Shown here in pieces: positions 1 to 64,000 of a stretch of DNA of 64,000 bases. Both the position numbers and the translations under genes were made by a program. Source of the stretch: a phage. The DNA is taken from the NCBI GenBank assembly GCA_018015315.1, contig GCA_018015315.1_3629.1. One strand, 5' to 3'. How positions within the stretch are numbered: position 1 is the first letter of the stretch; the number at the start of each line of letters is the position of its first letter. The notes under the pieces were generated by a model. The model had not been told where the DNA came from. It saw nothing but the letters and a program-made list of their open reading frames with translations, and made no database searches.

Positions 1-660
1 ATACTCACCTAGAGGGTGTGCGGCATTAAAGATGCACAGTGGACGGCTGACGTAATAGTCTCCGGGTGTATAAAAATTGTTGAGGTCTTTCACTAGAACA
101 TTCTTATCAGTCACTTCATTTATAACATCATGCATATCGCACATCTTTATATGTTTGAGGATTCCATCCCCCGTCACAAAATAAAAACTTGCTGAGACAC
201 TTTCGGCATAGATCTTACTAGATCCGTTGTAGTTGTATTTTACTCGGATGCTAACGGGGGTTTTTCCTGTCGCGTTAGCCATCATCCAAAGAAATGGCAG
301 CTCATACTTCTCCTCTGAGGAAACAAAAGGTGAGGTAGCCAGAGATCGAAAACCTCCAGAGAAGTTGAAAGTTACAGAACCGCTCCGGCGGTATGATACC
401 GCGTATTCTACTTTTATATCGACGTACCCATTGGAATAGGTGTGTCCTTCATTATCTAAATATGTCCACTTATCAGACCCAGATACCAATCTACGCTCAA
501 TAACCTTCATCACTACAGGAATTAGTGGGTTGGTACAAACCGCTTTTGAAGTAGCTTTATCATCTAAAGCCTCGTAAATTGCAGAAAGGATGTCCCCAGC
601 TGAAAGATTGGTTGTTATGTCCTGTTTCCACCGCGTACTAAAACTGTTAAGATTTGCCAT
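1..660 (-). CDS. hypothetical protein, 5' part only (continues past window start)
   Basis: Reverse-strand frame open for all 220 codons from ATG at 660 to the window edge; AGGAG-like RBS upstream at 667-671 on the minus strand. Not in the ORF track because no stop lies inside the window. Confidence 0.5.
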   Translation of the reverse strand, partial: MANLNSFSTRWKQDITTNLSAGDILSAIYEALDDKATSKAVCTNPLIPVVMKVIERRLVSGSDKWTYLDNEGHTYSNGYVDIKVEYAVSYRRSGSVTFNFSGGFRSLATSPFVSSEEKYELPFLWMMANATGKTPVSIRVKYNYNGSSKIYAESVSASFYFVTGDGILKHIKMCDMHDVINEVTDKNVLVKDLNNFYTPGDYYVSRPLCIFNAAHPLGEY

Positions 661-736
661 GAGGGAGTGCTCCTATGTTAGTTTTATTTCTAATGGGTGC
701 ACTATATCGGAGATTTAGAGTAAAGTCAACACGTTT

Positions 737-1780
737 TTGATGTTGACATCTATTGAAACAATTGATACGATTTCTTCACTTACAGAGCACGAGAGACAAC
801 TCATGAATCTTGAAAAATATTATACACCAGAAGAGTTAGAGCGCCTGCTCAAAAAATATAGACGCAAACAGAATAATGCACGGAAACGAGATATAGAGTT
901 CGACCTGTCATGGGAAGAATACCTCCTATTTGGTAAAAAACTTTTAGGAGATGGAGTATGCGACTATACCCTTATACCTTTTGACATGCACACAGATGAA
1001 AACGGGCTGGGAAATCCTTTCTACCCATCTCTGGAGCGGATAGATGATGAAGGTCCTTATGCGGTTGATAACTGTTGTGTAGTGGGATTGAGATGCAACT
1101 CTCTAAAGGACTGTCTGGTAGATAAAAAGACTGCAGTCTTGATTAAAGACGAAACTGATCGAAAAATTGTCCAGCAGATGATGCTCCACCTGAGCGAAGA
1201 GCGTATGGAGAAATTGAAAGGTGATTATACTTTTGAAGATTTCATCTTGCAATATGGAACGGAAGAGGATAAACTAGCACTCTTTGACGAAGAAGAGGAG
1301 GAAGATATGCTACCGATGTCTAAAGTTACTTATCGTGCACCCAAGAAGCACATTTCCGACATTGTAAACGAGCCTATCACAGAAGAGATTGAAGAAATGA
1401 CGCAACAGGTGCATGAAGAGGAAAAAGAGACTCAGGAGGTCGAAGAGGAGCTTACAGAAGAGGTTCCTGCACTACCTGATGATGTTGAGATTGCCAAAGC
1501 TTACACTTTCTATTGTCAAACGTTCTACGATGTAGGTATGAAAGTTGATCTGTCGTTCAGCCAATTTAAGAGTTCGTATATTCGCAAATGCTGTGCTTTA
1601 ACTGGTGAACGTCTTGGAGCTGGACTTAAACCCCTGTTGGTGACCGACTGGAATAAAGGTTTCACTAAAGGAAACTTTATGGTAGTATCTCCAATTATGG
1701 AGAAAGCTATGACAGATCTTATGAAGACCACCCGCATGACAATGACCGAGTTGGCAGGTATTTTCAAACACGTTAAATAA
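737..1780 (+). CDS. hypothetical protein with an internally duplicated Cys-containing domain and acidic linker
   Basis: 347-aa ORF; N-terminal segment (FDLSWEEY...GVCDYT) and C-terminal segment (VDLSFSQF...KCCALTGE) look like two copies of one domain, separated by an E/D-rich stretch. Exact start uncertain. Confidence 0.5.
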   Translation: MMLTSIETIDTISSLTEHERQLMNLEKYYTPEELERLLKKYRRKQNNARKRDIEFDLSWEEYLLFGKKLLGDGVCDYTLIPFDMHTDENGLGNPFYPSLERIDDEGPYAVDNCCVVGLRCNSLKDCLVDKKTAVLIKDETDRKIVQQMMLHLSEERMEKLKGDYTFEDFILQYGTEEDKLALFDEEEEEDMLPMSKVTYRAPKKHISDIVNEPITEEIEEMTQQVHEEEKETQEVEEELTEEVPALPDDVEIAKAYTFYCQTFYDVGMKVDLSFSQFKSSYIRKCCALTGERLGAGLKPLLVTDWNKGFTKGNFMVVSPIMEKAMTDLMKTTRMTMTELAGIFKHVK

Positions 1781-1792
1781 TGACAGGGGCCA

Positions 1793-3274
1793 ATGGCCCC
1801 TTCTGGAGTTTTAATGGATATCAGAAGTTCAGAAATCATTGCCTCACAAAAAGATGATGCCCTGAGAATGTTGCAGGCTGCACGTATGTATCTCCTTGAA
1901 AAGCTGCCGTTTTATGGCACACTGCTGTCAGGATTGCAGTTCGTAGAAAACCATACATGGTGCTCCACCATGGCAACCGACCATAAACGCATCTATTACA
2001 GTCCTGAGTTCATTATGGGGTTGGCTGATGAACGTAAGGCTATTCTTAAGGCTTCTCTAACTGACGAGCAGTTTGAGATGGCTGAGGTTTTCTATTCCCC
2101 CAAATCTGTGAAAGAGGTGGCCTTTCTTCTGTCGCATGAGGTGGGGCATATTATCTGTGATCACCTGGTCCGTGGTAAAAGCTTTGAGCCGGAACTGTTC
2201 AATATTGCTTGTGATCACGTTATCAACACAGGACTTGTGGTTGACTTTAGCAAGCCTCCTTGTGTTTTCTTCCCGAAGGGGAAAAGCACTACGTTCGTGA
2301 AAGGTAAGCCTTTTGGCTTCTTAGCCAGCTGCTACTGCGATATGAAGTTTCATGGATGGATTGCTGAGAACGTTTATGCAGTTCTTGATAAGCAAAGAGA
2401 TCAGAATAACGGTAAAAGTAAGAACGGTAAAGGTGAGAACTCTCAAGGTGATAAGCGACAAACAGATGATCACATGAGTGGGAACGGTGGCACCAGTGAT
2501 GATCTTGGAAAAGCTATAGGGTATGATCAGCCACAACCTGTAATCAGCCAATCTGATAAAGATCAGGCCATGCAGGACTCTGGTGATATGCTGGAGGCAG
2601 CAATGCAAGCGTCCGGAGGCCGTTGCCCCGAGGCGGTGCGTGAGTTTGTCAAGAACAGAGGTAAGCCTGTAATCAACTATATAGACATCATTAAGCAACG
2701 CATGTTGTCTAAACGAAAGGCTGAACTGACCTACAGAAAACCTGGTCGCCGATCTGGGTCTTTGACCAGCACAATGCGAAAAGTTGGGGCTATAAACAAG
2801 AACCAGCACGTTATTGTTCCTGGTCGTAATCCGGAAAACACTATAGATATTGTGGTGGCTTTAGACGTTTCTGGCTCGATCTCTCAAAGAACTTTAAAGA
2901 AAATGTTCAATGAAATCACCGGATTGTGCAATCTGTATAAAGAGTTTAAGGTTACAATGTTCTGTTGGTCAACTGAGGTTGGAGAGGTTAAAGTATACAC
3001 TCGCGGCAACATAGACGAGATGATTAACTATGAGGTCCACTCAACATGGGGCACAACAGCTGCTTGCGTGTTCGAGTATCTGGATGCCAACATACCGAAT
3101 GCAAAAGATGTCATCGTCCTGACCGACCTATACTTTGAGCATAACTTTGAACAAAAGGTTGTTGACAACAAGTGGAAAAAGTACGATACTTTATGGGTTC
3201 TAACCGAAGGGTATAATAAAAATTATATCCCGAGCTTTGGGAAAACTGTGGAATTAATCGAGTACGCTAAGTAA
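1793..3274 (+). CDS. putative Zn-metallopeptidase / von Willebrand A domain protein
   Basis: HExxH motif (SHEVGHIICDH) in the N-terminal half; vWA MIDAS-like motif DxSGS (LDVSGSIS) in the C-terminal half; 493 aa. Confidence 0.7.
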   Translation: MAPSGVLMDIRSSEIIASQKDDALRMLQAARMYLLEKLPFYGTLLSGLQFVENHTWCSTMATDHKRIYYSPEFIMGLADERKAILKASLTDEQFEMAEVFYSPKSVKEVAFLLSHEVGHIICDHLVRGKSFEPELFNIACDHVINTGLVVDFSKPPCVFFPKGKSTTFVKGKPFGFLASCYCDMKFHGWIAENVYAVLDKQRDQNNGKSKNGKGENSQGDKRQTDDHMSGNGGTSDDLGKAIGYDQPQPVISQSDKDQAMQDSGDMLEAAMQASGGRCPEAVREFVKNRGKPVINYIDIIKQRMLSKRKAELTYRKPGRRSGSLTSTMRKVGAINKNQHVIVPGRNPENTIDIVVALDVSGSISQRTLKKMFNEITGLCNLYKEFKVTMFCWSTEVGEVKVYTRGNIDEMINYEVHSTWGTTAACVFEYLDANIPNAKDVIVLTDLYFEHNFEQKVVDNKWKKYDTLWVLTEGYNKNYIPSFGKTVELIEYAK

Positions 3275-3289
3275 GAGAGGAGGTTATTT

Positions 3290-3553
3290 ATGGCAACAGA
3301 GTTAAAATTTGCATCAAACCGTAAAACTAAGAAGTATCTGTCCTCAGTAGCTCCAGGCACTGTGGTGATGTTTGTTGATGAACTTGGGGATGTGAATACA
3401 GCACTTGTTGTAAAATCACATCCTGCAAACATATATGTTGGGGTATTTGACCTGTTCAGAAAGGTGTTTGTAGAACTACCTCACAGTTTGGTTGTTACAG
3501 AAATGGATGCCTGCATAGAAATTCTTGGCGAAGTTATGGTGGAGGAACAATAA
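3290..3553 (+). CDS. small hypothetical protein, paralog 1 of a tandem array of four
   Basis: 87 aa; GAGGAGG RBS upstream; shares size and motifs (GTVV..., V.E.D..I.ILGE) with the next three ORFs. Confidence 0.6.
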   Translation: MATELKFASNRKTKKYLSSVAPGTVVMFVDELGDVNTALVVKSHPANIYVGVFDLFRKVFVELPHSLVVTEMDACIEILGEVMVEEQ

Positions 3554-3819
3554 TGGCTACTAGCATTGTATTCAATTCTAAGGTGAAGAACAAAAAGCGT
3601 GCAGACAGTTTTCCGTGTGGGACCGTGGTAAGTTGCGACGGAGACGGCATTCAAAACATAGTTATGATTGTCAAAACAGGAGAACATTGTGTGTGGGGGT
3701 TCGATTTAGAAAATAATGAGTTGTACGATCTGCCGCCAAACATGAAAGTTACAGAGCTTGACACCAAAATTACCATCCTTGGAGAGGCAAGCTATTCAAA
3801 AGAAGGAGGAGAACAATGA
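3553..3819 (+). CDS. small hypothetical protein, paralog 2
   Basis: 88 aa; start overlaps the previous stop (ATAATGG); same motifs as paralog 1. Confidence 0.6.
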   Translation: MATSIVFNSKVKNKKRADSFPCGTVVSCDGDGIQNIVMIVKTGEHCVWGFDLENNELYDLPPNMKVTELDTKITILGEASYSKEGGEQ

Positions 3820-4079
3820 CCACAAAAATCACTATCGCAGAACCGAAAGCTAACACTCAACCTATCGAAAAGTTTAAGTGCGGTGAGGTGGTAACATTCA
3901 CACCAGATAATGAAGATGCTAAGATTTTCGCAATGGTCACAGCTGAGTGGATGTGTGACAACACCACACAGGTTCTGCGTTTTGACACCTATCTTACCGA
4001 CGAAATCAGGAACGACAAGATCGTGACTGGTGTGGATACTGAGATTGTTTTCTACAAGAGCTTTTTAGAGGGTTTCTGA
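3816..4079 (+). CDS. small hypothetical protein, paralog 3
   Basis: 87 aa; ATGA start/stop overlap with paralog 2; CGEVV motif in the same position. Confidence 0.55.
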   Translation: MTTKITIAEPKANTQPIEKFKCGEVVTFTPDNEDAKIFAMVTAEWMCDNTTQVLRFDTYLTDEIRNDKIVTGVDTEIVFYKSFLEGF

Positions 4080-4080
4080 T

Positions 4081-4314
4081 ATGGCAAAAATTCGTAAATT
4101 ATCCAGCAATCAGGTTGTGAAAGACTTTGAATCTGGAGAGATTCTGTATGTTCGTGATGCAGATGACGAATGTGAAGATCTTGTTATGTTGGTGGGGCAC
4201 GCTGAGGACGGATGCATCCAAGCTGTTTTTCTTGAAACAGCTATGGTGCACTGGATAGAGCTGGACCTGAAAGCACGAAAACCTAAAGCAGAAATCCTGA
4301 TTTACGAAGATTAA
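4081..4314 (+). CDS. small hypothetical protein, paralog 4 (more diverged)
   Basis: 77 aa; similar size and acidic character, weaker similarity to the other three. Confidence 0.5.
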   Translation: MAKIRKLSSNQVVKDFESGEILYVRDADDECEDLVMLVGHAEDGCIQAVFLETAMVHWIELDLKARKPKAEILIYED

Positions 4315-4330
4315 CAAAAAGGAGAGAGCC

Positions 4331-4780
4331 GTGTTGAGCAAACGTGAATGCGACAGCATTAGCCTGAATTCTTATAAGAAACAATGGTTTGGAGTGGAAG
4401 TTTGCCGACTGCGGCTAGGCTCCTACCTGAACTTCGTTTATTATGAAAGCGATAGTCGTATCGTTTCTTATGAAGTGTTCTACACTAAGAACACCTTCGA
4501 ACTGCGCCGTAAAGTGGATGGTGGGAGAACTACCCCCCAGAATAATTGGGAAACTATCCTACCTACAGATGTTATAGGAAGTCCACTGAATGTATCTGAA
4601 GATGAAAATCTTATGGTTCATGCTATGATGGGACTTGACAGCTTAGAGCTGGCGATCTATGATATGTCCATCGAAGCAGTTAAGCTGGACTACATCGAAA
4701 ACACTTTAGAGGAAGGTATCAAGAAGTTTCTCAGTGAGAAATTAAAAGACCACTTTCATAAGGAGCTATACCTGTTATGA
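4331..4780 (+). CDS. hypothetical protein
   Basis: 149-aa ORF, GTG start with AAGGAGAGAG RBS; same strand and tight spacing as neighbours. Confidence 0.5.
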   Translation: MLSKRECDSISLNSYKKQWFGVEVCRLRLGSYLNFVYYESDSRIVSYEVFYTKNTFELRRKVDGGRTTPQNNWETILPTDVIGSPLNVSEDENLMVHAMMGLDSLELAIYDMSIEAVKLDYIENTLEEGIKKFLSEKLKDHFHKELYLL

Positions 4781-5022
4781 AGACCCGTAAAGAACGTAAC
4801 AAAATTTTACCTGGAGCTCTAGAACACCTGATGAAGTGCAGATCTATTTGGCACTCTGCCAAGGAAGGGCAGAAGGTGGTTGTGGTTAGTGACAATACCA
4901 ACCCGTTTGGAGATTATACCACTATGATGGCCCCGTATGTCCGTGATGGTGTTGTGGAAGTGGTCCCTTACAACGGTCTGCATGAACGGCACTTTGAAAG
5001 CACTTTGCTAGTGGAGCTATAG
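4777..5022 (+). CDS. hypothetical protein
   Basis: 81-aa ORF with start/stop overlap to the upstream gene. Confidence 0.45.
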   Translation: MKTRKERNKILPGALEHLMKCRSIWHSAKEGQKVVVVSDNTNPFGDYTTMMAPYVRDGVVEVVPYNGLHERHFESTLLVEL

Positions 5023-5024
5023 TC

Positions 5025-5591
5025 ATGGCGGTCAATGTGGCTTACAACACAGGAAAGCTTGACAGAGACATTGGGTGTCTTGTCCTTTCAGATACAGAAG
5101 AGTATTGGGGTTATGGGTTGCTGTCAGACCCACACCCGAGCAACCTTGTATCAACAGTGCTATACCGCTACGACCCTGTGCCAACGGTACACGACAAAGA
5201 CATTCACGACCTCCGGATCAAGTGTCTGGAAGATCTGCTGAACAATGGTTGCAACGATCTGCGGGTAGCCAAAGAGAAGCTTACAAACATTCACAAAGAG
5301 GAAGTGATGAGCACCCTCAGTAAGAGATCAGTGCACAAAAAGATGATGCTGAACTTTGCAATGGGTATCTACATGGACGGGTATAAGGGAGGTGATCCGA
5401 TTCTCAAGCTTCGCTGCCCAACACTGTGGGAAAGAGTGGTTGACAGTAAGGACGGTACTGCCCTGCTTGAGCTACACACTGCAGGTTGGATTTGGAGGTA
5501 TGTGGACGGATACCCTCTGTGGGCATGTGGACCTGGGGAATTTGTTGACAGACCTAGCGCGGTGGTGGACTTACTATTGCAGTTTGAATAA
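5025..5591 (+). CDS. hypothetical protein
   Basis: 188-aa ORF in the operon frame series; shorter overlapping ORFs in other frames judged spurious. Confidence 0.5.
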   Translation: MAVNVAYNTGKLDRDIGCLVLSDTEEYWGYGLLSDPHPSNLVSTVLYRYDPVPTVHDKDIHDLRIKCLEDLLNNGCNDLRVAKEKLTNIHKEEVMSTLSKRSVHKKMMLNFAMGIYMDGYKGGDPILKLRCPTLWERVVDSKDGTALLELHTAGWIWRYVDGYPLWACGPGEFVDRPSAVVDLLLQFE

Positions 5592-5648
5592 AAAGGTGAG
5601 TTATAAGGTATTCATACACCTACCAACAATACAACAGGAGAGACTGAG

Positions 5649-5924
5649 ATGACGAAAGAAGAGGCCGACGTATTAGATTTTGCACTAGAGGCTACGCAGG
5701 AGGCTTTGGTGTTAGCTTGGAAAATGAACCAGCGTGCTGCAGAATGCAACCGCCGCATCAATGAGATTCTGGGCATGTCCATGTATGATTTCACTATGCA
5801 TGCTGGAGAGATTCCTGAATTAACTGCAGAGATGAATGATCTTGACAATAAGATTAATATCATTCTGAAGACAGCAGAAACAACTCACCAAACCGCCCGT
5901 AAATTTATCAACGAGAAGGTGTGA
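5649..5924 (+). CDS. hypothetical protein
   Basis: 91-aa ORF; AGGAGAGA RBS upstream. Confidence 0.5.
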   Translation: MTKEEADVLDFALEATQEALVLAWKMNQRAAECNRRINEILGMSMYDFTMHAGEIPELTAEMNDLDNKINIILKTAETTHQTARKFINEKV

Positions 5925-6400
5925 ATATGGACTACAGCTACTGCGGGGAAGAAGTTCCTTTTAACTACAGCAATCTTACCACGAGCAATCCATATGAGAC
6001 TCGCCACGGCACACACATCATTGCCATTGACTTTGATGGAACGTTTAATGCGAGCCCTTTCATCTTCTCCCGCCTGATCAGGGATCTGAAGAAGGAGAGG
6101 TGGACAGTCTACCTTGTGACTTCTCGGTTCATCACTCAAGACAACGTGGACATTGAATATTGGCGCAAGGAGCTTGATGTTGGGGTGTTTTATACTGGCG
6201 GTGTTCAGAAGGCAGCCTACCTGGCGCAGTTTGATATCTACCCAGATATCTGGATTGATGATTCTCCGGCATGTATTCCGGCTAAAAATCAGTTAGAGTT
6301 TGCAATGAAGGAGATTGAGTACAAGTCTGATGCTAAGCGGAACGGATGGCCCTTTATTATTGAAGATTACCCAGACCCTGAGCCGGAGAAAGAGCCATGA
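5921..6400 (+). CDS. HAD-superfamily phosphatase (putative nucleotidase or 3'-phosphatase)
   Basis: HAD motif I DxDGT (IAIDFDGTF), motif II (VYLVTSR), motif IV (IWIDDS); 159 aa. Confidence 0.65.
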   Translation: MNMDYSYCGEEVPFNYSNLTTSNPYETRHGTHIIAIDFDGTFNASPFIFSRLIRDLKKERWTVYLVTSRFITQDNVDIEYWRKELDVGVFYTGGVQKAAYLAQFDIYPDIWIDDSPACIPAKNQLEFAMKEIEYKSDAKRNGWPFIIEDYPDPEPEKEP

Positions 6401-6567
6401 AACGAAGATATCATTACCTGATGTGGAAGTTATATCATGGTGCTGCTAAAGCTTACCGCACCGTGTTTAGCAATGACAATCACTGCATTATGTTACACCT
6501 TACCGCCATTAAACATCACAATGAGTGGATTCGTGCAATCGTGATAGGTGACAAAGACTTTAAGTAA
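6397..6567 (+). CDS. small hypothetical protein (56 aa)
   Basis: ATG overlaps the stop of the HAD gene (ATGA); open to TAA at 6565-6567; below the track size cutoff. Confidence 0.3.
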   Translation: MKRRYHYLMWKLYHGAAKAYRTVFSNDNHCIMLHLTAIKHHNEWIRAIVIGDKDFK

Positions 6568-6618
6568 GGTATGCCTCAAAAACGTAATAGTGTGGCTTTC
6601 TAGATGGAGACTGACTAA

Positions 6619-6999
6619 ATGTGCAAGTGTAAATCATATAATTGGAAAGTGAAAGGTGCCAAGCATCCAAATGTTATCGTTGATGTGCCTAAAAAGCTCC
6701 GTGACGGCAAAAAACGTGTGTGCCTTGATAAGTGCATGGCTAAACCTATCATGAGTCTATGGGCGGCAGGATTGAAAACTCTAAACTGCTGCTGTGGTCA
6801 TAACAAAGATGTTCCAAGCATCATTATCCCAGAAGATGCAGATCCTAAAGCTTATGCCAAAATACTGACCCGCTATCCCAGCACCTTCCTGATCGGAAAA
6901 TGGTGTCACGATGAACTTCAATGGTGGATAGCCTATGGTAGTATAGGCACTACTTTTGGCTTCCCAGCTTTGTCAGAGCGCTATGTCAAAGTGTCATAA
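6619..6999 (+). CDS. Cys-rich hypothetical protein (possible Zn-binding)
   Basis: 126-aa ORF with CKCK, CLDKC and CCCGH cysteine clusters. Confidence 0.5.
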   Translation: MCKCKSYNWKVKGAKHPNVIVDVPKKLRDGKKRVCLDKCMAKPIMSLWAAGLKTLNCCCGHNKDVPSIIIPEDADPKAYAKILTRYPSTFLIGKWCHDELQWWIAYGSIGTTFGFPALSERYVKVS

Positions 7000-7007
7000 T
7001 AGAATTT

Positions 7008-7028
7008 AAGGCCTCAAACGAGGCCTGT
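7008..7028 (+). terminator. putative hairpin terminator after the 6619..6999 gene
   Basis: AGGCCTC-AAAC-GAGGCCT perfect 7-bp stem; downstream T-tract is weak. Confidence 0.35.
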
Positions 7029-7103
7029 GCCTTCATAAATTGCCCCACCCTATGTGATTGCCTTCCTGAAACAAACACCCTCTTAAATCGCTTAAAATTA
7101 AGC

Positions 7104-7132
7104 TTGACATCAACGCAGAATTTTTATATGAT
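7104..7132 (+). promoter_or_regulatory. sigma70-like promoter
   Basis: TTGACA (7104-7109), 17-bp spacer, TATGAT (7127-7132); about 30 bp upstream of the 7163 start. Confidence 0.55.
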
Positions 7133-7162
7133 TATCCCACCAACCAAGCAGAGGAGACTGTC

Positions 7163-7570
7163 ATGGATAATCTTACAAATATAAAAGTCGAAATTGTTAA
7201 GCTAAAATTCTTAGGCTTTCGAGACCCCAGCTCTATAACAGCTATAATCATGGATACCCATTTTACAGCAGGCAAGGAATACACTGCCGTCCGTTATACT
7301 TGCGGGGATCATAAATCTGCCTACAGTGTTAATACAAACCTCGGTGAGGGATATTTTATCCGTGATATTACGGATCATTTGTGGGGAATGTGGGAGTTGG
7401 TGAAGGAAGAGGGTAACTCACTCCCCAAAGAGATTTGGGTGCATACCTTCCACACAGGTAAGTTTGGAGGCACGGAACATAAATCTATTCACTACGATGA
7501 AGAAAGCGCCCTCAAGCAACAAGCTGTTCTTGGCGGGTCTGTAGAAAAATTTATTAAATGCGAGGACTGA
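7163..7570 (+). CDS. hypothetical protein
   Basis: 135-aa ORF downstream of the promoter; AGAGGAG RBS. Confidence 0.55.
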   Translation: MDNLTNIKVEIVKLKFLGFRDPSSITAIIMDTHFTAGKEYTAVRYTCGDHKSAYSVNTNLGEGYFIRDITDHLWGMWELVKEEGNSLPKEIWVHTFHTGKFGGTEHKSIHYDEESALKQQAVLGGSVEKFIKCED

Positions 7571-7573
7571 TAA

Positions 7574-7774
7574 ATGGCTGATTTTTGTAAAGACTGTTCT
7601 GAAGAGTTGTTTGGTCACGATTGCGGAGATCTGGAAGGACTAATCACAGAAGATCAGTGGAAGGAAGGTTATGCAGCACCTGTTATCTGCGAAGGTTGCG
7701 GCTATATCTACGTTGACCACAAAGGTAAACGCGTCCAGCCGTCTGAAGATGGGTCGTGTTGGGAATATTATTAA
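7574..7774 (+). CDS. small Zn-ribbon-like protein
   Basis: 66 aa with CxxC...CxxC (CKDC, CEGC). Confidence 0.5.
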   Translation: MADFCKDCSEELFGHDCGDLEGLITEDQWKEGYAAPVICEGCGYIYVDHKGKRVQPSEDGSCWEYY

Positions 7775-7786
7775 TTATAAAAAGAA

Positions 7787-7810
7787 AGGGGCCGTTTGGC
7801 CCCTTTTTAT
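7787..7810. terminator. bidirectional rho-independent terminator between convergent genes
   Basis: AGGGGCC-GTTT-GGCCCCT stem flanked by A-tract on one side and T-tract on the other, so a U-run follows the hairpin on both strands. Confidence 0.7.
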
Positions 7811-7820
7811 TTACCCTCCG

Positions 7821-10800
7821 TTAACGAGAGAAAGTTGCATAAGCTTCAAGATCATACTGCTGATCACCAGGAAGCATGGCACCTATGGAGCCAAACCCCA
7901 TGACCCTGCCTTCTACTGCCAACTGCAGTCTGAACCCTACCCATCCGGAACTTCTTGCAGCCTCGATGTTATCGCTATACCCGAAAGTAGCAAGCTCGTC
8001 AACTCCAGATCCGAACAGCAACTGGATCTGATTTCTCGGAAGCCCTATAATTTCAGGAATATATGCTCCGAAGTACACCATTTGCCCTACTTTAGGACCG
8101 CTGCCATACTCCATCGGTCTGCTTGCAGAGAAAGTCTTCATTCCTGAAGTCCCTGCCGGATTTGGGTATGCCCCGTTTGTTGCTCTGCCTATCCACATTC
8201 TCCACTGTGGTGTCATCTGTTTGACAGTGAAAGATGTTGAAGACGTCTTGCGGCCTGCATCATCCGTAACTACAAACGTTATGTTGACATTACCGGGCGC
8301 TTTAAATGTTACCAGTCCTGTGTTAGCATCAACAGTTGCTATGCCAGTATTACTACTTTCCCAAGTCTTTCTGATCCCTGTTACGTTGGAAGGGGTGATA
8401 GAGGGTTCCTGCATCTGCAGTTTACCGCCAACAATACCTATGCCATTGCCAGGGTTATACAACACCCCAACCTCATCTACAATATTCCCAGCCTTGAGGC
8501 TGTATTTTCTTGAGAAGTTGTAGGTTCCGTTATAAGTATGTGTCCCTGAGAATGTGACATCGGCCTTGCCGTGGGAGATGCAAACCAAAGCATACTTCCT
8601 GTCAGGCAATGTAGCCCCGGTCTCTGGGTGAGTTTTACCCACTTGGAACACGCCAGGATCGGTAGAGTCGTGGCTATCCCTGATAGAGCTTGGACCACCC
8701 ATTAACTGAGACAAGCAATCCCTTACCCACGTCCAGTTATTATCACTGGAGAAGTCAACAGTCAAATCAAACACAACCCACTCGTTAGGCTTCCAAACAG
8801 GTGTTGTAATAGACTTGCCTACGCCACCACCCTGAAGGGTAGATGACTGCTCAGTGATCAATGCTGCATAAGCCAAAGTCCCTAAACGCAAGGTCTGGCT
8901 TGCGGTTCTCACCACCTTAGAATCGGCATCTGTGAAGTTGTTGATAACCTGGAAGGTGCCATAAGTGTTTTTACAGGTGATTCTTGCATTCAGTGTGTCA
9001 ATCTTTCTCACATCTGCCATGGCAGTGTTAGACACAGAGAAGTCAGAAGCTTTGGCTGAGTTTGCTGCAACAACCGGAACAACGTTAAGAGTTGCGTTGA
9101 ACTGGCAAGCAGGAGTAACCAGCAGCCTGTTATCACCTATTTGCTTCCATGAAACACTTTGAACAGGTAGATTCCATTTGATACCTGAGAAAACTTTAGC
9201 AACCCTTGGTCCCAGAGCTCCAGTCCTGTTGTCTTTACAACACATAGACATGGTGATCGTTGACGGAGTGGCCTGACCAAACAATTGCTGTGCTTTTGCA
9301 GAAGACATGGTGTAGAAATTGTCCTTAACAAACTCATCAGCTGCTAACGATCCGTCAGATTTCCACCACTGCACCTGATACCCTGTCTTATCCCAGCCCC
9401 CAACCTGCTTCAAGTCTTCCCAAGAGATTTCCAGATCTCCCGTGGTAGGATTGATTGCAGCAGTCCCTGGTGTGCCGGATGACCACAATGGAATATCGAA
9501 CCACGCTGGTTTAACAGATTGCACTGCGTTAGGACCTATTGCAGCAGCAAGTTGTTGGCCCATCAATACGCGAGCATCTTTTACCAGACCCCACTCAATC
9601 ATGGATCCAGAGTAACCTTCTTTCTTGTAGGCCGAGGATCCGTTTAAGTGGATAAGTCTGCTTGTGCCGAAGTTATACGCTCCACCACCGTTGTCGTCTG
9701 CAAAGTTGTACACAATTCTATCCCTGGTGTCTTTCCACGCTCTACCACCTATTTCATAGTTGTGGTCATAGCAACGTTGCAGTGTTGTCCAGCAAATGAT
9801 AGCCATCCTTCTGCCATTGCTGAAGCCGAAGGCATTATCGTTAAGCTCTCTCCACAAATAGCAGTTGGTAGTCCACATGGCTCTGTGGATGTTAAACCAG
9901 TTGACAGATCTTGCAGCATTGTTGTAGTCGGTTCCCTCTAGAGTAGGCCACACTGCATTAACCAGCATGTCTTCTGTCCCCGCATCCATCAGGAATCCTC
10001 TTACCTTTTTACCCATTCCTACTCTGTCTTTAGCAATCCAGCTGCCAAACAGTCTCAGTTTGGGGCCAATAACAGTTTCCTCCGGATGCTCAAGAGAAAC
10101 ATATTTCAAGTGTACTGTAGGATCACCATAGGTGCCATCGCAGACACTTTTGTGCATGTTTTCACCAAGGTCCAGACGAATACCTGTAAGAGTTTTTGTG
10201 TTGTCTGTGAGTTTGTCTGTCAAGTCAAACTCATACCACCACCATCCAGCACCTAACAATACCTTCTTACAACGCTGTGCATCTGTATCAGATATTCTCT
10301 TATCCCCTGCAAAAGGCGAATCTGCAAATTGGTAGTGCAGAGCAATTTCAAACGGGTGTGTTGATGTTCCGTTTTCAGCAGGAACTTGCTTACCTATCAG
10401 GTCGCACTTAATGATCATCACGACACGTCTGTATCCATTGGCTACCGGAACGTCGAACGGATACTTCTCTCCGTTCATATTTGCATGGACAGACGAGAAG
10501 ACTATATACGGGTCAACAGCATTACCCAGGGTTTCAGGACCAGGGATCATTTTGTATTTCTTGACTTGCCCCATAATATAGTCGCTGCCATAGGTTGCAG
10601 CCTCGAAGCAAGATCCCCCGTTAGGTAGTTCCCCCGGACCCCAGAAAAATGCGCCATAACAGTTATAAAACCACTTGTTAGGGTCGTATTTGTTCTTGAA
10701 GGTCTGAACCTCGTTGGCCTGTTTTGTCAAGAAAACCTGCGTATCTGTGAAGATTGCAGGGTTTACTCTCGCCTGACGCGGAGGGTAACCTGTAGTCTGG

Positions 10801-13457
10801 TTAAACCACTGATTACAAGAGATATCTCTCATATAGTCATAATCGGAATATTTGTTTGCATCTTCGTTCCAACACAGGTTCAGGTTGGTGCCGCCCATGC
10901 ACACAATATATTCTGTGACATATTTATCACTTCTGGTTGGGATTCCTATGAACCATCTGTTAACAGGCTCGTCCCAAGCTGTCCGCTCATCTTTAACGCA
11001 GATAGCGATCCAGTCATGTGTTCCTGTTTTCTTGCACACATCGCGCTTCATACCATAATAAAACTCTTTAGTATTTGGCTCAGGTGCATTTATCAGGTAA
11101 CTCCACGCCTGATTTGCATAGGTTCCATTGGTGCGAGGATCATGGTCAAAGGCATACATGATGATCCTTTCTCCACCAAGATGTTCACCGAGGGTAACTT
11201 TGATGTTTACATCACCGTAACCGTTACGAACTATATCCATATTGTCAATAGAGATGCCTCTAGGGGTGTAGGCAATTTTCAGAGAACTATCTTCACTGGT
11301 ACCACCCAGAGTAATACCTATATTGTTTGTTGTTCCATCAACATATTTTACTGTAGCTTCCCAACGTATCCCGAAATACCCTGCGTTGTGGCTAACAACT
11401 TTCAGTGTGCGAGCACCTGGGTGAGGCTTACCAGGATCAGGCCATGGATCAGCATGCTCGTGCACTGTTAACGATGTTCCGTTCTGCTCGTTAACCTGCA
11501 GCATCTTCCCGCCTTTGCCGTTAGGGTTGAACTCCCACAAGGCTTGTGTTTTCACAAGATTGTCATAGATACTGCGTCTCTGGTCGTAGATCTCCTGGGT
11601 CACATCATACGTGGTAGATCCGGCATCTTGCCTGTGAAGCCTAACCATATATGCTGTATCGCTTTCTGGAGCAGGCTGAGAGCCGTTAAGCCCAAAGTAT
11701 ACAGTATCGTTTACATGGAACTGTTTCTTCCTGCCAACAGTGTGCCATTTGCCGTCTGACGGATATGCAGGAACTATAATGTTCCAGTTTAAGTTTCGTG
11801 TGGTGTGGGTTCTTCCAGCGCCATGTTTATCATGATAGGTGATCTTGACAGAATACAGACCGCGTCTGTTGATGTTACGGTTATGCTGGGTAACCACAAT
11901 CTCGTTAGCACCGCCATGGTTCCAGTTAGTAGAGAACTGATAGTTTGCATCTGTAACAACAGTACCTGCAGCGTTCACGAGCTCAATCTTGTCAATAATG
12001 AACGTAGCACCCTCCGGTTGAGGTTTCAACTTCATTTTGACAGTGTCGCCAATGTATATATTGCTAACACTGCTTACACCATTGACATCAAAGATGTCTT
12101 CGATACTCCAGCTATCTACCGGAACATTTTTATACCAATTCTCAGGAATCTCTGTGAACCCTTGGCTGTTAAGTCTGCCGCCGAACAGGTTATTAGATCC
12201 TGAAAAACTACCACGTGGTATTCCTGACCACCAAAGCTTTCCATTTACCACACAGAATGTGCCTAAGAAACCTTCCCTGTGGATCCCTTGAAAATAAACG
12301 CTTTCTGTCCAGCTTACTGGCTCTGTCTGTTCAACAAACTTAGCTGTTGCCAGCGCTCTGTAATGAATAAAATTGGCCCTAGGATTATTATTAGCAGATT
12401 GAGCACCAATATCGTTACACAGGTTTCTGGAGAAACCACGGTACTGTTTTGTACCATTATTGAAGAAAATTCCACTAGTCCCGTACCCGCGAGCCATAAT
12501 TACTTCATGGGTATAGGTGATGTTAAGGCTTCTCCACGTGTCGTCACCCCAAACATCCTGACCATAAAACACATTAACAAGTTGTTGGTCATCAGGTTTG
12601 TGCATCCTTTCTGTGGCTATAATTGCCCCGTTAGGACCACACATAAACCCTTTCCACTCCTCATCTGCAGGAATGCCTCTCAAATCGTTACGAGTAATCT
12701 GCACAGGAGGCCAAACAAGGTCGTTTCTATTGTTATTTCTCAGAAAGTCGTATCCAGCAATCCAGAAACCTCTAGGACCACCGAAAATAACAGAGTTGTC
12801 ATGCACCTCGCAGTTGATGCTTGGGTTTTTCCAAGGTCCTGTTTCAGGATTTTCCGATGTCTCACCAATCTTTACAGGGGTTGCATGCTGATTTTTATCT
12901 ACATGCAAAGATCCGTAGGTGTTGTTACCAGATCCATATAGGTTAAGTATGCCAGTGCCTTCTGCCTCTGCAATAACCCAGACAGTGTTGTTAATACCAC
13001 CCATCACCTCAATAAGGCGCTCTGGGTGGGTGTCAAGGTGCAACCCTTTAACAATCTGTTCCGGAAGAGGTGTCCACTCGTTTACGCAAACATCATTACC
13101 GCCTGCCGCAGTGGATCCGATAAGACCTGCAGTGCAGCCGATGTAGAAAAACTGGTTATCAAAAGTCCGGATCACAAACGCACGGTCTGCTCTCCACACA
13201 TGATCAACATTCCAGGCTGTTTCGCTTGGGTAGTTTATAGGGTTACGATCCCCAGTGCGACACTCCCCGAACTTGTTATAGCCCGTAATATTAAGCTGAC
13301 CATCATCAAAAAGTATAGCTAAGCTATTTACATAGGATACTGTGTTGCTTGTACCATCACTGTTGTCTATTGGGTATGACAGAACAGCAAGTTCCTTAAT
13401 TCCACCCCTCTTATCGAGGAAATGACGACCAAGTTTTAGCAAAGGGATTGGAAGCAT
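7821..13457 (-). CDS. giant tail fiber / virion-associated protein (1878 aa)
   Basis: 5.6 kb ORF at the distal end of the tail-fiber block; bacterial Ig-like segment near the C-terminus; GGAG RBS upstream. Confidence 0.65.
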   Translation of the reverse strand: MLPIPLLKLGRHFLDKRGGIKELAVLSYPIDNSDGTSNTVSYVNSLAILFDDGQLNITGYNKFGECRTGDRNPINYPSETAWNVDHVWRADRAFVIRTFDNQFFYIGCTAGLIGSTAAGGNDVCVNEWTPLPEQIVKGLHLDTHPERLIEVMGGINNTVWVIAEAEGTGILNLYGSGNNTYGSLHVDKNQHATPVKIGETSENPETGPWKNPSINCEVHDNSVIFGGPRGFWIAGYDFLRNNNRNDLVWPPVQITRNDLRGIPADEEWKGFMCGPNGAIIATERMHKPDDQQLVNVFYGQDVWGDDTWRSLNITYTHEVIMARGYGTSGIFFNNGTKQYRGFSRNLCNDIGAQSANNNPRANFIHYRALATAKFVEQTEPVSWTESVYFQGIHREGFLGTFCVVNGKLWWSGIPRGSFSGSNNLFGGRLNSQGFTEIPENWYKNVPVDSWSIEDIFDVNGVSSVSNIYIGDTVKMKLKPQPEGATFIIDKIELVNAAGTVVTDANYQFSTNWNHGGANEIVVTQHNRNINRRGLYSVKITYHDKHGAGRTHTTRNLNWNIIVPAYPSDGKWHTVGRKKQFHVNDTVYFGLNGSQPAPESDTAYMVRLHRQDAGSTTYDVTQEIYDQRRSIYDNLVKTQALWEFNPNGKGGKMLQVNEQNGTSLTVHEHADPWPDPGKPHPGARTLKVVSHNAGYFGIRWEATVKYVDGTTNNIGITLGGTSEDSSLKIAYTPRGISIDNMDIVRNGYGDVNIKVTLGEHLGGERIIMYAFDHDPRTNGTYANQAWSYLINAPEPNTKEFYYGMKRDVCKKTGTHDWIAICVKDERTAWDEPVNRWFIGIPTRSDKYVTEYIVCMGGTNLNLCWNEDANKYSDYDYMRDISCNQWFNQTTGYPPRQARVNPAIFTDTQVFLTKQANEVQTFKNKYDPNKWFYNCYGAFFWGPGELPNGGSCFEAATYGSDYIMGQVKKYKMIPGPETLGNAVDPYIVFSSVHANMNGEKYPFDVPVANGYRRVVMIIKCDLIGKQVPAENGTSTHPFEIALHYQFADSPFAGDKRISDTDAQRCKKVLLGAGWWWYEFDLTDKLTDNTKTLTGIRLDLGENMHKSVCDGTYGDPTVHLKYVSLEHPEETVIGPKLRLFGSWIAKDRVGMGKKVRGFLMDAGTEDMLVNAVWPTLEGTDYNNAARSVNWFNIHRAMWTTNCYLWRELNDNAFGFSNGRRMAIICWTTLQRCYDHNYEIGGRAWKDTRDRIVYNFADDNGGGAYNFGTSRLIHLNGSSAYKKEGYSGSMIEWGLVKDARVLMGQQLAAAIGPNAVQSVKPAWFDIPLWSSGTPGTAAINPTTGDLEISWEDLKQVGGWDKTGYQVQWWKSDGSLAADEFVKDNFYTMSSAKAQQLFGQATPSTITMSMCCKDNRTGALGPRVAKVFSGIKWNLPVQSVSWKQIGDNRLLVTPACQFNATLNVVPVVAANSAKASDFSVSNTAMADVRKIDTLNARITCKNTYGTFQVINNFTDADSKVVRTASQTLRLGTLAYAALITEQSSTLQGGGVGKSITTPVWKPNEWVVFDLTVDFSSDNNWTWVRDCLSQLMGGPSSIRDSHDSTDPGVFQVGKTHPETGATLPDRKYALVCISHGKADVTFSGTHTYNGTYNFSRKYSLKAGNIVDEVGVLYNPGNGIGIVGGKLQMQEPSITPSNVTGIRKTWESSNTGIATVDANTGLVTFKAPGNVNITFVVTDDAGRKTSSTSFTVKQMTPQWRMWIGRATNGAYPNPAGTSGMKTFSASRPMEYGSGPKVGQMVYFGAYIPEIIGLPRNQIQLLFGSGVDELATFGYSDNIEAARSSGWVGFRLQLAVEGRVMGFGSIGAMLPGDQQYDLEAYATFSR

Positions 13458-13469
13458 TGTGTTCTCCAG

Positions 13470-13497
13470 ATAAGAAAACCGCCCCGTCAGGAGCGGT
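13470..13497 (-). terminator. rho-independent terminator after the 581-aa fiber gene
   Basis: 7-bp stem with one G-U pair, UGAC loop, then UUUUCUUAU on the minus-strand transcript. Confidence 0.5.
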
Positions 13498-13505
13498 TAG
13501 ATATA

Positions 13506-15251
13506 TTAACGTTGTGCAATTACTACGTCTACAATATCACCAACACCACAATACGTTAATTGCAGCAAGGTAACACTGTTAGCCTTGTTGTTAATAACAG
13601 GTGTTGCCGACAGGATAGCATACTTATCGTGCAAAGTCACGTTGTGACCTACAGCATCCTGAATGACATAGATAACTGCAGTGAATGGATAAGGTTTATC
13701 TTCCGCTGATGTCCCAGGCCACTGACCTATTGTAAAATCCCCTTTAGCGTGGACAACATACATACTGGCCTGCCCGTTAGGTGTCCATGTCCCACTGGAC
13801 GCGTCAACCTCCTCTAAATCAAAATCTACCTTTCCTGCGTGGAAAGTAGGGGCAGTAATGGTTTTACCCGCCTCAATTTCTTGAGAGGTGGTTATCTTAC
13901 CGCTGGAGTTAATGCCATTACAAACAAAGTTGACATTAGAGAAGTCTGGCAGCCACCCAGTCACTGTGCCGGATATTTCAAGGTTGTGAAGGTAGGTGGT
14001 TCCCGTACCTGCTGCGTTTAAACTAACATCTCCATTTACCTGCAAGTTTCGGGTAACGTTGCAGTTTTCAGAGTTTGCAGTTGTTGCAGTTAAAGTGGTG
14101 GTTGTCAGCTCGGTAATTGTACCTTTATTAGCTGTAAGCCCTTCTCCTTCAAAAGTTGCACGCTCATTAACTCTTAAGGTATTCAGAGCTATGTTTTGGA
14201 TAGAGGCCGTACCTCGAATAACTACAGACCCGCCAACCTCCAAATCGCCATTTATCAATGCATCACCAGTGCTTTCAATATAGCTAGGGTAGATCATGGT
14301 GCCATCGACAGAGTATGTTATCCCTGTAACGGTACCTGTCACCTCAAGGTTCTTAACCCTGGTGGTCCCATCGACCTGCAATGTCGGTTCGGTTGCTGCC
14401 TTCATGGCATTACCACGAATGTACACGTAGTCAAAAAAGTTATTACCCAGACCATCAAAATGCACATCGTTATTATTAGCCACTGGTTTCCCAGAAGTTA
14501 TAGTGTCAGCTATAACCCTGTGGGTGGACACTTCATGAGGTTGCAGCTCTGTACTTCTCCAGTCTGCATGCTTAGGATCGCTCCACGCAAAAGTAAGTGT
14601 AGAAGTATTTGCCGTGAGGATTAGATTCCTAAAGCGTGCAGTAGAATCTGCCCCATTAACAGGTCCATGTAAGGTAAGGGTGCCACCAACTATGGTGTTA
14701 GCAAGTTCTGTAAGACCTTTTACCACCAAAGACCCTACAGTAACCTTCATCCCCTCCATAGCTTCAAATATGCTATCTACATAGTCAACAACAAACTCTG
14801 TGTTTGCTATAGACTCAGACTTATCGTCCATTGGAGGCGTAGGTACTCGCGGGTCACCTTCGAACCTTGGGCTGTTAAGTTTTGCGTAGTATTTTGCCAT
14901 TACTGCAGAGTCGGTATATAATCTCCAGTTTGGAGATTGTGAAGGATCTGCTGGCATTCTAACCGGGTTAGATTTTGATGCTGCGGGAGCGTACCACCAC
15001 TGAGGGCCTGTGTCCCCTTTAAACTCATATAGCTGGTTAAAAACTGTTGTGGATGCACCATACGCCCAAGGGATCGGCGGCGTTTTAAAATAAAGGGTGT
15101 CAAGCATGGCTTTTCGTACCGTAGGGATGGTGGTCCCATCCTCTACGACAACTTCATCCACAGCGTTACCGTTGACAATCAGGTGCAAACGTTCAGAATC
15201 AACAATTACTTGATCTACCGCCTGCTCAAAGCTTGTCATGTCTTGCGCCAT
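13506..15251 (-). CDS. tail fiber protein
   Basis: 581 aa; Thr/Gly/Asn-rich repetitive beta-strand-like sequence typical of fibers; sits in the fiber gene block. Confidence 0.6.
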   Translation of the reverse strand: MAQDMTSFEQAVDQVIVDSERLHLIVNGNAVDEVVVEDGTTIPTVRKAMLDTLYFKTPPIPWAYGASTTVFNQLYEFKGDTGPQWWYAPAASKSNPVRMPADPSQSPNWRLYTDSAVMAKYYAKLNSPRFEGDPRVPTPPMDDKSESIANTEFVVDYVDSIFEAMEGMKVTVGSLVVKGLTELANTIVGGTLTLHGPVNGADSTARFRNLILTANTSTLTFAWSDPKHADWRSTELQPHEVSTHRVIADTITSGKPVANNNDVHFDGLGNNFFDYVYIRGNAMKAATEPTLQVDGTTRVKNLEVTGTVTGITYSVDGTMIYPSYIESTGDALINGDLEVGGSVVIRGTASIQNIALNTLRVNERATFEGEGLTANKGTITELTTTTLTATTANSENCNVTRNLQVNGDVSLNAAGTGTTYLHNLEISGTVTGWLPDFSNVNFVCNGINSSGKITTSQEIEAGKTITAPTFHAGKVDFDLEEVDASSGTWTPNGQASMYVVHAKGDFTIGQWPGTSAEDKPYPFTAVIYVIQDAVGHNVTLHDKYAILSATPVINNKANSVTLLQLTYCGVGDIVDVVIAQR

Positions 15252-15260
15252 GATTTCTCC

Positions 15261-15527
15261 TTAAGCTTTTTGCTCTTCGTTTTTAACGTGGTCAGGGTGC
15301 TGGCAACCCCACCGGAGCGAGATGAATTTGCTAATAAGCTGGGGGCAGGCTACTGAAGGTGCATATATCCACGCATACCATTCAGGAAGCGTATCATTAT
15401 ACCCCATATGAATAAACACCCCAGTCATCACCGCCATGCCTATGTTCGACCATAGCTTAGATTGGGATACTTTCGTAGGGTCATCAGATGCCGCAACCAG
15501 TCCCCATAAAAACTGAGTTAGTTTCAT
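15261..15527 (-). CDS. small membrane protein (candidate holin-like or fiber-associated)
   Basis: 88 aa; hydrophobic segments (LWSNIGMAVMTGVFIHMGY, WYAWIYAPSVA) and charged C-terminal tail (HVKNEEQKA). Confidence 0.4.
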   Translation of the reverse strand: MKLTQFLWGLVAASDDPTKVSQSKLWSNIGMAVMTGVFIHMGYNDTLPEWYAWIYAPSVACPQLISKFISLRWGCQHPDHVKNEEQKA

Positions 15528-15538
15528 TTACCCTCTTT

Positions 15539-16585
15539 TTAAGCATAAGATATAGTGATCCATTGACCATTTACAAGTTTTTGGATAGCACCTGTCCAGT
15601 AGTCACCTTGATAAGGGTGTTTATAAGCGTAGTTACCAGAGCACATCACATGTCCAGGGTAGACTCTTGACTCTCTGTAGGTGGTTTTGAAACGGTTTGC
15701 TATCCTTACATCATCAACCCCTCTGCTAGGCATAGGAATAGTAAGGTTACCACTACTGTCTGCGCCGTTACCATTTACCCTGCGGACCACGTTTCTTCCA
15801 CCAACTGTTGCATATTGGCCCCTGACGGTTTCATCGTTACAATCAACTCTTCCACCTATTTGAGCGCTTCCGCAGGATTGTTGTCCATTAACAGTGGCTC
15901 TTGGTATAGTAACTGCATTGGCATTTGCAGAGGAACTTTTTGCATCGTTGCATTCAAGATTTCCTTGGATAGCCAGTCTTGCACGGTTGGCAGTTATAGC
16001 ATTGAGCTTCATAGCCGAAAACACAGGATGCCCACCAGAAGGTTGAAATCTCCAACGGAACCCGTCTATTTGGTGAGAAGGATCATCAAGGTCTGTGCCG
16101 TCAGCACCGCCGATGTTGTCCATAATCCAGAAGTCCATAGTCGTCTTGTCTGGAGTTATGGTGGTATATATTGCCGCATTGTCTGTTGACGCAGATGCAA
16201 ACTCGATTCTTTGAAGACCTAAAGTTTGAGTCTGAGTCATTATGTCTCCAGACTTGTCAACATACAGATCGTCCATTTCTTCAGGCGAGTATACATTGAG
16301 AACTTGACGTGCAGCAGCTTTGTCTGGAACGTCTGCTAGATTATTAGTGACCCTTAAGAATCTATTGTCCCATCCTGGGACAACATCCTCTGTTAAATGC
16401 TTTAACCACGCAGAAAGCATGTGAAGTTCAAAGTTAACAACTTCACATGCCACTCTTTGTGTCATATCCCAACCTTTCAATCTCTCTTCTTTTTTTGGTT
16501 GAGATTTATTCAACTCTCCCGTATTTTCAAGCACAACATCCTGATTGGCCCAAATATCAAGAGGGATAACTGGTTTAGTCATCAC
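15539..16585 (-). CDS. tail fiber protein, paralog A
   Basis: 348 aa; N-terminal region and C-terminus (QKLVNGQWITISYA) paralogous to 17597..18637; KSGDxMTQ motif like the GDTMTG motif common in phage fibers. Confidence 0.65.
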   Translation of the reverse strand: MMTKPVIPLDIWANQDVVLENTGELNKSQPKKEERLKGWDMTQRVACEVVNFELHMLSAWLKHLTEDVVPGWDNRFLRVTNNLADVPDKAAARQVLNVYSPEEMDDLYVDKSGDIMTQTQTLGLQRIEFASASTDNAAIYTTITPDKTTMDFWIMDNIGGADGTDLDDPSHQIDGFRWRFQPSGGHPVFSAMKLNAITANRARLAIQGNLECNDAKSSSANANAVTIPRATVNGQQSCGSAQIGGRVDCNDETVRGQYATVGGRNVVRRVNGNGADSSGNLTIPMPSRGVDDVRIANRFKTTYRESRVYPGHVMCSGNYAYKHPYQGDYWTGAIQKLVNGQWITISYA

Positions 16586-16671
16586 GTTCTCCTGAGAAAA
16601 TTCCTTAGGACTATTTTAACACTTTAGGGAACAAAATGCAAGAACGGAGTCCTTTCCGTCCTGACCTTTGT

Positions 16672-16986
16672 TTACCTTTTACTATGCTCTACAAGCATGT
16701 GCAAAATCTTTTGTACATCAGCTCTGATGCCGGAGACATCTGTCCTAACATCCTGCTTAAGGTCGTTAATATCGGCCTCTAGCTTGCTTAACCGAGTCTC
16801 GATAATAGAATCAAGTTTATCTTTTGTAACCATACTGTTTTTCACTAAGATGAGGTCTTTCTCCAGTTCATCCAACCTCTTGGAAATGCCTTTCCATTTG
16901 GTGTGCCACTGGTTGAAAGCCCATACACAGATCGGGACAACGGTACCCATGCAGATACCGTACAATGCCGCCAAATCCAACTCCAC
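16672..16986 (-). CDS. membrane-anchored coiled-coil protein
   Basis: 104 aa; one N-terminal hydrophobic helix (LAALYGICMGTVVPICVWAF) followed by heptad-like charged sequence. Confidence 0.4.
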   Translation of the reverse strand: MELDLAALYGICMGTVVPICVWAFNQWHTKWKGISKRLDELEKDLILVKNSMVTKDKLDSIIETRLSKLEADINDLKQDVRTDVSGIRADVQKILHMLVEHSKR

Positions 16987-16997
16987 AACACCTCCTC

Positions 16998-17582
16998 TTA
17001 GAGGGTAGGTCGCTCCGGGAAGAAAATGTCAGGGGCTTTAGATGTATCTATTTCAAGAAGTTTTACCCTGTACATTTTCAAATCTCTGATGTTACGTTTC
17101 TGGTCATCAGTAAGATCATATTCAAGGTCAATCATGTCTTGATAGGCACCAATTCTAGCAGTAGCCCAAGCAAGTTCTGTCTCTATGACACCCTCTGCCT
17201 GTTGAACAAAGAATTCATTGTCTGTGACAAATTCATCACCAACTAAACGCAAAGCGTCGTGGTGAAGCATAATGTTTTCTGGTACCTCTTCTTTTTTGGC
17301 GATAACCACACGAAGACCTGGAGCAGGCCATAGGGCATCAGGTTCTTCTGTAGATGTCTTAAGAATTCCCTTCTCGTCAACAAGTAGGAAGATACAACCA
17401 GGATTTTCTTGTCGTAATGTTCGTGACTGCACATACCAATCGCCATCATCATTACGTAAAAAATACCCAGTGTATGCGGTGTAATCCTCAACCTCTTGAG
17501 GGGTCAGCTCCTTGGTTCCCTTGTTGGGGAGGTATTCGCCAGATCCCGGTTGGTAAAGTTTAAACTCTTGAAGTATTTTCAT
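16998..17582 (-). CDS. tail fiber assembly protein (Tfa-like chaperone)
   Basis: 194 aa; C-terminus (LKMYRVKLLEIDTSKAPDIFFPERP) matches the conserved C-terminal signature of tail-fiber-assembly proteins; directly downstream of a fiber gene. Confidence 0.7.
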   Translation of the reverse strand: MKILQEFKLYQPGSGEYLPNKGTKELTPQEVEDYTAYTGYFLRNDDGDWYVQSRTLRQENPGCIFLLVDEKGILKTSTEEPDALWPAPGLRVVIAKKEEVPENIMLHHDALRLVGDEFVTDNEFFVQQAEGVIETELAWATARIGAYQDMIDLEYDLTDDQKRNIRDLKMYRVKLLEIDTSKAPDIFFPERPTL

Positions 17583-17596
17583 GCTAGTCCTCCGAT

Positions 17597-18637
17597 CTAT
17601 GCATAATTAACAGTGATCCATTGACCATTTACAAGTTTTTGTAAAGGTCCTGCCCAGTAGGTTGAACCACGCATCTCTTTTTTGTCACCGAAATGCCAAC
17701 CTGTGACAACGTAGCCGTTGCGAATTGGAGATTCGGAAACGCCGTCAACAAGTCTTGCACCGATTCTGATGTCTTGCACACCTGTCTGCGGGATAGTGAT
17801 CGTTACATCACCGTTGCCGTTAGCTGTCACTCCATTCACGGAGCGCACCACATTTCTGTTACCGACAACACAGTGCTGGCTTCTTACAACCATACTGTCA
17901 CAACTTGCACCACCATTAATATATACTGACCCAGCCGTCAACTGACTAGCCACATTACAGTTGGTGAATGTTGCTGTATTGCTGATAGTAAGGTTATTGC
18001 ACCTCATGTTATCGACAACTTCAACATTGCCTACCACTTTCAACAGCGCACGGTTAGCCGTGATCGCGTTAAGGTACATCAAAGTGAACTCTGGATTAAT
18101 ATCCGGCTGAGTTGGCTGGAATCTCCAACGAAACGCATCTACTGTAGATGTACCACCATCATCAAACGACCCAATATTATCACTTAACCCGAAGTCGAGA
18201 GTTGTCTTATCTGGGCCAATAGTTGTCTCTATCCAAGCCTTATCTGTCTCGGCAGCTTTAAAGTTGATACGTTGCAAACCCAATGGGCCTGTCATTGTAT
18301 CACCTGTAACTTTTACATACCTGGCGTCTGCCTCTTCCTTAGTAATAATCCCAAGGTTTCTACGGGCAACAGGAATGTTCAAAAGATCACTCAAGTTATT
18401 ATCACGTACCAGATAACGGCCTTCTTGAGCGGGGATCTGCTCGTCAGCAATGTATTTTGCCCAAGTTCCGAGCATATTGAAAATATAGTTAAGTTCTTCA
18501 CATGAGGGCTTTTGACCAAGATCCCAACCTTTTCTCCACAAATCATCAATCGGGCGTAGCCTGTTCTGTCTGTGGGTGTTAGGCAGAACCTGATCCTCCT
18601 CTGCCCAAATCTCTAATGGAAAACTAGGTTTTGACAT
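17597..18637 (-). CDS. tail fiber protein, paralog B
   Basis: 346 aa; VTGDTMTGPL motif; C-terminus QKLVNGQWITVNYA nearly identical to paralog A. Confidence 0.7.
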   Translation of the reverse strand: MSKPSFPLEIWAEEDQVLPNTHRQNRLRPIDDLWRKGWDLGQKPSCEELNYIFNMLGTWAKYIADEQIPAQEGRYLVRDNNLSDLLNIPVARRNLGIITKEEADARYVKVTGDTMTGPLGLQRINFKAAETDKAWIETTIGPDKTTLDFGLSDNIGSFDDGGTSTVDAFRWRFQPTQPDINPEFTLMYLNAITANRALLKVVGNVEVVDNMRCNNLTISNTATFTNCNVASQLTAGSVYINGGASCDSMVVRSQHCVVGNRNVVRSVNGVTANGNGDVTITIPQTGVQDIRIGARLVDGVSESPIRNGYVVTGWHFGDKKEMRGSTYWAGPLQKLVNGQWITVNYA

Positions 18638-18649
18638 TTTATCTCCTGA

Positions 18650-20722
18650 TTATGAGAAGTCTGGCGGGACAACATCCTCTACATACCCTTTCAGAGCAAC
18701 CTGCCCCATATGAAGCACGGTAGAATCTCTAGCGGTAACAGTGATGCTGTCAGACATTACTTGCGGATATGCCCACACATACTGTTTTACCTCAGGGTAT
18801 CTATACTCTATAGTTGCCATGTTTCCGCAAATACATCTCCATAAAAATTCTTGGTAATTCCTGGTTGGGTCGTAGCCATATACCGGAGCAAGCTCTTTAC
18901 TAGGAACGAACCCTGCAAGGTATTGTATTTCAGACGGTTGCCAACCTAACTTAACGATAGGTATGTTTACAGACTCTTTTGCCTTTTCAATACCTCCCTG
19001 CATCACCCAATCGTAGCACTCAGTGCAGAAGAAATCAAGAGCACCTGCTTCCTTTTTATATTGGTCAGCAAGGTTCAGCTTTTGCGTAAGCTCGGTTTCC
19101 ATAATGGTTGGGAAAAACAGCAAAGCTGTCATCTGAGCTGATGCAGCGTGTGCTTTTATTGCCTTTGAAATAGCAGCAATACGAGCGCCAAGCTTACCAC
19201 GACAAAATGCTACATACTTGTCGTAAACACCGCCAGTTTTAGGATCGTCAATAGTCCCAATATCTAAGGCATACTCTCCTGTCTCATCATAAAACGCCTG
19301 TTTTGTAGGGTAATCATAAATACAAGGTCTACGAGTATCGGTATTGTACCACCACCACGGTTCACCAACCTGCATAATCACTGGCAGGTTGTTTCTCATA
19401 GCGACTGATGCAAAATTCTTAAATACTGCAGTAAGGAAATTCATACCCTCTTCAATGGTTGGAGACAGGAGGTAGCTACAAGGTGTATATCCTGTTTTAG
19501 CGTAGTTATCATTCCAGTCTCTTTGGGTCCATTCCAACGGGCAGGCATCGCTGTAAAGCTCAAAACTTACAGACTGCATAACGTCGAAGTTATGTCGTTT
19601 GGCATTGTACATAAAATCATCATGCCATTTATAAGCTGCAGCGTTTAGCGCCCCTGTTCTGTTTATAGACCATTGGGTTCCTGACCATGTGTAGTCATAA
19701 TAATGACTCATACCAACATAATGGTTTATGGTTCCGGTATAGCCCAGACGCTTGATATTGTTCAACACCCTTAAAGGAGATACGTTCCACATATCGTCAT
19801 ATGCGGTGCAGATCCCAACGTCGTGCTCTTTAACCTGAATATTGTTAAGTTGCATCATTTTCCAGCCCGTGTCTGGCTGAAGCAGATCTAGGCGCAACTC
19901 ACACTCTACATTTTCCGTTCTCGGGTCTGTGCTATTACTTACCCAGTCTTTAGGCATGAGCGGTATTAAAATTCTTCTCACCTGTCGAGGATCAACACCC
20001 ATCATGTTGTTGTTCTGATCCATCCCGACGCAGTCCTCGAAATCAATATGAATCTCTGCAACATTCTTATCCTCTGAGATGCTGACAGCATATTGAGCTA
20101 AAGGAACATAGATGATTGTACCATCAACAAGGTCTACAGTCATAATCATCTTTTCAGGAGTGGAGAAGTTGCTGGCATTGGTTATTGACATTCTGAACCA
20201 AAGCTTGGTGTTTCTCATCTCATAGTGATCATCAAACCCAATACCGAAATGGTCATACTTGTCAACTGTTTCCCAAATGCACCCAGCCATACCTCCATAT
20301 GTTCTTGACACTAAACGGTTAATACAACAGTTGTCATCTGCAACAATACAGGTACTTTCAGTCTGCTGAGTGGTTGTAACCCAATATCTTGGGTGAAACA
20401 TTCTCTCCTCGACAGTATCCCAAGATATTCTGTCAAGATTCTCATCTGAAACTATTGTACATTTCGCCCTTTGTGTCCCAATCATCACCCCTTGAGATTT
20501 TGATGAAAACTCCATAAAGAAGCTTCTTGGTAACCTGTTGGGTAATTTGTCAACAATTTCCACTGGGATTTCAATACTGGTTGCCCCAACTGGGATAGTT
20601 ATATCGCCCTCAACATGATCATAATCCCTACCAGGAACGGCAGTATCCTGAACTGTGCGGTAATGAAACCGTGCAGCCATTGTAGAGTAATCACGGTAAG
20701 GTTTAAAAACAGCTGTTGCCAT
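18650..20722 (-). CDS. tail-associated protein with Calx-beta-like N-terminal segment
   Basis: 690 aa; N-terminal DYDHVEGDITIPVGATSIEIPVEIVDK resembles a Calx-beta repeat; Trp/Tyr-rich remainder suggests a carbohydrate-active fold. Confidence 0.5.
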   Translation of the reverse strand: MATAVFKPYRDYSTMAARFHYRTVQDTAVPGRDYDHVEGDITIPVGATSIEIPVEIVDKLPNRLPRSFFMEFSSKSQGVMIGTQRAKCTIVSDENLDRISWDTVEERMFHPRYWVTTTQQTESTCIVADDNCCINRLVSRTYGGMAGCIWETVDKYDHFGIGFDDHYEMRNTKLWFRMSITNASNFSTPEKMIMTVDLVDGTIIYVPLAQYAVSISEDKNVAEIHIDFEDCVGMDQNNNMMGVDPRQVRRILIPLMPKDWVSNSTDPRTENVECELRLDLLQPDTGWKMMQLNNIQVKEHDVGICTAYDDMWNVSPLRVLNNIKRLGYTGTINHYVGMSHYYDYTWSGTQWSINRTGALNAAAYKWHDDFMYNAKRHNFDVMQSVSFELYSDACPLEWTQRDWNDNYAKTGYTPCSYLLSPTIEEGMNFLTAVFKNFASVAMRNNLPVIMQVGEPWWWYNTDTRRPCIYDYPTKQAFYDETGEYALDIGTIDDPKTGGVYDKYVAFCRGKLGARIAAISKAIKAHAASAQMTALLFFPTIMETELTQKLNLADQYKKEAGALDFFCTECYDWVMQGGIEKAKESVNIPIVKLGWQPSEIQYLAGFVPSKELAPVYGYDPTRNYQEFLWRCICGNMATIEYRYPEVKQYVWAYPQVMSDSITVTARDSTVLHMGQVALKGYVEDVVPPDFS

Positions 20723-21408
20723 TAACCCTCCTGTCTAGTTGCGTTTACTGTAATACTTTCACAATAAATGGTTGTGGTGTCCCAATCAGGTCTTACGTCA
20801 GGAACATACAGCAAAGTAGCCAGCCCACCAACTCCGAATTGGTTTTCTTCCCACACTGATCCGAAGCCAAGAGCTGCAGAGTCACCTTCAAAACCAAAAG
20901 CTTGCCCTTGCGATTCTGTAAGACGCAAATGACAAGGCAGTGGTAGCATGTCTAAGATCTGATCAATAGACTGCAATATGTCAAAGCAAGTTTTTCTAAT
21001 ATTTATGTCAAACCTGAAGTTGTCTCCTTTCCACGTATCGAAATTGTTTCTTCCGAACAATTGTCGCAAGGTGGAGATGACATCTTCGCGAGTCCCGCCC
21101 CTTGATGCTGCGGCCTGCTGAATAATTAGTGTGGCACGAAAATCAGCATCTGAAAGTCCATTCCTAAGAATACCGAGTTGATTACCAACTTCGTCAAGGT
21201 ATCTTCCGCTGGCATTATTAAGCAATCTTCCTTCAGCCAAACCTACCAGCATCTTATCAACATCCTCCAACCTTTTAAGGTACACGGTTAAGAATGTGAC
21301 TAAATTAACCTTCTCAGCCAGAAAATCTCCAGGCAGGTAGTCAAGACCTCCCTGAACAAAATCTGGCAGAGTGTGGATGTGGTTAACATCCGACTTAATC
21401 TCTGCCAT
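20722..21408 (-). CDS. hypothetical tail/baseplate protein
   Basis: 228-aa ORF, start/stop coupled to the downstream gene. Confidence 0.5.
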   Translation of the reverse strand: MAEIKSDVNHIHTLPDFVQGGLDYLPGDFLAEKVNLVTFLTVYLKRLEDVDKMLVGLAEGRLLNNASGRYLDEVGNQLGILRNGLSDADFRATLIIQQAAASRGGTREDVISTLRQLFGRNNFDTWKGDNFRFDINIRKTCFDILQSIDQILDMLPLPCHLRLTESQGQAFGFEGDSAALGFGSVWEENQFGVGGLATLLYVPDVRPDWDTTTIYCESITVNATRQEG

Positions 21409-21419
21409 ATCTCGCCGCC

Positions 21420-22910
21420 TTAAATAGTTTGTTGGAAAGTTATATTACTTTCATCGAGGTCAAACACCTCGGTCATGTTTGCAACAATATCGTTTGCAGT
21501 GTAAGCTTCATCAGAAGCCCCCACAGGTTTAACTTGAATTACCAGTCTATTAAATCTACCTATCGACACAGCAGCAGATGCAGCACCAACCAATTGGATA
21601 TTGTACAACGTATCTGCAACATCCAGTCCGTTAACAACCTGCAAAAGAGCCTCTACAATGGCATCTTTTTCGGTTGTGGAAAGCGCAGCACCGGAGTAGG
21701 TAATTCTTACATCCAGGCGGTAGGTATTTGCCTTGGAATAATAAATTCTTTCAGTTTGACCGTCAGATGTAGTTACATCGTAGAAAATATTACCATAAGT
21801 TCTGTTCGTACAGGCTATAGTTTGGTAAAGTGCTTGGCAAATGTCCTCCGTTGCACCACCAAACACAACCACTTGGAACTTGTAAGGAGGTATACCTTTA
21901 GCATCAGTTTTATCGGTGTTGTTGGAGAACACTCTCACTTTCTCAACACCTTTCACCTCGCTTACCGCGCTAAGGATTGCAGGACGGGTAGCCTTCGATG
22001 TTAACTGTTTAGTGCTGGAAGCTCTTAAGCGATACTCGGAATCTTTCTCAACATCCCTGCCCTCGTTGAATCTTTCGCGGTTGGTAAGCTTGATAAATCC
22101 ACTGGGAGTAGGTGACATTGTTGTCACGGTTTCTGCCTCTCTTGACAGCTCACCAGCCTCGTTAGCGATAACATCCAAGGTGATGGTTCTTTCCCCTACA
22201 ATCGGGGATACTCTGAAATCTACCCTACTATTAAGTCCAACTTGATCAAGATTCGAATTGTACCCTATCCACAACGTTCCTGTCAACATATCGATCTGAA
22301 TCAAATCGTCGTTCAACAGGGTTGTATTATCGACAATGAATTGCTTAATCTCTCCGTAAAAGCTTGGCAGATCAGAAGAGTCCAGAGCCTTATCTGTTAA
22401 AACCAAACTTTTTGTTTTGATACTTCCATCTGTCTGGTTGGTAATTTGAAAGTTGTATTTACCAATCCTTAGGTCTGGAGCATTTATTCTGTGGGCAATA
22501 AGATTCCCTGCCACTTGCACATCATTACTAAGAACAAAGTTGCCACTATCCAGCGTATAAGTTTTGGAATCATAAATCATATTGTACGGCACAGTTGTGT
22601 TGATCGTCAACTGGCAGGTACCTGATGATTTAGAACGGCCTCTTCGGTAAATACCTTGTCTTCCAAGAAGTTCGTCTAGGTAAATACCTTCTGCCCCATA
22701 CAGCGTCTGTGATGCGTATACAGATGCTGCCATAAGAATAAGTTGATACTCTCGCTCGTTGAAGATAGTGGTCAGCTTATCTGCAACGGAGTTACTCTGT
22801 ACGTTGAAGTTTTCGCCAAAAGCACGGATCAGGCTTTGCTTAGTTTCAACGATTAGGTCATTTAGGGTTGGTATAACGAAACCAGCCTCTGTCAATCCAT
22901 ACTTAGCCAC
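21420..22910 (-). CDS. putative baseplate or tail fiber structural protein
   Basis: 496 aa; GTG start with GGAGGAG RBS just downstream of a strong promoter; first gene of a fiber sub-operon. Confidence 0.5.
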   Translation of the reverse strand: MAKYGLTEAGFVIPTLNDLIVETKQSLIRAFGENFNVQSNSVADKLTTIFNEREYQLILMAASVYASQTLYGAEGIYLDELLGRQGIYRRGRSKSSGTCQLTINTTVPYNMIYDSKTYTLDSGNFVLSNDVQVAGNLIAHRINAPDLRIGKYNFQITNQTDGSIKTKSLVLTDKALDSSDLPSFYGEIKQFIVDNTTLLNDDLIQIDMLTGTLWIGYNSNLDQVGLNSRVDFRVSPIVGERTITLDVIANEAGELSREAETVTTMSPTPSGFIKLTNRERFNEGRDVEKDSEYRLRASSTKQLTSKATRPAILSAVSEVKGVEKVRVFSNNTDKTDAKGIPPYKFQVVVFGGATEDICQALYQTIACTNRTYGNIFYDVTTSDGQTERIYYSKANTYRLDVRITYSGAALSTTEKDAIVEALLQVVNGLDVADTLYNIQLVGAASAAVSIGRFNRLVIQVKPVGASDEAYTANDIVANMTEVFDLDESNITFQQTI

Positions 22911-22943
22911 GTCACTCCTCCGGTATGAAAATCTCTACAAGGT

Positions 22944-22972
22944 ATTTTACCAAATTTTGTAACAATAGTCAA
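22944..22972 (-). promoter_or_regulatory. sigma70-like promoter
   Basis: Minus strand: TTGACT (22967-22972), 17-bp spacer, TAAAAT (22944-22949); followed by GGAGGAG RBS. Confidence 0.55.
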
Positions 22973-22983
22973 TCTGAGCATAA

Positions 22984-23008
22984 AAATAAACCCCGCCGAA
23001 GCGGGGCT
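22984..23008 (-). terminator. rho-independent terminator after the 1279-aa gene
   Basis: CCCCGC-CGAA-GCGGGG perfect stem followed by UUUAUUUUUAU on the minus transcript. Confidence 0.7.
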
Positions 23009-23015
23009 TTAAAGG

Positions 23016-26000
23016 TTAGTCGTGAGACTCGTTCCAAGGTCCCTGGAAGCTGGAGTTAGAACGACTAACAACCACAGTAGGACAGGATATTGTAATACCT
23101 GTCACGTTTGACGTTGACCACGGGGTGTAGATTTCAATAATAATGTCTATAGTCTGTTCACCTAGACCTGTTATCCCAACTGCACACATGCCATCGTTGT
23201 CGTTTCCGTACTTCTTGCCAGCAAGGAGTTGATGACCAGCTATCCACGCATTTAGTTGGGAGTTGGCACGAGTACCGTTCAGTTTAAAGAAGAATGTTAC
23301 GTTCTTACCTTGACCTGAAACGTTATCTACGTATCTCCACCTCCAACGGCAAACCCTCTGCTGGGAGTTATATACTGGAGCACAATCTCCGTAAGTCCTG
23401 TGTGCAACAATTGCACCTTCAAACTGGTTAGCACGAATAACAGAAGCTTCTACACGACCACGGAATGTACCTCCGGTTGCATCTATGGTGCCTCTAAAGC
23501 TACCATTATTGGCATAAACATCTCCACGGAAGGTACCACTAGTGGCGTTAACTGCCCCTGTGAAGTTACCAGAACTGGCGTTAATGTTGCCTTTCACCCA
23601 CACATCCATAAATTGGGCATGCCCGTTCTTGTTAATATACCAACCGTATTTATGGTACCCGTTGCCATCGTAGTTGTTTGACGAAATTTCTTGTGCAATC
23701 TTGGCAGAGGAGATCGTGCCATTCTCTATAAAAGCGTCTTTCAAGAACGCTTGGTTGTTCTTGATTGCGAAAGCAAGGGTTGCTGTTCCGTTTCCGGGGT
23801 TGTATACCGCAAAGTTGTTTGCACTAACCATGAAGTATGATTGAACTTGTCCCCCAGACCCCTCCATGCCCAGCTGGATACCTGCAACATACTTATTCCC
23901 TGCGGAGTCTACCTGTATCTTTGTTCCCCATTGAGCATTTACTTTGCCCTCTAAGTCGGTTACAGCCTTAGATGTTGTAGCTACTGCAGCTCTAAGCTCA
24001 GATACATCACCAACATCATCAATTATTTCCTGTTTAGCAACCGCAAGTTCTTGGCGAATAGCTGACGCGGTACCGTTAATAAGATCCACAGTGGCTTTAT
24101 TAGTATCAGAAATTGTAGCATCAAGTGCTGTTTTTGTGGAGGTAAGTTTCCCATCCAAGTCCTTAATTGCCTGCTTGTTGGTAGAGATCTCTCCACGGGC
24201 AGAAGTTATCTGCTCTGACAGTGCAGATGTTTTCTGATTCAATAAATCTGTGGTGGCCTTATTGGTATTAGCGATCAAAGTATTGAGATCAGTTTTTGCA
24301 GTGGTTATCTTACCATCTAACGTGGTATAGTTCTTAGATACCGTCACATTTGTCTGACTGATCTTTTGATCCAGGGTTTCAGAGGTCTTGTTCAAAAGAT
24401 CCACTGTTGCCTTGTTGGTGCTTAGGATACTTGCATCAAGCTCTGTTCTCTGAGTATTGATCTTGCCATCTAGAGTTTTATCTCCAGCAAGGTATCCGCT
24501 CTCAACACCCCCTATTTGCTCTACCAGCTCACCCTTGGCGGCAACCAATTTTTCATCTAAAGCCTCTGTCTTTTTGTTCAAAAGATCAGTAGTTGCTTTA
24601 TTGGTTGTCTCGATCAGGGATGCCAGTCTACCACTTTCAGTGTTCAGGTCGTTAGTAAACTTATTTTGTGCAGCAACAAGTTTCTTATCCAGTGCTGTAA
24701 TGTTACCATTGACATCCTCAAACTTCTGAGTTGTCTCTGTAACTACCGCGCCTATCCTATCCCCGAGTTGCTGGAATGCTTCATCTACCCTACCATCCAT
24801 GTATTTATTGAGCTCTGTGACCCGATTTTCAACCTCTTCGATAGAGGAATCTAAAGTGCTCATCAACTCTTTATAAGTTTCTGTCTTTTTAAATTCAGCA
24901 TCTATCTGAGGCATCAGATCTTCAATGGATGTATAGCAGCGTGCAGCGCATTCTACAAACTGAGAACTACCAAAAGCGTTTGTGGTTCTAATGTACCAAT
25001 AATAAATCTTATCGTTCTGCAGACCTTCAGATGTCCAAGTTGAACCAACACCCATACGCGTGGCTTTTGAAGTAACGGTTGCATCACTGGTATCTGGCAA
25101 TCTTGTCATCCCAGATGTCCAAAAGTCGTACTGGGTGCTTACACTAGCCAAGTCTCTGCTGTGCGGGATCAGGGTAATAGCAAAGTATCCCTGTTTAACC
25201 TCCACAGAAACAGGAGCTTCAGGTGCCTGAATGTTGAACTCACAATATGCTTCCGGAGATACACCACCTTTATAAGATGTTGCAACAACAGTGGCTGTGT
25301 AGAATCCTTTAGTCAGACCCTCAACACGGACAAACTGCTCAACTGTCTGTGCTGTCCAAACAATCTCTCCGTTCTTTCTTACCTGCACAATATTTTGAGC
25401 GTATGTCCCAACGTTGTCCCAAGCCAAAACACCGTGAGTTACTTCTCCAGCTTGGAGAACGGAATATCTGAAGTTTTGCGGTTGAGCTACACCAGATGGA
25501 GATATTGGAATATCTACATCGCCAGAATCCGGAAGTTGCCCTGTGGCATCATTCCACTCTTTAGCATCTTGACGAAGTTTTACCTTGACACCGCCCTTTT
25601 TAGTAAACTCCCATTCAAGAACTCTCATTTCTTGGCCCACTATACCAATACTTGGGAGGTCCATTGTAACGTAACGACCAGGTTTAAATTTGAAACCTCG
25701 CATATTGCAGGTGACTTCAATAATCCTGCCAGCTCTGGCACGTCTTAGGAAGATTGCAGAAACACGCTGAGCTTGATAAGGACTGGTAACAAAGCGATAG
25801 TCTATATCGATTATCTTTCTTTCTCCATCCTTCTCTATCCACTCTGGGACAAACACTGATGGAAAATCTGTTTCAGAATACCCTTTGGTCGGACTAGTGA
25901 ATCTGCCAGTTATTGTGTTGGATCTTTTGTCAAATGAGGCTTCCGGATAGATCTTAACCTCACCACAGACACAGTCCTCACTCAATGTCATTGTTGCCGG

Positions 26001-26855
26001 ACCATAGTATGCACCAACCAGCAAACCATACTTACCAGCAACATAACTAAGGTCTGCACCGCAAGCTTTCAGCATTTCTGCCATAATACTTGCTGGGGCC
26101 TCATCCATGTCAAACTCACCGTTAATGGTGTAACGTCGCTCACTGGTTCCGTCAGCGTTTTTTACTGCCTCGTCGCATATGTTGGCAGCCTCCTTAAAGG
26201 ACTCCCAGTTGATGGTTTCGTCAGGACATTTAAGGTACGTTCTTAAATAGTCTAGGATCACCAAGGCAGCGTTATTGGTATACACCTCTTTACTGATACG
26301 AGGATCATAGCATTTTTTACCAACCTTGACAAGTGTAACGTTTGGCAACCCAAAAGGAAACTTGTTAGGGTCAAACCTGAAGCTGGCACGTAGCCAACTG
26401 ATCCCTCTACCTATCATGTCTGGTGACCATGATGGGCAGTGTGTACCCATGAAAGGATCAGATGTTTTTCTGTCGTTATGTAGCTCCCACGATACCAGAT
26501 CTCCATACGAGGAAATAGGATTACCGTCGATAAGTATATCTTCTATACCTTCCAGAGGGTGATTGGCAAGAACAATAGCACAATGGAGGGTTCTGTCGCT
26601 ATCCTGCTCCAAAAACGCAAGCAATCCGGATGTGCGTGTCTTCCCATACACTACAGAGCAGGGTGCAGCAGAAGATCTGAGAAGCTTTTGTCTATCTTGC
26701 TGACTTCTGTAAGATTTGTTGCCCTCAAAAATCTTATCCAGAGTTCTGGTGGTAACAGTGTTCAGGCTGTCAGCCAGAGCTGCCTTGGATGCGTTCCAGT
26801 CATAACTTGAAGATCTTGCAGAAGCAACGATGTTATCAATCATTGCAATTGGCAT
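23016..26855 (-). CDS. central tail fiber / host-specificity (J-like) protein with internal tandem repeats
   Basis: 1279 aa; about five ~38-aa repeats (TNKATTDLLNKKTEALDEKL and variants) in the middle; C-terminal Gly/Asn/Thr-rich fiber-like region. Confidence 0.6.
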   Translation of the reverse strand: MPIAMIDNIVASARSSSYDWNASKAALADSLNTVTTRTLDKIFEGNKSYRSQQDRQKLLRSSAAPCSVVYGKTRTSGLLAFLEQDSDRTLHCAIVLANHPLEGIEDILIDGNPISSYGDLVSWELHNDRKTSDPFMGTHCPSWSPDMIGRGISWLRASFRFDPNKFPFGLPNVTLVKVGKKCYDPRISKEVYTNNAALVILDYLRTYLKCPDETINWESFKEAANICDEAVKNADGTSERRYTINGEFDMDEAPASIMAEMLKACGADLSYVAGKYGLLVGAYYGPATMTLSEDCVCGEVKIYPEASFDKRSNTITGRFTSPTKGYSETDFPSVFVPEWIEKDGERKIIDIDYRFVTSPYQAQRVSAIFLRRARAGRIIEVTCNMRGFKFKPGRYVTMDLPSIGIVGQEMRVLEWEFTKKGGVKVKLRQDAKEWNDATGQLPDSGDVDIPISPSGVAQPQNFRYSVLQAGEVTHGVLAWDNVGTYAQNIVQVRKNGEIVWTAQTVEQFVRVEGLTKGFYTATVVATSYKGGVSPEAYCEFNIQAPEAPVSVEVKQGYFAITLIPHSRDLASVSTQYDFWTSGMTRLPDTSDATVTSKATRMGVGSTWTSEGLQNDKIYYWYIRTTNAFGSSQFVECAARCYTSIEDLMPQIDAEFKKTETYKELMSTLDSSIEEVENRVTELNKYMDGRVDEAFQQLGDRIGAVVTETTQKFEDVNGNITALDKKLVAAQNKFTNDLNTESGRLASLIETTNKATTDLLNKKTEALDEKLVAAKGELVEQIGGVESGYLAGDKTLDGKINTQRTELDASILSTNKATVDLLNKTSETLDQKISQTNVTVSKNYTTLDGKITTAKTDLNTLIANTNKATTDLLNQKTSALSEQITSARGEISTNKQAIKDLDGKLTSTKTALDATISDTNKATVDLINGTASAIRQELAVAKQEIIDDVGDVSELRAAVATTSKAVTDLEGKVNAQWGTKIQVDSAGNKYVAGIQLGMEGSGGQVQSYFMVSANNFAVYNPGNGTATLAFAIKNNQAFLKDAFIENGTISSAKIAQEISSNNYDGNGYHKYGWYINKNGHAQFMDVWVKGNINASSGNFTGAVNATSGTFRGDVYANNGSFRGTIDATGGTFRGRVEASVIRANQFEGAIVAHRTYGDCAPVYNSQQRVCRWRWRYVDNVSGQGKNVTFFFKLNGTRANSQLNAWIAGHQLLAGKKYGNDNDGMCAVGITGLGEQTIDIIIEIYTPWSTSNVTGITISCPTVVVSRSNSSFQGPWNESHD

Positions 26856-27280
26856 TAATACCTCCAGACATCAACAACGATAGAATCTTTCATGTCGAAC
26901 ATAAAGACCCCTTTATCACCTTTCGCCCAAATCTGGTTGTTCCAGAACACACCAGCGGTGAGCCCGTTCAGACCTTCGAAAATGACAATATCTCCACGCT
27001 GAACCTGTTTAGGAGTATCCAGCCGAGTCATAAAGAGATCAAAAATAGTAGGCAGGTGTGTGGTTTTGAAACGGAGCATGCACCATCTTTTGCTTTCCAA
27101 CTCTGTTTTATACGTTCCTTCGAAGTTAGAAAGAAAATCTGTTCCGTACTGGGCATCAACACACTTAGCTGCAAAGGTGCAACAATCGTGGAATCCCCAT
27201 TCAAAAGGTATGGTGGCCTCTTCGTCAAACACTTTCCACAATCTTTCTTGCCAATCCACTAAACGAGGGTGTGTGCTCAT
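26855..27280 (-). CDS. hypothetical tail protein (possible peptidase-like fold)
   Basis: Start moved to the second ATG (MSTHPRL), which has a GGAGG RBS; HDCC and GDIVIF motifs faintly resemble NlpC/P60-type proteins. Confidence 0.45.
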   Translation of the reverse strand: MSTHPRLVDWQERLWKVFDEEATIPFEWGFHDCCTFAAKCVDAQYGTDFLSNFEGTYKTELESKRWCMLRFKTTHLPTIFDLFMTRLDTPKQVQRGDIVIFEGLNGLTAGVFWNNQIWAKGDKGVFMFDMKDSIVVDVWRY

Positions 27281-27846
27281 TAAACCTCCCAAATGATCGG
27301 GCGGCTCGCCACCTGATCCACATATTTAAAAAATCTGTCATTATCGTTTCTTGAGCTGTGGCTTTCCTCCGTGTACCTATAAGGAAAACCTCTTAACCAA
27401 CTGTTGAAGATGGAAGAGATGGATATGGACAAAGCACTATTCTCACCTGTCTGAATAGCCATATCTGTTATAAGGCCGTCAAACAAGCCATTAGTTGTAA
27501 CAGGCAGACCATTCTCCATAGCGGTAATGTACAACGTGGCACGACAACCAGAATACTCCGTCTTCAGCAGATCACCAACATACTTAGGATCAAACCCGTT
27601 CAATGTTGCTACCACAGATCCGAAGTTGGTGGCATCTTTCTCAGACACAGCAGTTAATGTTGCTGATCCACCTATCCCTATAAAATGTTGCCCCTCAATT
27701 ACTACAACACCAGTGCCTGAGCACACCCTGACAGTTCCTGTCGGTAGCTCCAGCTTTGCAGCAATTAAGATCTCAACACCATCAAGCTCCAGCTTTTCAA
27801 GAAATAAATTATCTAATGGCGCTCTGATCATCTTAGAAATCCTCAA
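27280..27846 (-). CDS. hypothetical tail protein
   Basis: 188-aa ORF; coupled to neighbours. Confidence 0.5.
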   Translation of the reverse strand: MRISKMIRAPLDNLFLEKLELDGVEILIAAKLELPTGTVRVCSGTGVVVIEGQHFIGIGGSATLTAVSEKDATNFGSVVATLNGFDPKYVGDLLKTEYSGCRATLYITAMENGLPVTTNGLFDGLITDMAIQTGENSALSISISSIFNSWLRGFPYRYTEESHSSRNDNDRFFKYVDQVASRPIIWEV

Positions 27847-28423
27847 AGAAGTTGATAACTATATTATCACCTTTTTGCATAGCATCGACTTTTTGCTTAA
27901 TTTTATAAATATCTCTGATATGAAACCTACCCTTTGGGGATTGAGTTATTATCTTCATAGTATCCCCTGCGGCAATAGGTTTCCTAAGTCTTGGAGATAT
28001 GCTTATAACAGCAGCCCCAACACCATCGCTGCGTACTGGAGCTGTTACTACTTTCAACTCATCGTTCACAGATATTTTATCACCAGCTCTGGCTATGTCT
28101 CTGTTTGGCTCCCACCCGACCGTCTTCAAAAAATCGTCGTTACCAGTAGGCCCAAGAGCGATTGGCTCATTAGCTGTTACCGAGTGACCGTAAGTTTTAA
28201 TGAGAAATATGTTCCCATCTTTATATACCTGATCAACAAAGCTCTTAAGCTCTAACAACTGTGACTCGCTGATATTGGAAACCGTCAAAGTGCCTTTCCA
28301 GTTAGGTGTGGCATAGGTTACTTTTTGCGTTTTACCTGTAAACGGACTTTTAAACGTAACAATATCTGCTAGCAGCTCCAATCTAATATCTGGAAGGTAT
28401 CTAGGCCTTTCCCATAAAAACAT
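27833..28423 (-). CDS. hypothetical tail protein
   Basis: 196-aa ORF; GGAGG RBS; preceded by a promoter-like element. Confidence 0.5.
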   Translation of the reverse strand: MFLWERPRYLPDIRLELLADIVTFKSPFTGKTQKVTYATPNWKGTLTVSNISESQLLELKSFVDQVYKDGNIFLIKTYGHSVTANEPIALGPTGNDDFLKTVGWEPNRDIARAGDKISVNDELKVVTAPVRSDGVGAAVISISPRLRKPIAAGDTMKIITQSPKGRFHIRDIYKIKQKVDAMQKGDNIVINFFEDF

Positions 28424-28454
28424 TGTGCCTCCAGGTTAAACAATCATGATAGTT

Positions 28455-28483
28455 ATTTTACCAGATTTTAAGTTAATACGCAA
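28455..28483 (-). promoter_or_regulatory. candidate extended -10 promoter
   Basis: Minus strand: TGG-TAAAAT (-10 at 28455-28460) with weak -35 TTGCGT 17 bp upstream. Confidence 0.35.
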
Positions 28484-28485
28484 TA

Positions 28486-28515
28486 TAAACAAAAAGCCCC
28501 CGCCGAAGCGAGGGC
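28486..28515 (-). terminator. rho-independent terminator after the 110-aa gene
   Basis: 8-bp stem with one G-U pair, UUCG loop, then UUUUUGUUUAU. Confidence 0.55.
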
Positions 28516-28520
28516 AATAC

Positions 28521-28853
28521 TTAAAATACTTCCAAGGTAGACGCTGGAGGGTCGAACATGTTCAATTTCATCGACTCTACAACTTTTCCGCTTTTTGAGA
28601 TAATGTTTTCTGCACCTTCGTCCAGAGTTAAAACATTAACATAAAACAATTCGCTTTTCTCACAAACAGGATAGACAACCATGTTGCCAAACTCATCTTC
28701 TGCCTCATAGGTATCTCCCGTCTCTGTGTAAACAAAGCCAGCAACCTCTACAAGAAGTGTGTTTTGCAACACCTCATTTTCGTAAAAGCCGATTTCATCC
28801 ATGAAACCGTTAAAGTCCTCCCTGTCAGTGAACCCGAGGGTAAAGGTATTCAT
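28521..28853 (-). CDS. small acidic protein (possible tailspike chaperone)
   Basis: 110 aa; ATGA-coupled to the 1479-aa gene upstream. Confidence 0.45.
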   Translation of the reverse strand: MNTFTLGFTDREDFNGFMDEIGFYENEVLQNTLLVEVAGFVYTETGDTYEAEDEFGNMVVYPVCEKSELFYVNVLTLDEGAENIISKSGKVVESMKLNMFDPPASTLEVF

Positions 28854-31800
28854 TATTCAACACTCTCCATCATAAGTTGGGTATCTGTCAGCGCAGAGTT
28901 CCAAACTCTTATGTCCTTAATATGACCAAACAAATGTCTTTCTCCTGTTGCCGTTTGACCACCGATACGGATGAAAGCTCCTCCTGCCAGGAACTCCCAA
29001 GAAGACTGTGTTTCAGTGCTCACCAGTCCGTTAGCAAAAGAGCAAGTTTTACCGTCTTCTTTTATCCTGAACCCCATCTTCAGTTTACGCGCTTTAGCCA
29101 TCTCGTAGACACGTCTGTTTGACCCTCCAATATCGCAGTATGGATACCCATCCTCTGCAATATTTGTTGCAGAACCAAACCCGAGAATAAAAGCTGCGCT
29201 CGTCTGGTGTCCTTCTGTGTCTATAACCCTAGGGGCTGCGTTAGGAGCTTTGCCCCAACCTCTCCAGTTAGCATCCACAGTAGCGGCGATAGTGAACGGT
29301 CTAGGTGCTAAGTTATCCGTCATCGGGAATTTGCAAAGGTCTGCCGCTCTAGTTACAGGTGAAGATCCTGTGGGAATAAACGAGGACTCGCAAGAACCTA
29401 ACTCAAATTGAGGTATTGCAACATCAACCCAATCCCCTACAACATGCTGAGCACCTTCAGGTGGAGAAATCTGGAACTGGCACCCGATATTCTTGTCAGA
29501 GGCCACTGCCTCAAACGTAGCGGCAATCCTTACCCAAGCAGGTCCGGCTGTTTGCCATCTCTCAGCTTTTACTTTAATTCTCCCAGCTGCACCACCTGTT
29601 GTTTTAACTTCAAGTGTTGACAGGTTAACATAAGCGTCACCTTGGAATACTGTGGTGGATCCGTCATACATGTCGAATCTTACACGTAATCTCTGGTTCG
29701 CTTTACCTCCCCTTGCAATAATAGACCCAGTACAGAATTTCTCAGCACCTGTCACATCGGCACCTCTGGTGGCTGGAACTGTAGCAAGGTTTAACGCTGT
29801 TGTTTCCACACCGGATGCAGTGTTTACTGTAAATCTTGCACCTTTTGTGCCGTTGGTGTTTGTTACAGTACCACCAACAGTAATCTGTTGACTGGCTCCC
29901 CACTTGCTAGGATCTTCACTGTTGAGCATCAGGTTTGTCCTTTGCCCTTCAATGAGCAAACCATCTCTTTCGAAACGAGGTTGGTTAGCCTGTGCAACAA
30001 CCATAACACCACGTTTAGTGAAATAGGTCGCTGTAGACGGTCTGGAGAACACCATCTCACCTTCACCTAATACAGGTTTCAGGTTAGAAGTCAAAGGCAA
30101 CCACAAGTCAGGCATCACCGGAGCAGTTGTGCTTTCTGGGAAGCTTGTTCTCTTCCACTGGCTCCAAGCCATTCCGTTTCCAATGTTATTGTAATACCTT
30201 TCCCATGTTCCGCCAAGATACATCTTGTAGATCTGGATACAACCAGTGCCTTCGTTAGCAGAGTTTCTCAGCACGATCAGTGTGCCAGCCATCTGCTGTC
30301 CCGGCGGGTAGTTTCTTTCCGCTGTGGCGTTGGCATTTGCCTCTTGATGGTAAATACCTTCACGATCTGCCTTGTAATCGTTAAGGTTGTTAGTTCCCAA
30401 TCCTTGACCACGGTGCTGAATAACCTTGTTCCACGCTCTGTGGTTTCCCTGCTCTATGGAACGGGTATACAACTGGTCTAAACGACCTGCGATCTGGAAG
30501 GCATAGTTTCCAGAGAATGCCACAGACAACCCACCAACAACCATCGAACCTTCAGGTCCGTTGACATTGCCAGCCATTATTTTGGACGGGTTATTGTTGC
30601 CGAACTGGTTGTTCCAGTCAGCCCCTGTGTGGCATACAAAACCACCAGGTGCAGAGAAAGTGCCGTCTTTGTTGAAGTTATAGAATCTATGAGCAGAACC
30701 TACAACATCACGAACAATAACTTGACCCGCTTCTGGAGTAGATCTAAACTCCGCTTGACCTTTGAGATCAGCACCATTACCACATTTAGAGGTAAACGTA
30801 CCGTTAGTTAGATCCTCTGTTCCATCCGATGCACACTGGAATCCTGCATTAGAGAATAACGCCTTTCTAGGACTTCCGTAGCACAGATAGTCAATACCGT
30901 CTGCCCAGAGCTCAACTTTAGGCATGTTCATTTTGCTCATCACCGCATAGCGTTCAGCTGAGCCTATATAGTGCCACTGTGTGCCACCACCAGTGTAGAA
31001 TCCAGAGGTACCTTTGAAGTCAACAATAGGTCTGGTGTTGGTATTGTTATCTCCAAGAACAGCAAGATTCAAATCTGCCGACTGGAGAGGTGCAACAAAC
31101 TTAACCCCGTCCTGATTGTTTGTTACAGAACCAACCTGGTAGTCTTGTTCTTTGGTAAACACCTCTAAAACATTTCTACTTGCGTATATGCTGACAGGGA
31201 AAGCACGCGCCTCTGCATAGAAAGCAACATATTCTTGTTTACCCCTTGTTGGAGCAACCATCCCAAGAATTGCTTTTTCATTCTGGTAGAAATTTACTAC
31301 TCCGTAGAAAGAGTCCCCTCTATCTGTCCACCCACCAGTTCTATAATGACACTGTAAGGTAGCACAGTTCATGGGGTCACCACCAGATGACGACCTAGTA
31401 ACTATGGTAATATCGGTGCCAGTAGCTGGAGCATAATACGGATCTGTTCTAACTATAATTGGGTAGTATTTCCCATCTTCCATCCCTGCGGTTCTTGGCA
31501 GCGTTAAGAAATCTTTTACGCCTGCAGCTATAGGAACTCTAAACAGATTCTGAGCCTCTGCCAAAGTTGTAGCCCCAGTACCACCTGCGGCTTGCGGTAA
31601 AGGTTCCCACTTGGCCTTCCGGTTGTTATAAACACCCCATTCCAGAGTGCCGTTACCGGATTCATCCATCCCGCCATCCCAGATGACCATCTTGGCGGCT
31701 TTCTTGGATCCCCAGAAGCCTCTTTCTGCTCCTGAACTACGGATCCACTCTCCGAGTCCCCAGTTTGTCAGCTGACCAGTAAGATCCCCAACCTGCATGT

Positions 31801-33292
31801 ATTTAGGGCAGTCTAGCACGCCGTCTTCGCGGAAACCTAAATATCTATGGGTTTCAGATCCTTTTGCACCTTTGTGCAGGTGGATTGTCAACCAAGCCTT
31901 ATTGTCGTTTCTTACCTCAGAATAGATCCTATAACCATGCTCAAGAACACCATCAGTATTATATTTATCTCCATGGAGAATACCTGAGGCAGATTTAACA
32001 TCTCCAGAGTATTGAGCTAAGTAAAGGTGCCCGAAGGCTGGTGAGTTGTTTTTACCAAGGCCGATATGAGATCTGAAGGTATCATCGTTACGAGGTCTGA
32101 CCATCGGCTGCCATGCAGTCCACTGATTTGTGTTGGCCTGATAGGTTCTCAAATACCAAACATCTACGTTAGAGAATGGATAGTATTCCTGACGACAACC
32201 TGCACCGCCGTTAGCATTGTTCTGCCAAACAATCAGGTGACCAGCACCAGAACCTGCTGGGTAACCATTTGCCTCGGTGGCATTGGCAGTCATGGGCTGG
32301 TAGTATACACCATCCTGATTGCCAGTCAAATTGTTAATATTGAAATTTGCCTCAAGGGCTGCACGTTGTTTATAAAAAGTTCCTAAATTAATACGTGCAC
32401 CTGCGGCATCTCTGGCACCTGTACCACCTTGCTCTATAGCAAGAGGTTGCCATGAAGATGTCTGTTGGTTCCACATGCCCCAACGACCTGTTGCATCAAG
32501 CTGCAAGTACCCGGCTGTGTTTACATCATCACCAGCACGAATAACGGTTCTTGTTGGGCTGTTTGCCTCTAGGCGTTTAAATTCATCACGAAGTGCTATT
32601 CTTTTTGTTGTTGCTACACCGTTGGTTACTGCAATGGTGTACATAGCTCCGGAGGTAGCGCCACGGAAAATACCATCAACAGTTGTAGTATCACGACGAG
32701 ATACCACACCGTTCAGGAATTTTTCACCAGCTGCTACAGAAGGGTAGTTAGTAGTTCTTCCCTCTTCAATAACTGCAGGGCCAACAAAATTGACAAGGTG
32801 AATAACATCGCCTACAGTGTGCACGGTACCAAAATCTACCCGCTGTGCAAGTGCTTTAGCATCGTTGGCGGTCTTAACTGTAACATCCATTACATCCTGG
32901 ACAGACTGGCCTTCAGCTGTCATAATCATGGATGCGCCAATAGTTGATTCCAGCTCCTCTCTTAATGATGGATCTGTATATACCATCCATGCAGCATCAG
33001 TAATCCCACCATCGGAGTACGGTGAAGATAGTGCAGGAACGGTGTGCGGAAATTCGCCTTTCCAACGCAGGTAGAGGTCTTCCTCTTCGAAGTAGGCAAA
33101 ATCCATTGGGCCGTTTAACTTACCACCTTCCTTAAAGGAGATTACATGAGAAACAGTCCCATCCACATGGACAACATCGCCAATTTTTACACGACGGGTC
33201 AGGTCTGGTTGTTGAACAACCAGGTAATCATCCTCTGTCACTGCGGTAGTGGCAGGAAGAGATTCAATTCTGACAACTTTAATATCAGCCAT
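28853..33292 (-). CDS. large tailspike / tail fiber protein (1479 aa)
   Basis: N-terminal ~100 aa homologous to the 222-aa protein at 35927..36595 (DDYLVVQQPDLTRRVKIGDVV / FKEGGKLNGPMDFAY); long Gly/Thr/Asn-rich body. Confidence 0.65.
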   Translation of the reverse strand: MADIKVVRIESLPATTAVTEDDYLVVQQPDLTRRVKIGDVVHVDGTVSHVISFKEGGKLNGPMDFAYFEEEDLYLRWKGEFPHTVPALSSPYSDGGITDAAWMVYTDPSLREELESTIGASMIMTAEGQSVQDVMDVTVKTANDAKALAQRVDFGTVHTVGDVIHLVNFVGPAVIEEGRTTNYPSVAAGEKFLNGVVSRRDTTTVDGIFRGATSGAMYTIAVTNGVATTKRIALRDEFKRLEANSPTRTVIRAGDDVNTAGYLQLDATGRWGMWNQQTSSWQPLAIEQGGTGARDAAGARINLGTFYKQRAALEANFNINNLTGNQDGVYYQPMTANATEANGYPAGSGAGHLIVWQNNANGGAGCRQEYYPFSNVDVWYLRTYQANTNQWTAWQPMVRPRNDDTFRSHIGLGKNNSPAFGHLYLAQYSGDVKSASGILHGDKYNTDGVLEHGYRIYSEVRNDNKAWLTIHLHKGAKGSETHRYLGFREDGVLDCPKYMQVGDLTGQLTNWGLGEWIRSSGAERGFWGSKKAAKMVIWDGGMDESGNGTLEWGVYNNRKAKWEPLPQAAGGTGATTLAEAQNLFRVPIAAGVKDFLTLPRTAGMEDGKYYPIIVRTDPYYAPATGTDITIVTRSSSGGDPMNCATLQCHYRTGGWTDRGDSFYGVVNFYQNEKAILGMVAPTRGKQEYVAFYAEARAFPVSIYASRNVLEVFTKEQDYQVGSVTNNQDGVKFVAPLQSADLNLAVLGDNNTNTRPIVDFKGTSGFYTGGGTQWHYIGSAERYAVMSKMNMPKVELWADGIDYLCYGSPRKALFSNAGFQCASDGTEDLTNGTFTSKCGNGADLKGQAEFRSTPEAGQVIVRDVVGSAHRFYNFNKDGTFSAPGGFVCHTGADWNNQFGNNNPSKIMAGNVNGPEGSMVVGGLSVAFSGNYAFQIAGRLDQLYTRSIEQGNHRAWNKVIQHRGQGLGTNNLNDYKADREGIYHQEANANATAERNYPPGQQMAGTLIVLRNSANEGTGCIQIYKMYLGGTWERYYNNIGNGMAWSQWKRTSFPESTTAPVMPDLWLPLTSNLKPVLGEGEMVFSRPSTATYFTKRGVMVVAQANQPRFERDGLLIEGQRTNLMLNSEDPSKWGASQQITVGGTVTNTNGTKGARFTVNTASGVETTALNLATVPATRGADVTGAEKFCTGSIIARGGKANQRLRVRFDMYDGSTTVFQGDAYVNLSTLEVKTTGGAAGRIKVKAERWQTAGPAWVRIAATFEAVASDKNIGCQFQISPPEGAQHVVGDWVDVAIPQFELGSCESSFIPTGSSPVTRAADLCKFPMTDNLAPRPFTIAATVDANWRGWGKAPNAAPRVIDTEGHQTSAAFILGFGSATNIAEDGYPYCDIGGSNRRVYEMAKARKLKMGFRIKEDGKTCSFANGLVSTETQSSWEFLAGGAFIRIGGQTATGERHLFGHIKDIRVWNSALTDTQLMMESVE

Positions 33293-33327
33293 TCTTTCTC
33301 CTGAAAGGGGGCAAACAGCCCCCTATG

Positions 33328-35925
33328 TTAAAGGTACAATCCACGGTATTGAGCATAAAGGCCCAGACCGCGAAGGATTTCGCCAGAGTGATAGCCCACC
33401 GGATCAGAAACTGCCCAGCAGCCGTTTAAAACATTATCCCCATTGATGAAGTGGTGCTTTTGCAGTAGCTTCATACAGGCTTCTACAACAATGTCTATTT
33501 GAGGTATTGTCTCTGAATACCCGCACAGACCTAGCCAGCAGCAACCTGCAAGCCATTCACCTACCACCCACATCCTGTCCCCTCTGTCTTGATAAGAATA
33601 TCCCCCAGAGGTGTTAAAGTCTGTAGGCAGATTTCCTGAATGAGATGACTGGAATCTGTTGAGGAACCATGCCCATTTCTGGCAGAACAGGAATAATCTT
33701 TCATCAACAGGTTCTTTATGTTTCTTGAGCTCATAGATTGTGCGGCACGCAGCAACAAAAGATCTTGACTGGAGCTTAGAGTTATCTACCATCTCCCACC
33801 AACCAGTCAGCCCTTCATTACCTCTCTGCCATACATAACGCGAGGCAACTGGACCCTCTGTCTTAAATGTATTATTATACCAGACTTGAGCGTCATACAG
33901 AAAGCCTATTGTATTTGACAATCTATGGCGATCTATGTTTTCTGCACCCATGCAGTATACTGCTGGGTATTGCATGCCAGGGTAGGGCCAATTTGGCTTT
34001 TCCTCTAAGAGATAGTTTTCCTTATCTATCACCTTTCCGGCAGGGAACACACCTGGTGTGTGCCTGTATGCACCTTGCTTGTAGTTTCTGACATAGCAAT
34101 CACCAACCTTAGCGGTTGATTCTGTCTTGCTTGCCATCCATACGCTAAACCATATTAGATAAGCATCCCTATCTGCAATATAGAACTGCGGCAGCGTGTT
34201 TACGCAGTACAGATCAAACAAGCCATTACCTATCTGCCTGTCGCTTAGGCTGAAATCTACAGAGGTGAGCCCCTTAGGATTAGCAAAGAAAGGTTTAATC
34301 TCTTCTTCGGTGTGATGAGGTTGTGTCGGATCTAGTTTGAAATCTCCTAGAGTAAGAGTTTCTGTTATCCATTGTCCATTAGTGGCATATAGATCAGCAT
34401 ACCATAACCACCTATCTTTGTCAAGAAATTTGACCCTTACCATCTCATCATCTGATCGATAAGTTACTGAGTTTAAAGAAATCTCTCTCCCAAAATTGAA
34501 AGTTACTTTACCTCTTGCTATATTACAACGGGTGAAGTTGTCAGAGTGGTTGTAAATGTCGGTATCATACTGCATACTAACACTAGCGCCACCGCTTACG
34601 ACAATGTTTTCCTCTTTAGGTAAGAGATACGGATTACCGTCTTTACCAACTACCTCTACGAAATCAGTAACCTTGGCAACTATTTCTGTTACCTCTGCCC
34701 CTCCAAAAGGAACCCCTATCCTGTACTGTTTTTTGTTATTGTTGCCATCATTAAGGATGAAATGTGGCTGGAACAGAACCCCTTCTCCTCCGAAATTCAT
34801 AACAATTTCAGCATCTCTGCCTATTTTGTATGTAGTCCCTTTTTGAATTATTTCGCAAGGCTGGCGTGCGTTCATTCTAAAATTGATATACCCGTCACTG
34901 TCCCTGCTCATGGCAGGAACTGTTCCTGCAACAAGGCAAGTACCATCTGTAAACGGTGCCTTAATCAACGTGGTCTTCCTAAACAGTTTGTCGTAGGCGT
35001 TTATATCACTGAAATTAAGCAATTTGTTGTAAGACTGTTTAAACGCGGTGTAATACTTTTCCTCACCTGTCAAGGTGTAGAGTTGATAACAAGCGTCACA
35101 CCACATTTCTTCCCCGTCCAACTCTGGGGCCTGATTATCTGCAACCACGTTTATAGGATTTACAATTACAGGGGATCCTGCAGGTATCACCGATCCGCCC
35201 TGCTCTTGAGGTAATCTTACACAATAGGTCACCTTGTGGCTGCCTGTAACACCCTTATCTTGTAATTGGATTGTGCCGAACTCTACAGACGTATGACCAC
35301 TGTCGGCTATGCTACCGTTAGCCCAATAGCGGTTACCATCCCATGCTATGTACCACTCAACCCACCAACTTAATCCGGATGTTGTCCAATCTGGGTTAGC
35401 ATCTGTGCCACCGTAAACATCAGAGTCTACAGTGTTTCTTCCTAACACACCGTTATACGCTTGGAATGCCTTGTCAAGGTATTCCCCCCATGTCGGAGAT
35501 CCAGCTGGGATTTTTCCTCTACCGTTGGTAAAAGACACCACCACATCTTTAAACCCACCATGTGATGGAACCCCATCTGTGGATAGAGGGTAGTGGGACA
35601 ATCTTTGCATTTTACTTTCTACTGCATATGCACCCAGAAGATGGCTATTGTAAGCTTCCCAAGCATCTTTTGCCCTATCCAGATAGAAATCGCTTTTCGA
35701 TGCCCTGTATGCTTCAATGTATCCCAGAATCAACACAGCTTGGGACTCATGCATTGCCCAATCATTATTTATCTTATTACCTGCCCACCCTGCAGCTATA
35801 AGACCATCAGGGTTTACTAGCTTATTTTGTGTAGAGGTGTTGGTAATACCTGTGTTGTTATCGAGGCACTTCCTGTGCCCCTCAATCATCTGAAATACGT
35901 TATCAATGTTATGTTGAATACGCAT
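33328..35925 (-). CDS. virion-associated putative glycoside hydrolase / depolymerase
   Basis: 865 aa, rich in aromatic residues; lacks the shared N-terminal anchor domain; coupled 1 nt after the 222-aa gene. Confidence 0.5.
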   Translation of the reverse strand: MRIQHNIDNVFQMIEGHRKCLDNNTGITNTSTQNKLVNPDGLIAAGWAGNKINNDWAMHESQAVLILGYIEAYRASKSDFYLDRAKDAWEAYNSHLLGAYAVESKMQRLSHYPLSTDGVPSHGGFKDVVVSFTNGRGKIPAGSPTWGEYLDKAFQAYNGVLGRNTVDSDVYGGTDANPDWTTSGLSWWVEWYIAWDGNRYWANGSIADSGHTSVEFGTIQLQDKGVTGSHKVTYCVRLPQEQGGSVIPAGSPVIVNPINVVADNQAPELDGEEMWCDACYQLYTLTGEEKYYTAFKQSYNKLLNFSDINAYDKLFRKTTLIKAPFTDGTCLVAGTVPAMSRDSDGYINFRMNARQPCEIIQKGTTYKIGRDAEIVMNFGGEGVLFQPHFILNDGNNNKKQYRIGVPFGGAEVTEIVAKVTDFVEVVGKDGNPYLLPKEENIVVSGGASVSMQYDTDIYNHSDNFTRCNIARGKVTFNFGREISLNSVTYRSDDEMVRVKFLDKDRWLWYADLYATNGQWITETLTLGDFKLDPTQPHHTEEEIKPFFANPKGLTSVDFSLSDRQIGNGLFDLYCVNTLPQFYIADRDAYLIWFSVWMASKTESTAKVGDCYVRNYKQGAYRHTPGVFPAGKVIDKENYLLEEKPNWPYPGMQYPAVYCMGAENIDRHRLSNTIGFLYDAQVWYNNTFKTEGPVASRYVWQRGNEGLTGWWEMVDNSKLQSRSFVAACRTIYELKKHKEPVDERLFLFCQKWAWFLNRFQSSHSGNLPTDFNTSGGYSYQDRGDRMWVVGEWLAGCCWLGLCGYSETIPQIDIVVEACMKLLQKHHFINGDNVLNGCWAVSDPVGYHSGEILRGLGLYAQYRGLYL

Positions 35926-35926
35926 C

Positions 35927-36595
35927 TTAGATAGCTCCTGCGATAATCAGTGCCCCGTACCAAGTTAACCCGTTGTCGTAGGTTTCCAACTTGAAAATAT
36001 CTGTTGCACCAGCTGTAAATGTTAGGATAGGATCTCTTCCGTAGGACCATTTAACATTACCAGGCCAATAGACTTTGTTGCCGCCAGAGGTCTGAGTAAT
36101 GCATACGGTTATAGTTCTCGCCACCCCTTCAAGACCTTCTGTTTGATTTTCAAAAGAGATTGTGGTATTTGAAGTTAGTCGAACCTTAAAGGTATCCGCA
36201 ACTTCAAGATCCATATCAAGCTGACCACCGATAGATCCGTAATCAACTATTCTGCCAGAAGAAGTTGCAGCAAGCTCACCAAAAACAGACCAGGCATTTG
36301 CAGACACGCCCCCAGCACCCTCTACGGTGGAGTCTGGGAGGATTATTTTAGGATAATCCCCGTTCCACGTGTAGTAGCGCTTAGTCTCTGGGTCATAAGC
36401 AAAGTCCTTCTTGCTCTTAAGATAACCACCCTCTGTGAAATAGACTATCTTAGTAATACTAAGATCGTTGACAACATCGTCAATCTTAGCCTTTCTTGTC
36501 CCATCAGTCTGGTTGACAACCAAGAAGTCATCACTCAGGACTGTTTCTGCATCTTCAAGATCTGGAATTGGTATTGTAGGATAAGCTACAGCCAT
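35927..36595 (-). CDS. tailspike N-terminal anchor-domain protein
   Basis: 222 aa; N-terminus homologous to that of the 1479-aa tailspike. Confidence 0.55.
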   Translation of the reverse strand: MAVAYPTIPIPDLEDAETVLSDDFLVVNQTDGTRKAKIDDVVNDLSITKIVYFTEGGYLKSKKDFAYDPETKRYYTWNGDYPKIILPDSTVEGAGGVSANAWSVFGELAATSSGRIVDYGSIGGQLDMDLEVADTFKVRLTSNTTISFENQTEGLEGVARTITVCITQTSGGNKVYWPGNVKWSYGRDPILTFTAGATDIFKLETYDNGLTWYGALIIAGAI

Positions 36596-36604
36596 GATTT
36601 CTCC

Positions 36605-37321
36605 TTAGTTAACATCAATAGCACGACCAGACTGGTTGGCAATAGCCTCATCATTGGAGGTAGCAATAACACCAGAGTATTCGCGCTCATCTGGAGCAAG
36701 CGTCCAGGTATTGCGGTTAATGGTTTGTTCTGCCTCAGTCATCAGCAGATCTTTATCCTGAGTCAACAGAGAGCCTACAGGGATCGGGTTTTCCATCTCA
36801 GGGCCAGCATACTGGTTCCACCATGTGGCATCTCCTGTTCTAGGCAATCTGAAGTTGATCAGATAGTACAGTTTATTAGCCCACTTAATCCAACCCTCAT
36901 CATCACAGAGAGAGGTTGTCCCAGAATCAGGCTGTGGGTAGGTGAACTGATCAAGACCTACGAAAGCCAGCCTTACAATCTCGTTCTCTTTGGTAACAAC
37001 CTCAAAGAACGCTTGGTATGTTCTCGATCTTCGATCCATGGTAGACTGGAAGTTTATGATGTTTAGCACATCCGGCTCTTGTCTTGCCACTTCCATGATC
37101 TTGTTATCAAGAACAGTCTTCATGACCTTCTTACTGAGAAAGTCCATATAAGGGAAGCCAAACAACTCGTCAAAGTACCAGCTCCCCTTCCACGTATTAA
37201 ACCTCATCCACAAGCGCTGGCGCAGACTTACCTGGTTTGAATCTATCAACTCAAGACCTTTGTCTATCGCCAAATCGCCTGTCTGTGGGTCCATCAATAT
37301 ATCACTATAAAGCGTAGCCAT
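36605..37321 (-). CDS. baseplate wedge protein (gp25/GPW-like N-terminal domain)
   Basis: 238 aa; N-terminal GDLAIDKG...LRQRLWMRFNTWKGSWYFDELFGFPY resembles the GPW/gp25 family signature. Confidence 0.55.
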   Translation of the reverse strand: MATLYSDILMDPQTGDLAIDKGLELIDSNQVSLRQRLWMRFNTWKGSWYFDELFGFPYMDFLSKKVMKTVLDNKIMEVARQEPDVLNIINFQSTMDRRSRTYQAFFEVVTKENEIVRLAFVGLDQFTYPQPDSGTTSLCDDEGWIKWANKLYYLINFRLPRTGDATWWNQYAGPEMENPIPVGSLLTQDKDLLMTEAEQTINRNTWTLAPDEREYSGVIATSNDEAIANQSGRAIDVN

Positions 37322-37333
37322 GAAAGCCCTCTA

Positions 37334-38011
37334 TTAGTGCGGTCCACTTGTCTCGCCATCAGGGCAAGAGTGGGTATGACCTTTATATTCTGCATAGAAT
37401 GAATCCAAATCCACGCCAGCAGCAGTTATAATTCTACCAGATGGGTCTATTGTAGCACCATTCATTCTGATATTTCCATCCACAGCAGCTCGCAAATTGG
37501 CAGCACCGTTAGTGAAAGAGAACTCTCCGCTGCTGTCGCACCGTAATGTCCCACCAGGTGTTTGAAGCTCAAAATCACCAGAAGGTGTCAGTTTAAAATA
37601 AACCCTATCATTCCATAACTCTACGTTATCAGGATCGATCTGTAAAGCGTTTGAGTCTGAATGAACAGAGGTGATTGCCCACCCAGGAAACAGGCCGTGA
37701 GTTTGTTGATCATCGTTATTGTTTTCATTTCTCTCTGAAAACTGCAATCCTACAACATCTCCAGCCTTAATAGGAAGTGTTAACCTTGCCTTTCCGCTGT
37801 TTGCAGACATCACCTGAATTGGAACGTCATAGATAAGAGGGTATCTCTCCACATCCCCGTCATCAAACGTGGTTTCAGCAATTGGCTGCACGGCTGCAGA
37901 AGGGATACTGTAGTCTACACTGACAACTCTGGCCCTGATACTGGTGTGGTAGTCCCTCATTATTTTTTCTATGAAGGATCTTACAGCAGCATCTTTCCTA
38001 TTTATTGCCAT
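37334..38011 (-). CDS. putative baseplate central spike protein
   Basis: 225 aa; position in the baseplate block; C-terminal HTHSCPDGETSGPH suggests a metal-binding apex. Confidence 0.45.
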   Translation of the reverse strand: MAINRKDAAVRSFIEKIMRDYHTSIRARVVSVDYSIPSAAVQPIAETTFDDGDVERYPLIYDVPIQVMSANSGKARLTLPIKAGDVVGLQFSERNENNNDDQQTHGLFPGWAITSVHSDSNALQIDPDNVELWNDRVYFKLTPSGDFELQTPGGTLRCDSSGEFSFTNGAANLRAAVDGNIRMNGATIDPSGRIITAAGVDLDSFYAEYKGHTHSCPDGETSGPH

Positions 38012-39015
38012 TATACCTCCTCAGTTTTGTCAACAACTCCACCCACTGTTTCCCCAAGGCCAAGCTCTGTAGTGTAATCACCACCTTCTATGGTGCCCTT
38101 ATGATGCACCGTGATCACCTTATAGAAGCCTGTATATTGCTTGCTTTTAAGATAAATAGTGGACTCTGGGAGGATAGCTCCGTTAAGGCATGTGGTTACA
38201 GTAAGGCCAACATCCTCTCTCGGGTTTTTCTTTTTCTTTTTAGATGTCGAACCACCTTTGGCAGCAGCTTTAGCTTTTCGTTTTTTAGCAGGTTCTGGGT
38301 TTTTAGGGGTAGGAGACCCGTGCATCCCAGACTCTGCACTTATTTCAAACACAGAGTCTTTGAACCTTTTTCCAACCTTGGTCCAATACAAAGCCCCATC
38401 CTGAACGCTAAATGTGGAGTTGGTCAGCCTTGCAAACCTGCGGAGGTTCTCTGCAGTGTTTCCAGAGAAAGCCATAGAGTATTGCAAAGTCTGGTTTCCA
38501 AAACCAACAACCCTACCTTTTGGCAAGTTCATATCCTTCAGCAGGTCATTAAGCACAGAGTTCAGAGGTGTGCCTTTCTGATAAGATCTTGTGCTTTGGC
38601 ACTTAATGATGTTCTCAGTGCCATCCCCGAAGATGAACTTAGTTTTTCTGGTCGGACCTTCCCATCTGTCTTCAACAAACTCCACAGTTCCGGAGAATAT
38701 TAACTGGTTCTCATCATCATAGCCAGCCTCAAACATAACTGCAAGGGCATCAGCCTGATGCATATCCAGATAGTTAACTGTATCGTCAGACAGGTTGTAA
38801 ACTGTCACATAACCTTTGTTTGGCTCTTTGGTATTGTCCTTTTGTATGTCAAACTCTATATTGGCAGCACCAGTGTCTGAGCTAACTTCATAAACTCCGG
38901 AATCACTCTCCCCTTTCTTTTCAACAGATTTTGGGATATTGGTTTTTGATTTACCACCATGCTCTACCGGACGACCAAACAATAATCGCCATGTTCTACG
39001 TCTGTACTCTGCCAT
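38011..39015 (-). CDS. putative baseplate hub protein
   Basis: 334 aa with a Lys-rich linker; ATGA-coupled. Confidence 0.45.
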   Translation of the reverse strand: MAEYRRRTWRLLFGRPVEHGGKSKTNIPKSVEKKGESDSGVYEVSSDTGAANIEFDIQKDNTKEPNKGYVTVYNLSDDTVNYLDMHQADALAVMFEAGYDDENQLIFSGTVEFVEDRWEGPTRKTKFIFGDGTENIIKCQSTRSYQKGTPLNSVLNDLLKDMNLPKGRVVGFGNQTLQYSMAFSGNTAENLRRFARLTNSTFSVQDGALYWTKVGKRFKDSVFEISAESGMHGSPTPKNPEPAKKRKAKAAAKGGSTSKKKKKNPREDVGLTVTTCLNGAILPESTIYLKSKQYTGFYKVITVHHKGTIEGGDYTTELGLGETVGGVVDKTEEV

Positions 39016-39395
39016 TATTCTAACCCTTGCTGTTCCTTGTAAAGATCAACCGGGGTGCCGTATACAAGTTGTAGCTCAGATCTCGCCCCAAGGTTATATC
39101 TTCCAACTCTACCCCAATATTGATCGTCTTTAAACGACAGCACCATCAGTCTTCCTTTCGGTAAATCATCTCTGTAATGCAGTCCGTCTAAAATATCTTG
39201 GCAAGCTGTTACTTTTCTGGTTACTAAAGGGCTATCACCTACTGGACCAAGAGATAACCACCAGGACTCATCCCTCTCATTCCATTGCATACGCATTTCA
39301 TACGTTTCATTGTCTAAAACAACACGCATGGTTTGGTCAGGAAAGCCGTCAATGTCCCACACAAAGGTGATTATGCACCAATCTTTAAGCTCCAT
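39015..39395 (-). CDS. hypothetical tail protein
   Basis: 126-aa ORF. Confidence 0.45.
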   Translation of the reverse strand: MELKDWCIITFVWDIDGFPDQTMRVVLDNETYEMRMQWNERDESWWLSLGPVGDSPLVTRKVTACQDILDGLHYRDDLPKGRLMVLSFKDDQYWGRVGRYNLGARSELQLVYGTPVDLYKEQQGLE

Positions 39396-39407
39396 TATAC
39401 GCTCCCC

Positions 39408-40319
39408 TTATTTCCCGTTAACTTTGTTGTAGTTTCCCTGCTCAGATGGGACTATGGTAGAAGGTCTTCCATATTCCTGATAATACCAATCCGCAGCCGA
39501 TTGGGTAACACCGTTTTCATCTGTCCACATCATAGATTTGTATGGCTGCCACTCCTCTGCAGCGTTTGTGGATGCAGTGTCTGCGAATGCTCCTGTGTCC
39601 CTCTTGTTACCTACGTTACTACCATTCTTACAGTCGTTGACAGCGCCTTTTTGTTGGGTCTTGCCTACTTTCTTAGGATTGCTGTATACAGTTGCATTAA
39701 CAACCTTATTCAAGTAGAATGTGCGGAACTCTGTAAGTTCTACATCAAACACCATTGCAGCGCCTTCACCAACAGACTTGTTGGCAGAAAGACTGGTTAT
39801 GATGTAGTTCTCAAGAAGTCTCTCCTCGGTAACCAAAGAAACCAACTGTCGCTTATTGATAATCTCAGTCAAAGCCTCCAATGCAGCGCCTGGTCGCATA
39901 GATGCTGCAGGGTTTTTAGAGTCAGTATTCCTATCAATGTAGTTTTGCTCATAGATTATGTGTGGGGATGTATTTACCCTACCAGTAAAAGAAAATACAC
40001 CATCTTTAATTACAGCGTGGTCTGACAGGGTAGATTTATCTTCCACCGCAAACCCAGTCTTATCAACAGAATGTTTGAAAGAGTAATTCTCAACCTGATC
40101 GAAGATAATGGCAAGATCGTTAGTAAAGTTTTTACCCTTCATCTCCGTATTGCGACCGCCATAGTTAAGACCGCTGACAAACATAGTGTACTTTACATCG
40201 CTTTCAGTTTGCTGCTCTGCCTTTTCAGCCTTTGGAGATTTAACCTCTTGAGGCTTGTACAGGTCTTTTTCATCAACTATATTGCTTGGCATAACCTCTC
40301 CAGGACACTCCGATACCAT
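39408..40319 (-). CDS. hypothetical tail protein (distal tail)
   Basis: 303-aa ORF immediately downstream of the tape measure gene. Confidence 0.5.
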   Translation of the reverse strand: MVSECPGEVMPSNIVDEKDLYKPQEVKSPKAEKAEQQTESDVKYTMFVSGLNYGGRNTEMKGKNFTNDLAIIFDQVENYSFKHSVDKTGFAVEDKSTLSDHAVIKDGVFSFTGRVNTSPHIIYEQNYIDRNTDSKNPAASMRPGAALEALTEIINKRQLVSLVTEERLLENYIITSLSANKSVGEGAAMVFDVELTEFRTFYLNKVVNATVYSNPKKVGKTQQKGAVNDCKNGSNVGNKRDTGAFADTASTNAAEEWQPYKSMMWTDENGVTQSAADWYYQEYGRPSTIVPSEQGNYNKVNGK

Positions 40320-40361
40320 CTAAATATTGTATCATAAAATAGCCGTTTTTACAACACCGAT

Positions 40362-40386
40362 AAAATAAAGGGGGCCGGAGCCCCCC
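40362..40386 (-). terminator. intra-operon hairpin terminator/attenuator after the tape measure gene
   Basis: GGGGGC-CGGA-GCCCCC perfect stem followed by a U/A-rich run. Confidence 0.45.
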
Positions 40387-40397
40387 TGCACAGTTTA

Positions 40398-42734
40398 TTA
40401 CCAAAGGTCGGTAGACATGAAGTTGATATCTTTATTGTTCTCCCACTCAAGTTTTGCATCAAATATTTTGTTAAACTCACCCTCATCTATTGAAATCGTG
40501 ATTTTCCCATCACTGATCTCTAAAGGTAGCATTTCCATAGTTCTTAATTGAGAAGCAAAACCAGGGCCACCCGGCAACGGAAGAGTCCCGCCAGGCAAGG
40601 TGTCCAAAGGATTAACAAACCCGTTACCTCCCGATATGATATCTTTGCGAATCATATCGCTGATAGTATCCAGCTGCTGATTTCTTTCACTTAGTGGGTT
40701 GTAACGGTCATTAAATAATTCCCCGGCGCTTAGTATTGTACCGATAATACCCAGCTTACCGAGCAGACCAACTTTGCCACCAGGTGTCTTGAGGCCACCT
40801 CCACCTTTTCCTGCCGGAGCTCCACCACCAGACCCTTCTGTAGTAGCGGCACCCGCTGCTCCAGCTGCACCCCTTAGAGAGTTAAGGAATTTAAAGGTTT
40901 TTACAAGCATGGATGCCATGACAAAACCTTTTGTTAGGGCGTTGACTACCAGCATGATGGCAGCAGCAAACCCTGCCCATTTAGCATAGCTAAAGGTGTC
41001 ATGAAGCTCTTCAGAATATTCCTTCGTCTTAGCTGTTATGAATCCCCATTTAATCCCCCATTCAAGGAAAAACATGCGGATCTTGACTATAGTGTTGTTT
41101 AGTTCACCAACTACCCAGTTAAGGCCTCTCACAAACCCGCTAACAAAATCACCAGAGGCATCCCACACAAATTGCAGAGTCTCACCAGTGCGGATTAGTG
41201 TATAATAGAACTCTGTTAGTTCGTCAGACCAACGGGTGAACAGTTTCTGACGAGTCAGTTCGATGAAGGTTTTCAGTCTGTTTTCTGCCAGCACGTTAGA
41301 CTTCTGCATTCTTTCATAACCAGCTGCAGATGCCTCGTTCATGTACTTAGCCACATACTTCATGATCTTGGCTGTTTTAACCTCACCTTTCTTCATCATG
41401 TCCATGAACTGATCCATGGAGAGTTCAGAAAGACCAAAAGCCTCTTTGGTGGCCTTGATAAAAGGTTCGTATGCACCAGGCAATGCTTCAGCAAGTTGTT
41501 GCTTCAGTTCTTCGGACATTACTTGTCCCTTGCCAAGCATCTGTTGGATTGCCATAATACCGCGCTGGTATTTTACCTCATCGGCACCATAAGCAGCAGC
41601 ATACTGGGAGTATGCAGAAAACAGCTCATGCACTTCCTGATTTGTCATCTGGTTTTTGGCGTTTACCGACATCTGGGCGTAACCTTGAAGACCAGATTTG
41701 AGATCAAAACCAAGACGCATAGCCTCTTGCTGGACAAACGCAACCTCACTGTTAGCTTTGTTTGGATCTCCAGTAACAGCTGTAAGAGCAGCACTTGCCC
41801 CCTCCATCATGTGACCGGATCTGTTAACCGCAGCAAATCCAGAAAAAGCCGTATACGCAGCTGTTGCATTAATAACAGATCTACGTAGGTCTCTCATGGC
41901 ATCGCCTAGTGTAAGCGTTTGGCTGGTGGCGCTTTTAAACCCAGACTGCAGCGCTGACAGGTGGGCGTTAAAGGTTGACTTCTTCATCTCCCCGCGAGCA
42001 AACCTGGACTCTAACTCTGAGTATCCTGGCAAGCTTCCACGGAATCCGGCCCCATACTTGGCAGAAAGTCTTATCGCTGAGTTGTAGAGGTGGGTTCTCC
42101 TTGCCTCACGATCCGACATAAGCCTATTATCCATACCAGCTTTACTGTCTCTTCTTAGCTGTCTATGATAACGATTCATAGCGGCTGTCTGAGCTTTCAC
42201 AAGGTTAGGGTCGGAAGCCACACCACCCATATTAGGGTTACCGGGGATATATTTGAAAGATTTGGCATTAGCCAAAACTCTTGCCTTAGGTGCCTTATAA
42301 CCACCGTAAGACACTGGTGCAGATTTGGCAGCCTTTTTGGCCTCTTTAGCTTGCTGCTGGTAGAACTTACGCATCCTAGCCATTTCTGGATTTTTAGCGG
42401 TAAGATTACCTACAGCTTGTTTACGTCTCGCATTCTCCCTACGTTCTATTGCAGCCCTTACTGCAGCCTCTTTCTTGGCCTGTGCTACGCTCTCTCTGTG
42501 CAGTTTAGCATTTGCCTGAGATTGCTGTCTGGCAACCCTCTGCATTGTCTGCTGGGTTTTAACAGCTACCGCCTGCCATCTACTCATGGGGTTGGATGAG
42601 TTAAAATCCTCGCCCAGTTTCCTGAACTCCCTCCCAATACTGCGAATTTTCTCTACAGCTTTTTTGTAGGAGGAGTTCTCTATCTCAAAGCCAATCTTGT
42701 TGACTGTTGTGGCAACTATTTTGTTTGTAGCCAT
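40398..42734 (-). CDS. tail tape measure protein
   Basis: 778 aa; Ala/Lys/Gln-rich helical N-terminal half, hydrophobic segment, Gly-rich stretch; directly downstream of the chaperone genes. Confidence 0.8.
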   Translation of the reverse strand: MATNKIVATTVNKIGFEIENSSYKKAVEKIRSIGREFRKLGEDFNSSNPMSRWQAVAVKTQQTMQRVARQQSQANAKLHRESVAQAKKEAAVRAAIERRENARRKQAVGNLTAKNPEMARMRKFYQQQAKEAKKAAKSAPVSYGGYKAPKARVLANAKSFKYIPGNPNMGGVASDPNLVKAQTAAMNRYHRQLRRDSKAGMDNRLMSDREARRTHLYNSAIRLSAKYGAGFRGSLPGYSELESRFARGEMKKSTFNAHLSALQSGFKSATSQTLTLGDAMRDLRRSVINATAAYTAFSGFAAVNRSGHMMEGASAALTAVTGDPNKANSEVAFVQQEAMRLGFDLKSGLQGYAQMSVNAKNQMTNQEVHELFSAYSQYAAAYGADEVKYQRGIMAIQQMLGKGQVMSEELKQQLAEALPGAYEPFIKATKEAFGLSELSMDQFMDMMKKGEVKTAKIMKYVAKYMNEASAAGYERMQKSNVLAENRLKTFIELTRQKLFTRWSDELTEFYYTLIRTGETLQFVWDASGDFVSGFVRGLNWVVGELNNTIVKIRMFFLEWGIKWGFITAKTKEYSEELHDTFSYAKWAGFAAAIMLVVNALTKGFVMASMLVKTFKFLNSLRGAAGAAGAATTEGSGGGAPAGKGGGGLKTPGGKVGLLGKLGIIGTILSAGELFNDRYNPLSERNQQLDTISDMIRKDIISGGNGFVNPLDTLPGGTLPLPGGPGFASQLRTMEMLPLEISDGKITISIDEGEFNKIFDAKLEWENNKDINFMSTDLW

Positions 42735-42747
42735 GGTTTCCTCATAA

Positions 42748-42786
42748 TAAAAAGGGCCAGATCCCAGAAAAGGAATCCGGCCCTTA
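42748..42786 (-). terminator. hairpin (terminator or RNA-stability element) just upstream of the tape measure RBS
   Basis: 9-bp stem with one G-U pair, then UUUUUAUUAU, then GAGGAA RBS and ATG. Confidence 0.4.
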
Positions 42787-42788
42787 GA

Positions 42789-43037
42789 TTATCCTCTCCT
42801 GCGCTTAGCTTTCGCAGCAGCTGCGGCAGCCTTCTGCTCCCGCTCCATTTCCCTGTTTTGGACGGTATCTAGGAATTCTTCAATATCAAGATACTCACAG
42901 AGCTTCAGGAAATACGCCATATCTGCAAGATTTAGCGATTCAAAATTTTCCCCTTTGAAATTCTTGAGCACCCTGCACCAAAGAAAGTCGAACCAGTTGA
43001 GTGAACTGTTCTTGGCTGCCCACTCACTGGCCCTCAC
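42789..43037 (-). CDS. putative tail assembly chaperone (second ORF)
   Basis: 82 aa, GTG start; sits between the first chaperone ORF and the tape measure gene, as lambda T-like ORFs do. Confidence 0.4.
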   Translation of the reverse strand: MRASEWAAKNSSLNWFDFLWCRVLKNFKGENFESLNLADMAYFLKLCEYLDIEEFLDTVQNREMEREQKAAAAAAKAKRRRG

Positions 43038-43048
43038 AACAACCTTGC

Positions 43049-43522
43049 TTATTCCTGCTCTTCCGGAGTCTGATCCAGGTTGTTCACCTGCTGAATCATA
43101 CCCATCTGCTGTAACATCTCCAGAAGGCTTCCTAAACCGTCTTGTGTGAAAAAACAGCCGTAGTTAACCTCCAGAACCTTACCTGCCAGCTTAATCATCT
43201 CCAGCAGATGCCCCGCAAACACAACATCCGGGTTAAGCTTATCCACACCATCTACGGTAATATCTTCGAACAAGATTTTAAATAGCTCTTCAATAGAGTT
43301 ATCATCAAGTTCTTGGAACAGGTAAGCCAGAGCAGTAGGAAGGACCTCTGCCATGTTCTGACCGCCTGAGATAATAGATCCACCGATAGCACCTAGCGGG
43401 ACAGCCACAATCTTACCGATTTTAGGCATGTTTTTCATTGCTTTCATCGGTCCCCAATGGGTGATCACAAAGTTGTGCCCTGCTAAATCAATCTCTGTTG
43501 TAGGTCTAAAGTTTATAGCCAT
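43049..43522 (-). CDS. putative tail assembly chaperone
   Basis: 157-aa acidic protein between the tube and tape measure genes. Confidence 0.5.
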   Translation of the reverse strand: MAINFRPTTEIDLAGHNFVITHWGPMKAMKNMPKIGKIVAVPLGAIGGSIISGGQNMAEVLPTALAYLFQELDDNSIEELFKILFEDITVDGVDKLNPDVVFAGHLLEMIKLAGKVLEVNYGCFFTQDGLGSLLEMLQQMGMIQQVNNLDQTPEEQE

Positions 43523-43635
43523 TTTATAGCATCCTTATTAGTCATGTTGTGCACCATATTTGTGTATTTTACCATGATTAGGGTGCATTGTCAATTTAAC
43601 CTTTCAAGCAATTCAAGAACGTGTGTCAAAACCAT

Positions 43636-43668
43636 AAAAGCAAAAAGCCCCACCCGAAGGTGAGGCTT
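43636..43668 (-). terminator. rho-independent terminator after the tail tube gene
   Basis: Stem with UUCG tetraloop followed by UUUUUGCUUUU. Confidence 0.65.
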
Positions 43669-43683
43669 ATGCTAAAGTTGCCC

Positions 43684-44157
43684 TTAGATAATACCTGCAA
43701 GACCTGCTAGGCCAGTAAGAGCACCAGTGATGTTATCACGGTTGAGCCATGCATCCAGAATACCGATATCCCAGTCCAGTTGACCTACTTCGGTTCCGTA
43801 AGTCAGGTCAGGCTGTTTCTGGATCCAACCGATTGTGGAAATACCAGGACCCTGGCTACCTTCCAGCAGAACCGGGAAGAATACCAGACCAGTAATCGAT
43901 GCCTGTTTCTGCCAGTCAGAAAGGTAAGCGTTCCATACAGAAGTGTTCTGCAAAGATACAGTCATAACACCAGATTGGTTACGAGACAGGGCCGCAGACA
44001 TTTCGCCATCCACACCAACGTGAGGGTAGATGTTGTCTTCGTTTCTTGAAACAACGATCTTGGTGTCAGCAGCGAAGCCAGTGACACGCTGCTGCATCAG
44101 GTACAGTTTGACCTTTTTAGGATCATAAGCATAAGGAGTTAAAATTTGAGTTTCCAT
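43684..44157 (-). CDS. tail tube protein
   Basis: 157 aa, directly downstream of the putative sheath gene and followed by a strong terminator. Confidence 0.6.
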   Translation of the reverse strand: METQILTPYAYDPKKVKLYLMQQRVTGFAADTKIVVSRNEDNIYPHVGVDGEMSAALSRNQSGVMTVSLQNTSVWNAYLSDWQKQASITGLVFFPVLLEGSQGPGISTIGWIQKQPDLTYGTEVGQLDWDIGILDAWLNRDNITGALTGLAGLAGII

Positions 44158-44167
44158 CTAGTCTTCC

Positions 44168-45544
44168 TTATTCAGTCATTGCAACAGCATTGGTGGATTT
44201 AGAACCAACTTTGTCCAGAAGGACGTTGATCCGGATACGAACGAAGTGCAGGGCGTTGTTATACACCAGTTCTACTTTCACACCTTCCAGAACACGAGCA
44301 GCCAACTGATTGGTTGGAATCTCTGCACGTTTAGGAACTGTGATGATCGGGTCGTAGAACACATTGTTGTCTTCGTCAAAACCTGTCAGGATCGCACCAT
44401 TCTTAATGCCAGTGTTGATTGGGTTGTTCATCAGGACAGACTTGATAACCGGAAGATCATCATCAGACATCTTCATGCTTAAACCCATGTTGGAGCGACG
44501 ATGCATGTACCCAAACATAGATTCTTCAGATCTGAACTTGATCCAGTGTGCAAAACGAATAGCGTCTGCATACTGACCTGAAGCACACTTACCTTCCCAG
44601 AAAGCACCAACACCGTTAATCATTCTGTAGAAGTTAACGTGGTTTTCCCAAATAGCCATACGCTGAGTTAAAGTCAGAGACGGTGCAATCACACCTGGCA
44701 TCTGTTTTAAGTGCAAGCTGTCGCCGTAAGACGGATCGTTGGATGCCATAGCACCTATGATACCACCCTCCGGGAAGTCCTTATCTGCACGAGGATCGTA
44801 CATGCCGACACTGTCATATTGTGCAGCTTTCAGTTTGGTGGCGATGTTATTATCTTTACCCGTCACATCTTCTGCAGTAGAGTAGACATGCAGCTTGTAG
44901 TTAGCCTGAGCCCACTTAGCACATGCTTCAATGTCGGTGTGGTCTTCATGGCACAGGAAGTACCAATTGTCACGCTCAGCATTGATCTTATCAACTACTG
45001 TAGAAGGTTTTTCAGCATTGGCGATATTTTTGATTGTATAGTTACCAGTATGGTAACCAACAGTACAGTCACCAGTGATGGTGAGAACACCTTCAGAAGC
45101 CTCTACAGTGATATCGTCCAAGTTATCATCTGCTTCGATTTTAGTCTTCATTGACTCTGCAATCTGAGTTGCAGCTGTTCCACCAGAGATAGGGACTATC
45201 AAAGAGGTATTGTAGCTACCTTTTGCAATAGTCATTACGACATCGGTATCAGCTGCGGCAGCAATACCTTTAAAATCTACAGTGGTCTTTTCTTTGGCCT
45301 GTCTGCCGATCATAACGTATTGTGGAGGGAATACACCACCAAAAGCTTTTGCTGCAAACTCATACGCTGCAGAGCCTTGTGCGAAACCATCTTCCACCAT
45401 CTGATCCAGCTCTGCATATACGCGAGCTCGCTCAGTAAAGTTGTTGTGGATAGCGATGAACAGGGGAGTTTCGAAACCTACAGTGTCAATAGGCTGGGTT
45501 CCGAGGTTAACTGTAACATCTACCACTTTATCTAAATATGGCAT
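44168..45544 (-). CDS. tail sheath protein
   Basis: 458 aa; sheath-tube-chaperone-tape measure gene order. Confidence 0.6.
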   Translation of the reverse strand: MPYLDKVVDVTVNLGTQPIDTVGFETPLFIAIHNNFTERARVYAELDQMVEDGFAQGSAAYEFAAKAFGGVFPPQYVMIGRQAKEKTTVDFKGIAAAADTDVVMTIAKGSYNTSLIVPISGGTAATQIAESMKTKIEADDNLDDITVEASEGVLTITGDCTVGYHTGNYTIKNIANAEKPSTVVDKINAERDNWYFLCHEDHTDIEACAKWAQANYKLHVYSTAEDVTGKDNNIATKLKAAQYDSVGMYDPRADKDFPEGGIIGAMASNDPSYGDSLHLKQMPGVIAPSLTLTQRMAIWENHVNFYRMINGVGAFWEGKCASGQYADAIRFAHWIKFRSEESMFGYMHRRSNMGLSMKMSDDDLPVIKSVLMNNPINTGIKNGAILTGFDEDNNVFYDPIITVPKRAEIPTNQLAARVLEGVKVELVYNNALHFVRIRINVLLDKVGSKSTNAVAMTE

Positions 45545-45616
45545 TTGTTTCCTCTTAATATCTGTGCACGGATATCAAACACGCAGTGTAATCATTACAC
45601 TACACAATTATAACGA

Positions 45617-46168
45617 TTACTGACCACTGTCTGTAACCGCTTTACCAGAATTGGGTGAAGGGAAGTGTGTGGTTATTTCAGCCTTAATTCCCTGAAGATC
45701 CTCAAAAGCCCCAATGTCTGTTTCAACAAACCTTACGTTAAATGTCAGCATCACAGTGGCTCTATTTTCATACGTCTGCTTATTCAACGGCACTCTTTGA
45801 GGTGAGATTGTTGAATTGTTAGAGTAGGCAAAGCACGATCCCAGAGGGAAATACTTGTCATAAAACATTGGAAGGTTTATTGCTTGCAATACTCTGCTAA
45901 GTGCAGCATATGCCCTGCCACGATAAGCTGTTAACAGATAAGTAACAGTGTAGCTGTGGGTGACGTAAGCATTACCCTCCGCATCTTGAAACTCATTATC
46001 TTCCCAAGTGGTGGGATTGATCGCCAAGGTTTGTAAAAGCACAAACTCACCTTCCGGCTTCGGTATGGTAGAGCTTTCTGCCAGAACTACAGTTCTTCCT
46101 GTGGCAACCTTGACAAGCTTAGCAATGATTGTTTCAAGATCAGAAAAAACTTTTTCGAAAGCTTCCAT
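45617..46168 (-). CDS. putative tail completion / terminator protein
   Basis: 183-aa ORF between head and tail genes. Confidence 0.4.
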   Translation of the reverse strand: MEAFEKVFSDLETIIAKLVKVATGRTVVLAESSTIPKPEGEFVLLQTLAINPTTWEDNEFQDAEGNAYVTHSYTVTYLLTAYRGRAYAALSRVLQAINLPMFYDKYFPLGSCFAYSNNSTISPQRVPLNKQTYENRATVMLTFNVRFVETDIGAFEDLQGIKAEITTHFPSPNSGKAVTDSGQ

Positions 46169-46593
46169 CAGTCTTCTCCTTCAGGCTCTTCTACCACAAA
46201 AAATCTATATCTCCCACCACCAGAGGTAACATATGCATCGCATTTTAAAACGGTAAACCATTTCAAGTCACCACGGATGTCAGGCAGCTGAATTTGATCA
46301 GCCATTGCATATGTTCCTTCATCTGGACTATACAACTTGGTTGAGGAGTAGACTGTAAAAGCCTCGTACTGTCTGTCACCTTCTGGATTTATTTGAGAGG
46401 AGTAATCTTTAGCTGCCCTTCCTGTCAACGGCTGCACAACACACTCTAAGACATCAAACTCTTCATACTCAAGTTCTAACCCCTCGTTAGCAAAAGGACC
46501 ACCAACTGTTTTGTTATACACTCTGTGGCGACCTTTGAATGTTTTACGGGGTATTAGCCTGTTCTTTCCTATCAGCTTATAACCTGCTGCCAC
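46168..46593 (-). CDS. putative head-tail joining protein
   Basis: 141-aa ORF, ATGA-coupled. Confidence 0.4.
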   Translation of the reverse strand: MAAGYKLIGKNRLIPRKTFKGRHRVYNKTVGGPFANEGLELEYEEFDVLECVVQPLTGRAAKDYSSQINPEGDRQYEAFTVYSSTKLYSPDEGTYAMADQIQLPDIRGDLKWFTVLKCDAYVTSGGGRYRFFVVEEPEGED

Positions 46594-46602
46594 TCAACCC
46601 CC

Positions 46603-47079
46603 TTATTTTTGCTGTCCAATTTTAAAGGTTGCAGATTCCAGCAGCACATCGTAATGCCGCATAGCCTCGTTGAAGCCCTTCTCTTGTGCCCACTGCTCAC
46701 TAACAGTAGGGTTACTAAACTGACCAGCCTCAATAACAAACTGGATAGCTTTGGCCCCTGTGTCCCCCATCTGCTTAAGAATAGCCTCTGCACTTGATCC
46801 TCTAGCCATAGCTCTCAACAATTTTTCTGTCAAGGTCTGTAGTTGAGTGCTGTGAAATGCAAAAGCTGTCTCCATGAAATTGCGAACAGGCAGCCCGTTC
46901 CAACCGAAGTTGTGAATGGCTGCCAATGTTGCCATATTTAAGCCTGACGGGTGAGGTTCGTCATAAAAGCCGTAGGTTATTGTTTTACTTTCAAGTCTCA
47001 CAAGTTCTTTGTAGAAGCGATCTAAACGCTTTAGGTTGAACCTTGTTTGACATTTAACCTTTAGCATTATATCTCTCAC
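46603..47079 (-). CDS. putative head completion / connector protein
   Basis: 158-aa ORF in the head-tail joining block. Confidence 0.4.
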   Translation of the reverse strand: MRDIMLKVKCQTRFNLKRLDRFYKELVRLESKTITYGFYDEPHPSGLNMATLAAIHNFGWNGLPVRNFMETAFAFHSTQLQTLTEKLLRAMARGSSAEAILKQMGDTGAKAIQFVIEAGQFSNPTVSEQWAQEKGFNEAMRHYDVLLESATFKIGQQK

Positions 47080-47120
47080 TAATGTATTTTACCACAAAGA
47101 TACATCAAAAGCAACAATTT

Positions 47121-47741
47121 TTAAAAACTGCGTTTGCGTCTTGGGTGGCGAGGAGGTTGGTTATTTAGACCGCTGATAGGTGTAATCCCCTGGACATCGA
47201 ACGGTCCGTTGCTGTTTTCATTAAATTTAACCCGAATTCCTTCGTCTACACGAACACCACCAATGATAATCATTCTGCTGTAAGCATCTAGCTCAGAATC
47301 TACATAATCTGGGTGTGCCAGCAGCCAATCAAGAAAATCTTTCCACTGAGCGTAGGAAGATCCACCACGAATCTCTATGGTCTCATCACCTATTTTTTCC
47401 AGACGAGAAGTTATACTTGCATTACCGCTGGAAACTTCCTGCATCATCAGCCACCGCACAAGCTGCACAAGCACATTGTACTTAAGCAGGGGTAGCTTAT
47501 CAGGGTCTGCCGGATAATTTAGTTTCAACTTCTCCATGTCAAGGAATGTTTTAATTACCCCATCAGGGAGTGTTTCCTCATCAACATTTCCAAGCAATAA
47601 CCTCATAATATCAATAAGAGGTTGGTCTGGATCAGGTTCTGGGGGCACAGGATCTTCTTTTGGTGGTTCTTCTGGGGTATCGACTACACCATCATGGTTA
47701 GGCGGTGACGGGATAATCTCTTCATCTTCATACCATGCCAT
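47121..47741 (-). CDS. hypothetical virion protein with Pro/Glu/Asp-rich N-terminal linker
   Basis: Start set at the internal ATG (MAWYEDEE); the longer track ORF would run through the terminator hairpin. Confidence 0.45.
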   Translation of the reverse strand: MAWYEDEEIIPSPPNHDGVVDTPEEPPKEDPVPPEPDPDQPLIDIMRLLLGNVDEETLPDGVIKTFLDMEKLKLNYPADPDKLPLLKYNVLVQLVRWLMMQEVSSGNASITSRLEKIGDETIEIRGGSSYAQWKDFLDWLLAHPDYVDSELDAYSRMIIIGGVRVDEGIRVKFNENSNGPFDVQGITPISGLNNQPPRHPRRKRSF

Positions 47742-47754
47742 TTGAAAATACCTC

Positions 47755-47790
47755 GTAAAAATAAAGCCCCATTCCTGATTTGGAAGGGGC
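47755..47790 (-). terminator. putative terminator
   Basis: GCCCC...GGGGC stem with a bulge, followed by a U-rich run. Confidence 0.4.
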
Positions 47791-47800
47791 CTTAACAAAA

Positions 47801-48655
47801 TTATGCCAGTGCAGCCTCAAAATCTTTCATCATATTTTGGAAAGTTTTTGCCTTACTTAAGGTAACACCGTGCTCTTTAGCGAAGGTTTGGAGTGCATCT
47901 TTCGAACCACTTTTGTCATCTTCGTTGTTAAGAGCTGCGGCTTGGTGCAGTATGGCATCAACATCGCCGTGAGAAGATCTTGATTCTTGTGCCTGCTCAG
48001 GATCCTGTTCAGTACCTTCCGTACCCTCCTGTGCGGTCGGGCCTGGTGATTCCTCACTGCCACCACCAGGTTCAGTAGGGCCTACAGGTGGCTCCGGCTC
48101 TGGTTCAGGTTCTGGGGCTACTGTAGAAGTCAGCCCAAGATTTACAACCTGAGAACGTTTCTTAGGCCACTCAATGGTGAAAGTCTGGGTATCTTCTGCA
48201 TAAGCAACATCGCATTGCTCATCGTTTATGGTCACTTTTTTGGGCATCCCTTCAGGGTCCCACAGATGGCCCTCTGCCACTGAAACTTTGAAAGCGGCAT
48301 CTACCTCTTTAAACACTGACGGGGTGAGTGTGATATTGACATCACCGCTTTGCAGTGTTAAAGTGCTTTCATCAAGGTTCTCTGTGAAGAACAGAAGAAT
48401 AACACCCATACGGATAGTTGAGATACCAGTATCAATTGGCAGGCCTGTGTGTTTTGCAATCTTCTCGAAGAAGTCTACAATCGTTCTGCATGGATAGTGA
48501 ACACTTCCAATAACGAACTCTGTTGGTGGCAGCAGGGCTGATAAACCAACATTGATTTCTGGATTGTATTGTGCTAAAAATTGATAAAAACTTAACTGAT
48601 TGTTGAAAACTCTTAATAGAGGATCATACTCGACTGGATATACAACTCTATTCAC
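47801..48655 (-). CDS. hypothetical head-associated protein with PEPEPEPEP linker
   Basis: 284 aa; two domains joined by a Pro/Glu repeat and Gly/Glu/Thr-rich region. Confidence 0.5.
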   Translation of the reverse strand: MNRVVYPVEYDPLLRVFNNQLSFYQFLAQYNPEINVGLSALLPPTEFVIGSVHYPCRTIVDFFEKIAKHTGLPIDTGISTIRMGVILLFFTENLDESTLTLQSGDVNITLTPSVFKEVDAAFKVSVAEGHLWDPEGMPKKVTINDEQCDVAYAEDTQTFTIEWPKKRSQVVNLGLTSTVAPEPEPEPEPPVGPTEPGGGSEESPGPTAQEGTEGTEQDPEQAQESRSSHGDVDAILHQAAALNNEDDKSGSKDALQTFAKEHGVTLSKAKTFQNMMKDFEAALA

Positions 48656-48680
48656 GGGACACTCCTGTTAAACCCTAATA

Positions 48681-48713
48681 AATAAAAAGGGGAGGGGGAG
48701 AACCCCCTCCCCA
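48681..48713 (-). terminator. strong rho-independent terminator after the capsid gene
   Basis: Perfect 10-bp stem GGGGAGGGGG/CCCCCTCCCC with AGAA loop, followed by UUUUAUUUAUU. Confidence 0.75.
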
Positions 48714-48736
48714 TATGGGATGAATCACCTTAGTGA

Positions 48737-49753
48737 TTAGTCACCACCTTTCAGAGTTGCTTTAACAACCAGCTCTGGACGGGTGTTAACTGCCAGCATA
48801 GAGGTTTCAGATTCGATTTTCTGTTCTCTCAGGTAGGCAGAGTGTTTATACCACATATACAGCTCTTGAGCTGGGGTATTTGCATCTTCCACAGTGTCAG
48901 CCGGGGCAAAGTGCAGCTGGAACATCTGATCGATACCCATAGGCATCAGGCGAGCCTCACCGTCCGGAATGTTGCCAGAAATATCTTCGATAAAGGTCAT
49001 ACCCTTGTGTTCAAACACACGGTAAATGCTTTGTTCGCCACCTGCACCCAGACGACGACGCAGCGGTTCCTGAGAAGAGCTGTAGTAGGTGTAGGCCAGC
49101 TCTACCAGTGGGTGATGAACCAGTGCAGAGAAGAATTTCGGAGAGCACAGCGCGATGATGTTATAAGCACCAGCGTTGTCACCAGCCTGCAGAGCAATGT
49201 GCAGACGTGCATCTTCGATTACTTCCATCGGGTCCTGTGCTGCATTTTTAGGATCGATTTCGATAGATTTCTGAGAAACGCCCCACAGCGTGTAATAGTC
49301 ATACTGGCAAGTTTTGTCACCAGGTGCATAGGATTTACCCAGAATTGCAGAAAAAAGAGCTTTTTCACGCAGGGTTTCGTGGCTCAGACGAATACGACGA
49401 ACTACACGAGTAACCACGTCTTGCACAGTTTTCGGTGCATCTGGGGTGAAGTAGCGACGAAAGTTCTGAACGTCCGCAGCAGTAATGCCCTTATCCAGCG
49501 GGAAGAACGGGATGTTCAGGTTTTTGATCTGTGCACGTTCGCTATCAACGTAGTTACGTTCACCACCACGACGGCGAGCGGCGATATCACCAACCACTTC
49601 ATCAACACGTTCGATCTGTGCGATTGTTGAGGTGCCGAGATGGGTTTCAAACAGATCCATACCAGTGATCAGGCGATATTGGCGCGGAACCAGTTCAAGA
49701 GTAGCACCTAAATCAACAATACCAAAATCATCTTTACGCATTATTTTCTCCAA
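48737..49753 (-). CDS. major capsid protein (putative)
   Basis: 338 aa; follows scaffold and decoration-like genes; flanked by the strongest terminator in the window. Confidence 0.65.
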   Translation of the reverse strand: MEKIMRKDDFGIVDLGATLELVPRQYRLITGMDLFETHLGTSTIAQIERVDEVVGDIAARRRGGERNYVDSERAQIKNLNIPFFPLDKGITAADVQNFRRYFTPDAPKTVQDVVTRVVRRIRLSHETLREKALFSAILGKSYAPGDKTCQYDYYTLWGVSQKSIEIDPKNAAQDPMEVIEDARLHIALQAGDNAGAYNIIALCSPKFFSALVHHPLVELAYTYYSSSQEPLRRRLGAGGEQSIYRVFEHKGMTFIEDISGNIPDGEARLMPMGIDQMFQLHFAPADTVEDANTPAQELYMWYKHSAYLREQKIESETSMLAVNTRPELVVKATLKGGD

Positions 49754-49787
49754 ATAACTTTAAAATTTGTTTCCCAAAGATCTAGGA

Positions 49788-50162
49788 TTATTCCTGAACT
49801 TTGTTGCCTTTGGCTTCGAGAGCTTCCAGAACTGCAGCAGGTGCAGCTTCGCCGCTGGCTACTTTCAGGTGTTTTTTAGCGAAAGTAACGCCACGAACAG
49901 CAACGACTAATTTGTATTTCTGACCCACAGTCAGAGGCTCTGCCAGATTAACTTTGCCAGCAGAGTCCGGCAGAAGTGCACGGTCAACCAGAACACCAAA
50001 TGTGTCTGTACCATCTTTGTTAGCCAGAGTGCCAGTTTTGGTAACTACTGCGCCAGCAACGTGATCAGCAGTAAGGGTAATTTCAATCTCTTTAAAGTTG
50101 AAACCTGCATCGCTTGCATCTACTTTGCCGAGCACGATATCAGAATATTGAGTGGTGATCAT
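49788..50162 (-). CDS. putative head decoration / stabilisation protein
   Basis: 124-aa Ala/Val/Gly-rich protein immediately upstream of the capsid gene. Confidence 0.4.
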   Translation of the reverse strand: MITTQYSDIVLGKVDASDAGFNFKEIEITLTADHVAGAVVTKTGTLANKDGTDTFGVLVDRALLPDSAGKVNLAEPLTVGQKYKLVVAVRGVTFAKKHLKVASGEAAPAAVLEALEAKGNKVQE

Positions 50163-50183
50163 TATTTTCCCCTATTAAGCAGA

Positions 50184-51164
50184 TTATTTATTAGATTCTT
50201 TACGTGCACGAGCCAGAGCTTTAGCGACGTTTTCAGCAATAATATCTTCAGCAGATTTAGCAATGTCATCTACTACGACATCACCATCTTTGCCTTGCTC
50301 GGTGGTTGCGAACTCTTCTTTAGCTTTTTCAACTTTAGCTTCCAGTTCAGCAATACGAGCTTGAGCTTTTTCCAGCAATTCAACAACAGGAGCGTTAGCT
50401 TTATCCAGCATGAATTCGACCAGAGATGCGTGGTCTTCTTCAGTGGTGAAGCTTAACGCCTGAGCTTTTTCCAGCATTTTAGCTTTTTCAACTTCTACCT
50501 GAGCCTTGATGATTTCTTCAGCTTTTTCATTGGTAGCTTTCAGTTCTTCGAACTGTTTCAGCAGGTCCAGGTACTCTTGAGACTTGGTTACGTCTTCCAC
50601 CGGATTCTCCTCGGTATTTGCGGATTTATCAACATTGTCCACAGCGTCTGTAACAACTTCTTCTGTGGTTTCCTGCGCCGCTTTAATAAGTTTCCCTTCT
50701 TCATCGAAGAGATCAGCGGTCATCTGCTCAAAAACTTGTTGGGTTTTCAACAGAGTGTATTGGTCAACAATACTTAAATCTTTACCTTCTTTAGCAGCTT
50801 TGTGAATGGTTACGTTATCACAACGTTCTTCTAACCACTGCACACAAGCCTCTGCATCAGCCTGTGCCCACTCCCAATCTGGGTGTTCTTTTGCCCAAGC
50901 TTCTTCCTCAATCTCGAACCCAAGCAGGTGAGCCAGTGCCTTAGCATCGTCATACCACATATCGAAAAAACGACGCAGGTATTCTTCAAAACTGAGCTCC
51001 ACAGTAACTTGGCGAAGTGCCTTAACAATATCGTCTGTTAACTGCTCAGGCTTAAGATCGCTCTTCATTAAAAGAGATACAGGCCGATTGTTAGCGCTAT
51101 AGCCTTGCGCCTTATGGCACAGGGCAATACCCTTCTCTTTAATAGTGATTGTTTTTTCAGACAT
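50184..51164 (-). CDS. scaffolding protein
   Basis: 326 aa, highly acidic and Ala/Glu/Lys-rich; located between the protease-position gene and the capsid gene. Confidence 0.6.
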   Translation of the reverse strand: MSEKTITIKEKGIALCHKAQGYSANNRPVSLLMKSDLKPEQLTDDIVKALRQVTVELSFEEYLRRFFDMWYDDAKALAHLLGFEIEEEAWAKEHPDWEWAQADAEACVQWLEERCDNVTIHKAAKEGKDLSIVDQYTLLKTQQVFEQMTADLFDEEGKLIKAAQETTEEVVTDAVDNVDKSANTEENPVEDVTKSQEYLDLLKQFEELKATNEKAEEIIKAQVEVEKAKMLEKAQALSFTTEEDHASLVEFMLDKANAPVVELLEKAQARIAELEAKVEKAKEEFATTEQGKDGDVVVDDIAKSAEDIIAENVAKALARARKESNK

Positions 51165-51595
51165 TATTCATTGCCCTCTTCTACAACACTGATCCCGAAA
51201 TTTACATTGGTAATTTCGCCCGTCTCTTCATCAACATTACCTGTTGCCTGAATGCTTAGGCCACCAACAATGCCAGCCTTCTTAGCTTCCCATAATTCAG
51301 GATTATTGTATTTAACTTTAGCAACCCAAGAGCCAGCCTTGATGACCTGCTCAGTACCAATTACTACAACATCAAACTCTTCTTGAATCCACGTCTTTTC
51401 AATAGTGAAAGCATCTGTAGAGGTCAAGTGGAAAAGGTTTTCAGAAACTAGGCCTGCGGCGTATGCTGCGTCCCAATTATCTTTAGCCTTTTTGATGGTG
51501 TCTTTACTCATCCACTCACCGTGAGCGTCTTTAGTGTCCGGTTCGTAGATGATTTCGTAGGAAATCATTTCTTCCTGTGGCATCTTATTCCCCAT
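51164..51595 (-). CDS. putative prohead protease / head morphogenesis protein
   Basis: Sits in the portal-protease-scaffold position; the track ORF (start 51736) overlaps the portal gene by 85 nt, so an internal ATG start is assumed. No catalytic motif identified. Confidence 0.35.
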   Translation of the reverse strand: MGNKMPQEEMISYEIIYEPDTKDAHGEWMSKDTIKKAKDNWDAAYAAGLVSENLFHLTSTDAFTIEKTWIQEEFDVVVIGTEQVIKAGSWVAKVKYNNPELWEAKKAGIVGGLSIQATGNVDEETGEITNVNFGISVVEEGNE

Positions 51596-51650
51596 GTGGA
51601 TTATTTTATCACGCCAAAGGAGGTTTTGCAACCCCCTGTGTTGATAATTT

Positions 51651-53207
51651 TTAATTTTCCATGTTGGATATGGAATTATCTCTGGTTGATGACATCTTAG
51701 AAGTGCCGTTGCCAGCGGATCCTGCAGCCATTCCATCGCCAGCCCTACTGATGTCCTGGCCCAAGAGCTTCATTAGCTCTTCCTGATCCATGTCCTCGTC
51801 AAATCTTTCATCAAACCCACCTACTTCAAGAATCTTATTAATTACTGCAGGAGTTTTTGGCAAGTAACCTACAGCACCGATCCTCTGGACAAACTTGGAG
51901 AAGCTCTCCATGTCCACCTCTTCAATCAGGCCAGGTTTCAGTTTAGGCATATCATCATCTTCAAGGATGATACCATTCAATGCCAGAAGCTGTGGAATAA
52001 GATCTTTATTGAAGGCCTCAGTGATAATATCTATATCACGCTGAACAAAATGACCATGGATAGACTGTTTTGACTCAGACAGAGAGAAGGATCCGACGTT
52101 ATCGTTACCGAGGTTAATAAAGCCAGCACCGAAACGGTCAAGAATCGCCTTCTTACGGGCATCAATCAAATCTTTAGTTGAATACTGCTTGCCCATACCG
52201 TCAACCCCCTTCAGGGTCATGGAGTAAAGCTCTTTACCAGACTTATCTCTATCAGACGGAAGTATAAAGAAACTTTGCTCCCCACTATGGGCGTTTGCTG
52301 CGTCAAGCATAAGATCTGCAACCATTCTCCCTTCCATTGAATTCGGGTCAATACTGGCCTTGTTCAAAATATTGGAAGGAATTTTCAGCTCAAGCACACC
52401 ACCAAGGTCTTTGGAACAGCCAACAACCTCAAGGTTTTCAATCAAAACTTTCTCACGGAAAGATCTGTAGCAACCTATCATCGGTGACACACCTGCAGGG
52501 TTAGATTCTGTTCCTGACAGAGTCATGAGCATAAGCTTTTTAGCAGGGATGAAAATTTCAGGCTCATTAAAGCCTTTTGAAGGCATTGCAGCGAGAGGAC
52601 CAGCCCAGCGTGCATTCTGCGTGTTTAGAAATGCATTAGGTGATTGATAAATACCTGTCAGTGTTCTACTATTCTTGTCAAAGACAAACGGCTCTGATCT
52701 GGACAAACTGGCCTGTGGTCGGAACGCAATCTTATCAATAAGAAGCATCCCGGCGTATTTACCTTCTTTCTCTCTGCGGTATACTTTCTCAAACAGTGAA
52801 AAACCATACTCGTTAAAGGTAGCTGCGCTTCTTGCAATATCTCGAAGAGTTTGTTGGTTTGCCAAATTACGCAAAGAATACTCTATAAGCTCGGCAGCTT
52901 TCTTAGAGTCTTCACTTTTAACATTATAAAGGATCTTAAAATCATTAAATGCTTTCGTGATGAAAACATATTTTGTATCTAAGGCAGTAGCAACTGTGGA
53001 ATCACATTTCATAGTCTCCACTGTGGCAATCAGTTGAGGCCAACGCAATTCCTCAACCATCATAGATTGTGATTCTGCCATAATTTGGGAAAGTGCGCCA
53101 GAACCGATCTCACTCATACGAACATTATGAGTTGGTGCGCCTGCGTTCCCAGATTTATTCACAGTTTTGGCTGTGGCGTTGTGTTTCCTGCGGTTCTTTT
53201 TGGACAC
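51651..53207 (-). CDS. portal protein
   Basis: 518 aa, immediately downstream of the terminase large subunit gene; basic N-terminus and acidic C-terminus. Confidence 0.65.
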   Translation of the reverse strand: MSKKNRRKHNATAKTVNKSGNAGAPTHNVRMSEIGSGALSQIMAESQSMMVEELRWPQLIATVETMKCDSTVATALDTKYVFITKAFNDFKILYNVKSEDSKKAAELIEYSLRNLANQQTLRDIARSAATFNEYGFSLFEKVYRREKEGKYAGMLLIDKIAFRPQASLSRSEPFVFDKNSRTLTGIYQSPNAFLNTQNARWAGPLAAMPSKGFNEPEIFIPAKKLMLMTLSGTESNPAGVSPMIGCYRSFREKVLIENLEVVGCSKDLGGVLELKIPSNILNKASIDPNSMEGRMVADLMLDAANAHSGEQSFFILPSDRDKSGKELYSMTLKGVDGMGKQYSTKDLIDARKKAILDRFGAGFINLGNDNVGSFSLSESKQSIHGHFVQRDIDIITEAFNKDLIPQLLALNGIILEDDDMPKLKPGLIEEVDMESFSKFVQRIGAVGYLPKTPAVINKILEVGGFDERFDEDMDQEELMKLLGQDISRAGDGMAAGSAGNGTSKMSSTRDNSISNMEN

Positions 53208-53309
53208 AAGCTTTACCCCTCAAAACAGTATAACAAAATAGCCCTCGTGTTAGAGGGCTAGTATCTCCGATTAATCTATTCTACCACATCTAATTAAGAT
53301 TGGCAACAC

Positions 53310-54857
53310 TTAGATAAAACGCTTGAACATAGAAGGTGATGAGATTGATGGAATCACACAAGGAAGTGCTACCTCCTCTTTCTCCAGGAAATTAATTGCA
53401 GAAGCTACACAGTCAGCCCAGTCGTCTTTTCTGTTAAATGTTGATCTTTCCCCGTTGAATTTTTCAAGTTCGGTCAGAAATGCTTCCAGAGTATCAGGAT
53501 GGAAACTGGATTTTACAATCCTCACCATCCCTTGTTGGGCAAGATTGGCAAAAGGTGAGAACCTTGTCAGTTTAGACTTGTTGGAAGGCATTGGGTCTTC
53601 TTCAACCCTGAACCCTTCTGCGAGCAAGGATCTGGATGAGGTTAAGAACTCACTCTTACCTGCCTGACCAGGGTCCACAGAGAATACGATTATACAATCA
53701 TCACCATCAAACTGCGCCTGTTTCCTGATGATCACATCTCGTTCACCAGCCTTTTTACAGAACTTGCCTTCCAGACCTGTGGAATACCTCCCGTCATCCA
53801 CGTTTTCAGGACAATAATCCCCTGACAGGTAATAAAATCCGTCGCTATCTTTACTTACCTTAACACTGGCGGTAAAGTCAGGAAATTTATTACCGGAAGT
53901 TCTCTCGGTTCCTGCCTTATCCCATGCCCTGCAAGATACTGATCCAAGGGGTACTCTATCGGCATCACGAAGGAAAGATCTTTGAAAATAGTTTGCACCC
54001 TCAGGCTTTGCAAACCAGTTACCATGGAGAAGCTGAGCTTTTTCCAGCTCTGGTAGACCTTCGAGGAAAGCAAGGTATTCTGGGTTGTCTCTCAAACAGA
54101 CAGGATTATCGAATATTGTTGCGCCTATGAACGAGAATGACAACGGTCTTGGCTTGATCTCCACACCCAGTCCGTTAACCGTGGTGTATTTCTCTATCAA
54201 CTCTTCCTTAGAGTCTCCCCAAATAAATTCACCGTCGCGTCGGATAAAATATCTTTTCTTACCACATTTCTCCGGATCTGGATACCCTTCATCGTCCAAC
54301 CACCATCTAACCAGTTTGGCAAGCATGTGTTCTGAATCAGGGTTACAGCTGATAACCATCCTTGATGGATACTTTGACTGAGATCGCAGACGAGACATCA
54401 GGTAGTCTATCTGCTCCCATTCGAACTGCGTGCCCTCATCGAAGCAAACCATGGTGTACTCAAGCCCCTGATGGTTAAGCTTATCTTGTACATACTCCAT
54501 GTGGCAGTATTTTACAACAGCTCCCTTTTTGCTTCTATCCCACTTGCCAGTGCTCGGATCAAACCGTGGAAAAATGAACTTATGATCCTTCTCTCTAAAC
54601 TTTGGCTTAATGTTTTCAGGCAGATCACTATAAATAGCTACTGCTTTAGGCCATAGTCCACCCTCACCTTCCAACTGCGGGGTTGTTCTTCGGAACATAA
54701 CCACAGAGCTGTGGGGGTCATCAATAATTTTAAGCGGCATCAACTGCAAGAGGAACGACTTGCCAGACCCTGCGGCACCGCCGATTACCAAAATATCTGC
54801 ATCGTTTTCGAGGATCATCTTCTGCTTTTCAGAACACGGTCCGTAAATCTTAGACAT
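53310..54857 (-). CDS. terL: terminase large subunit
   Basis: Walker A (VIGGAAGSGKS) near the N-terminus, Walker B-like hhhhDE (MVCFDEG), acidic C-terminal nuclease-like domain; 515 aa. Confidence 0.85.
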   Translation of the reverse strand: MSKIYGPCSEKQKMILENDADILVIGGAAGSGKSFLLQLMPLKIIDDPHSSVVMFRRTTPQLEGEGGLWPKAVAIYSDLPENIKPKFREKDHKFIFPRFDPSTGKWDRSKKGAVVKYCHMEYVQDKLNHQGLEYTMVCFDEGTQFEWEQIDYLMSRLRSQSKYPSRMVISCNPDSEHMLAKLVRWWLDDEGYPDPEKCGKKRYFIRRDGEFIWGDSKEELIEKYTTVNGLGVEIKPRPLSFSFIGATIFDNPVCLRDNPEYLAFLEGLPELEKAQLLHGNWFAKPEGANYFQRSFLRDADRVPLGSVSCRAWDKAGTERTSGNKFPDFTASVKVSKDSDGFYYLSGDYCPENVDDGRYSTGLEGKFCKKAGERDVIIRKQAQFDGDDCIIVFSVDPGQAGKSEFLTSSRSLLAEGFRVEEDPMPSNKSKLTRFSPFANLAQQGMVRIVKSSFHPDTLEAFLTELEKFNGERSTFNRKDDWADCVASAINFLEKEEVALPCVIPSISSPSMFKRFI

Positions 54858-55144
54858 TAACCTCTCTCCTTTGGAAACAGTGTTCTAATATAGTCTTGCA
54901 AAATGATCAATTTAGCTCTATCATTGCTACAAGACAAATTATTATCCCTCATAATGCCAGAATTTACTGCATCTGGAGCACCTTTCTTCAAAGGCATAGC
55001 TTTAGCAGGTGGTTTCATGGCACCTTCCGGGGGTTTAACAATCAACCTTCCTACATCTGGAGGGTCAATCTTGTATTCTCTCTCAACGCTGGTTGCACAC
55101 CCACATAATAACAAGCACACAATAAACAGTGTAGCAACTCTCAT
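54857..55144 (-). CDS. o-spanin (Rz1-like outer-membrane lipoprotein)
   Basis: 95 aa; signal peptide with lipobox LLLCGC; Pro-rich mature part; overlaps the i-spanin stop by 4 nt. Confidence 0.6.
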   Translation of the reverse strand: MRVATLFIVCLLLCGCATSVEREYKIDPPDVGRLIVKPPEGAMKPPAKAMPLKKGAPDAVNSGIMRDNNLSCSNDRAKLIILQDYIRTLFPKERG

Positions 55145-55539
55145 CTACCCTCCTGATTAATACTCTCATTATAAATATCTATAAGCTGATCAGGGAGTGT
55201 TGACTTCTTACCCTCAGGTGACTGGAGGTAAATAATCTGCTTTTCTTTACCTGCCTTCTCAGCCATATTTAATTTATCCTGTAGATCAGAAAGGGATTTT
55301 TCAAGGTTTTTAACCTCCTCTGCGTGGCCCATTTTAATTTTGTCGGCCTGCTTTTGTTGCTGATCAAGGATCCGTTCCCACTTTAACTCTGTTGCTGACA
55401 CACCTTCTTGGTAGGCATCATTAAGCTTAGAGTTAAACCAATACACGGCCCCAAGATAAGCTGTACCTATCGCAGCTGCAAAAACTAAACCTTTTATGAT
55501 CCCTCTATACCTGCTCAGCCATGTTAAAACTGAAATCAT
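55141..55539 (-). CDS. i-spanin (Rz-like)
   Basis: 132 aa; N-terminal TM helix (GLVFAAAIGTAYLGAVYWF) followed by coiled-coil-like charged sequence. Confidence 0.6.
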   Translation of the reverse strand: MISVLTWLSRYRGIIKGLVFAAAIGTAYLGAVYWFNSKLNDAYQEGVSATELKWERILDQQQKQADKIKMGHAEEVKNLEKSLSDLQDKLNMAEKAGKEKQIIYLQSPEGKKSTLPDQLIDIYNESINQEGR

Positions 55540-55554
55540 TTTAAGGCTCCAGAA

Positions 55555-55590
55555 ACGAAAAAACCCCGCAGCTATACAGCTAACGGGGCG
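55555..55590 (-). terminator. rho-independent terminator
   Basis: CCCCG...CGGGG stem with structured loop, followed by UUUUUU. Confidence 0.5.
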
Positions 55591-55644
55591 GGTTAAAATT
55601 GAGTAACCTAAATAGATCGAAACTAACTAAAAGGAGACTAATAC

Positions 55645-55914
55645 TTATCGAGGCACTCGGTGGATGATTCTAACAGTAACTGCATTTTCATTCATCAAGT
55701 ATGCATCTACATCTCTGTAAATATAAAACTTCTGCTCACTATCAACAACACAAGCTACCGCCCCTTCAGAGTTGTCTTCAAAAAAGACCACCACTGCATC
55801 GCAGCTGAGTTCATGATATGACTCTCGAAGATTTACAGCCAGAGGATTGAAATCGTCACGAAAATCTACGGTATGGGTTGGATTTACACGCTCTACAATT
55901 TTAAGTGTATACAT
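55645..55914 (-). CDS. hypothetical protein
   Basis: Start set at the internal ATG (MYTLKIVERV); the longer track ORF would overlap tRNA-Pro. Confidence 0.45.
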   Translation of the reverse strand: MYTLKIVERVNPTHTVDFRDDFNPLAVNLRESYHELSCDAVVVFFEDNSEGAVACVVDSEQKFYIYRDVDAYLMNENAVTVRIIHRVPR

Positions 55915-55960
55915 TTTAAAGGTTCCTTTTGTTTGTATATGTTTAAAGTATAACTGAAAG

Positions 55961-56037
55961 TGGTCTCCACGGAGTGATTCGAACACTCGACCTCCTGATC
56001 CCAAATCAGGCGCTCTACCAAGCTGAGCTACGCGGAG
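55961..56037 (-). tRNA. tRNA-Pro (anticodon UGG)
   Basis: Hand-folded cloverleaf: acceptor CTCCGCG/CGTGGAG, D-stem GCTC/GAGC, anticodon stem CCTGA/TCAGG, loop TTTGGGA, T-arm GAGTG-TTCGAAT-CACTC, CCA encoded. Confidence 0.75.
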
Positions 56038-56048
56038 TATTTACTATT

Positions 56049-56123
56049 TGGTGGCCCTGGGTGGAATTGAACCACCGTCTGGCGATTATGAGTCGCTTGC
56101 TTGAACCTTCCAGCTACAGGGCC
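56049..56123 (-). tRNA. tRNA-Met (anticodon CAU; could be Ile-lysidine type)
   Basis: Acceptor GGCCCTG/CAGGGCC, anticodon loop CTCATAA, T-arm GGTGG-TTCAATT-CCACC, CCA encoded; D-stem only 3 bp. Confidence 0.65.
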
Positions 56124-56124
56124 T

Positions 56125-56200
56125 TGGTGCTGATGGCAGGACTTGAACCTGCAACATATTGATTACAAATCAATTGCACTACCAATTGTGCTACATCAGC
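56125..56200 (-). tRNA. tRNA-Thr (anticodon UGU)
   Basis: Perfect cloverleaf: acceptor GCTGATG/CATCAGC, D-stem GCAC/GTGC, anticodon stem ATTGA/TCAAT, loop TTTGTAA, T-arm GCAGG-TTCAAGT-CCTGC, CCA. Confidence 0.8.
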
Positions 56201-56205
56201 AAAAA

Positions 56206-56304
56206 GGTGCTAGGTGATGGAATCGAACCATCTATGTATTCAACGACTACCTCGTCTATTTTCAGGATTAAAAATCCTCGCCCTTGCCAAAGGGCTTACC
56301 TAGC
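56206..56304 (-). tRNA. atypical tRNA-like gene (possible anticodon UUU, ~30-nt extra region)
   Basis: Perfect acceptor (GCTAGGT/ACCTAGC), D-arm (GCCC-TTTGGCAA-GGGC) and T-arm (GATGG-TTCGATT-CCATC), but 4-bp anticodon stem and an unusually long region before the T-arm. Confidence 0.4.
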
Positions 56305-56402
56305 TCAGTATGTTGACCATGTTGCTAGTCGGCGATGACGACTGTAACATTTGATAATCCGGTTCTGCTTCCGGCTTTCGCTTAATTACAAGGTCAACAA
56401 TG

Positions 56403-56493
56403 TGGCAGAGGATAATGGAATCGAACCATCATCGAGTCATCCTCAACGGGACGGTTTTCAAGACCGCTTGAGCACCATTGCTCCCTACCCTCT
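56403..56493 (-). tRNA. tRNA-Ser (anticodon UGA), long variable arm
   Basis: Anticodon arm GCGGT-CTTGAAA-ACCGT, variable-arm hairpin, T-arm GATGG-TTCGATT-CCATT, acceptor AGAGGGT/ATCCTCT with one G-U pair, CCA encoded; D-arm spacing unusual. Confidence 0.6.
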
Positions 56494-56610
56494 TTTATTA
56501 TAAACAATACTGATAATGACACTGATTTTCGAGCAGTTAGTGACTAGTATAAACGACGATAAATACCAATGCCATTATCTGTATGATTTATGCATCTAAA
56601 AATATAAATT

Positions 56611-56697
56611 TGGTGGGGAGTGGTGGAGTCGAACCACCCGAGTCGCAATGACAATAGATTTACAGTCTACACCGCTACCTCTACGGGATAACTCCCC
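56611..56697 (-). tRNA. tRNA-Tyr (anticodon GUA), long variable arm
   Basis: Acceptor GGGGAGT/ACTCCCC, anticodon arm GTAGA-CTGTAAA-TCTAT, T-arm GGTGG-TTCGACT-CCACC, CCA encoded. Confidence 0.7.
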
Positions 56698-56701
56698 AAT
56701 T

Positions 56702-56776
56702 TGGCACCCCGTACTGGACTCGAACCAGTGTCAACGGCTTAGAAGGCCGCTGCTTTATCCACTAAGCTAACAGGGC
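56702..56776 (-). tRNA. tRNA-Arg (anticodon UCU)
   Basis: D-stem GCTT/AAGC, anticodon arm GCGGC-CTTCTAA-GCCGT, T-arm ACTGG-TTCGAGT-CCAGT, CCA encoded. Confidence 0.75.
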
Positions 56777-56872
56777 ACTGGGTGGCTTTCTTTTACACCT
56801 TAGCCGCCAGAAAAGGTGGGAGACCATGTTTACAATATTACACTGTTAAGCAAAGTTTGTCAAGAAAATATT

Positions 56873-57211
56873 TTAGCTATTGCTAACAGGCTGTATTTCT
56901 GTGGTGAATGGCATAAAAGGTGCTGGTTTTTCAGCCTCTTCTACTACCACCTCTTCCTCTTCACCAAACATCTCATCATATTCTTCCTGCATTCGGTCTG
57001 CCTTATCAAGAACATACTCTGCAATGCTTTGACGAATATTTTGTTTGGTTTTCGGGTCCAACATCAGCTCTCTTAGAACTTTGTGAGCTTCTGGAACCAT
57101 CGCTATAAAAGATTCCTTCATATCAAGGATGTTCTTCTCTAGCTGAATGGCGTTGGACTCCTCTTTCAGAGGTCTGCCTCTACGGCGACGCTTTTTAGTT
57201 GTATCCGCCAT
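56873..57211 (-). CDS. small protein with basic N-terminus and acidic C-terminus
   Basis: Start at the internal ATG (MADTTKKRRRRGRP) with GGAGG RBS, 25 bp downstream of a consensus promoter. Confidence 0.55.
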   Translation of the reverse strand: MADTTKKRRRRGRPLKEESNAIQLEKNILDMKESFIAMVPEAHKVLRELMLDPKTKQNIRQSIAEYVLDKADRMQEEYDEMFGEEEEVVVEEAEKPAPFMPFTTEIQPVSNS

Positions 57212-57239
57212 GTTTCCTCCATTATCACGTGATAGGTGG

Positions 57240-57268
57240 ATTTTATCATAGCAAATACTGATTGTCAA
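57240..57268 (-). promoter_or_regulatory. near-consensus sigma70 promoter
   Basis: Minus strand: TTGACA (57263-57268), 17-bp spacer, TAAAAT (57240-57245). Confidence 0.6.
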
Positions 57269-57555
57269 GTTCGCCGCAGGGTGGTATTCCCTGCGACTTG
57301 TCCAGCGTCCTGGACCAGCAAGACCCAACAAGTGGGTTACCAGAGCCCATTACCGCGCTTTGGCTAGACCTTATTACAGGTTGGCTGGGGTCACATCGTC
57401 ATGTGCTGGCTGCCCCTACCATTTTAAGTGTGGTGCACTATCAAGCTCTCTAAGGGGAACTCAGCCTTCTCCGAACCCTGTTTCAAAGCATCCGGAGATA
57501 AAGCCATCAAATTCATCTTTAAATTGGATATTCATCATGATACACGAAAACAACC

Positions 57556-57798
57556 TCATTGTAAAGCACAAATAAATAAAACATACTTAATTTGTTTGTT
57601 ATCAGGCTCAGGGTAGAAGTAGAAGATCTTGCTATCACCGATCTGAACACCACCATCCCAACAGCATAGCCCATAACCCGTATTCATACAAGCTAAGTCG
57701 TTGGCAAAATCTATTGCATCATCCAGTGCACGAAATTCACCTTCATCTTCTAAATAATCCTCATTCATGGAACGAAAAACGAGCTTAACCTTAAACAT
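57556..57798 (-). CDS. hypothetical protein
   Basis: 80-aa ORF. Confidence 0.45.
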   Translation of the reverse strand: MFKVKLVFRSMNEDYLEDEGEFRALDDAIDFANDLACMNTGYGLCCWDGGVQIGDSKIFYFYPEPDNKQIKYVLFICALQ

Positions 57799-57874
57799 AG
57801 CATTACCTGTAGACCTCGTAAGTTAAAATTGTATCACATCATATTGCAGATCTTATCAGGTAACATTATTTTTG

Positions 57875-58084
57875 TCAACAGATTCCGGCCTTATCTCGCC
57901 TGTCTGTGTATTCTTTAATCGCAACCTCATCTGCATTAGTGACCAGGTCTTCAAAGTAACTCTCAAGCTCCTCGTCAATGTCAGGAGACCAGCCCTTTTT
58001 CCTGTCAGTGTGAATCGCAGACTTGTTAAACTTAGTACAGTTCTTTGCTACCGGATTGTTCATTAAGCACCCCTCAGCGTTCAT
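57875..58084 (-). CDS. hypothetical protein
   Basis: 69-aa ORF overlapping the upstream gene end by 11 nt. Confidence 0.4.
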   Translation of the reverse strand: MNAEGCLMNNPVAKNCTKFNKSAIHTDRKKGWSPDIDEELESYFEDLVTNADEVAIKEYTDRRDKAGIC

Positions 58085-58652
58085 AGTAAATCTTATTTAA
58101 CATTACCTCATCCTTTGCAGAAAGGATATCTAGATATGCATCACCGAATCTACCTGCAACAACCTCTGCATGATACATCACTTCGTTAATATCGTCAAGA
58201 GTGATAACTGGATGACCGTATCTCTCTGAGTATTGTCTCAGAGTGCGATGTAGGGAGTCATCATCATAGGCAGACTTTTTAATATCACAAACACGACGAA
58301 TAGCCTTGATGTCGAAAAACCCTGTACGATACCAACCAAGAAAAAGGTTTCGTGCAGTGTCAACATCTACATCAATACCATTAAGAACCTTATCTACAAG
58401 ATAGCTGTCATCCTTTGGACCAGCTTCCTTAGTGCGAATGTAGTTGCCATCTTTTCCAGGTGACATCTCCTTCTCATCACCAACCTGCATGCCATCATTT
58501 GGCGGTGTTAGCCACTTATCCGGATGCTTACGATCACGAGCGTTAGAATGATTACGCTGGAAACCAGGCTTCCACTTGAAAGTTTTCTCCATCTGTTCTT
58601 CATTCTGATAACGTTTTGCAATCTTTTCACGGTCATCTTTGCGTGAACCCAT
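58074..58652 (-). CDS. hypothetical protein
   Basis: 192-aa ORF with GAGGAGG RBS. Confidence 0.55.
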   Translation of the reverse strand: MGSRKDDREKIAKRYQNEEQMEKTFKWKPGFQRNHSNARDRKHPDKWLTPPNDGMQVGDEKEMSPGKDGNYIRTKEAGPKDDSYLVDKVLNGIDVDVDTARNLFLGWYRTGFFDIKAIRRVCDIKKSAYDDDSLHRTLRQYSERYGHPVITLDDINEVMYHAEVVAGRFGDAYLDILSAKDEVMLNKIYYER

Positions 58653-58780
58653 AGCTGCCTCCTCTTCAAGTTATAGAAAAACTCACTGTATCACTTTGTA
58701 ACGAGCTTTTCTATCAAACTGGTGCGATTGCATTACCTGGTATAGTTTATATAGCTGTGGAGCGATTTAGGGGCCTTCTT

Positions 58781-59025
58781 GTCAGTTTCCACACATAAAC
58801 TTCATCCAAGCTCGCGCGGGAGACTCTCAACCGACTCCTTACGGCGCTGGCAAGCTTTCGTCGGTGGTCCACATCAGTGCTCGGCCTTTGGCCTGCGCTA
58901 TCGCTTCGCTCCCACACATGTTAACAGACCTGCATGTATGCACTTCTGTTATTGTGTGCACCAAGGAGGCCCGGCATCTCGCCCATCGTAGGCGAGTGCC
59001 AATGAAGGGCCGACACTACCTATAG
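58781..59025. ncRNA. candidate structured non-coding RNA (GC-rich island, strand unknown)
   Basis: About 245 bp of GC-rich sequence in an AT-rich intergenic gap; ends can pair (GGCCTTC...GAAGGGCC); several internal hairpins; no credible ORF or RBS. Confidence 0.3.
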
Positions 59026-59155
59026 TAAGTAATAATTTTAAAACATGGTACTTAGGATCTAGTATATTCTACATAAGTTAAGTATATGTACTTAGTACCA
59101 TAAGTACTAGATCTTTTATTTTTTATTATTTAGTTATTTTAGTTATATTCTTTAT

Positions 59156-59236
59156 GTGTCCGTATCACGGACAGTTAGTGTCCGTATTACGGGCAGATGT
59201 GTCCGCGTGACGGACAGTAGTGTCCGTATCACGGAC
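59156..59236. repeat. array of four palindromic iterons (TGTCCGT-NNN-ACGGACA)
   Basis: Units start at 59156, 59178, 59199, 59220 (21-22 bp periodicity); units 1 and 4 identical, 2 and 3 differ by 1-2 bases; beside an AT-rich stretch with inverted repeats (GATCTAGTA 59055-59063 / TACTAGATC 59104-59112). Confidence 0.7.
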
Positions 59237-59312
59237 AGTTACTGACCTCTGTTCCAGAGCGAACATAAAACATACGAATCCTTATAGTACAGATATTTAA
59301 GTTTTTACTGGT

Positions 59313-59663
59313 CTAACCAGTTGTTGACATTCGAATAACCTCTTCTGGTGGCAAAACTTTGGAAAATGTACATCTTTTACCTCTCCCTTGTGTGGATATT
59401 TCAACCACTCCTGCACATTCTAAAGTTTTAACGCACGCTGCTGCTTTTGTTTTCTTTATCCCAACATCTGCTGCAATTTTCCTTGTGCTTGGTGTGAAGC
59501 GTGAATTTCCTCCAAGCTTATACCAGTTGTGCAGGTAGCAGTATACGATCTTGTCATATAAGTCAAGAACAACAACCTCCCCAGTTGTGTCATTCAAAAC
59601 TTTTGACATAGACAGTATTTCAAGGGGGACTTTAAGATATAGCAGCTTATCCCCATCTTTCAT
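59313..59663 (-). CDS. putative helix-turn-helix DNA-binding protein
   Basis: 116 aa; HTH-like segment TRKIAADVGIKKTKAAACVKTLECAGVV; adjacent to the iteron array. Confidence 0.55.
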   Translation of the reverse strand: MKDGDKLLYLKVPLEILSMSKVLNDTTGEVVVLDLYDKIVYCYLHNWYKLGGNSRFTPSTRKIAADVGIKKTKAAACVKTLECAGVVEISTQGRGKRCTFSKVLPPEEVIRMSTTG

Positions 59664-59710
59664 ATCTCCTGATTCTCCTTGTGTGGCAATTTTCTTTAAA
59701 ATAGCAGGGA

Positions 59711-60265
59711 TTACTCCCCGCTGTCAATAGCAAGACTCATTGCAATAAGGTATGCCTCTTCTAATGGTAAGAGTCTCCCCCACACATCCCAACCGACATC
59801 AAACTGCCTGCCAAACAACTGCTGTGTGGTTCCGTGAGCATGACCGAACAGTTGGACTGATCCGTGAGGCTTTCTGTTCCACTTTGCAAACTGGTAATGG
59901 CTCATACAGATCAAATTCTTGTTGTGGCGAAGCTCGTAATAATCTACAACCTCATGACCGAACTCTTTCATAATTCTGACAGTCGTCCTTGTGTCATGGT
60001 TACCACGAACAAGAATAATATGTCCGTTCAACATATTTAGAACATCTGGGAGCAATTTGTTGATATTCTTATCATTAGTGCACGCAATATCTCCCAAGTG
60101 AAACACAGTGTCTGCAGGCGACACAACAGAGTTCCACTCGGCGATGATTCCCGCATTCATACTGTCAAGATTGTGATCATACTGAGATCTGTGTTTTTGA
60201 CATGAATCAAACTCCATGACCCGCTGGTGGAGAAAGTGTGTGTCGCTTGTTACAAAGTATTTCAT
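59711..60265 (-). CDS. calcineurin-like metallophosphoesterase
   Basis: Start at the internal ATG (MKYFVTSDTHF); motifs D-x-H (SDTH), GD (HLGDIA), GNHD (RGNHDT), GHxH (GHAHG). Confidence 0.7.
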   Translation of the reverse strand: MKYFVTSDTHFLHQRVMEFDSCQKHRSQYDHNLDSMNAGIIAEWNSVVSPADTVFHLGDIACTNDKNINKLLPDVLNMLNGHIILVRGNHDTRTTVRIMKEFGHEVVDYYELRHNKNLICMSHYQFAKWNRKPHGSVQLFGHAHGTTQQLFGRQFDVGWDVWGRLLPLEEAYLIAMSLAIDSGE

Positions 60266-60272
60266 ACATTCC

Positions 60273-60683
60273 TCATTTAAGTTTAATGCAGTTTTTAAGC
60301 TGGCGTTCCATACGATCCACAACCTTGTCTGGAACATCATGAATGCTTTTATTACCGTGGCGGTTTTCAACCACGATCACGGTATAACTATACCCATGAC
60401 TGATTGCCATGTCAACATATTCCTGCACATGTTTTTCTTTTGTAAACGTATTACTTACCACGATACGGTCGTATCCCATACGCATCATATCTTCTACGTT
60501 ATCTTTGCACCATTTTGCTGCGAGTGTTACTTTACTTGCATCCCAGTTGTAATTGCCGTCATCGTCATACCAGAACATATCGTTCTCAAAATGTGGATAC
60601 AGACCTTCTAAAGATAGCGCATTTGCCAGTGTTGATTTGCCAGACCCTGGCAGACCACGCACGATATATAGCATTTTAGACAT
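60273..60683 (-). CDS. P-loop polynucleotide kinase-like protein
   Basis: Start at ATG (MSKMLYIV) with GGAGG RBS; Walker A GLPGSGKST at residues 10-18; ~136 aa, the size of a standalone 5'-kinase domain. Confidence 0.65.
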   Translation of the reverse strand: MSKMLYIVRGLPGSGKSTLANALSLEGLYPHFENDMFWYDDDGNYNWDASKVTLAAKWCKDNVEDMMRMGYDRIVVSNTFTKEKHVQEYVDMAISHGYSYTVIVVENRHGNKSIHDVPDKVVDRMERQLKNCIKLK

Positions 60684-60711
60684 AGCAATCCTCCGTTTTA
60701 ATTTTAATGAT

Positions 60712-60740
60712 AGTATACCTAACTGTTTTGTTAATTTCAA
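60712..60740 (-). promoter_or_regulatory. sigma70-like promoter for the kinase/phosphoesterase pair
   Basis: Minus strand: TTGAAA (60735-60740), 17-bp spacer, TATACT (60712-60717). Confidence 0.55.
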
Positions 60741-60783
60741 GTGTTGACACTAGGTTATTTGTGTGGCAGGATAGACTGACAAA

Positions 60784-61719
60784 ATGACAAATGAGGAACG
60801 TATGATGAAGTATTTTAATGCAGATGACCTAGTAGACAAAGGTCTTGTAACCAGTCGGTATTATCCAGATCTTGGATTAAAGATCTATAAATATGCCAGA
60901 AAAGTATTCTACAACAATCTGTGGCATTTGTCTCCGCGTTTACTGGAGTGCCGAGGTATTGTTGTTGGCAATGAGGGGAATGTTGTGGCATGGCCTTTCA
61001 CAAAAGTATTCAACTTAGGAGAAAACTCCACCAACCTACCGGACAGTAAACTTGTTACTGCGGTAGAGAAAAAGAACGGATTCCTCGGTGTGGTATCATC
61101 TCATAAAGGTGAACTATTGTTCTCAACAACCGGGTCTCTTGATTCTCCATATTGTAACCTTGCAAAGGAAACCATCCAAGAGCAATGTGGTAATTTAGAT
61201 CTTATCAAGAAGGTTATGGGCAATGAAAACATGACATTCATGTTTGAAATTTGTCACCCTTCAGATCCGCATATTGTTCAAGAAGACCATGGCGCATATT
61301 TGATAGGTTGCAGATATAATGATTCTGGAATAATGCTACCAGAAGCAGCTTTAGATGGGATTGCCAAATACCTTGGTGCAAAACGTCCTCACACTGTGCG
61401 TGAAATCCCGTTCAGCTATGCAAAAGAATTAGCTGCAGAAACAAGGGGCGAAGGGTATATGATCCGTAAGCCTTACTACCCTTATGACCTGCAGCTGAAG
61501 ATCAAGTCTCCATACTATTTGGCACGGAAGGCCGTAATGAGAGGTAAAGCATGGAAGATTTGGGATGACGATATTTTTAAACGTGTTGACGAGGAGTTTT
61601 ACGGTATGGTAAAATTTATTCGTAGCAACTATACAGAAGATGTGTGGAATTGCTTATTAGAGCAGGAGCGTCGCGAGATACTGGACTGCTATTTCCACAA
61701 CGAGGACTACATGAAATGA
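60784..61719 (+). CDS. RNA ligase (Rnl-like nucleotidyltransferase)
   Basis: 311 aa; candidate motif I lysine in VEKKNGFLG (KxxG); divergent from the kinase/phosphoesterase operon. Confidence 0.6.
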   Translation: MTNEERMMKYFNADDLVDKGLVTSRYYPDLGLKIYKYARKVFYNNLWHLSPRLLECRGIVVGNEGNVVAWPFTKVFNLGENSTNLPDSKLVTAVEKKNGFLGVVSSHKGELLFSTTGSLDSPYCNLAKETIQEQCGNLDLIKKVMGNENMTFMFEICHPSDPHIVQEDHGAYLIGCRYNDSGIMLPEAALDGIAKYLGAKRPHTVREIPFSYAKELAAETRGEGYMIRKPYYPYDLQLKIKSPYYLARKAVMRGKAWKIWDDDIFKRVDEEFYGMVKFIRSNYTEDVWNCLLEQERREILDCYFHNEDYMK

Positions 61720-62066
61720 AGAAGTGGATTGTGTGGCTTGATGATTTTAGAGATCCGTCAGATTATGGACTCCCAGACGCTCTGTGGCTAAAGAATTCTT
61801 CTGAATTTATGGATTTTCTTAATGATAAGAGAAAGCTCTACAGACGCGTATCTGAATGGTATTTTGACAATGATCTAGGTGAAGTTCTTGAAGGGTACGA
61901 CTGCTTCTCTGCGCTAGAGGAGAAACTTGTATTCGGAAAGCCACCACTTATTGACAACGTGATTATTTTCGTGCATACTTCTAATCCATCGGCAGCTCGT
62001 AAATTTATGCTTGCTGCTGACTCATTCAAGAAGTTTGGAATAGAGATCAAACAAAACATCTACTGA
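61716..62066 (+). CDS. hypothetical protein coupled to the RNA ligase
   Basis: ATG overlaps the ligase stop (ATGA); 117 aa. Confidence 0.5.
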   Translation: MKKWIVWLDDFRDPSDYGLPDALWLKNSSEFMDFLNDKRKLYRRVSEWYFDNDLGEVLEGYDCFSALEEKLVFGKPPLIDNVIIFVHTSNPSAARKFMLAADSFKKFGIEIKQNIY

Positions 62067-62074
62067 GGACACTT

Positions 62075-62836
62075 ATGCGACGACTGATTATTATCTCCGG
62101 TGCTGGTTTGAGCGCTGAATCTGGTATTCCCACTTTCCGATCTGGTAGCACTGCAATGTGGGAGAATTTCAGCATCGATGAGGTGTGCAACATCCACACC
62201 TTTGCCAAGAACTACTATAAGGTGCATGACTTTTACAATGCACGTCGTGTAGCTCTGGGCAGTGTTGATCCTAACCTTGCACATCTTCGGATCGCTGAGT
62301 GGTATTCCCGCTGGTCTGGTCGTGTGATCAACCTTACCACCAATGTAGATGATTTGCTGGAGCGTGCTGGTGTAAAACATGAAGATATTTTACATGTCCA
62401 CGGGTATTTGCCTGAAATCACCTACGAAGATGCTGAAGGTAATGATGTAATTAAAAATATCGGATACACGGAGGTAGATACAGGCAAGTATACCTGGGTT
62501 AAGCCCAATGTAGTGTTCTTCGGTGAGGTTGCTCCTAAGTATACAGACATGTATGACCTGTTGACATCTCTCACAAGCAATGATATGGTGATCCTAGTAG
62601 GTTGTTCTAACACAGTTATTAATTTTAACTGGGAATTGTTTCCTGCTACTTGTAAAGGCACAAAACTGCTGATTGTAAACAAGTATGACTCGCAGAGTGC
62701 AGATGGAAGTGGCATTTCACGTAGCGACCTTTATCAATATGAGGATCGCGGGATCCCTGTATGGTTTAACGGTGCTGTTGACGCTTTCTCTGATAAAGCA
62801 TTTATTGAAACTGTAGAAAACTTTATGGAACTTTAA
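62075..62836 (+). CDS. Sir2-family (sirtuin-like) NAD-dependent enzyme lacking the Zn-ribbon
   Basis: Sirtuin motifs GAGLSAESGIPTFRS, FYNARR, TTNVDD, HVHG, VVFFGE, ILVGCS; the CxxC...CxxC zinc module is absent. Confidence 0.75.
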   Translation: MRRLIIISGAGLSAESGIPTFRSGSTAMWENFSIDEVCNIHTFAKNYYKVHDFYNARRVALGSVDPNLAHLRIAEWYSRWSGRVINLTTNVDDLLERAGVKHEDILHVHGYLPEITYEDAEGNDVIKNIGYTEVDTGKYTWVKPNVVFFGEVAPKYTDMYDLLTSLTSNDMVILVGCSNTVINFNWELFPATCKGTKLLIVNKYDSQSADGSGISRSDLYQYEDRGIPVWFNGAVDAFSDKAFIETVENFMEL

Positions 62837-62849
62837 AAGGAGACCTTTA

Positions 62850-63563
62850 ATGCTGAATACTAAACTGATCGACAACCTGGAAAAACTGTCTCAGCCTGAA
62901 AACTACCTTTGGTCTGCCAACTGGGTGGAAAACTGGAACCGTGTGGCAGCTAAAGTGAAAAAATCATACACACCATTCGAATTACAGCTTAGCTTCATTG
63001 AGGAAGAGTTCAATGAGGTTTTGGAAGAGCTGGAGAAAGGTGATGGTGGAGATCACCTGCTAAAAGAGGCCTGCGATCTTCACGTTGTCACAAGTTATGC
63101 CGCTTATCTTGTTAATGATAATCACGAAAAGTGGTCAAACCTGTTTGATAATCCACGAGGTCTTAAGTTCAAGATCGGTGAGTTCTATGATACACTGATC
63201 GCTGCGAAAAACACATCCAAGCAAAGAGCGTCAGCTTACCGCTTAGCGGAGTTGTCAACAGCTTTGCTGTTCCAGCTTCGCGGCGATGTGTGTGGGATGA
63301 TGCGGAAGGTTCTCAAATCTAATGACAGTAAGTTTGCACGGATCAACCATCTACGATATTCTCACAGTGCCAGTGCAGATATGTCTACTGAATTGCTCAT
63401 AGAGTTAGAGATTGAAGATCTTGAGCGTCGTTTTGGTGGTCGCTACGAAGGTTTCGTTGCTAAAGAGGAGTTCTACAACGGTAATAAAGTTATTATATTC
63501 CTTGACAGTAAAGGTAAGATTATGAAGCCTTCGAGCTTCAAGGATGTAACAGAGTATATTTAA
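62850..63563 (+). CDS. MazG-like nucleoside triphosphate pyrophosphohydrolase
   Basis: 237 aa; EEEFNEVLEELEKGD...KEACD acidic metal-binding motif typical of all-alpha NTP pyrophosphatases. Confidence 0.55.
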   Translation: MLNTKLIDNLEKLSQPENYLWSANWVENWNRVAAKVKKSYTPFELQLSFIEEEFNEVLEELEKGDGGDHLLKEACDLHVVTSYAAYLVNDNHEKWSNLFDNPRGLKFKIGEFYDTLIAAKNTSKQRASAYRLAELSTALLFQLRGDVCGMMRKVLKSNDSKFARINHLRYSHSASADMSTELLIELEIEDLERRFGGRYEGFVAKEEFYNGNKVIIFLDSKGKIMKPSSFKDVTEYI

Positions 63564-63625
63564 CAACATAGCCGGGATTACCCGGCTTTACTTATTATGG
63601 AAAGTATGCAGTGAGGTAGTTAGTT

Positions 63626-63934
63626 ATGTACAAGCATTCCAGAGATCTTGAAAAAGATGCTGTGTTTGGCGACCAGATGAAGGAGCTGATCAAACTTATA
63701 GGTAGAATGGAAGATAAGTTTGACACTAAAATCTACATCGATAGCAAGATCTTCAACCACAAAATATGGACAAATGTGTGTGTTGGGCTACATGGTGATA
63801 AAGATATTGTAAATTTGGTTGTAATAAAGTTCATAGTGTGGCAGAATAGGACTATACGTTATTCCGATCCACACTTACTTGTTTATCCTATAAAAGACCT
63901 ACTACAGAAGGAGGACTGCAATGCCGTTATTTAA
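63626..63934 (+). CDS. hypothetical protein
   Basis: 102-aa ORF. Confidence 0.45.
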   Translation: MYKHSRDLEKDAVFGDQMKELIKLIGRMEDKFDTKIYIDSKIFNHKIWTNVCVGLHGDKDIVNLVVIKFIVWQNRTIRYSDPHLLVYPIKDLLQKEDCNAVI

Positions 63935-64000
63935 TCTTGCTAAACCTGTAGAAGCACACCAGTTTGATGGAAGCTCTTCATCAGTATCTGATCTGCAACG
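63921..64000 (+). CDS. hypothetical protein, 5' part only (continues past window end)
   Basis: ATG at 63921 with AAGGAGGA RBS; frame open to the window edge. Confidence 0.4.
   Translation, partial: MPLFNLAKPVEAHQFDGSSSSVSDLQ

Follow-up and report, generated by a model that had tools for sequence, protein, structure and literature searches.

Does the locus at positions 56206-56304 of an rV5-like phage (Vequintavirus) encode a tRNA, and does its product read codons? Genome records disagree, giving no call, tRNA-Lys, tRNA-OTHER, tRNA-TERM or tRNA-???. The locus goes uncalled in the original annotation of rV5 and in several pipelines, and records based on tRNAscan-SE annotate a tRNA-Lys, codon AAA. 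Phages of this type are used in typing and biocontrol of E. coli O157 and form part of the BASEL reference collection. The original prediction, made from the sequence of the whole 64,000-nucleotide stretch of phage DNA (the window), was of a tRNA-like gene. We conclude that it is a real, conserved gene for a tRNA-like RNA, hereafter X, of rV5-type coliphages and their relatives.

The gene and its fold

X lies on the minus strand within a cluster of seven genes, in the order Arg(tct), Tyr(gta), Ser(tga), a spacer element, X, Thr(tgt), Met/Ile2(cat) and Pro(tgg). The RNA runs 5' to 3' from 56304 to 56208. The locus comprises the following features:

55961..56776, minus strand: tRNA cluster holding X (ARAGORN, Rfam, rV5 and Bas55 annotation)
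56835..56863, minus strand: sigma-70-like promoter (TTGACA-17-TAATAT) upstream of tRNA-Arg, a consensus match only
56208..56304, minus strand: tRNA-like RNA X, 97 nt from G1 to discriminator A73 (Rfam, ARAGORN, family covariance model)
56298..56304, minus strand: acceptor 5' strand GCUAGGU, pairing with 56209-56215 (ACCUAGC)
56280..56297, minus strand: A8, A9 and D arm GCCC-UUUGGCAA-GGGC
56264..56279, minus strand: G26 and short anticodon arm AGGA-UUUUUAA-UCCU (register from the Rfam alignment)
56256..56263, minus strand: 5' flank of the variable region, GAAAAUAG (alignments)
56243..56255, minus strand: variable hairpin ACGA-GGUAG-UCGU, closed by G49.U63
56233..56242, minus strand: 3' flank of the variable region, UGAAUACAUA (alignments; motif used to retrieve the family)
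56216..56232, minus strand: T arm GAUGG-UUCGAUU-CCAUC, with a canonical T loop
56206..56215, minus strand: acceptor 3' strand ACCUAGC, A73 (56208) and CC (56207-56206), then UUUUU (sequence)

The sigma-70-like promoter is likely the start of the cluster transcript, judging from its sequence, and the rV5 record annotates a sigma-70-type 'P(tRNA)' promoter directly upstream of the tRNA cluster. X is tightly set among ordinary tRNAs, and in relatives it begins 2-5 nt past the CCA of the preceding tRNA. The ORFs around X in the relative L043 (a 589-aa ORF and small ORFs) include none that is shared or informative as a partner.

The Rfam tRNA model (RF00005) scores X at 37.5 bits against a gathering score of 29 (E=2.7e-4 over the window), in the register that had been proposed from the letters alone. 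The minimum-free-energy fold is the cloverleaf (z=-4.2), and none of 200 shuffles folds as well. As predicted, the acceptor, D and T arms pair perfectly (7/7, 4/4 and 5/5), and the anticodon stem has four clean base pairs (AGGA/UCCU). It closes a 7-nt loop with UUU at the anticodon position, U33 and A37, and would alternatively have 5 bp and a 5-nt loop if U31-A37 closes. One nucleotide layer is missing on the 5' side of this arm: from C25 to position 34 there are 8 steps, not 9. The D arm carries G18 and G19, and its stem can be extended to 6 bp with a 4-nt loop. The gap of about 30 nt that had been noted between the anticodon and T stems measures 31 nt (GAAAAUAG-ACGAGGUAGUCGU-UGAAUACAUA).

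ARAGORN calls the same interval, 56206-56304, as 'tRNA-???' with the 4-base anticodon 'atcc', so that a cloverleaf in another register, which was to count against the prediction, was formally found. That register (AUUUU/AAAAU) is rejected, as only 33% of its cells are paired in the orthologs and it shows no covariation; the program calls no ortholog outside Vequintavirus. No tmRNA was reported by ARAGORN, whose search includes this class, and the only tmRNA-related match in Rfam, to the permuted form (17 bits), lies over neighbouring tRNAs. An intron-containing tRNA is rejected too: in intron-bearing bacterial tRNAs a group I intron of at least about 200 nt interrupts the anticodon loop, and the extra 26-35 nt of X sit in the variable region. 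The Rfam scan gave no group I intron match at E<=1.

A conserved scaffold with exchangeable parts

Searches returned 150 and 181 matching phage records, and 37 distinct X sequences were collected from Vequintavirus, Avunavirus, Seunavirus, Mydovirus, the N4-like Ithacavirus, IMG/VR contigs and metagenomes. The family was retrieved through its 3'-flank motif, AUACAUA followed by the T-stem G, so the invariance of this motif in 37 of 37 sequences was required by the searches. A second retrieval motif, in the D arm, yielded only known members and two false positives. A scan of GTDB genomes for bacterial homologs gave a single match (Sporosarcina), which the family model rejected. The family is previously undescribed; its members sit in tRNA clusters, those of Vequintavirinae and of a small number of other phages of enterobacteria. 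X is not mentioned in the literature found by full-text searching, nor in the rV5, BASEL, Korf 2019 and O177 genome papers.

Comparison of orthologous loci upholds the predicted register: across 24 aligned relatives, 100% of cells in the four helices are paired, and compensatory changes occur at 11 of the 20 pairs. No shuffle out of 500 reaches the observed pairing and compensation, and slid controls fall to 31-46% paired. The support is strong, but as the sequences are related and their alignment was fitted to the model, the counts do not amount to independent events. The acceptor contributes compensatory changes at four of seven pairs, the D stem at three of four and the T stem at two of five, and the anticodon stem is maintained through changes from A-U to G-C and from U-A to C-G. 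The elbow 19:56 covaries as well, being G:C in 16 and U:A in 8 sequences (100% paired). In the T arm, the window has A-U where most relatives show G.U. A family covariance model (R1) scores X in the window at 97.8 bits and members at 81-115 bits; ordinary tRNAs reach at most 24 bits, with the cluster's own Ser and Tyr tRNAs at 21-24.

The core of X is as constant as it is unusual. No aligned family member departs from A8, U14, U15, A20 or A21, nor from G18. A8/U14/U15 replace U8/A14/R15, and the tertiary pairs U8-A14 and R15-Y48 are absent. The over-long variable region is real and is conserved in relatives, where it spans 30-40 nt and consists of flanks around an exchangeable hairpin module. 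The A-rich flanks (G-AAAA... and ...AUACAUAG) are near-invariant and form the best-conserved part of X; in the 5' flank the G and AAA are invariant in the aligned family and the preceding A nearly so. The region is therefore a functional module. The suggestion of a tRNA with an insertion holds for the anatomy and fails for a recent insertion or an intron.

The module between these flanks differs among lineages. The Avunavirus hairpin shows a compensatory change from A-U to G-C (ACGG...CCGU), and loop variants include GGUAG, GCUAG, GGAAG and AGCAG. Other lineages carry different hairpin modules, some with conserved loops of their own (GAA-YUAAC-AGUA, UUUUAGG) on covarying stems. Kissing between the anticodon loop and the variable hairpin (UCCA:UGGA; GCCA:UGGC in 4MG) fits some Seunavirus only and is rejected as a family feature; by eye, X of type-B, type-C, L041, Vequintavirus and Avunavirus lacks the complementarity.

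Orthologs differ in their anticodon loop. It has 6, 7 or 8 nt and a lineage-specific sequence: YAUCAAA with A33, the 8-nt CC[ACU][UG]CCAG, CCCUCAAG, GUGAUA, UUUAUAA or UUUUUAA. The 8-nt NCC loops are those of Seunavirus. The closest relatives, from Avunavirus and 92% identical, have UAU and U or C at position 73, and in deeper relatives the loop has UCA with A33 or is 8 nt long. YAUCAAA is widespread and is kept across very different backbones. A73 occurs only in the lineage of the window, together with UUU. In this lineage the loop is fully canonical (Y32, U33, A37, A38), and it and the discriminator changed together, giving the identity set of LysRS; a real decoder would look like this, which counts against a mimic.

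The 3' end varies too. CCA is encoded in full in the Seunavirus, Mydovirus and N4-like relatives (..GGCU-CCA), and Vequintavirus X encodes CC or CA only. In phage V18 the 5' half of X is deleted and the phage is still viable, so any role of X must be conditional. Descent from a particular tRNA isotype is rejected: there is no close core match among the non-X tRNAs in 276 distinct ARAGORN calls from the relatives' loci.

Codon reader or tRNA mimic

X shares with canonical tRNA (RF00005) its 7-bp acceptor, 4-bp D stem, G18 G19, 5-bp T stem, UUCGAUU loop, 19:56 elbow, place in a tRNA cluster and a score above gathering. It departs from canonical tRNA in an anticodon stem of 4 bp rather than 5, a loop unconserved among orthologs, A8/U14/U15 and a variable region of 31 nt whose single-stranded flanks are conserved. 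A tRNA-like regulatory RNA was another of the readings first offered; as between decoding and regulation, the family-wide sequence evidence leans away from routine decoding. Loops differ among relatives, so the conserved scaffold is not tied to lysine decoding.

The tRNA sets of relatives give a picture of decoding need. The set of PVP-SE1, which covers 18 amino acids, holds X beside a canonical tRNA-Gly gene and two for tRNA-Lys, and L035 carries X plus a canonical tRNA-Lys(ttt). As these isoacceptors are already supplied, we reject the view that X fills in for a missing one. X also persists where few tRNAs are kept: in the stretches of L038 and L043 that were examined, it is the sole tRNA-like gene besides a tRNA-Arg. 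A UCA-type X is likewise rejected as a UGA suppressor, as TGA stops are not avoided in the N4-like phage UTK0002, whose X has UCA and where TGA ends 20 of 64 CDS (31%).

Our preferred explanation, held tentatively and with a probability somewhat short of even, takes X as a real gene whose product is an L-shaped, specialised tRNA mimic, here with a Lys-like loop, and not a routine codon reader. The RNA would be co-transcribed with the cluster and freed by RNase P and 3' trimming enzymes, and the CCA-adding enzyme would complete its CC end. The conserved flanks may form a non-standard tertiary core in place of the 8-14, 15-48 and 26-44 contacts. X would then work through its tRNA shape and rebuilt core, with the anticodon loop as a lineage-specific specificity element. 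The Lys-like features in the window are U33, UUU, A37, A38 and A73, and the anticodon loop of host tRNA-Lys is CUUUUAA; loop UUUUUAA and A73 would thus imitate tRNA-Lys(UUU) in this phage. Given this imitation, the likeliest partners would be the lysine-tRNA machinery, namely LysRS or tRNA-Lys-directed nucleases such as PrrC and PARIS AriB. X may serve as a cleavage-resistant stand-in or decoy during infection, and its role may lie in conflicts over tRNA-cutting defences. What YAUCAAA or the 8-nt Seunavirus loops would imitate is left unexplained by the idea of a decoy or stand-in.

X could instead be a working, if odd, tRNA-Lys(UUU) that is charged by LysRS, reads AAA/AAG and is immune to nucleases that cut tRNA-Lys, which is plausible and on the whole unlikely. 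Charging would depend on UUU and A73, and immunity on the short, different anticodon stem and the altered core. Such a decoder would account for the canonical 7-nt loop with U33, UUU, A37 and A38, for the confinement of A73 to this lineage together with UUU, for the standard G18/G19, T loop and 7/5 acceptor/T helix, and for the tRNAscan-SE-based annotation. ARAGORN finds no other lysine tRNA in the window, and the rV5 genome paper lists none (PMC3606486). There are parallels as well: cells under attack by PARIS and PrrC are rescued by phage tRNA-Lys, and a short-stem phage tRNA-Thr decodes and resists P2 OLD (PMC12445682). Against it stand the 5' layer missing from the anticodon arm (8 steps, not 9) and A8/U14 with a 31-nt variable region that has long single-stranded flanks. 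We know of no precedent for a bacterial decoder with A8/U14 and such a variable region. The UAU with U/C73 of Avunavirus and the UCA/A33 or 8-nt loops of deeper relatives also argue against it, as do the relatives that keep X beside complete canonical tRNA sets.

A broader form of the mimic reading, which we think rather unlikely, is that X belongs to a phage-specific class of L-shaped tRNA mimics with plug-in variable arms and a loop retuned for each host lineage, acting here as an anti-defence decoy. The loop would bait or block a tRNA-recognising host factor, in this phage the nucleases or enzymes reading the tRNA-Lys anticodon loop. The tertiary core would be re-engineered, and one module has a signature resembling the sarcin-ricin/loop-E motif (GAA...AGUA).

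It is improbable that X is a structural or processing element without a tRNA-type partner, such as RNase P/RNase E punctuation or a scaffold for hairpin modules. The tight placement between tRNAs, with 2-5-nt spacers, would suit this role, as would the exchangeable hairpin modules, some with conserved loops on covarying stems. Punctuation, however, needs no invariant flanks, elbow pair, anticodon stem or YAUCAAA loop, and the transcript is already punctuated by ordinary tRNAs.

That X is a decaying, functionless tRNA pseudogene is highly improbable. Its non-canonical features, the loss of half the gene in V18 and the lack of a call in the original annotation of rV5 and in several pipelines speak for it, but four helices and the elbow pair show compensatory changes, and the invariant blocks span genera, the unrelated family Schitoviridae and metagenomic contigs.

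Selenocysteine tRNA (RF01852) calls for comparison, as many relatives of X have UCA followed by AAA, a long variable region and a D stem that may reach 6 bp around a 4-nt D loop, and lack a separate position 26. In E. coli, the loop of tRNA-Sec reads CUUCAAA. The relatives differ from it in having A at position 33 and U or A at 73, and membership of X is rejected: for the window the tRNA model wins, and the 7/5 helix, UUU and A73 do not fit. It is barely credible that X decodes quadruplets as a frameshift suppressor, or that it is a true tRNA of the class II or selenocysteine type. Although ARAGORN gives a 4-base anticodon (8-nt loop), many relatives have UCA with the D arm and variable region just described and the best Rfam match of relatives is tRNA-Sec (24-39 bits), the ARAGORN stem is 33% paired in relatives without covariation, those scores lie below the gathering score of 47 and are equalled by ordinary Ser/Tyr tRNAs of the same clusters, the acceptor/T helix is 7/5 and not the 13-bp 8/5 form, A or U stands in place of a G discriminator, the window loop has UUU, and a phage with a UCA-type X does not avoid TGA stops.

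Relation to other tRNAs and tRNA-like RNAs

The original prediction had also offered an unusual type II tRNA. Like a class II tRNA (Leu/Ser/Tyr), X carries an additional hairpin after the anticodon arm and before the T arm, with a covarying stem and a variable loop. The variable arm of a class II tRNA leaves the core after 1-2 nt; the hairpin of X, by contrast, is flanked by 8 and 10 unpaired, highly conserved nucleotides, and the anticodon loop has UUU, not a Leu, Ser or Tyr anticodon. With the short anticodon stem and A8/U14 in addition, X does not conform to the standard type II form.

Stable tRNA-like RNAs are known from the tRNA cluster of phage T4 (species 1 and 2, RNA C and D), and the tRNA-like domain of YrlA is a tRNA mimic. 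X may resemble these RNAs, which are non-decoding or unassigned, have tRNA-like ends and are encoded and processed with tRNAs. The only Rfam YrlA match near X is weak (25 bits against a gathering score of 69) and lies over neighbouring tRNAs.

The preferred reading of X as a mimic also recalls phage tRNAs in which an anticodon stem that is altered or shortened confers resistance to tRNA nucleases (PMC12445682, PMC11464382, PMC12409363, PMC11555353). The OLD-resistant phage tRNA-Thr has an anticodon stem shortened by a 27.43 mismatch (PMC12445682), and the nuclease-resistant tRNA-Lys of phage T5 counters PARIS and PrrC. Like them, X is phage-encoded and clustered and carries the UUU of a known target, and like the OLD-resistant tRNA-Thr it has an altered, shortened anticodon stem (PMC12445682, PMC11464382). 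Those tRNAs are otherwise canonical and have been shown to decode, whereas X, known from its sequence, has a rebuilt core and a large insertion, and its relatives carry other or non-canonical loops.

X is a candidate for how phage tRNA clusters counter PrrC, PARIS, OLD and retron PtuAB, and could be an armoured tRNA-Lys or an RNA decoy. If the decoy reading is true, this RNA would counter host defence as a decoy instead of taking part in translation. Recognising a conserved family of distinct architecture lets annotators treat the gene consistently, with a covariance model to hand, and nature here shows how extensively a tRNA core may be rebuilt with the L-shape kept. The cluster that holds X also includes Thr(UGU) and Tyr(GUA), isoacceptors attacked by the defence nucleases OLD, PARIS and PtuAB (PMC12445682, PMC11464382, PMC12409363, PMC11555353).

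A tRNA-like gene in the tRNA cluster

The window phage is an rV5-like myovirus (Vequintavirus); across the tRNA cluster it shares 99.9% identity with Escherichia phage MiataMamis and 98.4% with rV5. ARAGORN orders the cluster on the minus strand as Arg(tct), Tyr(gta), Ser(tga), a 98-nt spacer, a tRNA-like gene (here X), Thr(tgt), Met/Ile2(cat) and Pro(tgg). X sits among the tRNAs, in relatives with spacers of 2-5 nt. A candidate promoter matching TTGACA-17-TAATAT lies upstream, and in the rV5 record a promoter named P(tRNA) immediately precedes the cluster.

Features discussed in the text
56611-56697, minus strand: tRNA-Tyr(gta)
56403-56493, minus strand: tRNA-Ser(tga)
56305-56402, minus strand: structured spacer element
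56206-56304, minus strand: X
56280-56295, minus strand: D-arm hairpin of X
56049-56123, minus strand: CAU-anticodon tRNA

The RNA reads GCUAGGU-AA-GCCC-UUUGGCAA-GGGC-G-AGGA-UUUUUAA-UCCU in its 5' part and, after the anticodon stem, GAAAAUAG-ACGAGGUAGUCGU-UGAAUACAUA-GAUGG-UUCGAUU-CCAUC-ACCUAGC-A; CC and then a U run come next. Pairing is perfect in the acceptor (7 bp), D (4 bp) and T (5 bp) stems, as in the original prediction, and the short anticodon stem and roughly 30-nt gap that it described were recovered as 4 bp and 31 nt. X scores 37.5 bits with the Rfam tRNA model in the same register (gathering score 29; E=2.7e-4, whole window), and its minimum-free-energy fold is the same cloverleaf (z=-4.2). 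ARAGORN, proposed earlier as a check, calls the same coordinates but in another register, as 'tRNA-???' with the 4-base anticodon 'atcc' and a stem AUUUU/AAAAU. Among relatives just 33% of this stem's cells are paired, with zero covariation, so the 4-base anticodon is an artefact of a U-rich loop meeting an A-rich flank in Vequintavirus. A terminator scan flagged the D-arm hairpin followed by GAGGAUUUUU; the signal results from the U-rich anticodon loop, is confined to Vequintavirus and is probably no terminator.

GenBank already records the gene, inconsistently. It lacks annotation in the rV5 and MiataMamis records, is tRNA-Lys (AAA) in BASEL phages, and is tRNA-OTHER, tRNA-TERM or tRNA-???(atcc) in other public records. 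The rV5 genome paper gives six tRNAs, X not among them (PMC3606486). Full-text literature searches and the rV5, BASEL, Korf 2019 and O177 genome papers yielded no description of X, and among Rfam families none besides tRNA covers it. The family, its architecture, its modular variable arm and its lineage-specific loop appear undescribed so far. X is a clear oddity, open to testing, in phages that are widely used, and it plausibly bears on a question under active study.

The CAU tRNA is tRNA-Met according to ARAGORN and the rV5 record versus tRNA-Ile (codon ATA) in a BASEL record, and may be a lysidine-dependent tRNA-Ile2. The phage tRNA-Ser falls below every Rfam gathering score (best, tRNA-Sec at 39.4 bits, threshold 47) and tRNA-Tyr passes narrowly (29.9 vs 29); both are called by ARAGORN, and pipelines easily miss such long-arm phage tRNAs. 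About 19 'Campylobacter phage' records (MG0656xx, C. jejuni given as host) match E. coli rV5-like phages at 98-99% identity across the cluster; either the stated host is doubtful, it seems, or contaminating E. coli led to their co-isolation. In Salmonella phage SSE-121 (locus L011, 516-690) an HNH endonuclease gene is annotated ~220 bp downstream of X; phage tRNA regions often hold free-standing homing endonucleases.

Covariation and architecture of the X family

BLAST walks and motif scans gave 37 distinct relatives, from Vequintavirus, Avunavirus, Seunavirus, Mydovirus, one N4-like Schitoviridae phage (UTK0002), and IMG/VR contigs (55-148 kb) and metagenomes, human gut among them. Scanning one genome per bacterial species for homologues returned a single false positive and nothing else. 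With a covariance model made from the cloverleaf, family members reach 81-115 bits and the ordinary tRNAs of their loci ≤24 bits. When 24 sequences are aligned to the model, no cell of the 20 pairs departs from standard pairing. The comparison with orthologous loci suggested in the original prediction therefore gives 100% cloverleaf pairing, with two-sided changes in 11 of the 20 pairs (acceptor 4, D 3, anticodon 2, T 2). None of 500 shuffles reached the observed values, and sliding partners by 1-3 columns lowered pairing to 31-46%. The tertiary Watson-Crick pair 19:56 is G:C in 16 sequences and U:A in 8, without exception, and this switch argues for a real D-loop/T-loop elbow. The tRNA-shaped fold of X, elbow included, is conserved.

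Conservation sits in the flanks of the variable region and not in the anticodon. Invariant or nearly so are G1, A8, U14, U15, A20, A21 and G26, a G just past the anticodon stem followed by AAAA, and AUACAUAG leading into the T stem; all stems and the hairpin between the flanks are variable yet structured. This hairpin is modular. It is short or long without a conserved loop in the window phage, Avunavirus and many Seunavirus phages. The N4-like phage, Mydovirus, some Seunavirus and several contigs have a covarying 3-bp stem (GCC/GGC, GUC/GAC, AGC/GCU or UCC/GGA) bearing a conserved GAA-YUAAC-AGUA, where GAA facing AGUA marks by its sequence a putative bulged-G (sarcin-ricin/loop E) motif. Other contigs have a conserved UUUUAGG loop on covarying stems, and a few sequences have other inserts. 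The two modules with conserved loops were noted in the variable regions of relative loci L016 (396-500), L018, L024, L026, L035, L054 and L069.

The D region can be drawn with 4 bp and an 8-nt loop or with 6 bp and a 4-nt loop; the two extra pairs never vary. C25 lies 8 steps from position 34 versus 9 in canonical tRNA, so that the anticodon arm is one layer short; its top bears a conserved G/G juxtaposition. CCA is encoded in most lineages (…GGCU-CCA), with only CC (or CA) after A73 in Vequintavirus. The discriminator is U in every lineage but Vequintavirus (A) and Avunavirus (U or C).

Anticodon-like loop and possible roles

Classes of the anticodon-like loop of X
YAUCAAA or AAUCAAG: 4-bp stem; most diverse backbones
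8-nt CC[ACU][UG]CCAG, or CCCUCAAG: Seunavirus, Mydovirus
GUGAUA: one contig
UUUAUAA: Avunavirus
UUUUUAA: Vequintavirus

The first class is probably ancestral, since it occurs on the most diverse backbones; its anticodon position reads UCA, but position 33 is A. In UTK0002, a phage with UCA in its X, TGA is the stop codon of 20 of the first 64 annotated CDS, and an efficient opal suppressor is thus unlikely. X also does not supply a missing isoacceptor: PVP-SE1 has it besides canonical tRNA-Gly and two tRNA-Lys genes in a 24-tRNA set, and relative locus L035 has it plus a canonical tRNA-Lys(ttt), so it fills no gap. In Escherichia phage V18 (NC_041937, locus L017 366-435), a natural deletion has fused tRNA-Tyr, of which the 5' part remains, with X, of which the 3' half remains. 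The junction is a GUCGUUGA common to both genes, and tRNA-Ser and the spacer element are lost along with the first half of X. The acceptor stem of this chimera cannot form, and X is therefore dispensable for growth in culture.

The LysRS identity set is UUU plus A73, and the loop and A73 of the window X suggest a link with the lysine-tRNA machinery. PrrC and PARIS AriB attack tRNA-Lys(UUU), P2 OLD and PARIS attack tRNA-Thr(UGU), and retron PtuAB attacks tRNA-Tyr(GUA); cleavage-resistant phage tRNAs rescue infection, in one case via a shortened anticodon stem (PMC11464382, PMC12409363, PMC12445682, PMC11555353). We tentatively favor X as a specialised tRNA mimic, a decoy or stand-in in tRNA-nuclease conflicts. 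It would be co-transcribed with the cluster and set free by RNase P and 3' trimming, its CC end being completed by the CCA-adding enzyme. The A-rich flanks may build a substitute tertiary core, one candidate contact being U14-U16 opposite A44-A47, both sides invariant. Shape and core would carry the action, and the loop would confer a specificity that differs between lineages.

A genuine, armoured tRNA-Lys decoder is somewhat less probable; the fully canonical Vequintavirus loop (U33, A37, A38), found together with A73, speaks for it. Like canonical tRNA, X exceeds the Rfam tRNA threshold and has the cloverleaf and elbow; unlike it, X lacks a 5-bp anticodon stem, U8-A14/R15-Y48 and a conserved anticodon. 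A processing or scaffold element is improbable, and a pseudogene, set beside the covarying fold, still more so. Least credible is a quadruplet, class II or Sec tRNA: X has neither of the two class II features examined and no examined tRNA-Sec feature. The best Rfam match of the relatives is tRNA-Sec at 24-39 bits, a level that ordinary Ser and Tyr tRNAs also reach.

A structured element between tRNA-Ser and X

The 98-nt spacer is itself a conserved structured element, predicted to be a three-way-junction RNA with a ~70-nt invariant core inside a closing helix. The core (…AAUUAAGCGAAnG-CCGG-AAGCAGAA-CCGG-…-GnCG-UCAUCGC-CGnC-…) includes the hairpins CCGG-AAGCAGAA-CCGG and GnCG-UCAUCGC-CGnC. The closing helix is wholly different in sequence, with complementarity kept, in six lineages: lambda (GUUGUGCUG/CAGCACAAC), two lambdoid variants forming one type (UGUGGUG/CACCACA in one), P1/P7-like plasmid prophages (UUAAGAGUAUUUGGCU/AGCCAAGUGCUCUUA in P7) and three vequintavirus types (UUGUUGACCUUG/CAUGGUCAACA in rV5). 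RNAalifold finds compensatory changes in 10 of 20 pairs.

The element lies between orf-64 and S in lambda (44866-44952; 801-887 of locus L004) and directly 3' of tRNA-Ser(tga) in both P7 (locus L005, ~1490-1590) and the window phage. It is independent of X, because in the stretches examined Avunavirus, Seunavirus and the N4-like phage have X without it. It has no Rfam match and is apparently a phage RNA motif not described before. Of 5426 complete E. coli genomes 426 contain it, with 121 of the places on plasmids, and so do at least 120 IMG/VR contigs; none of these copies is annotated.

Follow-up and report, generated by a model that had tools for sequence, protein, structure and literature searches.

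What, if anything, is encoded by the GC-rich spacer that precedes the tRNA genes in this phage genome? The window, the whole 64,000-nucleotide stretch of DNA that was analysed, is 99.4% identical to Escherichia phage rV5 (Vequintavirus) and carries its genes on the minus strand. In the transcribed order, ORF75 is followed by the spacer, promoter P74, ORF74, a tRNA promoter and seven tRNAs. A preliminary description of the locus had placed a GC-rich, non-coding island with hairpins and no long minus-strand ORF at 57300-57555, and had suggested a structured RNA there by analogy with the stable RNAs of phage T4. From upstream to downstream, the features of the region are:

57556-57798, minus strand: ORF75, the upstream neighbour of the spacer
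57537-57565, minus strand: sigma-70-like promoter match, TTTACA-17-TATCAT (10/12 in a consensus scan)
57461-57559, minus strand: gene for a 32-aa protein, separate from the RNA (phrog_6828, E=5.5e-9)
57417-57460, minus strand: 5' leader of the RNA, a hairpin CCCCUUAGAGAG plus CUUGAUAGUGCACCACACUUAAAAUGGUA, conserved in rV5-type and L051/L074/L076-type phages
57334-57416, minus strand: SroH-like RNA core of 83 nt (stem S1, pseudoknot strands, closing helix C1, hairpins Pa and Pb), matched by covariance model R1
57323-57337, minus strand: 3' hairpin H1, with compensatory changes in variant L029 and deleted in L100
57300-57315, minus strand: 3' hairpin H2, loop GACG, with compensatory changes in variant L029
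57275-57295, minus strand: 3' hairpin H3, the one noted in the preliminary description
57240-57268, minus strand: promoter P74, TTGACA-17-TAAAAT, annotated in rV5 (11/12 in the scan)
56873-57211, minus strand: ORF74, with an annotated ATG and a GGAGG ribosome-binding site at 57211
55961-56776, minus strand: seven tRNA calls (ARAGORN and the Rfam tRNA model)

The composition of the spacer is as had been described, with a GC content of 0.50-0.54 over 57200-57500 versus about 0.40 in the flanks. The range also lacks a convincing long minus-strand ORF, as a mechanically called 152-aa ORF (56873-57331) is merely ORF74 stretched upstream to a TTG. Most of 57300-57555 is indeed non-coding, but 57461-57559 is the 32-aa gene, and the truly non-coding block therefore shrinks to about 57213-57460. 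The ATG of this small gene overlaps the stop codon of ORF75 (ATGA), the gene is annotated in phage nomo, and relatives differ in it by synonymous changes only. The hairpin that had been quoted, CAGGG-TGGTATTC-CCTG, exists as CGCAGGG/CCCTGCG but lies at 57275-57295, just outside the range given for the island, and is a peripheral element, the conserved core being elsewhere. Within 57213-57560, ARAGORN and the Rfam tRNA model find neither a cloverleaf nor a tmRNA. The 32-aa protein has a conserved motif, KDEFDGF, and in phages of the L074 group its gene is cut to eight codons (MKDEFDGF) with a strong ribosome-binding site ahead.

Positions 57334-57416 are, with little room for doubt, a real structured RNA homologous to the core of the bacterial small RNA SroH. 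Covariance model R1 has its sole match in the 64-kb window at these positions on the minus strand (84.2 bits, E=2.5e-20). The elements of the core, from 5' to 3' in the RNA, are:

57387-57416, minus strand: stem S1, GGGG (57413-57416) with CCCC (57387-57390), from covariation
57406-57409, minus strand: 5' strand of the pseudoknot, CCAG, in the S1 internal loop, complement of 57340-57343
57392-57405, minus strand: inner hairpin, inside S1 together with the internal loop CAG-CCAG
57383-57386, minus strand: 5' strand of closing helix C1, AGCC, pairing with GGCU at 57344-57347
57368-57382, minus strand: A57382 (partner U57349) and hairpin Pa, ACCU (57378-57381), loop GUAAUA (57372-57377) and AGGU (57368-57371), from covariation and invariance
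57348-57367, minus strand: junction of C-U-A, mini-hairpin Pb, GGUAA, U57349 and bulged G57348, from invariant columns
57355-57364, minus strand: mini-hairpin Pb, two G-C pairs (57363-57364 with 57355-57356) and loop CAAAGC
57350-57354, minus strand: the conserved GGUAA of the junction
57344-57347, minus strand: 3' strand of C1, GGCU, pairing with AGCC at 57383-57386
57340-57343, minus strand: 3' strand of the pseudoknot, CUGG, directly after C1, complement of 57406-57409

In the structural model, C1, the 57382:57349 pair and the ACCU/AGGU helix of Pa make up one continuous stack with G57348 bulged. An 18-nt insert, consisting of C-N-A, the 2-bp mini-hairpin and GGUAA, protrudes from this C1/Pa stack. 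S1 stacks on C1, and the S1 loop and the four nucleotides after C1 most likely make an H-type pseudoknot.

The comparative data behind this fold come from two sets of sequences: a 23-sequence MAFFT alignment that was not fitted to any structure, and a set of 43 sequences aligned to the model. In the MAFFT alignment, 99.7% of cells pair, as against 81.5% after shuffling and 17-44% when partners are slid, and double-sided changes occur in 8 of 14 pairs. In the larger set the paired fraction is 97.6%, compensatory changes affect 11 of the 15 pairs, and the covariation score (0.627 versus 0.169) was reached by none of 500 shuffles. All five S1 pairs change in a compensatory manner among the 43 sequences, giving variants such as GGGG/CCCC, GGGAA/UUCCC, GUGUAU/AUACAC, GAGUG/CACUC and GGAUG/CAUCC, among others. 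Every pair of C1 covaries (CG 29/GC 12; CG 29/GC 6/UA 6; GU/AU/CG/UA), as do the 57382:57349 pair (AU 30, UA 7, CG 3, GC 1, UG 1) and the second pair of Pb (CG 33, GC 5, UA 4). The Pa helix is invariant except in the second copy of contig L197 (A:U to G:C) and in a plasmid copy (U:A to A:U), while its loop varies in both sequence and length. For the pseudoknot, a permutation test returned sums at least as high as that observed in 4 of 5000 cases, and the complementary strands differ by lineage (CCAG:CUGG, CAGA:UCUG, CGGA:UCCG, CGGU:GCCG, UGAGG:CCUCA, CCGG:CCGG). Additionally, G-U pairs are seen in the minus-strand sense only, which indicates that the folded strand is the transcribed strand.

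Single-sequence folding of the minus strand gives unremarkable z-scores (-2.1 for 57213-57560 and -1.5 for 57270-57460), which are uninformative alone, so that the case rests on the comparative data. Conserved secondary structure was a check that the preliminary description had named for an RNA near the tRNA cluster, and the covariation in both sets answers it strongly in the affirmative. Its analogy with T4 fares differently. The T4 RNAs rnaC and rnaD resemble the present element as small non-coding RNAs associated with a phage tRNA cluster, but they share neither sequence nor structure with it and do not contain the core; they are unrelated, and in T4 both R1 and BLAST find only an element between denV and vs.8.

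Searches with Rfam, at the gathering threshold and at E<=10, returned nothing in the flagged spacer, with only tRNAs and chance matches elsewhere. The riboswitch and self-cleaving ribozyme classes among the Rfam 15 covariance models likewise gave no match at E<=10. A lead from CGCGGUAAU, mimicry of the 530 loop of 16S rRNA, was rejected: local alignment to the rrn operon was no better than with shuffled sequences, and the covariance model finds nothing in the rRNA operon.

On either side of the core, the 5' leader and the three 3' hairpins (57275-57337) are conserved within the Vequintavirinae. In the L051/L074/L076-type phages a consensus sigma-70 promoter, TTGACA-17-TATACT, lies directly upstream of the 5' leader. 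In the window, the putative promoter at 57537-57565 is upstream of the RNA, within the junction of ORF75 and the 32-aa gene, and P74 is the 3'-side boundary of the RNA block; the consensus promoter scan has no match inside the core. No minus-strand terminator was found by scanning 56700-58000, H1-H3 having no U-tract terminator after them.

About 40 metagenome loci, together with the chromosomes of E. coli, Shigella and E. albertii, have the same core within SroH (Rfam RF00372). A model built from phage sequences only (R2) matches E. coli sroH with 54.1 bits (E=2e-12) and nothing in the rRNA operon. In the opposite direction, the Rfam sroH model, which annotates no structure but the terminator, scores 201 bits on E. 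coli, 90.6 bits on a jumbo-phage contig (L182; gathering score 80), 49 bits on L174 and 45 bits on L143. On the window (56700-59300) it gives no match even at E<=10, the 80-bit gathering threshold being unmet. By these reciprocal model matches, the window element is a distant relative of the SroH core despite its failure at the Rfam threshold. It shares with SroH the architecture of S1, internal loop, pseudoknot, C1, Pa and Pb and all invariant junction nucleotides. It differs in the sequences of S1, C1 and the pseudoknot, and lacks the 5' hairpin, the Rho-independent terminator and the yjaZ neighbour of SroH. An SroH gene stands alone between a promoter and a Rho-independent terminator of its own, whereas the window copy has a promoter-like site and no terminator. 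Terminators of their own are present at the 3' ends of the E. coli, L182, L143 and L174 copies.

SroH itself is an experimentally detected small RNA, seen by Northern blot and RNA-seq (PMC5389530; bioRxiv 10.64898/2025.12.22.696124), with a full-length species of 161 nt in E. coli (Rfam RF00372; PMC5389530). It is polyadenylated and bound by PNPase, and is thus a target of RNA-decay enzymes (PMC5389530; PMC13572404), and it is enriched in Hfq PAR-CLIP (PMC13572404; PMC5389530; bioRxiv 10.1101/2020.06.29.178624). There is also a report of kbl as an in vitro target (PMC6172242). Stationary-phase induction, a patchy distribution across E. coli lineages and the envelope-stress sensitivity of a deletion mutant are described among the same body of reports (PMC5389530; PMC13572404; PMC3318445; bioRxiv 10.1101/2020.06.29.178624; 10.64898/2025.12.22.696124). 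Nothing in the searchable literature reports phage homologues of SroH, its fold or an SroH-YjaZ module, or describes yjaZ as a toxin. As a covariation-supported intergenic phage motif, the element is akin to those in catalogues of phage structured RNAs, and the large catalogue of RNA candidates in PMC10690425 could include it anonymously; a named description of the motif, SroH homology or yjaZ linkage was not found in that paper, whose supplementary data lay outside the search. Through the present comparison, E. coli SroH acquires, 20 years on from its discovery, a large family, a defined fold and a candidate for its protein partner.

Among phages, the core is far more common than the spacer around it. 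When the spacer is searched by BLAST against 50,697 phage records, a 43-nt core (57346-57388) is recovered in 584, comprising 119 Vequintavirus records that match over the full length and about 465, mostly T4-like, in which only this 43-nt stretch is conserved, at about 91-93% identity. T4-like records have it in one place each, between vs.8 and either denV or an internal-protein gene. The copy in T4 itself (L036 1349-1439, equal to NC_000866 64848-64938; 80-81 bits) lies between denV and vs.8 and is annotated in the reference as the N-terminus of vs.8 (NP_049732), the annotated start being inside the RNA. In RB3 a 1-nt indel breaks the frame of this vs.8 extension across the element; since relatives break the frame, the true start of vs.8 is probably the downstream ATGAGAACA. 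T4, the best-studied phage, carries an unrecognised structured RNA annotated as coding sequence.

Collections of viral, metagenome and genome sequences, scanned for the pattern, yielded further members. They include the N4-like Klebsiella phage Pylas, Escherichia phage Ivi, jumbo-phage contigs (L005/L103, L107, L182), marine contigs (L077, L098), further Tevenvirinae-type contigs and the Vequintavirinae-like group L051/L074/L076. Sequences held out of the R1 seed score 47-64 bits. Many loose-pattern matches were discarded as coding false positives (KKKVESKFGKD in 43-kb contigs), and by BLAST the elements of L182 and of the L074 type have no close relatives among cultured phages. In L005, L107, L022, L023, L030 and Pylas the RNA lies in or beside a tRNA cluster on the same strand, so that one class of otherwise puzzling non-coding spacers near phage tRNA clusters is explained. 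Some T4-like contigs of 172-177 kb carry a tandem second copy (L216 9104-9187, L197 5085-5167), and in these diverged copies the mini-hairpin loop has 5 nt (CCGCG) while Pa and Pb differ by compensatory changes. In L022 (1150-1381, plus strand) the order of the strands is altered: the element opens with the stretch that runs from AGGUC to GGUAAUG-GGU, and about 115 nt separate this from the GCC-AACCU strand, which immediately precedes a tRNA-Gly. This RNA, the sole example of its kind at 22.7 bits, is apparently circularly permuted, with the Pa helix open and C1 closed.

Several loci around these members show features of their own. In Pylas, a stretch of about 1 kb that comes after the tRNA cluster (L155, 66770-67787) has no annotated gene and contains the RNA. 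In the Pylas-related contigs L023 and L030, ATTTCCGTTGTGACGAA-like direct repeats flank the RNA and may be promoters or processing signals. Directly after the RNA of L107, at about 3410-3494 on the minus strand, is a tRNA-like sequence, GCGTGATGATAGTTCAG...GATTCACGCC, that ARAGORN does not call and that may be an unusual or suppressor tRNA.

In bacteria, the RNA has a constant companion. E. coli sroH is convergent with yjaZ, and among 5426 complete E. coli genomes the two are co-present, sroH in 3740 and yjaZ in 3738. Homologues of YjaZ (PF27200) have a scattered distribution that takes in Aeromonas, Oceanimonas, Thiolinea, cyanobacteria and the chromosomes and plasmids of enterobacteria. The RNA is convergent with yjaZ, on the opposite strand and 40-55 nt beyond its stop codon, in the loci from a plasmid, Aeromonas, Oceanimonas, Thiolinea and two cyanobacteria, and the phage-only model recovers every one of these RNAs. 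Altogether the RNA adjoins yjaZ in 7 of the 7 bacterial lineages tested, from Enterobacteria to cyanobacteria. In L143, the RNA and its terminator are upstream of a co-directional YjaZ-like ORF (33% identity), so that the linkage is independent of antisense overlap. YjaZ has 179 residues and a weakly RelE/ParE-toxin-like fold; searches of a local copy of Pfam, PADLOC and PDB sequences gave no match, and Foldseek against PDB gave nothing significant. No homologue was found in the 50,697 phage records, nor, by tblastn, was a YjaZ-like ORF found in the window or the phage loci examined. The plasmid modules (L253-L255, L259) lie among ParA-like, ArdC anti-restriction, TraJ, IS1 and S24-peptidase genes, and the Aeromonas module adjoins an HP1-like prophage gene; such neighbourhoods are of the kind typical of mobile accessory or defence cargo.

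The best explanation of the locus, to which we assign a probability of roughly 45%, is an orphan phage copy of the SroH core acting as a decoy for YjaZ-family proteins. About 57272-57460, the core with its flanking hairpins, holds a diverged copy of the SroH core domain that has no protein partner beside it. In this proposal, the RNA, which has no terminator of its own, would be made early in rV5, either within the transcript of ORF75 and the 32-aa gene or from the promoter-like site at 57565-57537. SroH and YjaZ would constitute an RNA-protein, toxin-antitoxin-like module in bacteria. Acting in trans, the phage RNA might occupy the RNA-binding site of host YjaZ-family proteins, either as a mimic of the RNA component of the module or as an extra supply of it, and might keep the protein harmless once host transcription stops. 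The points counted in favour, besides the fold and the homology to SroH, are the linkage of RNA and yjaZ, the phages with the RNA only, the tandem phage copies and the targeting of SroH by RNA-decay enzymes. Whereas the fold, the homology, the linkage and the absence of yjaZ from phages are established by the comparisons, we infer transcription in rV5, binding of the RNA to YjaZ, toxicity of YjaZ and the decoy role.

A precedent for such a decoy exists in type III toxin-antitoxin (ToxIN) systems, where, in the work of Blower et al., a phage pseudo-ToxI RNA reportedly neutralises ToxN. The likeness lies in a pseudoknotted RNA genetically coupled to a protein of about 170-180 residues, in phages that carry RNA-only look-alikes, with tandem copies in some, and in the order of RNA, terminator and protein gene in L143. 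On the other hand, there is no similarity in sequence or by Rfam, YjaZ is not ToxN-like, with weak fold matches to RelE/ParE toxins, and the SroH-type RNA of bacteria occurs as a single copy, in most cases convergent with the protein gene. The type III layout of tandem repeats, co-directional genes and a terminator before the toxin is not seen in E. coli, plasmids, Aeromonas or cyanobacteria, all single-copy and convergent; the co-directional order occurs only in L143.

The usual convergent arrangement, unlike that of classical type III loci, counts against a decoy. So does the fact that toxicity of YjaZ, its binding by SroH and the restriction of phages are steps that we infer, with no match to YjaZ in PADLOC or Pfam. 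The location in tRNA clusters of several phages is, moreover, left unexplained by the decoy idea. If YjaZ reads S1, C1 and the pseudoknot, the phage RNAs might not bind it, because these sequences differ from those of the bacterial RNAs. The more far-reaching version, in which SroH-YjaZ is an unrecognised toxin-antitoxin or abortive-infection module and unrelated virulent phages have each acquired the core as an anti-defence decoy, is doubtful on present evidence. The module would then extend beyond Enterobacteria and their plasmids as far as cyanobacteria, with decoys in T4-like, rV5-like, N4-like and jumbo phages, an extent that we put forward as speculative. The analysis itself defines SroH-YjaZ as a testable RNA-protein module with hallmarks of toxin-antitoxin or defence systems, and an RNA-only counter-measure common to several unrelated phage families is plausible. 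If decoys in unrelated phages are real, they would rank among the most widespread RNA-based counter-defence elements, with T4 itself among the carriers.

Of the other explanations, the one that survives best is a trans-acting homologue of the SroH core that works independently of YjaZ, for instance by binding a different conserved host factor such as PNPase, Hfq, a translation factor or an RNase, or by base-pairing through a seed of invariant single-stranded nucleotides. The PNPase binding, polyadenylation and Hfq PAR-CLIP enrichment of SroH (PMC13572404; PMC5389530; bioRxiv 10.1101/2020.06.29.178624) and the reported kbl target (PMC6172242) point this way, and the position inside the tRNA clusters of several phages hints at a connection with translation or the processing of RNA. 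We nevertheless consider it unlikely, as a yjaZ linkage that crosses phyla in all seven lineages is hard to explain without a functional tie. For a linear seed in particular, an invariant junction with a variable periphery fits recognition of a folded pocket better.

A cis-acting leader, that is, a riboswitch, attenuator or element of stability or translation serving ORF74 and the tRNA operon in rV5 and vs.8 in T4, has to be considered since the RNA is terminator-less and set in a polycistronic context in both phages, on the same strand as its neighbours and directly upstream of ORFs. The strong promoter P74, which separates the RNA from ORF74, the downstream genes (ORF74, vs.8, tRNAs or none), which share no family, and the bacterial and jumbo-phage copies, which stand alone with their own terminators (E. 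coli, L182, L143, L174), weaken this reading to the point of improbability. The convergence of the bacterial RNA with its neighbour gene also disfavours it.

A new class of small self-cleaving ribozyme, or an RNA-processing element that cuts polycistronic or tRNA-containing transcripts, is a slim prospect. About 24 invariant nucleotides concentrated at a three-way junction with a pseudoknot, amid a variable periphery, are what such an RNA might look like, and the apparent permutation in L022, the tandem copies, the adjacency to tRNAs and the lack of a fixed downstream gene are consistent with it. Yet no Rfam ribozyme family matches even at E<=10, E. coli SroH is found as a full-length 161-nt species, strict pairing with yjaZ would be unexpected, and the permuted example is a single one of 22.7 bits.

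That there is no RNA gene, and that the spacer holds small ORFs, a DNA-level signal (a promoter or stem-loop cassette or a recombination site) or a chance fluctuation in GC, is scarcely credible. In its favour, the T4 record makes the element the N-terminus of vs.8, mechanical ORFs exist (for example 34 aa at 57246-57350) and the hypervariable internal-protein locus adjoins the element in T4-like phages. Against it, the vs.8 frame is broken in RB3 and has no start codon in rV5, a 1-nt insertion in L013 cuts the 34-aa ORF short, the core has no promoter match, the stem substitutions are compensatory and the G-U pairs are strand-specific.

Three other stretches of the window deserve mention. A second GC-rich island at 58700-59300 reaches 0.57 at 58750-59000 and is followed by a very AT-rich stretch (0.25); it spans the 56-aa ORF78 and a 378-nt gap, has tandem repeats annotated in some records, and is conserved within Vequintavirus only. 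A weak Rfam match there to rli43 (22.8 bits) looks like chance. At 56206-56304 on the minus strand, in a gap between trnT and trnS that the rV5 record leaves without annotation, ARAGORN places a tRNA of 99 nt whose anticodon has four bases (atcc) and which scores 37.5 bits with the Rfam tRNA model; this tRNA may contain an intron or resemble a frameshift suppressor. Finally, the large terminase of rV5, ORF64ABC (about 53310-54857 of the window and upstream), is joined from three pieces in the rV5 record, which implies intervening sequences in terL.

Follow-up and report, generated by a model that had tools for sequence, protein, structure and literature searches.

ColE1 RNA II is an origin-proximal structured RNA, and the G+C-rich part of RK2 oriV is a GC-rich origin segment. 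The P4 CI RNA and the C4 RNA of P1 and P7 are processed immunity RNAs of satellite and plasmid phages. The cos sites of P2 and P4, and the cos or pac sites of PICIs, are cis-acting sites that a helper phage and its satellite have in common. Among rV5-like phages, PhiTE has an intergenic pseudo-ToxI non-coding RNA locus, which is related to the RNA of a system carried by a plasmid, and exchange has occurred between them (PMC3475682).

Here we analyzed a locus that resembles each of these systems in part. The window, by which we mean the whole 64,000-nt stretch of DNA under study, is from an rV5-like phage (Vequintavirus). A first description of it, made from the letters of the window (the sequence-only reading), had pointed to a GC-rich, structured island at 58781-59025 next to iterons and had offered three possibilities: a stable small RNA, a ribozyme-like element or horizontally acquired sequence. 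Comparison with relatives indicates that the island is a real, non-coding element under purifying selection and selected for its fold. We favor, with a probability of about 0.5, the reading that it is a transferable non-coding RNA module of ~250 nt, encoded on the minus strand and shared by a helper phage and satellite-like plasmids. We infer from sequence its status as an RNA, the strand that is read, its processing, its partner and the process that it serves.

The region 58650-59300 matched 119 phage records at 90-100% identity, all of them rV5-like myoviruses of ~135-140 kb. The island sits within a 660-bp gap flanked by two minus-strand genes. In the minus-strand sense, the HTH gene is followed by four iterons, ~130 bp of AT-rich DNA, the island, a 20-mer and the 192-aa gene, so that the proximity to iterons first noticed holds. 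The features around the island are:

59313..59663, minus strand: gene for a 116-aa HTH protein, putative replication initiator (Pfam and PHROG matches)
59156..59247: four iterons at 21-22 bp spacing with the palindrome GTCCGNNNNACGGAC in each (Tandem Repeats Finder)
59026..59155: AT-rich spacer with short AT repeats, GC about 0.30
58720..58739: near-palindromic 20-mer TGGTGCGATTGCATTACCTG, matching plasmids by blastn at 95% over 20 nt
58074..58652, minus strand: 192-aa gene of unknown function, immediately downstream of the island in the minus-strand sense

The 116-aa protein matched PHROG 12838 ('replication initiation protein') with an E-value of 2.5e-80 and, in Pfam, HTH_36 and DUF6945, both just under the curated cut-offs. 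In the phage record search its gene was confined to the same 119 records as the island. Because four direct repeats at helical spacing are combined with an initiator-family gene and an AT-rich stretch, the neighborhood of the island, not the island itself, looks like an iteron-type origin. DnaA boxes (TTWTNCACA) were absent within 5 kb of the island. The cumulative GC skew reaches its minimum near 60.6 kb, but this coincides with a switch in gene orientation. The 20-mer TGGTGCGATTGCATTACCTG is inverted in the plasmids described below, at a similar distance from the core of the element (74 nt in the phage and 79 nt in the plasmid), and is probably a protein-binding site.

Several other features of this region were recorded. 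The ~55 nt upstream of the 192-aa gene (58653-58719; CCAGTTTGATAGAAAAGCTCGTTACAAAG.GATACAGTGAG) are near-invariant in all phages, including the divergent ones, and contain no sigma-70 consensus match; they are a candidate for a phage-specific promoter or leader. Imperfect inverted repeats around AGATCTAGTACTTA...TAAGTACCATG (59030-59110) occur in the AT-rich spacer, and in GAP31, a phage of a sister genus, the corresponding position carries repeats with AGATCT. Seven tRNA genes on the same (minus) strand are clustered ~2 kb beyond the 192-aa gene. Within this cluster, a tRNA-like gene of 97-99 nt (56206-56304, minus strand) was given a four-base anticodon and no amino acid by ARAGORN and scored just 37.5 bits with Rfam; database records call it tRNA-OTHER or tRNA-Lys, and it may be an intron-containing or otherwise unusual tRNA. 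Note that eighteen records (MG0656xx) named 'Campylobacter phage', with C. jejuni as host, share up to 99.7% identity with rV5-like phages of E. coli in this region, and their names or hosts look doubtful.

The GC-richness of the island against its surroundings was confirmed. The GC content of 58781-59025 is 0.559, versus 0.441 for the whole window; at 58800-58999 it is 0.585, versus 0.40-0.43 to the left and 0.305 on the AT-rich side (59000-59199). The conserved element extends slightly past the bounds first drawn, covering about 58765-59017. ORFs of 70 aa (plus strand) and of 56, 41 and 31 aa (minus strand) overlap it, none with a match among PHROG families. Small protein-coding genes, or the decayed remnant of one, would account for the 56-aa and 70-aa ORFs, for the two small hypothetical proteins annotated in records of the BASEL collection and for a plus-strand frame that is open over 71-86 codons in most copies. 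However, GC-rich sequence is expected to contain long open frames by chance, and neither codon periodicity nor a family match was found. Substitutions among 16 phage copies were distributed 34/29/29 over the codon phases, and the copies show 1-nt and 3-nt indels plus an 18-nt deletion. The open frames differ in length or frame among relatives, being shortened or shifted in Aya, pangalan, MaxTheCat and L118 (a divergent phage sequence, see below). Moreover, homology to the plasmids is limited to helices and loops, with whole arms swapped. We consider a coding origin very improbable. The judgment that the island holds no credible ORF was borne out, and the comparison gave no sign of a degenerate protein gene, the outcome that had been named as refuting. 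Two further candidates were rejected. An SD-like UAAGGAG with a UUG opening a 28-codon ORF meets an early stop in L118 and is absent from the plasmids, and the GGA (CsrA-type) motifs, about five by eye, are near chance expectation.

Folding of a 281-nt segment gave -102 kcal/mol (z -2.9) for the minus strand and -92.7 kcal/mol (z -2.0) for the plus strand, and both strands form several internal hairpins, as had been described. Since single-sequence folding only modestly beats shuffled sequences, the case for structure must rest on comparison. The pairing ends that had also been pointed out exist in the window (10 bp with one mismatch), but this helix is broken in most relatives, and we dropped it as a conserved feature. 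No intrinsic terminator (GC-rich hairpin plus U-tract) was detected on either strand of 58400-59700, and no promoter around the island with a scan for the sigma-70 consensus. The published rV5 promoter and terminator lists also contain nothing at the island.

Known RNA families did not account for the element. With Rfam 15, only tRNAs in the window exceeded the gathering score; a permissive search of 58500-59400 returned rli43 as the best hit (22.8 bits versus a gathering score of 100), mostly over AT-rich DNA. In the plasmids and the divergent phage, again only tRNAs were found. The families covered include the small ribozymes, ToxI, C4/CI RNA, pRNA, 6S, tmRNA, riboswitches and known phage RNAs. 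Thus, the covariance-model scan proposed as a check gave no family match, and the suggestion of a ribozyme-like element is unsupported. Tandem Repeats Finder, applied to 58650-59320, reported the iterons and AT-rich micro-repeats but no ToxI-like tandem direct repeats of ~34-40 nt. Unlike pseudo-ToxI of PhiTE, the island therefore has no tandem 36-nt repeats, and it differs further in having no ToxN-type partner, no Rfam match, and another genus and locus.

The island was present in 119 of 119 Vequintavirus records at 88-100% identity and, in a sensitive DNA search, nowhere else among 50,697 phage records. Between the window and the most divergent phages, identity of the 106-nt core (see below) is 0.90-0.98, versus 0.70-0.90 at the third codon positions of the adjacent gene. 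The core is thus more conserved than neighboring third codon positions, which argues for purifying selection. In GAP31, a comparable place is occupied by an initiator gene, iterons and AT-rich DNA, and a promoter comes directly after these. There is no GC island, and the covariance model of the element detects nothing. Searches with the model were also negative for comparable loci from a Mydovirus and from a Phapecoctavirus.

Outside phages, homologues of the island came up in E. coli genome and plasmid searches only in the unannotated DNA of small circular plasmids of 13.2-13.7 kb. One plasmid record of 39.6 kb is a trimer, and metagenome contigs of 13.9 and 15.5 kb also belong to the set. 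The members of the family are L011 (NZ_CP020521.1), L012, L013, L014, L112, L114 and L120-L124. The plasmids have the GC content of the phage (0.44), about one tenth of its genome size and 2-3 kb of non-coding DNA. Their products include a major capsid protein (PHROG 29), Dit-like baseplate, tail-completion and tape-measure proteins and small HTH proteins, with a weak match to replication initiators. No terminase family was annotated or detected among the plasmid proteins tested. Amino acid identity to proteins of the window is ~53% (39606-40163), 48% (46639-46980) and 38-51% (tape-measure, 41439-42392). At the nucleotide level this short non-coding stretch is the best match between the phage and the plasmids, which have an incomplete set of virion genes. 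The plasmids are without the phage iterons, and their own iterons differ from plasmid to plasmid; the order of iterons, island homologue, 20-mer, promoters and genes is alike in all plasmids and in the phage. The gene content suggests that these plasmids are probably undescribed satellites, or reduced relatives, of Vequintavirus; a helper relationship would be consistent with the shared genes and the shared element. Literature searches returned no paper describing the plasmids, and nothing specific on satellites, non-coding RNAs or origins of Vequintavirus.

Upstream of the plasmid core lie 1-4 extra modules, each made of UGUGUGUGGG and then 1-3 tight hairpins, of which one has a C(UUCG)G loop. 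The array is closed in most plasmids, in plus orientation, by a terminator-like hairpin (GCCUAAAGAG...CUCUUUAGGC plus UUUCAUUU). The sigma-70 promoters predicted for the downstream operon are located beyond the element; in L011 (2563-3069), a near-consensus sigma-70 promoter (TTGACA-17-TATAAT) is found ~470 nt upstream of the capsid operon. The octamer TGTGTGGG occurs 10-11 times per plasmid (L011 and L112) versus 0.3-0.4 expected, a 25- to 30-fold excess, and nine times in the window versus 2.7 expected, with one site at 58911; the match at 3690 was set aside as lying inside a gene. In L011 the octamer switches strand at the iterons and at the convergent gene junction, and is thus co-oriented with transcription and presumed replication. 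The long leader of the L011 capsid operon contains another copy of it.

Alignment of the phage copies, and their comparison with the plasmids, divided the element into the parts listed below. All element sequences are given in minus-strand orientation.

58765..59017, minus strand: whole conserved element, comprising a 5' clamp hairpin, a variable hairpin, the 106-nt core and a 3' tail (11-16 phage copies aligned)
58968..59011, minus strand: 5' domain (clamp), in which the outer helix GGCCC/GGGCC encloses GGCA-CUCGCC...GGCGAG-A-UGCC
58913..58958, minus strand: variable hairpin (domain 2), whose base CACACA/UGUGUG competes with the 5' strand of helix H1
58813..58918, minus strand: 106-nt core domain, single copy in the window
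58909..58917, minus strand: 5' strand of helix H1, GUGUGGGAG, pairing with 58814-58822
58860..58865, minus strand: 5' strand of helix P, ACCGAC, 100% paired in 15 distinct sequences
58836..58859, minus strand: 24-nt loop of helix P, GAAAGCUUGCCAGCGCCGKAAGGA, invariant except for one G/U position
58830..58835, minus strand: 3' strand of helix P, GUCGGU, partner of ACCGAC
58814..58822, minus strand: 3' strand of helix H1, CUCCCGCGC, pairing kept in variants
58765..58812, minus strand: 3' tail with the motif GGCCCCUAAAU, common to the plasmids (phage/plasmid comparison)

The core starts with UGUGUGGG and ends with CCCGCGCG, and an internal AAUGUGGA precedes helix P. Most of the 17 distinct cores fold independently into one architecture. 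Helix P differs between classes of the element. It is ACCGAC/GUCGGU in phages and GCUGCC/GGCAGC in type-1 plasmids, with three of six pairs changed on both sides and the same loop. At the same place, the type-2 plasmids (L120-L123) have an 8-bp helix of unrelated sequence, GUCCGGAU/AUCCGGAC, and another loop, and they retain UGUGUGGG, AAUGUGGA and GAGUCUCCCGCGCG. The invariance of the 24-nt loop across phages and type-1 plasmids, with the arms of the helix swapped, points to a displayed recognition surface. The loop had no second copy or complement within the window and no match in the E. coli chromosome, and no pairing target for it was found in the window or in E. coli genomes. An exact 18-mer of the loop gave 95 matches in 596 Gb of genomes. 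The four that were inspected showed no similarity past the 18-mer, and the rest, nearly all in unrelated, mostly high-GC taxa, were discarded as fitting chance.

The hairpins upstream of the core show the same kind of change. The inner hairpin of the 5' domain (58973-59000) is represented in plasmid L011 by GUCA-CUCUCC...GGAGAG-A-UGAC, which amounts to two double changes of G-C to U-A, and in the remaining plasmids the position of the 5' domain is taken by the unrelated hairpin GCCUAAAGAG...CUCUUUAGGC. In domain 2, Murica, MaxTheCat and O157 typing phage 5 lack 18 nt, and what remains is a perfect hairpin, though a shorter one; L118 has ACAGC/GCUGU in place of ACAGA/UCUGU (A-U to C-G), and two mismatches have become C-G and G-U in Aya.

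Helix H1 forms in the isolated-core folds of most of the 17 distinct cores, and two of its U-G pairs are invariant in the 17 sequences, across all classes. Its 3' strand varies (CUUCC in L118, CUCGCGC in L120 and L128, UUCCGCGCGCG in L122), and pairing is maintained through G-U pairs or matched length; in L122, a longer (UG) run stands opposite a longer (CG) run. Clean double-sided covariation was not seen in H1. In the full-length minimum free energy (MFE) fold of the window sequence H1 is absent, and UGUGUG pairs with the upstream CACACA instead; the two helices are mutually exclusive.

In a model-based alignment of the 17 sequences, 96.3% of cells at paired positions could pair, compared to 34-50% when the partners were slid. 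The covariation score was 0.161, versus 0.085 for shuffled alignments, with 0 of 500 reaching 0.161. The type-2 alignment was 98% paired and contained one double change (C-G to U-A in helix P of the phage paralogue); as it comprises only five sequences, its covariation is not significant alone. We also built two covariance models, R1 from phage and type-1 sequences and R2 from type-2 sequences only. R1 detected the core with 136 bits (E 2e-31), and R2, built without phage-type sequences, gave a full-length match at 58809-58922 of the window with an E-value of 0.26. Each model detected the classes it was not built from, with full-length matches whose coordinates and strand agreed, and each found exactly one copy in the window. 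Compensatory changes among relatives, put forward earlier as a check, were thus found between phage, satellite-plasmid and paralogue copies. Helices that keep their pairing while their sequences are swapped across classes indicate that selection acts on the fold. Note that most double changes trace to few between-class events, which makes the evidence strong for helix P and the hairpins and weaker for H1.

The type-2 core had no match among the 50,697 phage records. In IMG/VR, which yielded one related contig only, the type-2 loop occurs once, in a divergent rV5-like contig of 137,418 bp that also bears the phage-type island. The type-2 second copy (L128, 198-311) is inserted between the orthologues of the window genes 5025-5591 and 5649-5924, which in the window are separated by just 57 nt. 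It has hairpins upstream, and a good promoter (TTGCAA-17-TATAGT) follows after 24 nt and then a gene; there are no visible iterons in the ~200 nt upstream. The C-G to U-A change in its helix P is compensatory. The phage-type island of the divergent lineage (L118) is kept beside a different initiator and different iterons, a swap of origin specificity. At L118:1319-1900 (IMGVR_UViG_3300010279_000001), a 143-aa HTH protein and ATTTGYATCAGAT-type repeats replace the 116-aa initiator and the GTCCG...CGGAC iterons. Given a type-2 copy at another locus and an island that is kept when initiator and iterons change, the element behaves as a self-contained module that can be moved and that lies often, but not always, beside the origin. 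The proposal of horizontal acquisition gains from the absence of the island from the GAP31 origin region, from the plasmid homologues and from the second-locus insertion; these observations are compatible with either direction of transfer.

A shared stretch of this kind recalls P4, which carries the cos site of P2, and we asked how well a packaging (pac-type) site of the helper terminase, copied by satellites that have none, would fit. Packaging mimicry predicts a sequence common to the helper and the terminase-less plasmid. Such a sequence is present, and it is their best nucleotide-level match. The plasmid size of about one tenth of the phage genome and the one trimer record would also suit packaging, and rV5 has been reported to be circularly permuted, which means headful packaging. 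However, the known pac and cos sites are recognized in duplex DNA, and swapping both arms of an inverted repeat would therefore not be expected to preserve such a site; the type-2 helix and loop are without counterpart in the 50,697 phage records; and one phage carries two different copies. We regard a packaging site as quite unlikely. Compared to the P2/P4 cos and PICI sites, conservation here lies in intramolecular pairing with swapped arms, there is no known cleavage or end, and there are two classes, one of them without a partner in the phage collection; the helper link is itself presumed.

We next consider whether the conserved fold is that of an RNA, and on which strand. Single-stranded DNA would form all the hairpins equally well, H1 excepted. 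One-sided changes nevertheless produce G-U pairs on the minus strand and A-C mismatches on the plus strand, as in CUCGCGC (L120, L128) and UUCC (L122). At the base of helix P, a one-sided change of A to G in Aya and L118 likewise gives G-U on the minus strand, and the type-2 helices contain further invariant G-U pairs. The minus strand is the more stable in 9 of 11 full elements, and alifold energies are -56.5 (minus) versus -49.5 (plus). For the window core the values are -40.1 (z -1.8) versus -33.0 (z -0.15), and for the L121 core -42.8 (z -4.1) versus -33.2 (z -3.5). Finally, the orientation from UGUGUGG to CGCGCG agrees with that of the local genes in three settings: the window, the plasmids and the second locus in the divergent phage. 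The G-U pairs, the folding energies and the co-orientation with local transcription in three contexts favor a minus-strand RNA, which we consider probable. In rV5, the published lists predict no terminator between the sigma-70 promoter P081 and the island region. As to the stable small RNA proposed earlier, its structure, its non-coding nature and a constraint exceeding that of synonymous sites hold up, while its existence as an RNA is a prediction.

An RNA from the plus strand, directed toward the AT-rich region and the iterons, could serve as a primer like ColE1 RNA II or as a small RNA. It would make sense of the plasmid arrays, most of which end in plus orientation with the terminator-like hairpin and UUUCAUUU, of a weak divergent promoter ~490 nt upstream in the plasmids (TTGTCA-16-AATTAT, 9/12) and of the 20-mer just upstream at a similar spacing in phage and plasmid (74 vs 79 nt). 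On the other hand, folds of the plus strand are weaker, and A-C mismatches take the place of H1 and of several conserved wobble pairs. No U-tract follows the end hairpin in the phages and L011. In the phages, no conserved promoter was found with the sigma-70 consensus scan left of the island or in the rV5 list, and the -10-like stretch varies between phages. A plus-strand RNA of any kind is therefore unlikely in our view, and so is its use as a primer or small RNA. ColE1 RNA II and the G+C-rich part of RK2 oriV resemble the island in being folded and GC-rich, beyond iterons and an AT-rich stretch and by an initiator gene. In contrast, the favored strand of the island reads away from the origin, and neither a promoter nor an RNase H site nor an antisense partner was identified; the island is moreover absent from the GAP31 origin region and present at a non-origin locus.

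The same observations bear on a role of the DNA itself. The GC-rich hairpins could form in the single strands, or as cruciforms, once the initiator opens the AT-rich DNA, and would mark where the phage helicase-primase is loaded or primes; plasmids would carry the element for the helper replisome. The adjacent gene belongs to a replication-initiator family, and the order of iterons, AT-rich DNA and island is kept in the window, in the lineage with the swapped initiator and next to the unrelated iterons of the plasmids. Several of the loops are triloops, and GCGAAGC, which is present in the phage core, is a very stable DNA mini-hairpin. However, GAP31 has an initiator, iterons and AT-rich DNA but no island, the type-2 copy lies at a locus without visible iterons in ~200 nt upstream, there are no DnaA boxes nearby, and RNA accounts better than DNA for the conserved U-G and G-U pairs and for the difference in stability between the strands. 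An origin DNA structure thus appears unlikely, and a role at the DNA level only, whether as origin structure or as packaging site, is a minority possibility.

The preferred reading, a minus-strand RNA module, has its own difficulties. The sigma-70 and terminator scans predicted no promoter or terminator of its own in the window, and the terminator-like hairpin of the plasmids faces the plus orientation. H1 is missing from the full-length MFE of the window and has no clean double-sided covariation, and the covariation as a whole comes from few between-class events, which limits its statistics. A search of the window and of E. coli genomes found no binding partner or target.

Under the minus-strand RNA reading, the element would be read from the strand that carries all neighboring genes and the downstream tRNA cluster, as part of an early minus-strand transcript spanning initiator gene and origin region. 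The (UG)n/(CG)n helix H1 would close a 106-nt multi-hairpin domain, in which the 6-bp helix P would display the invariant 24-nt loop. The clamp hairpin and the closed core may then persist as a stable, processed RNA, with the invariant loop and the junction as a putative docking surface for a phage-encoded or host factor. The plasmids, in which the module occupies the equivalent place relative to their own iterons and the 20-mer, could couple to the same phage process and would plug into it at the level of early or origin-proximal control. A more speculative extension, to which we assign a low probability, is that the RNA serves as a 'handshake' of a new helper-satellite system, in which a phage factor that controls origin firing, early gene expression or packaging reads the loop. 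Satellites of about 13.5 kb, with a capsid gene of their own and borrowed homologues of tail genes, would have copied the RNA in two specificity classes, and phages would capture satellite-type copies in their turn, as in an arms race at the RNA level.

A processed RNA of this kind would resemble the P4 CI and P1/P7 C4 RNAs in being a structured RNA in a control region. The short motif UGUGUGGG recurs along one direction of transcription, and its copies could pair with one complementary CG-rich strand. In contrast to these immunity RNAs, the island has no Rfam C4 match and is present in a strictly lytic helper, and its target pairing is a prediction.

In conclusion, rV5-like phages are common in E. 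coli phage collections and in biocontrol, and their ~660-bp gap has been left unannotated or given dubious small ORFs. We advise against carrying over the small ORFs that some records annotate in it. If the preferred reading is true, this gap holds a new family of structured RNA beside a likely origin. It would also mean that an unrecognized family of small plasmids shares tail-gene homologues and this element with the phages, and that an interaction between a lytic phage and a plasmid satellite would be directly testable.
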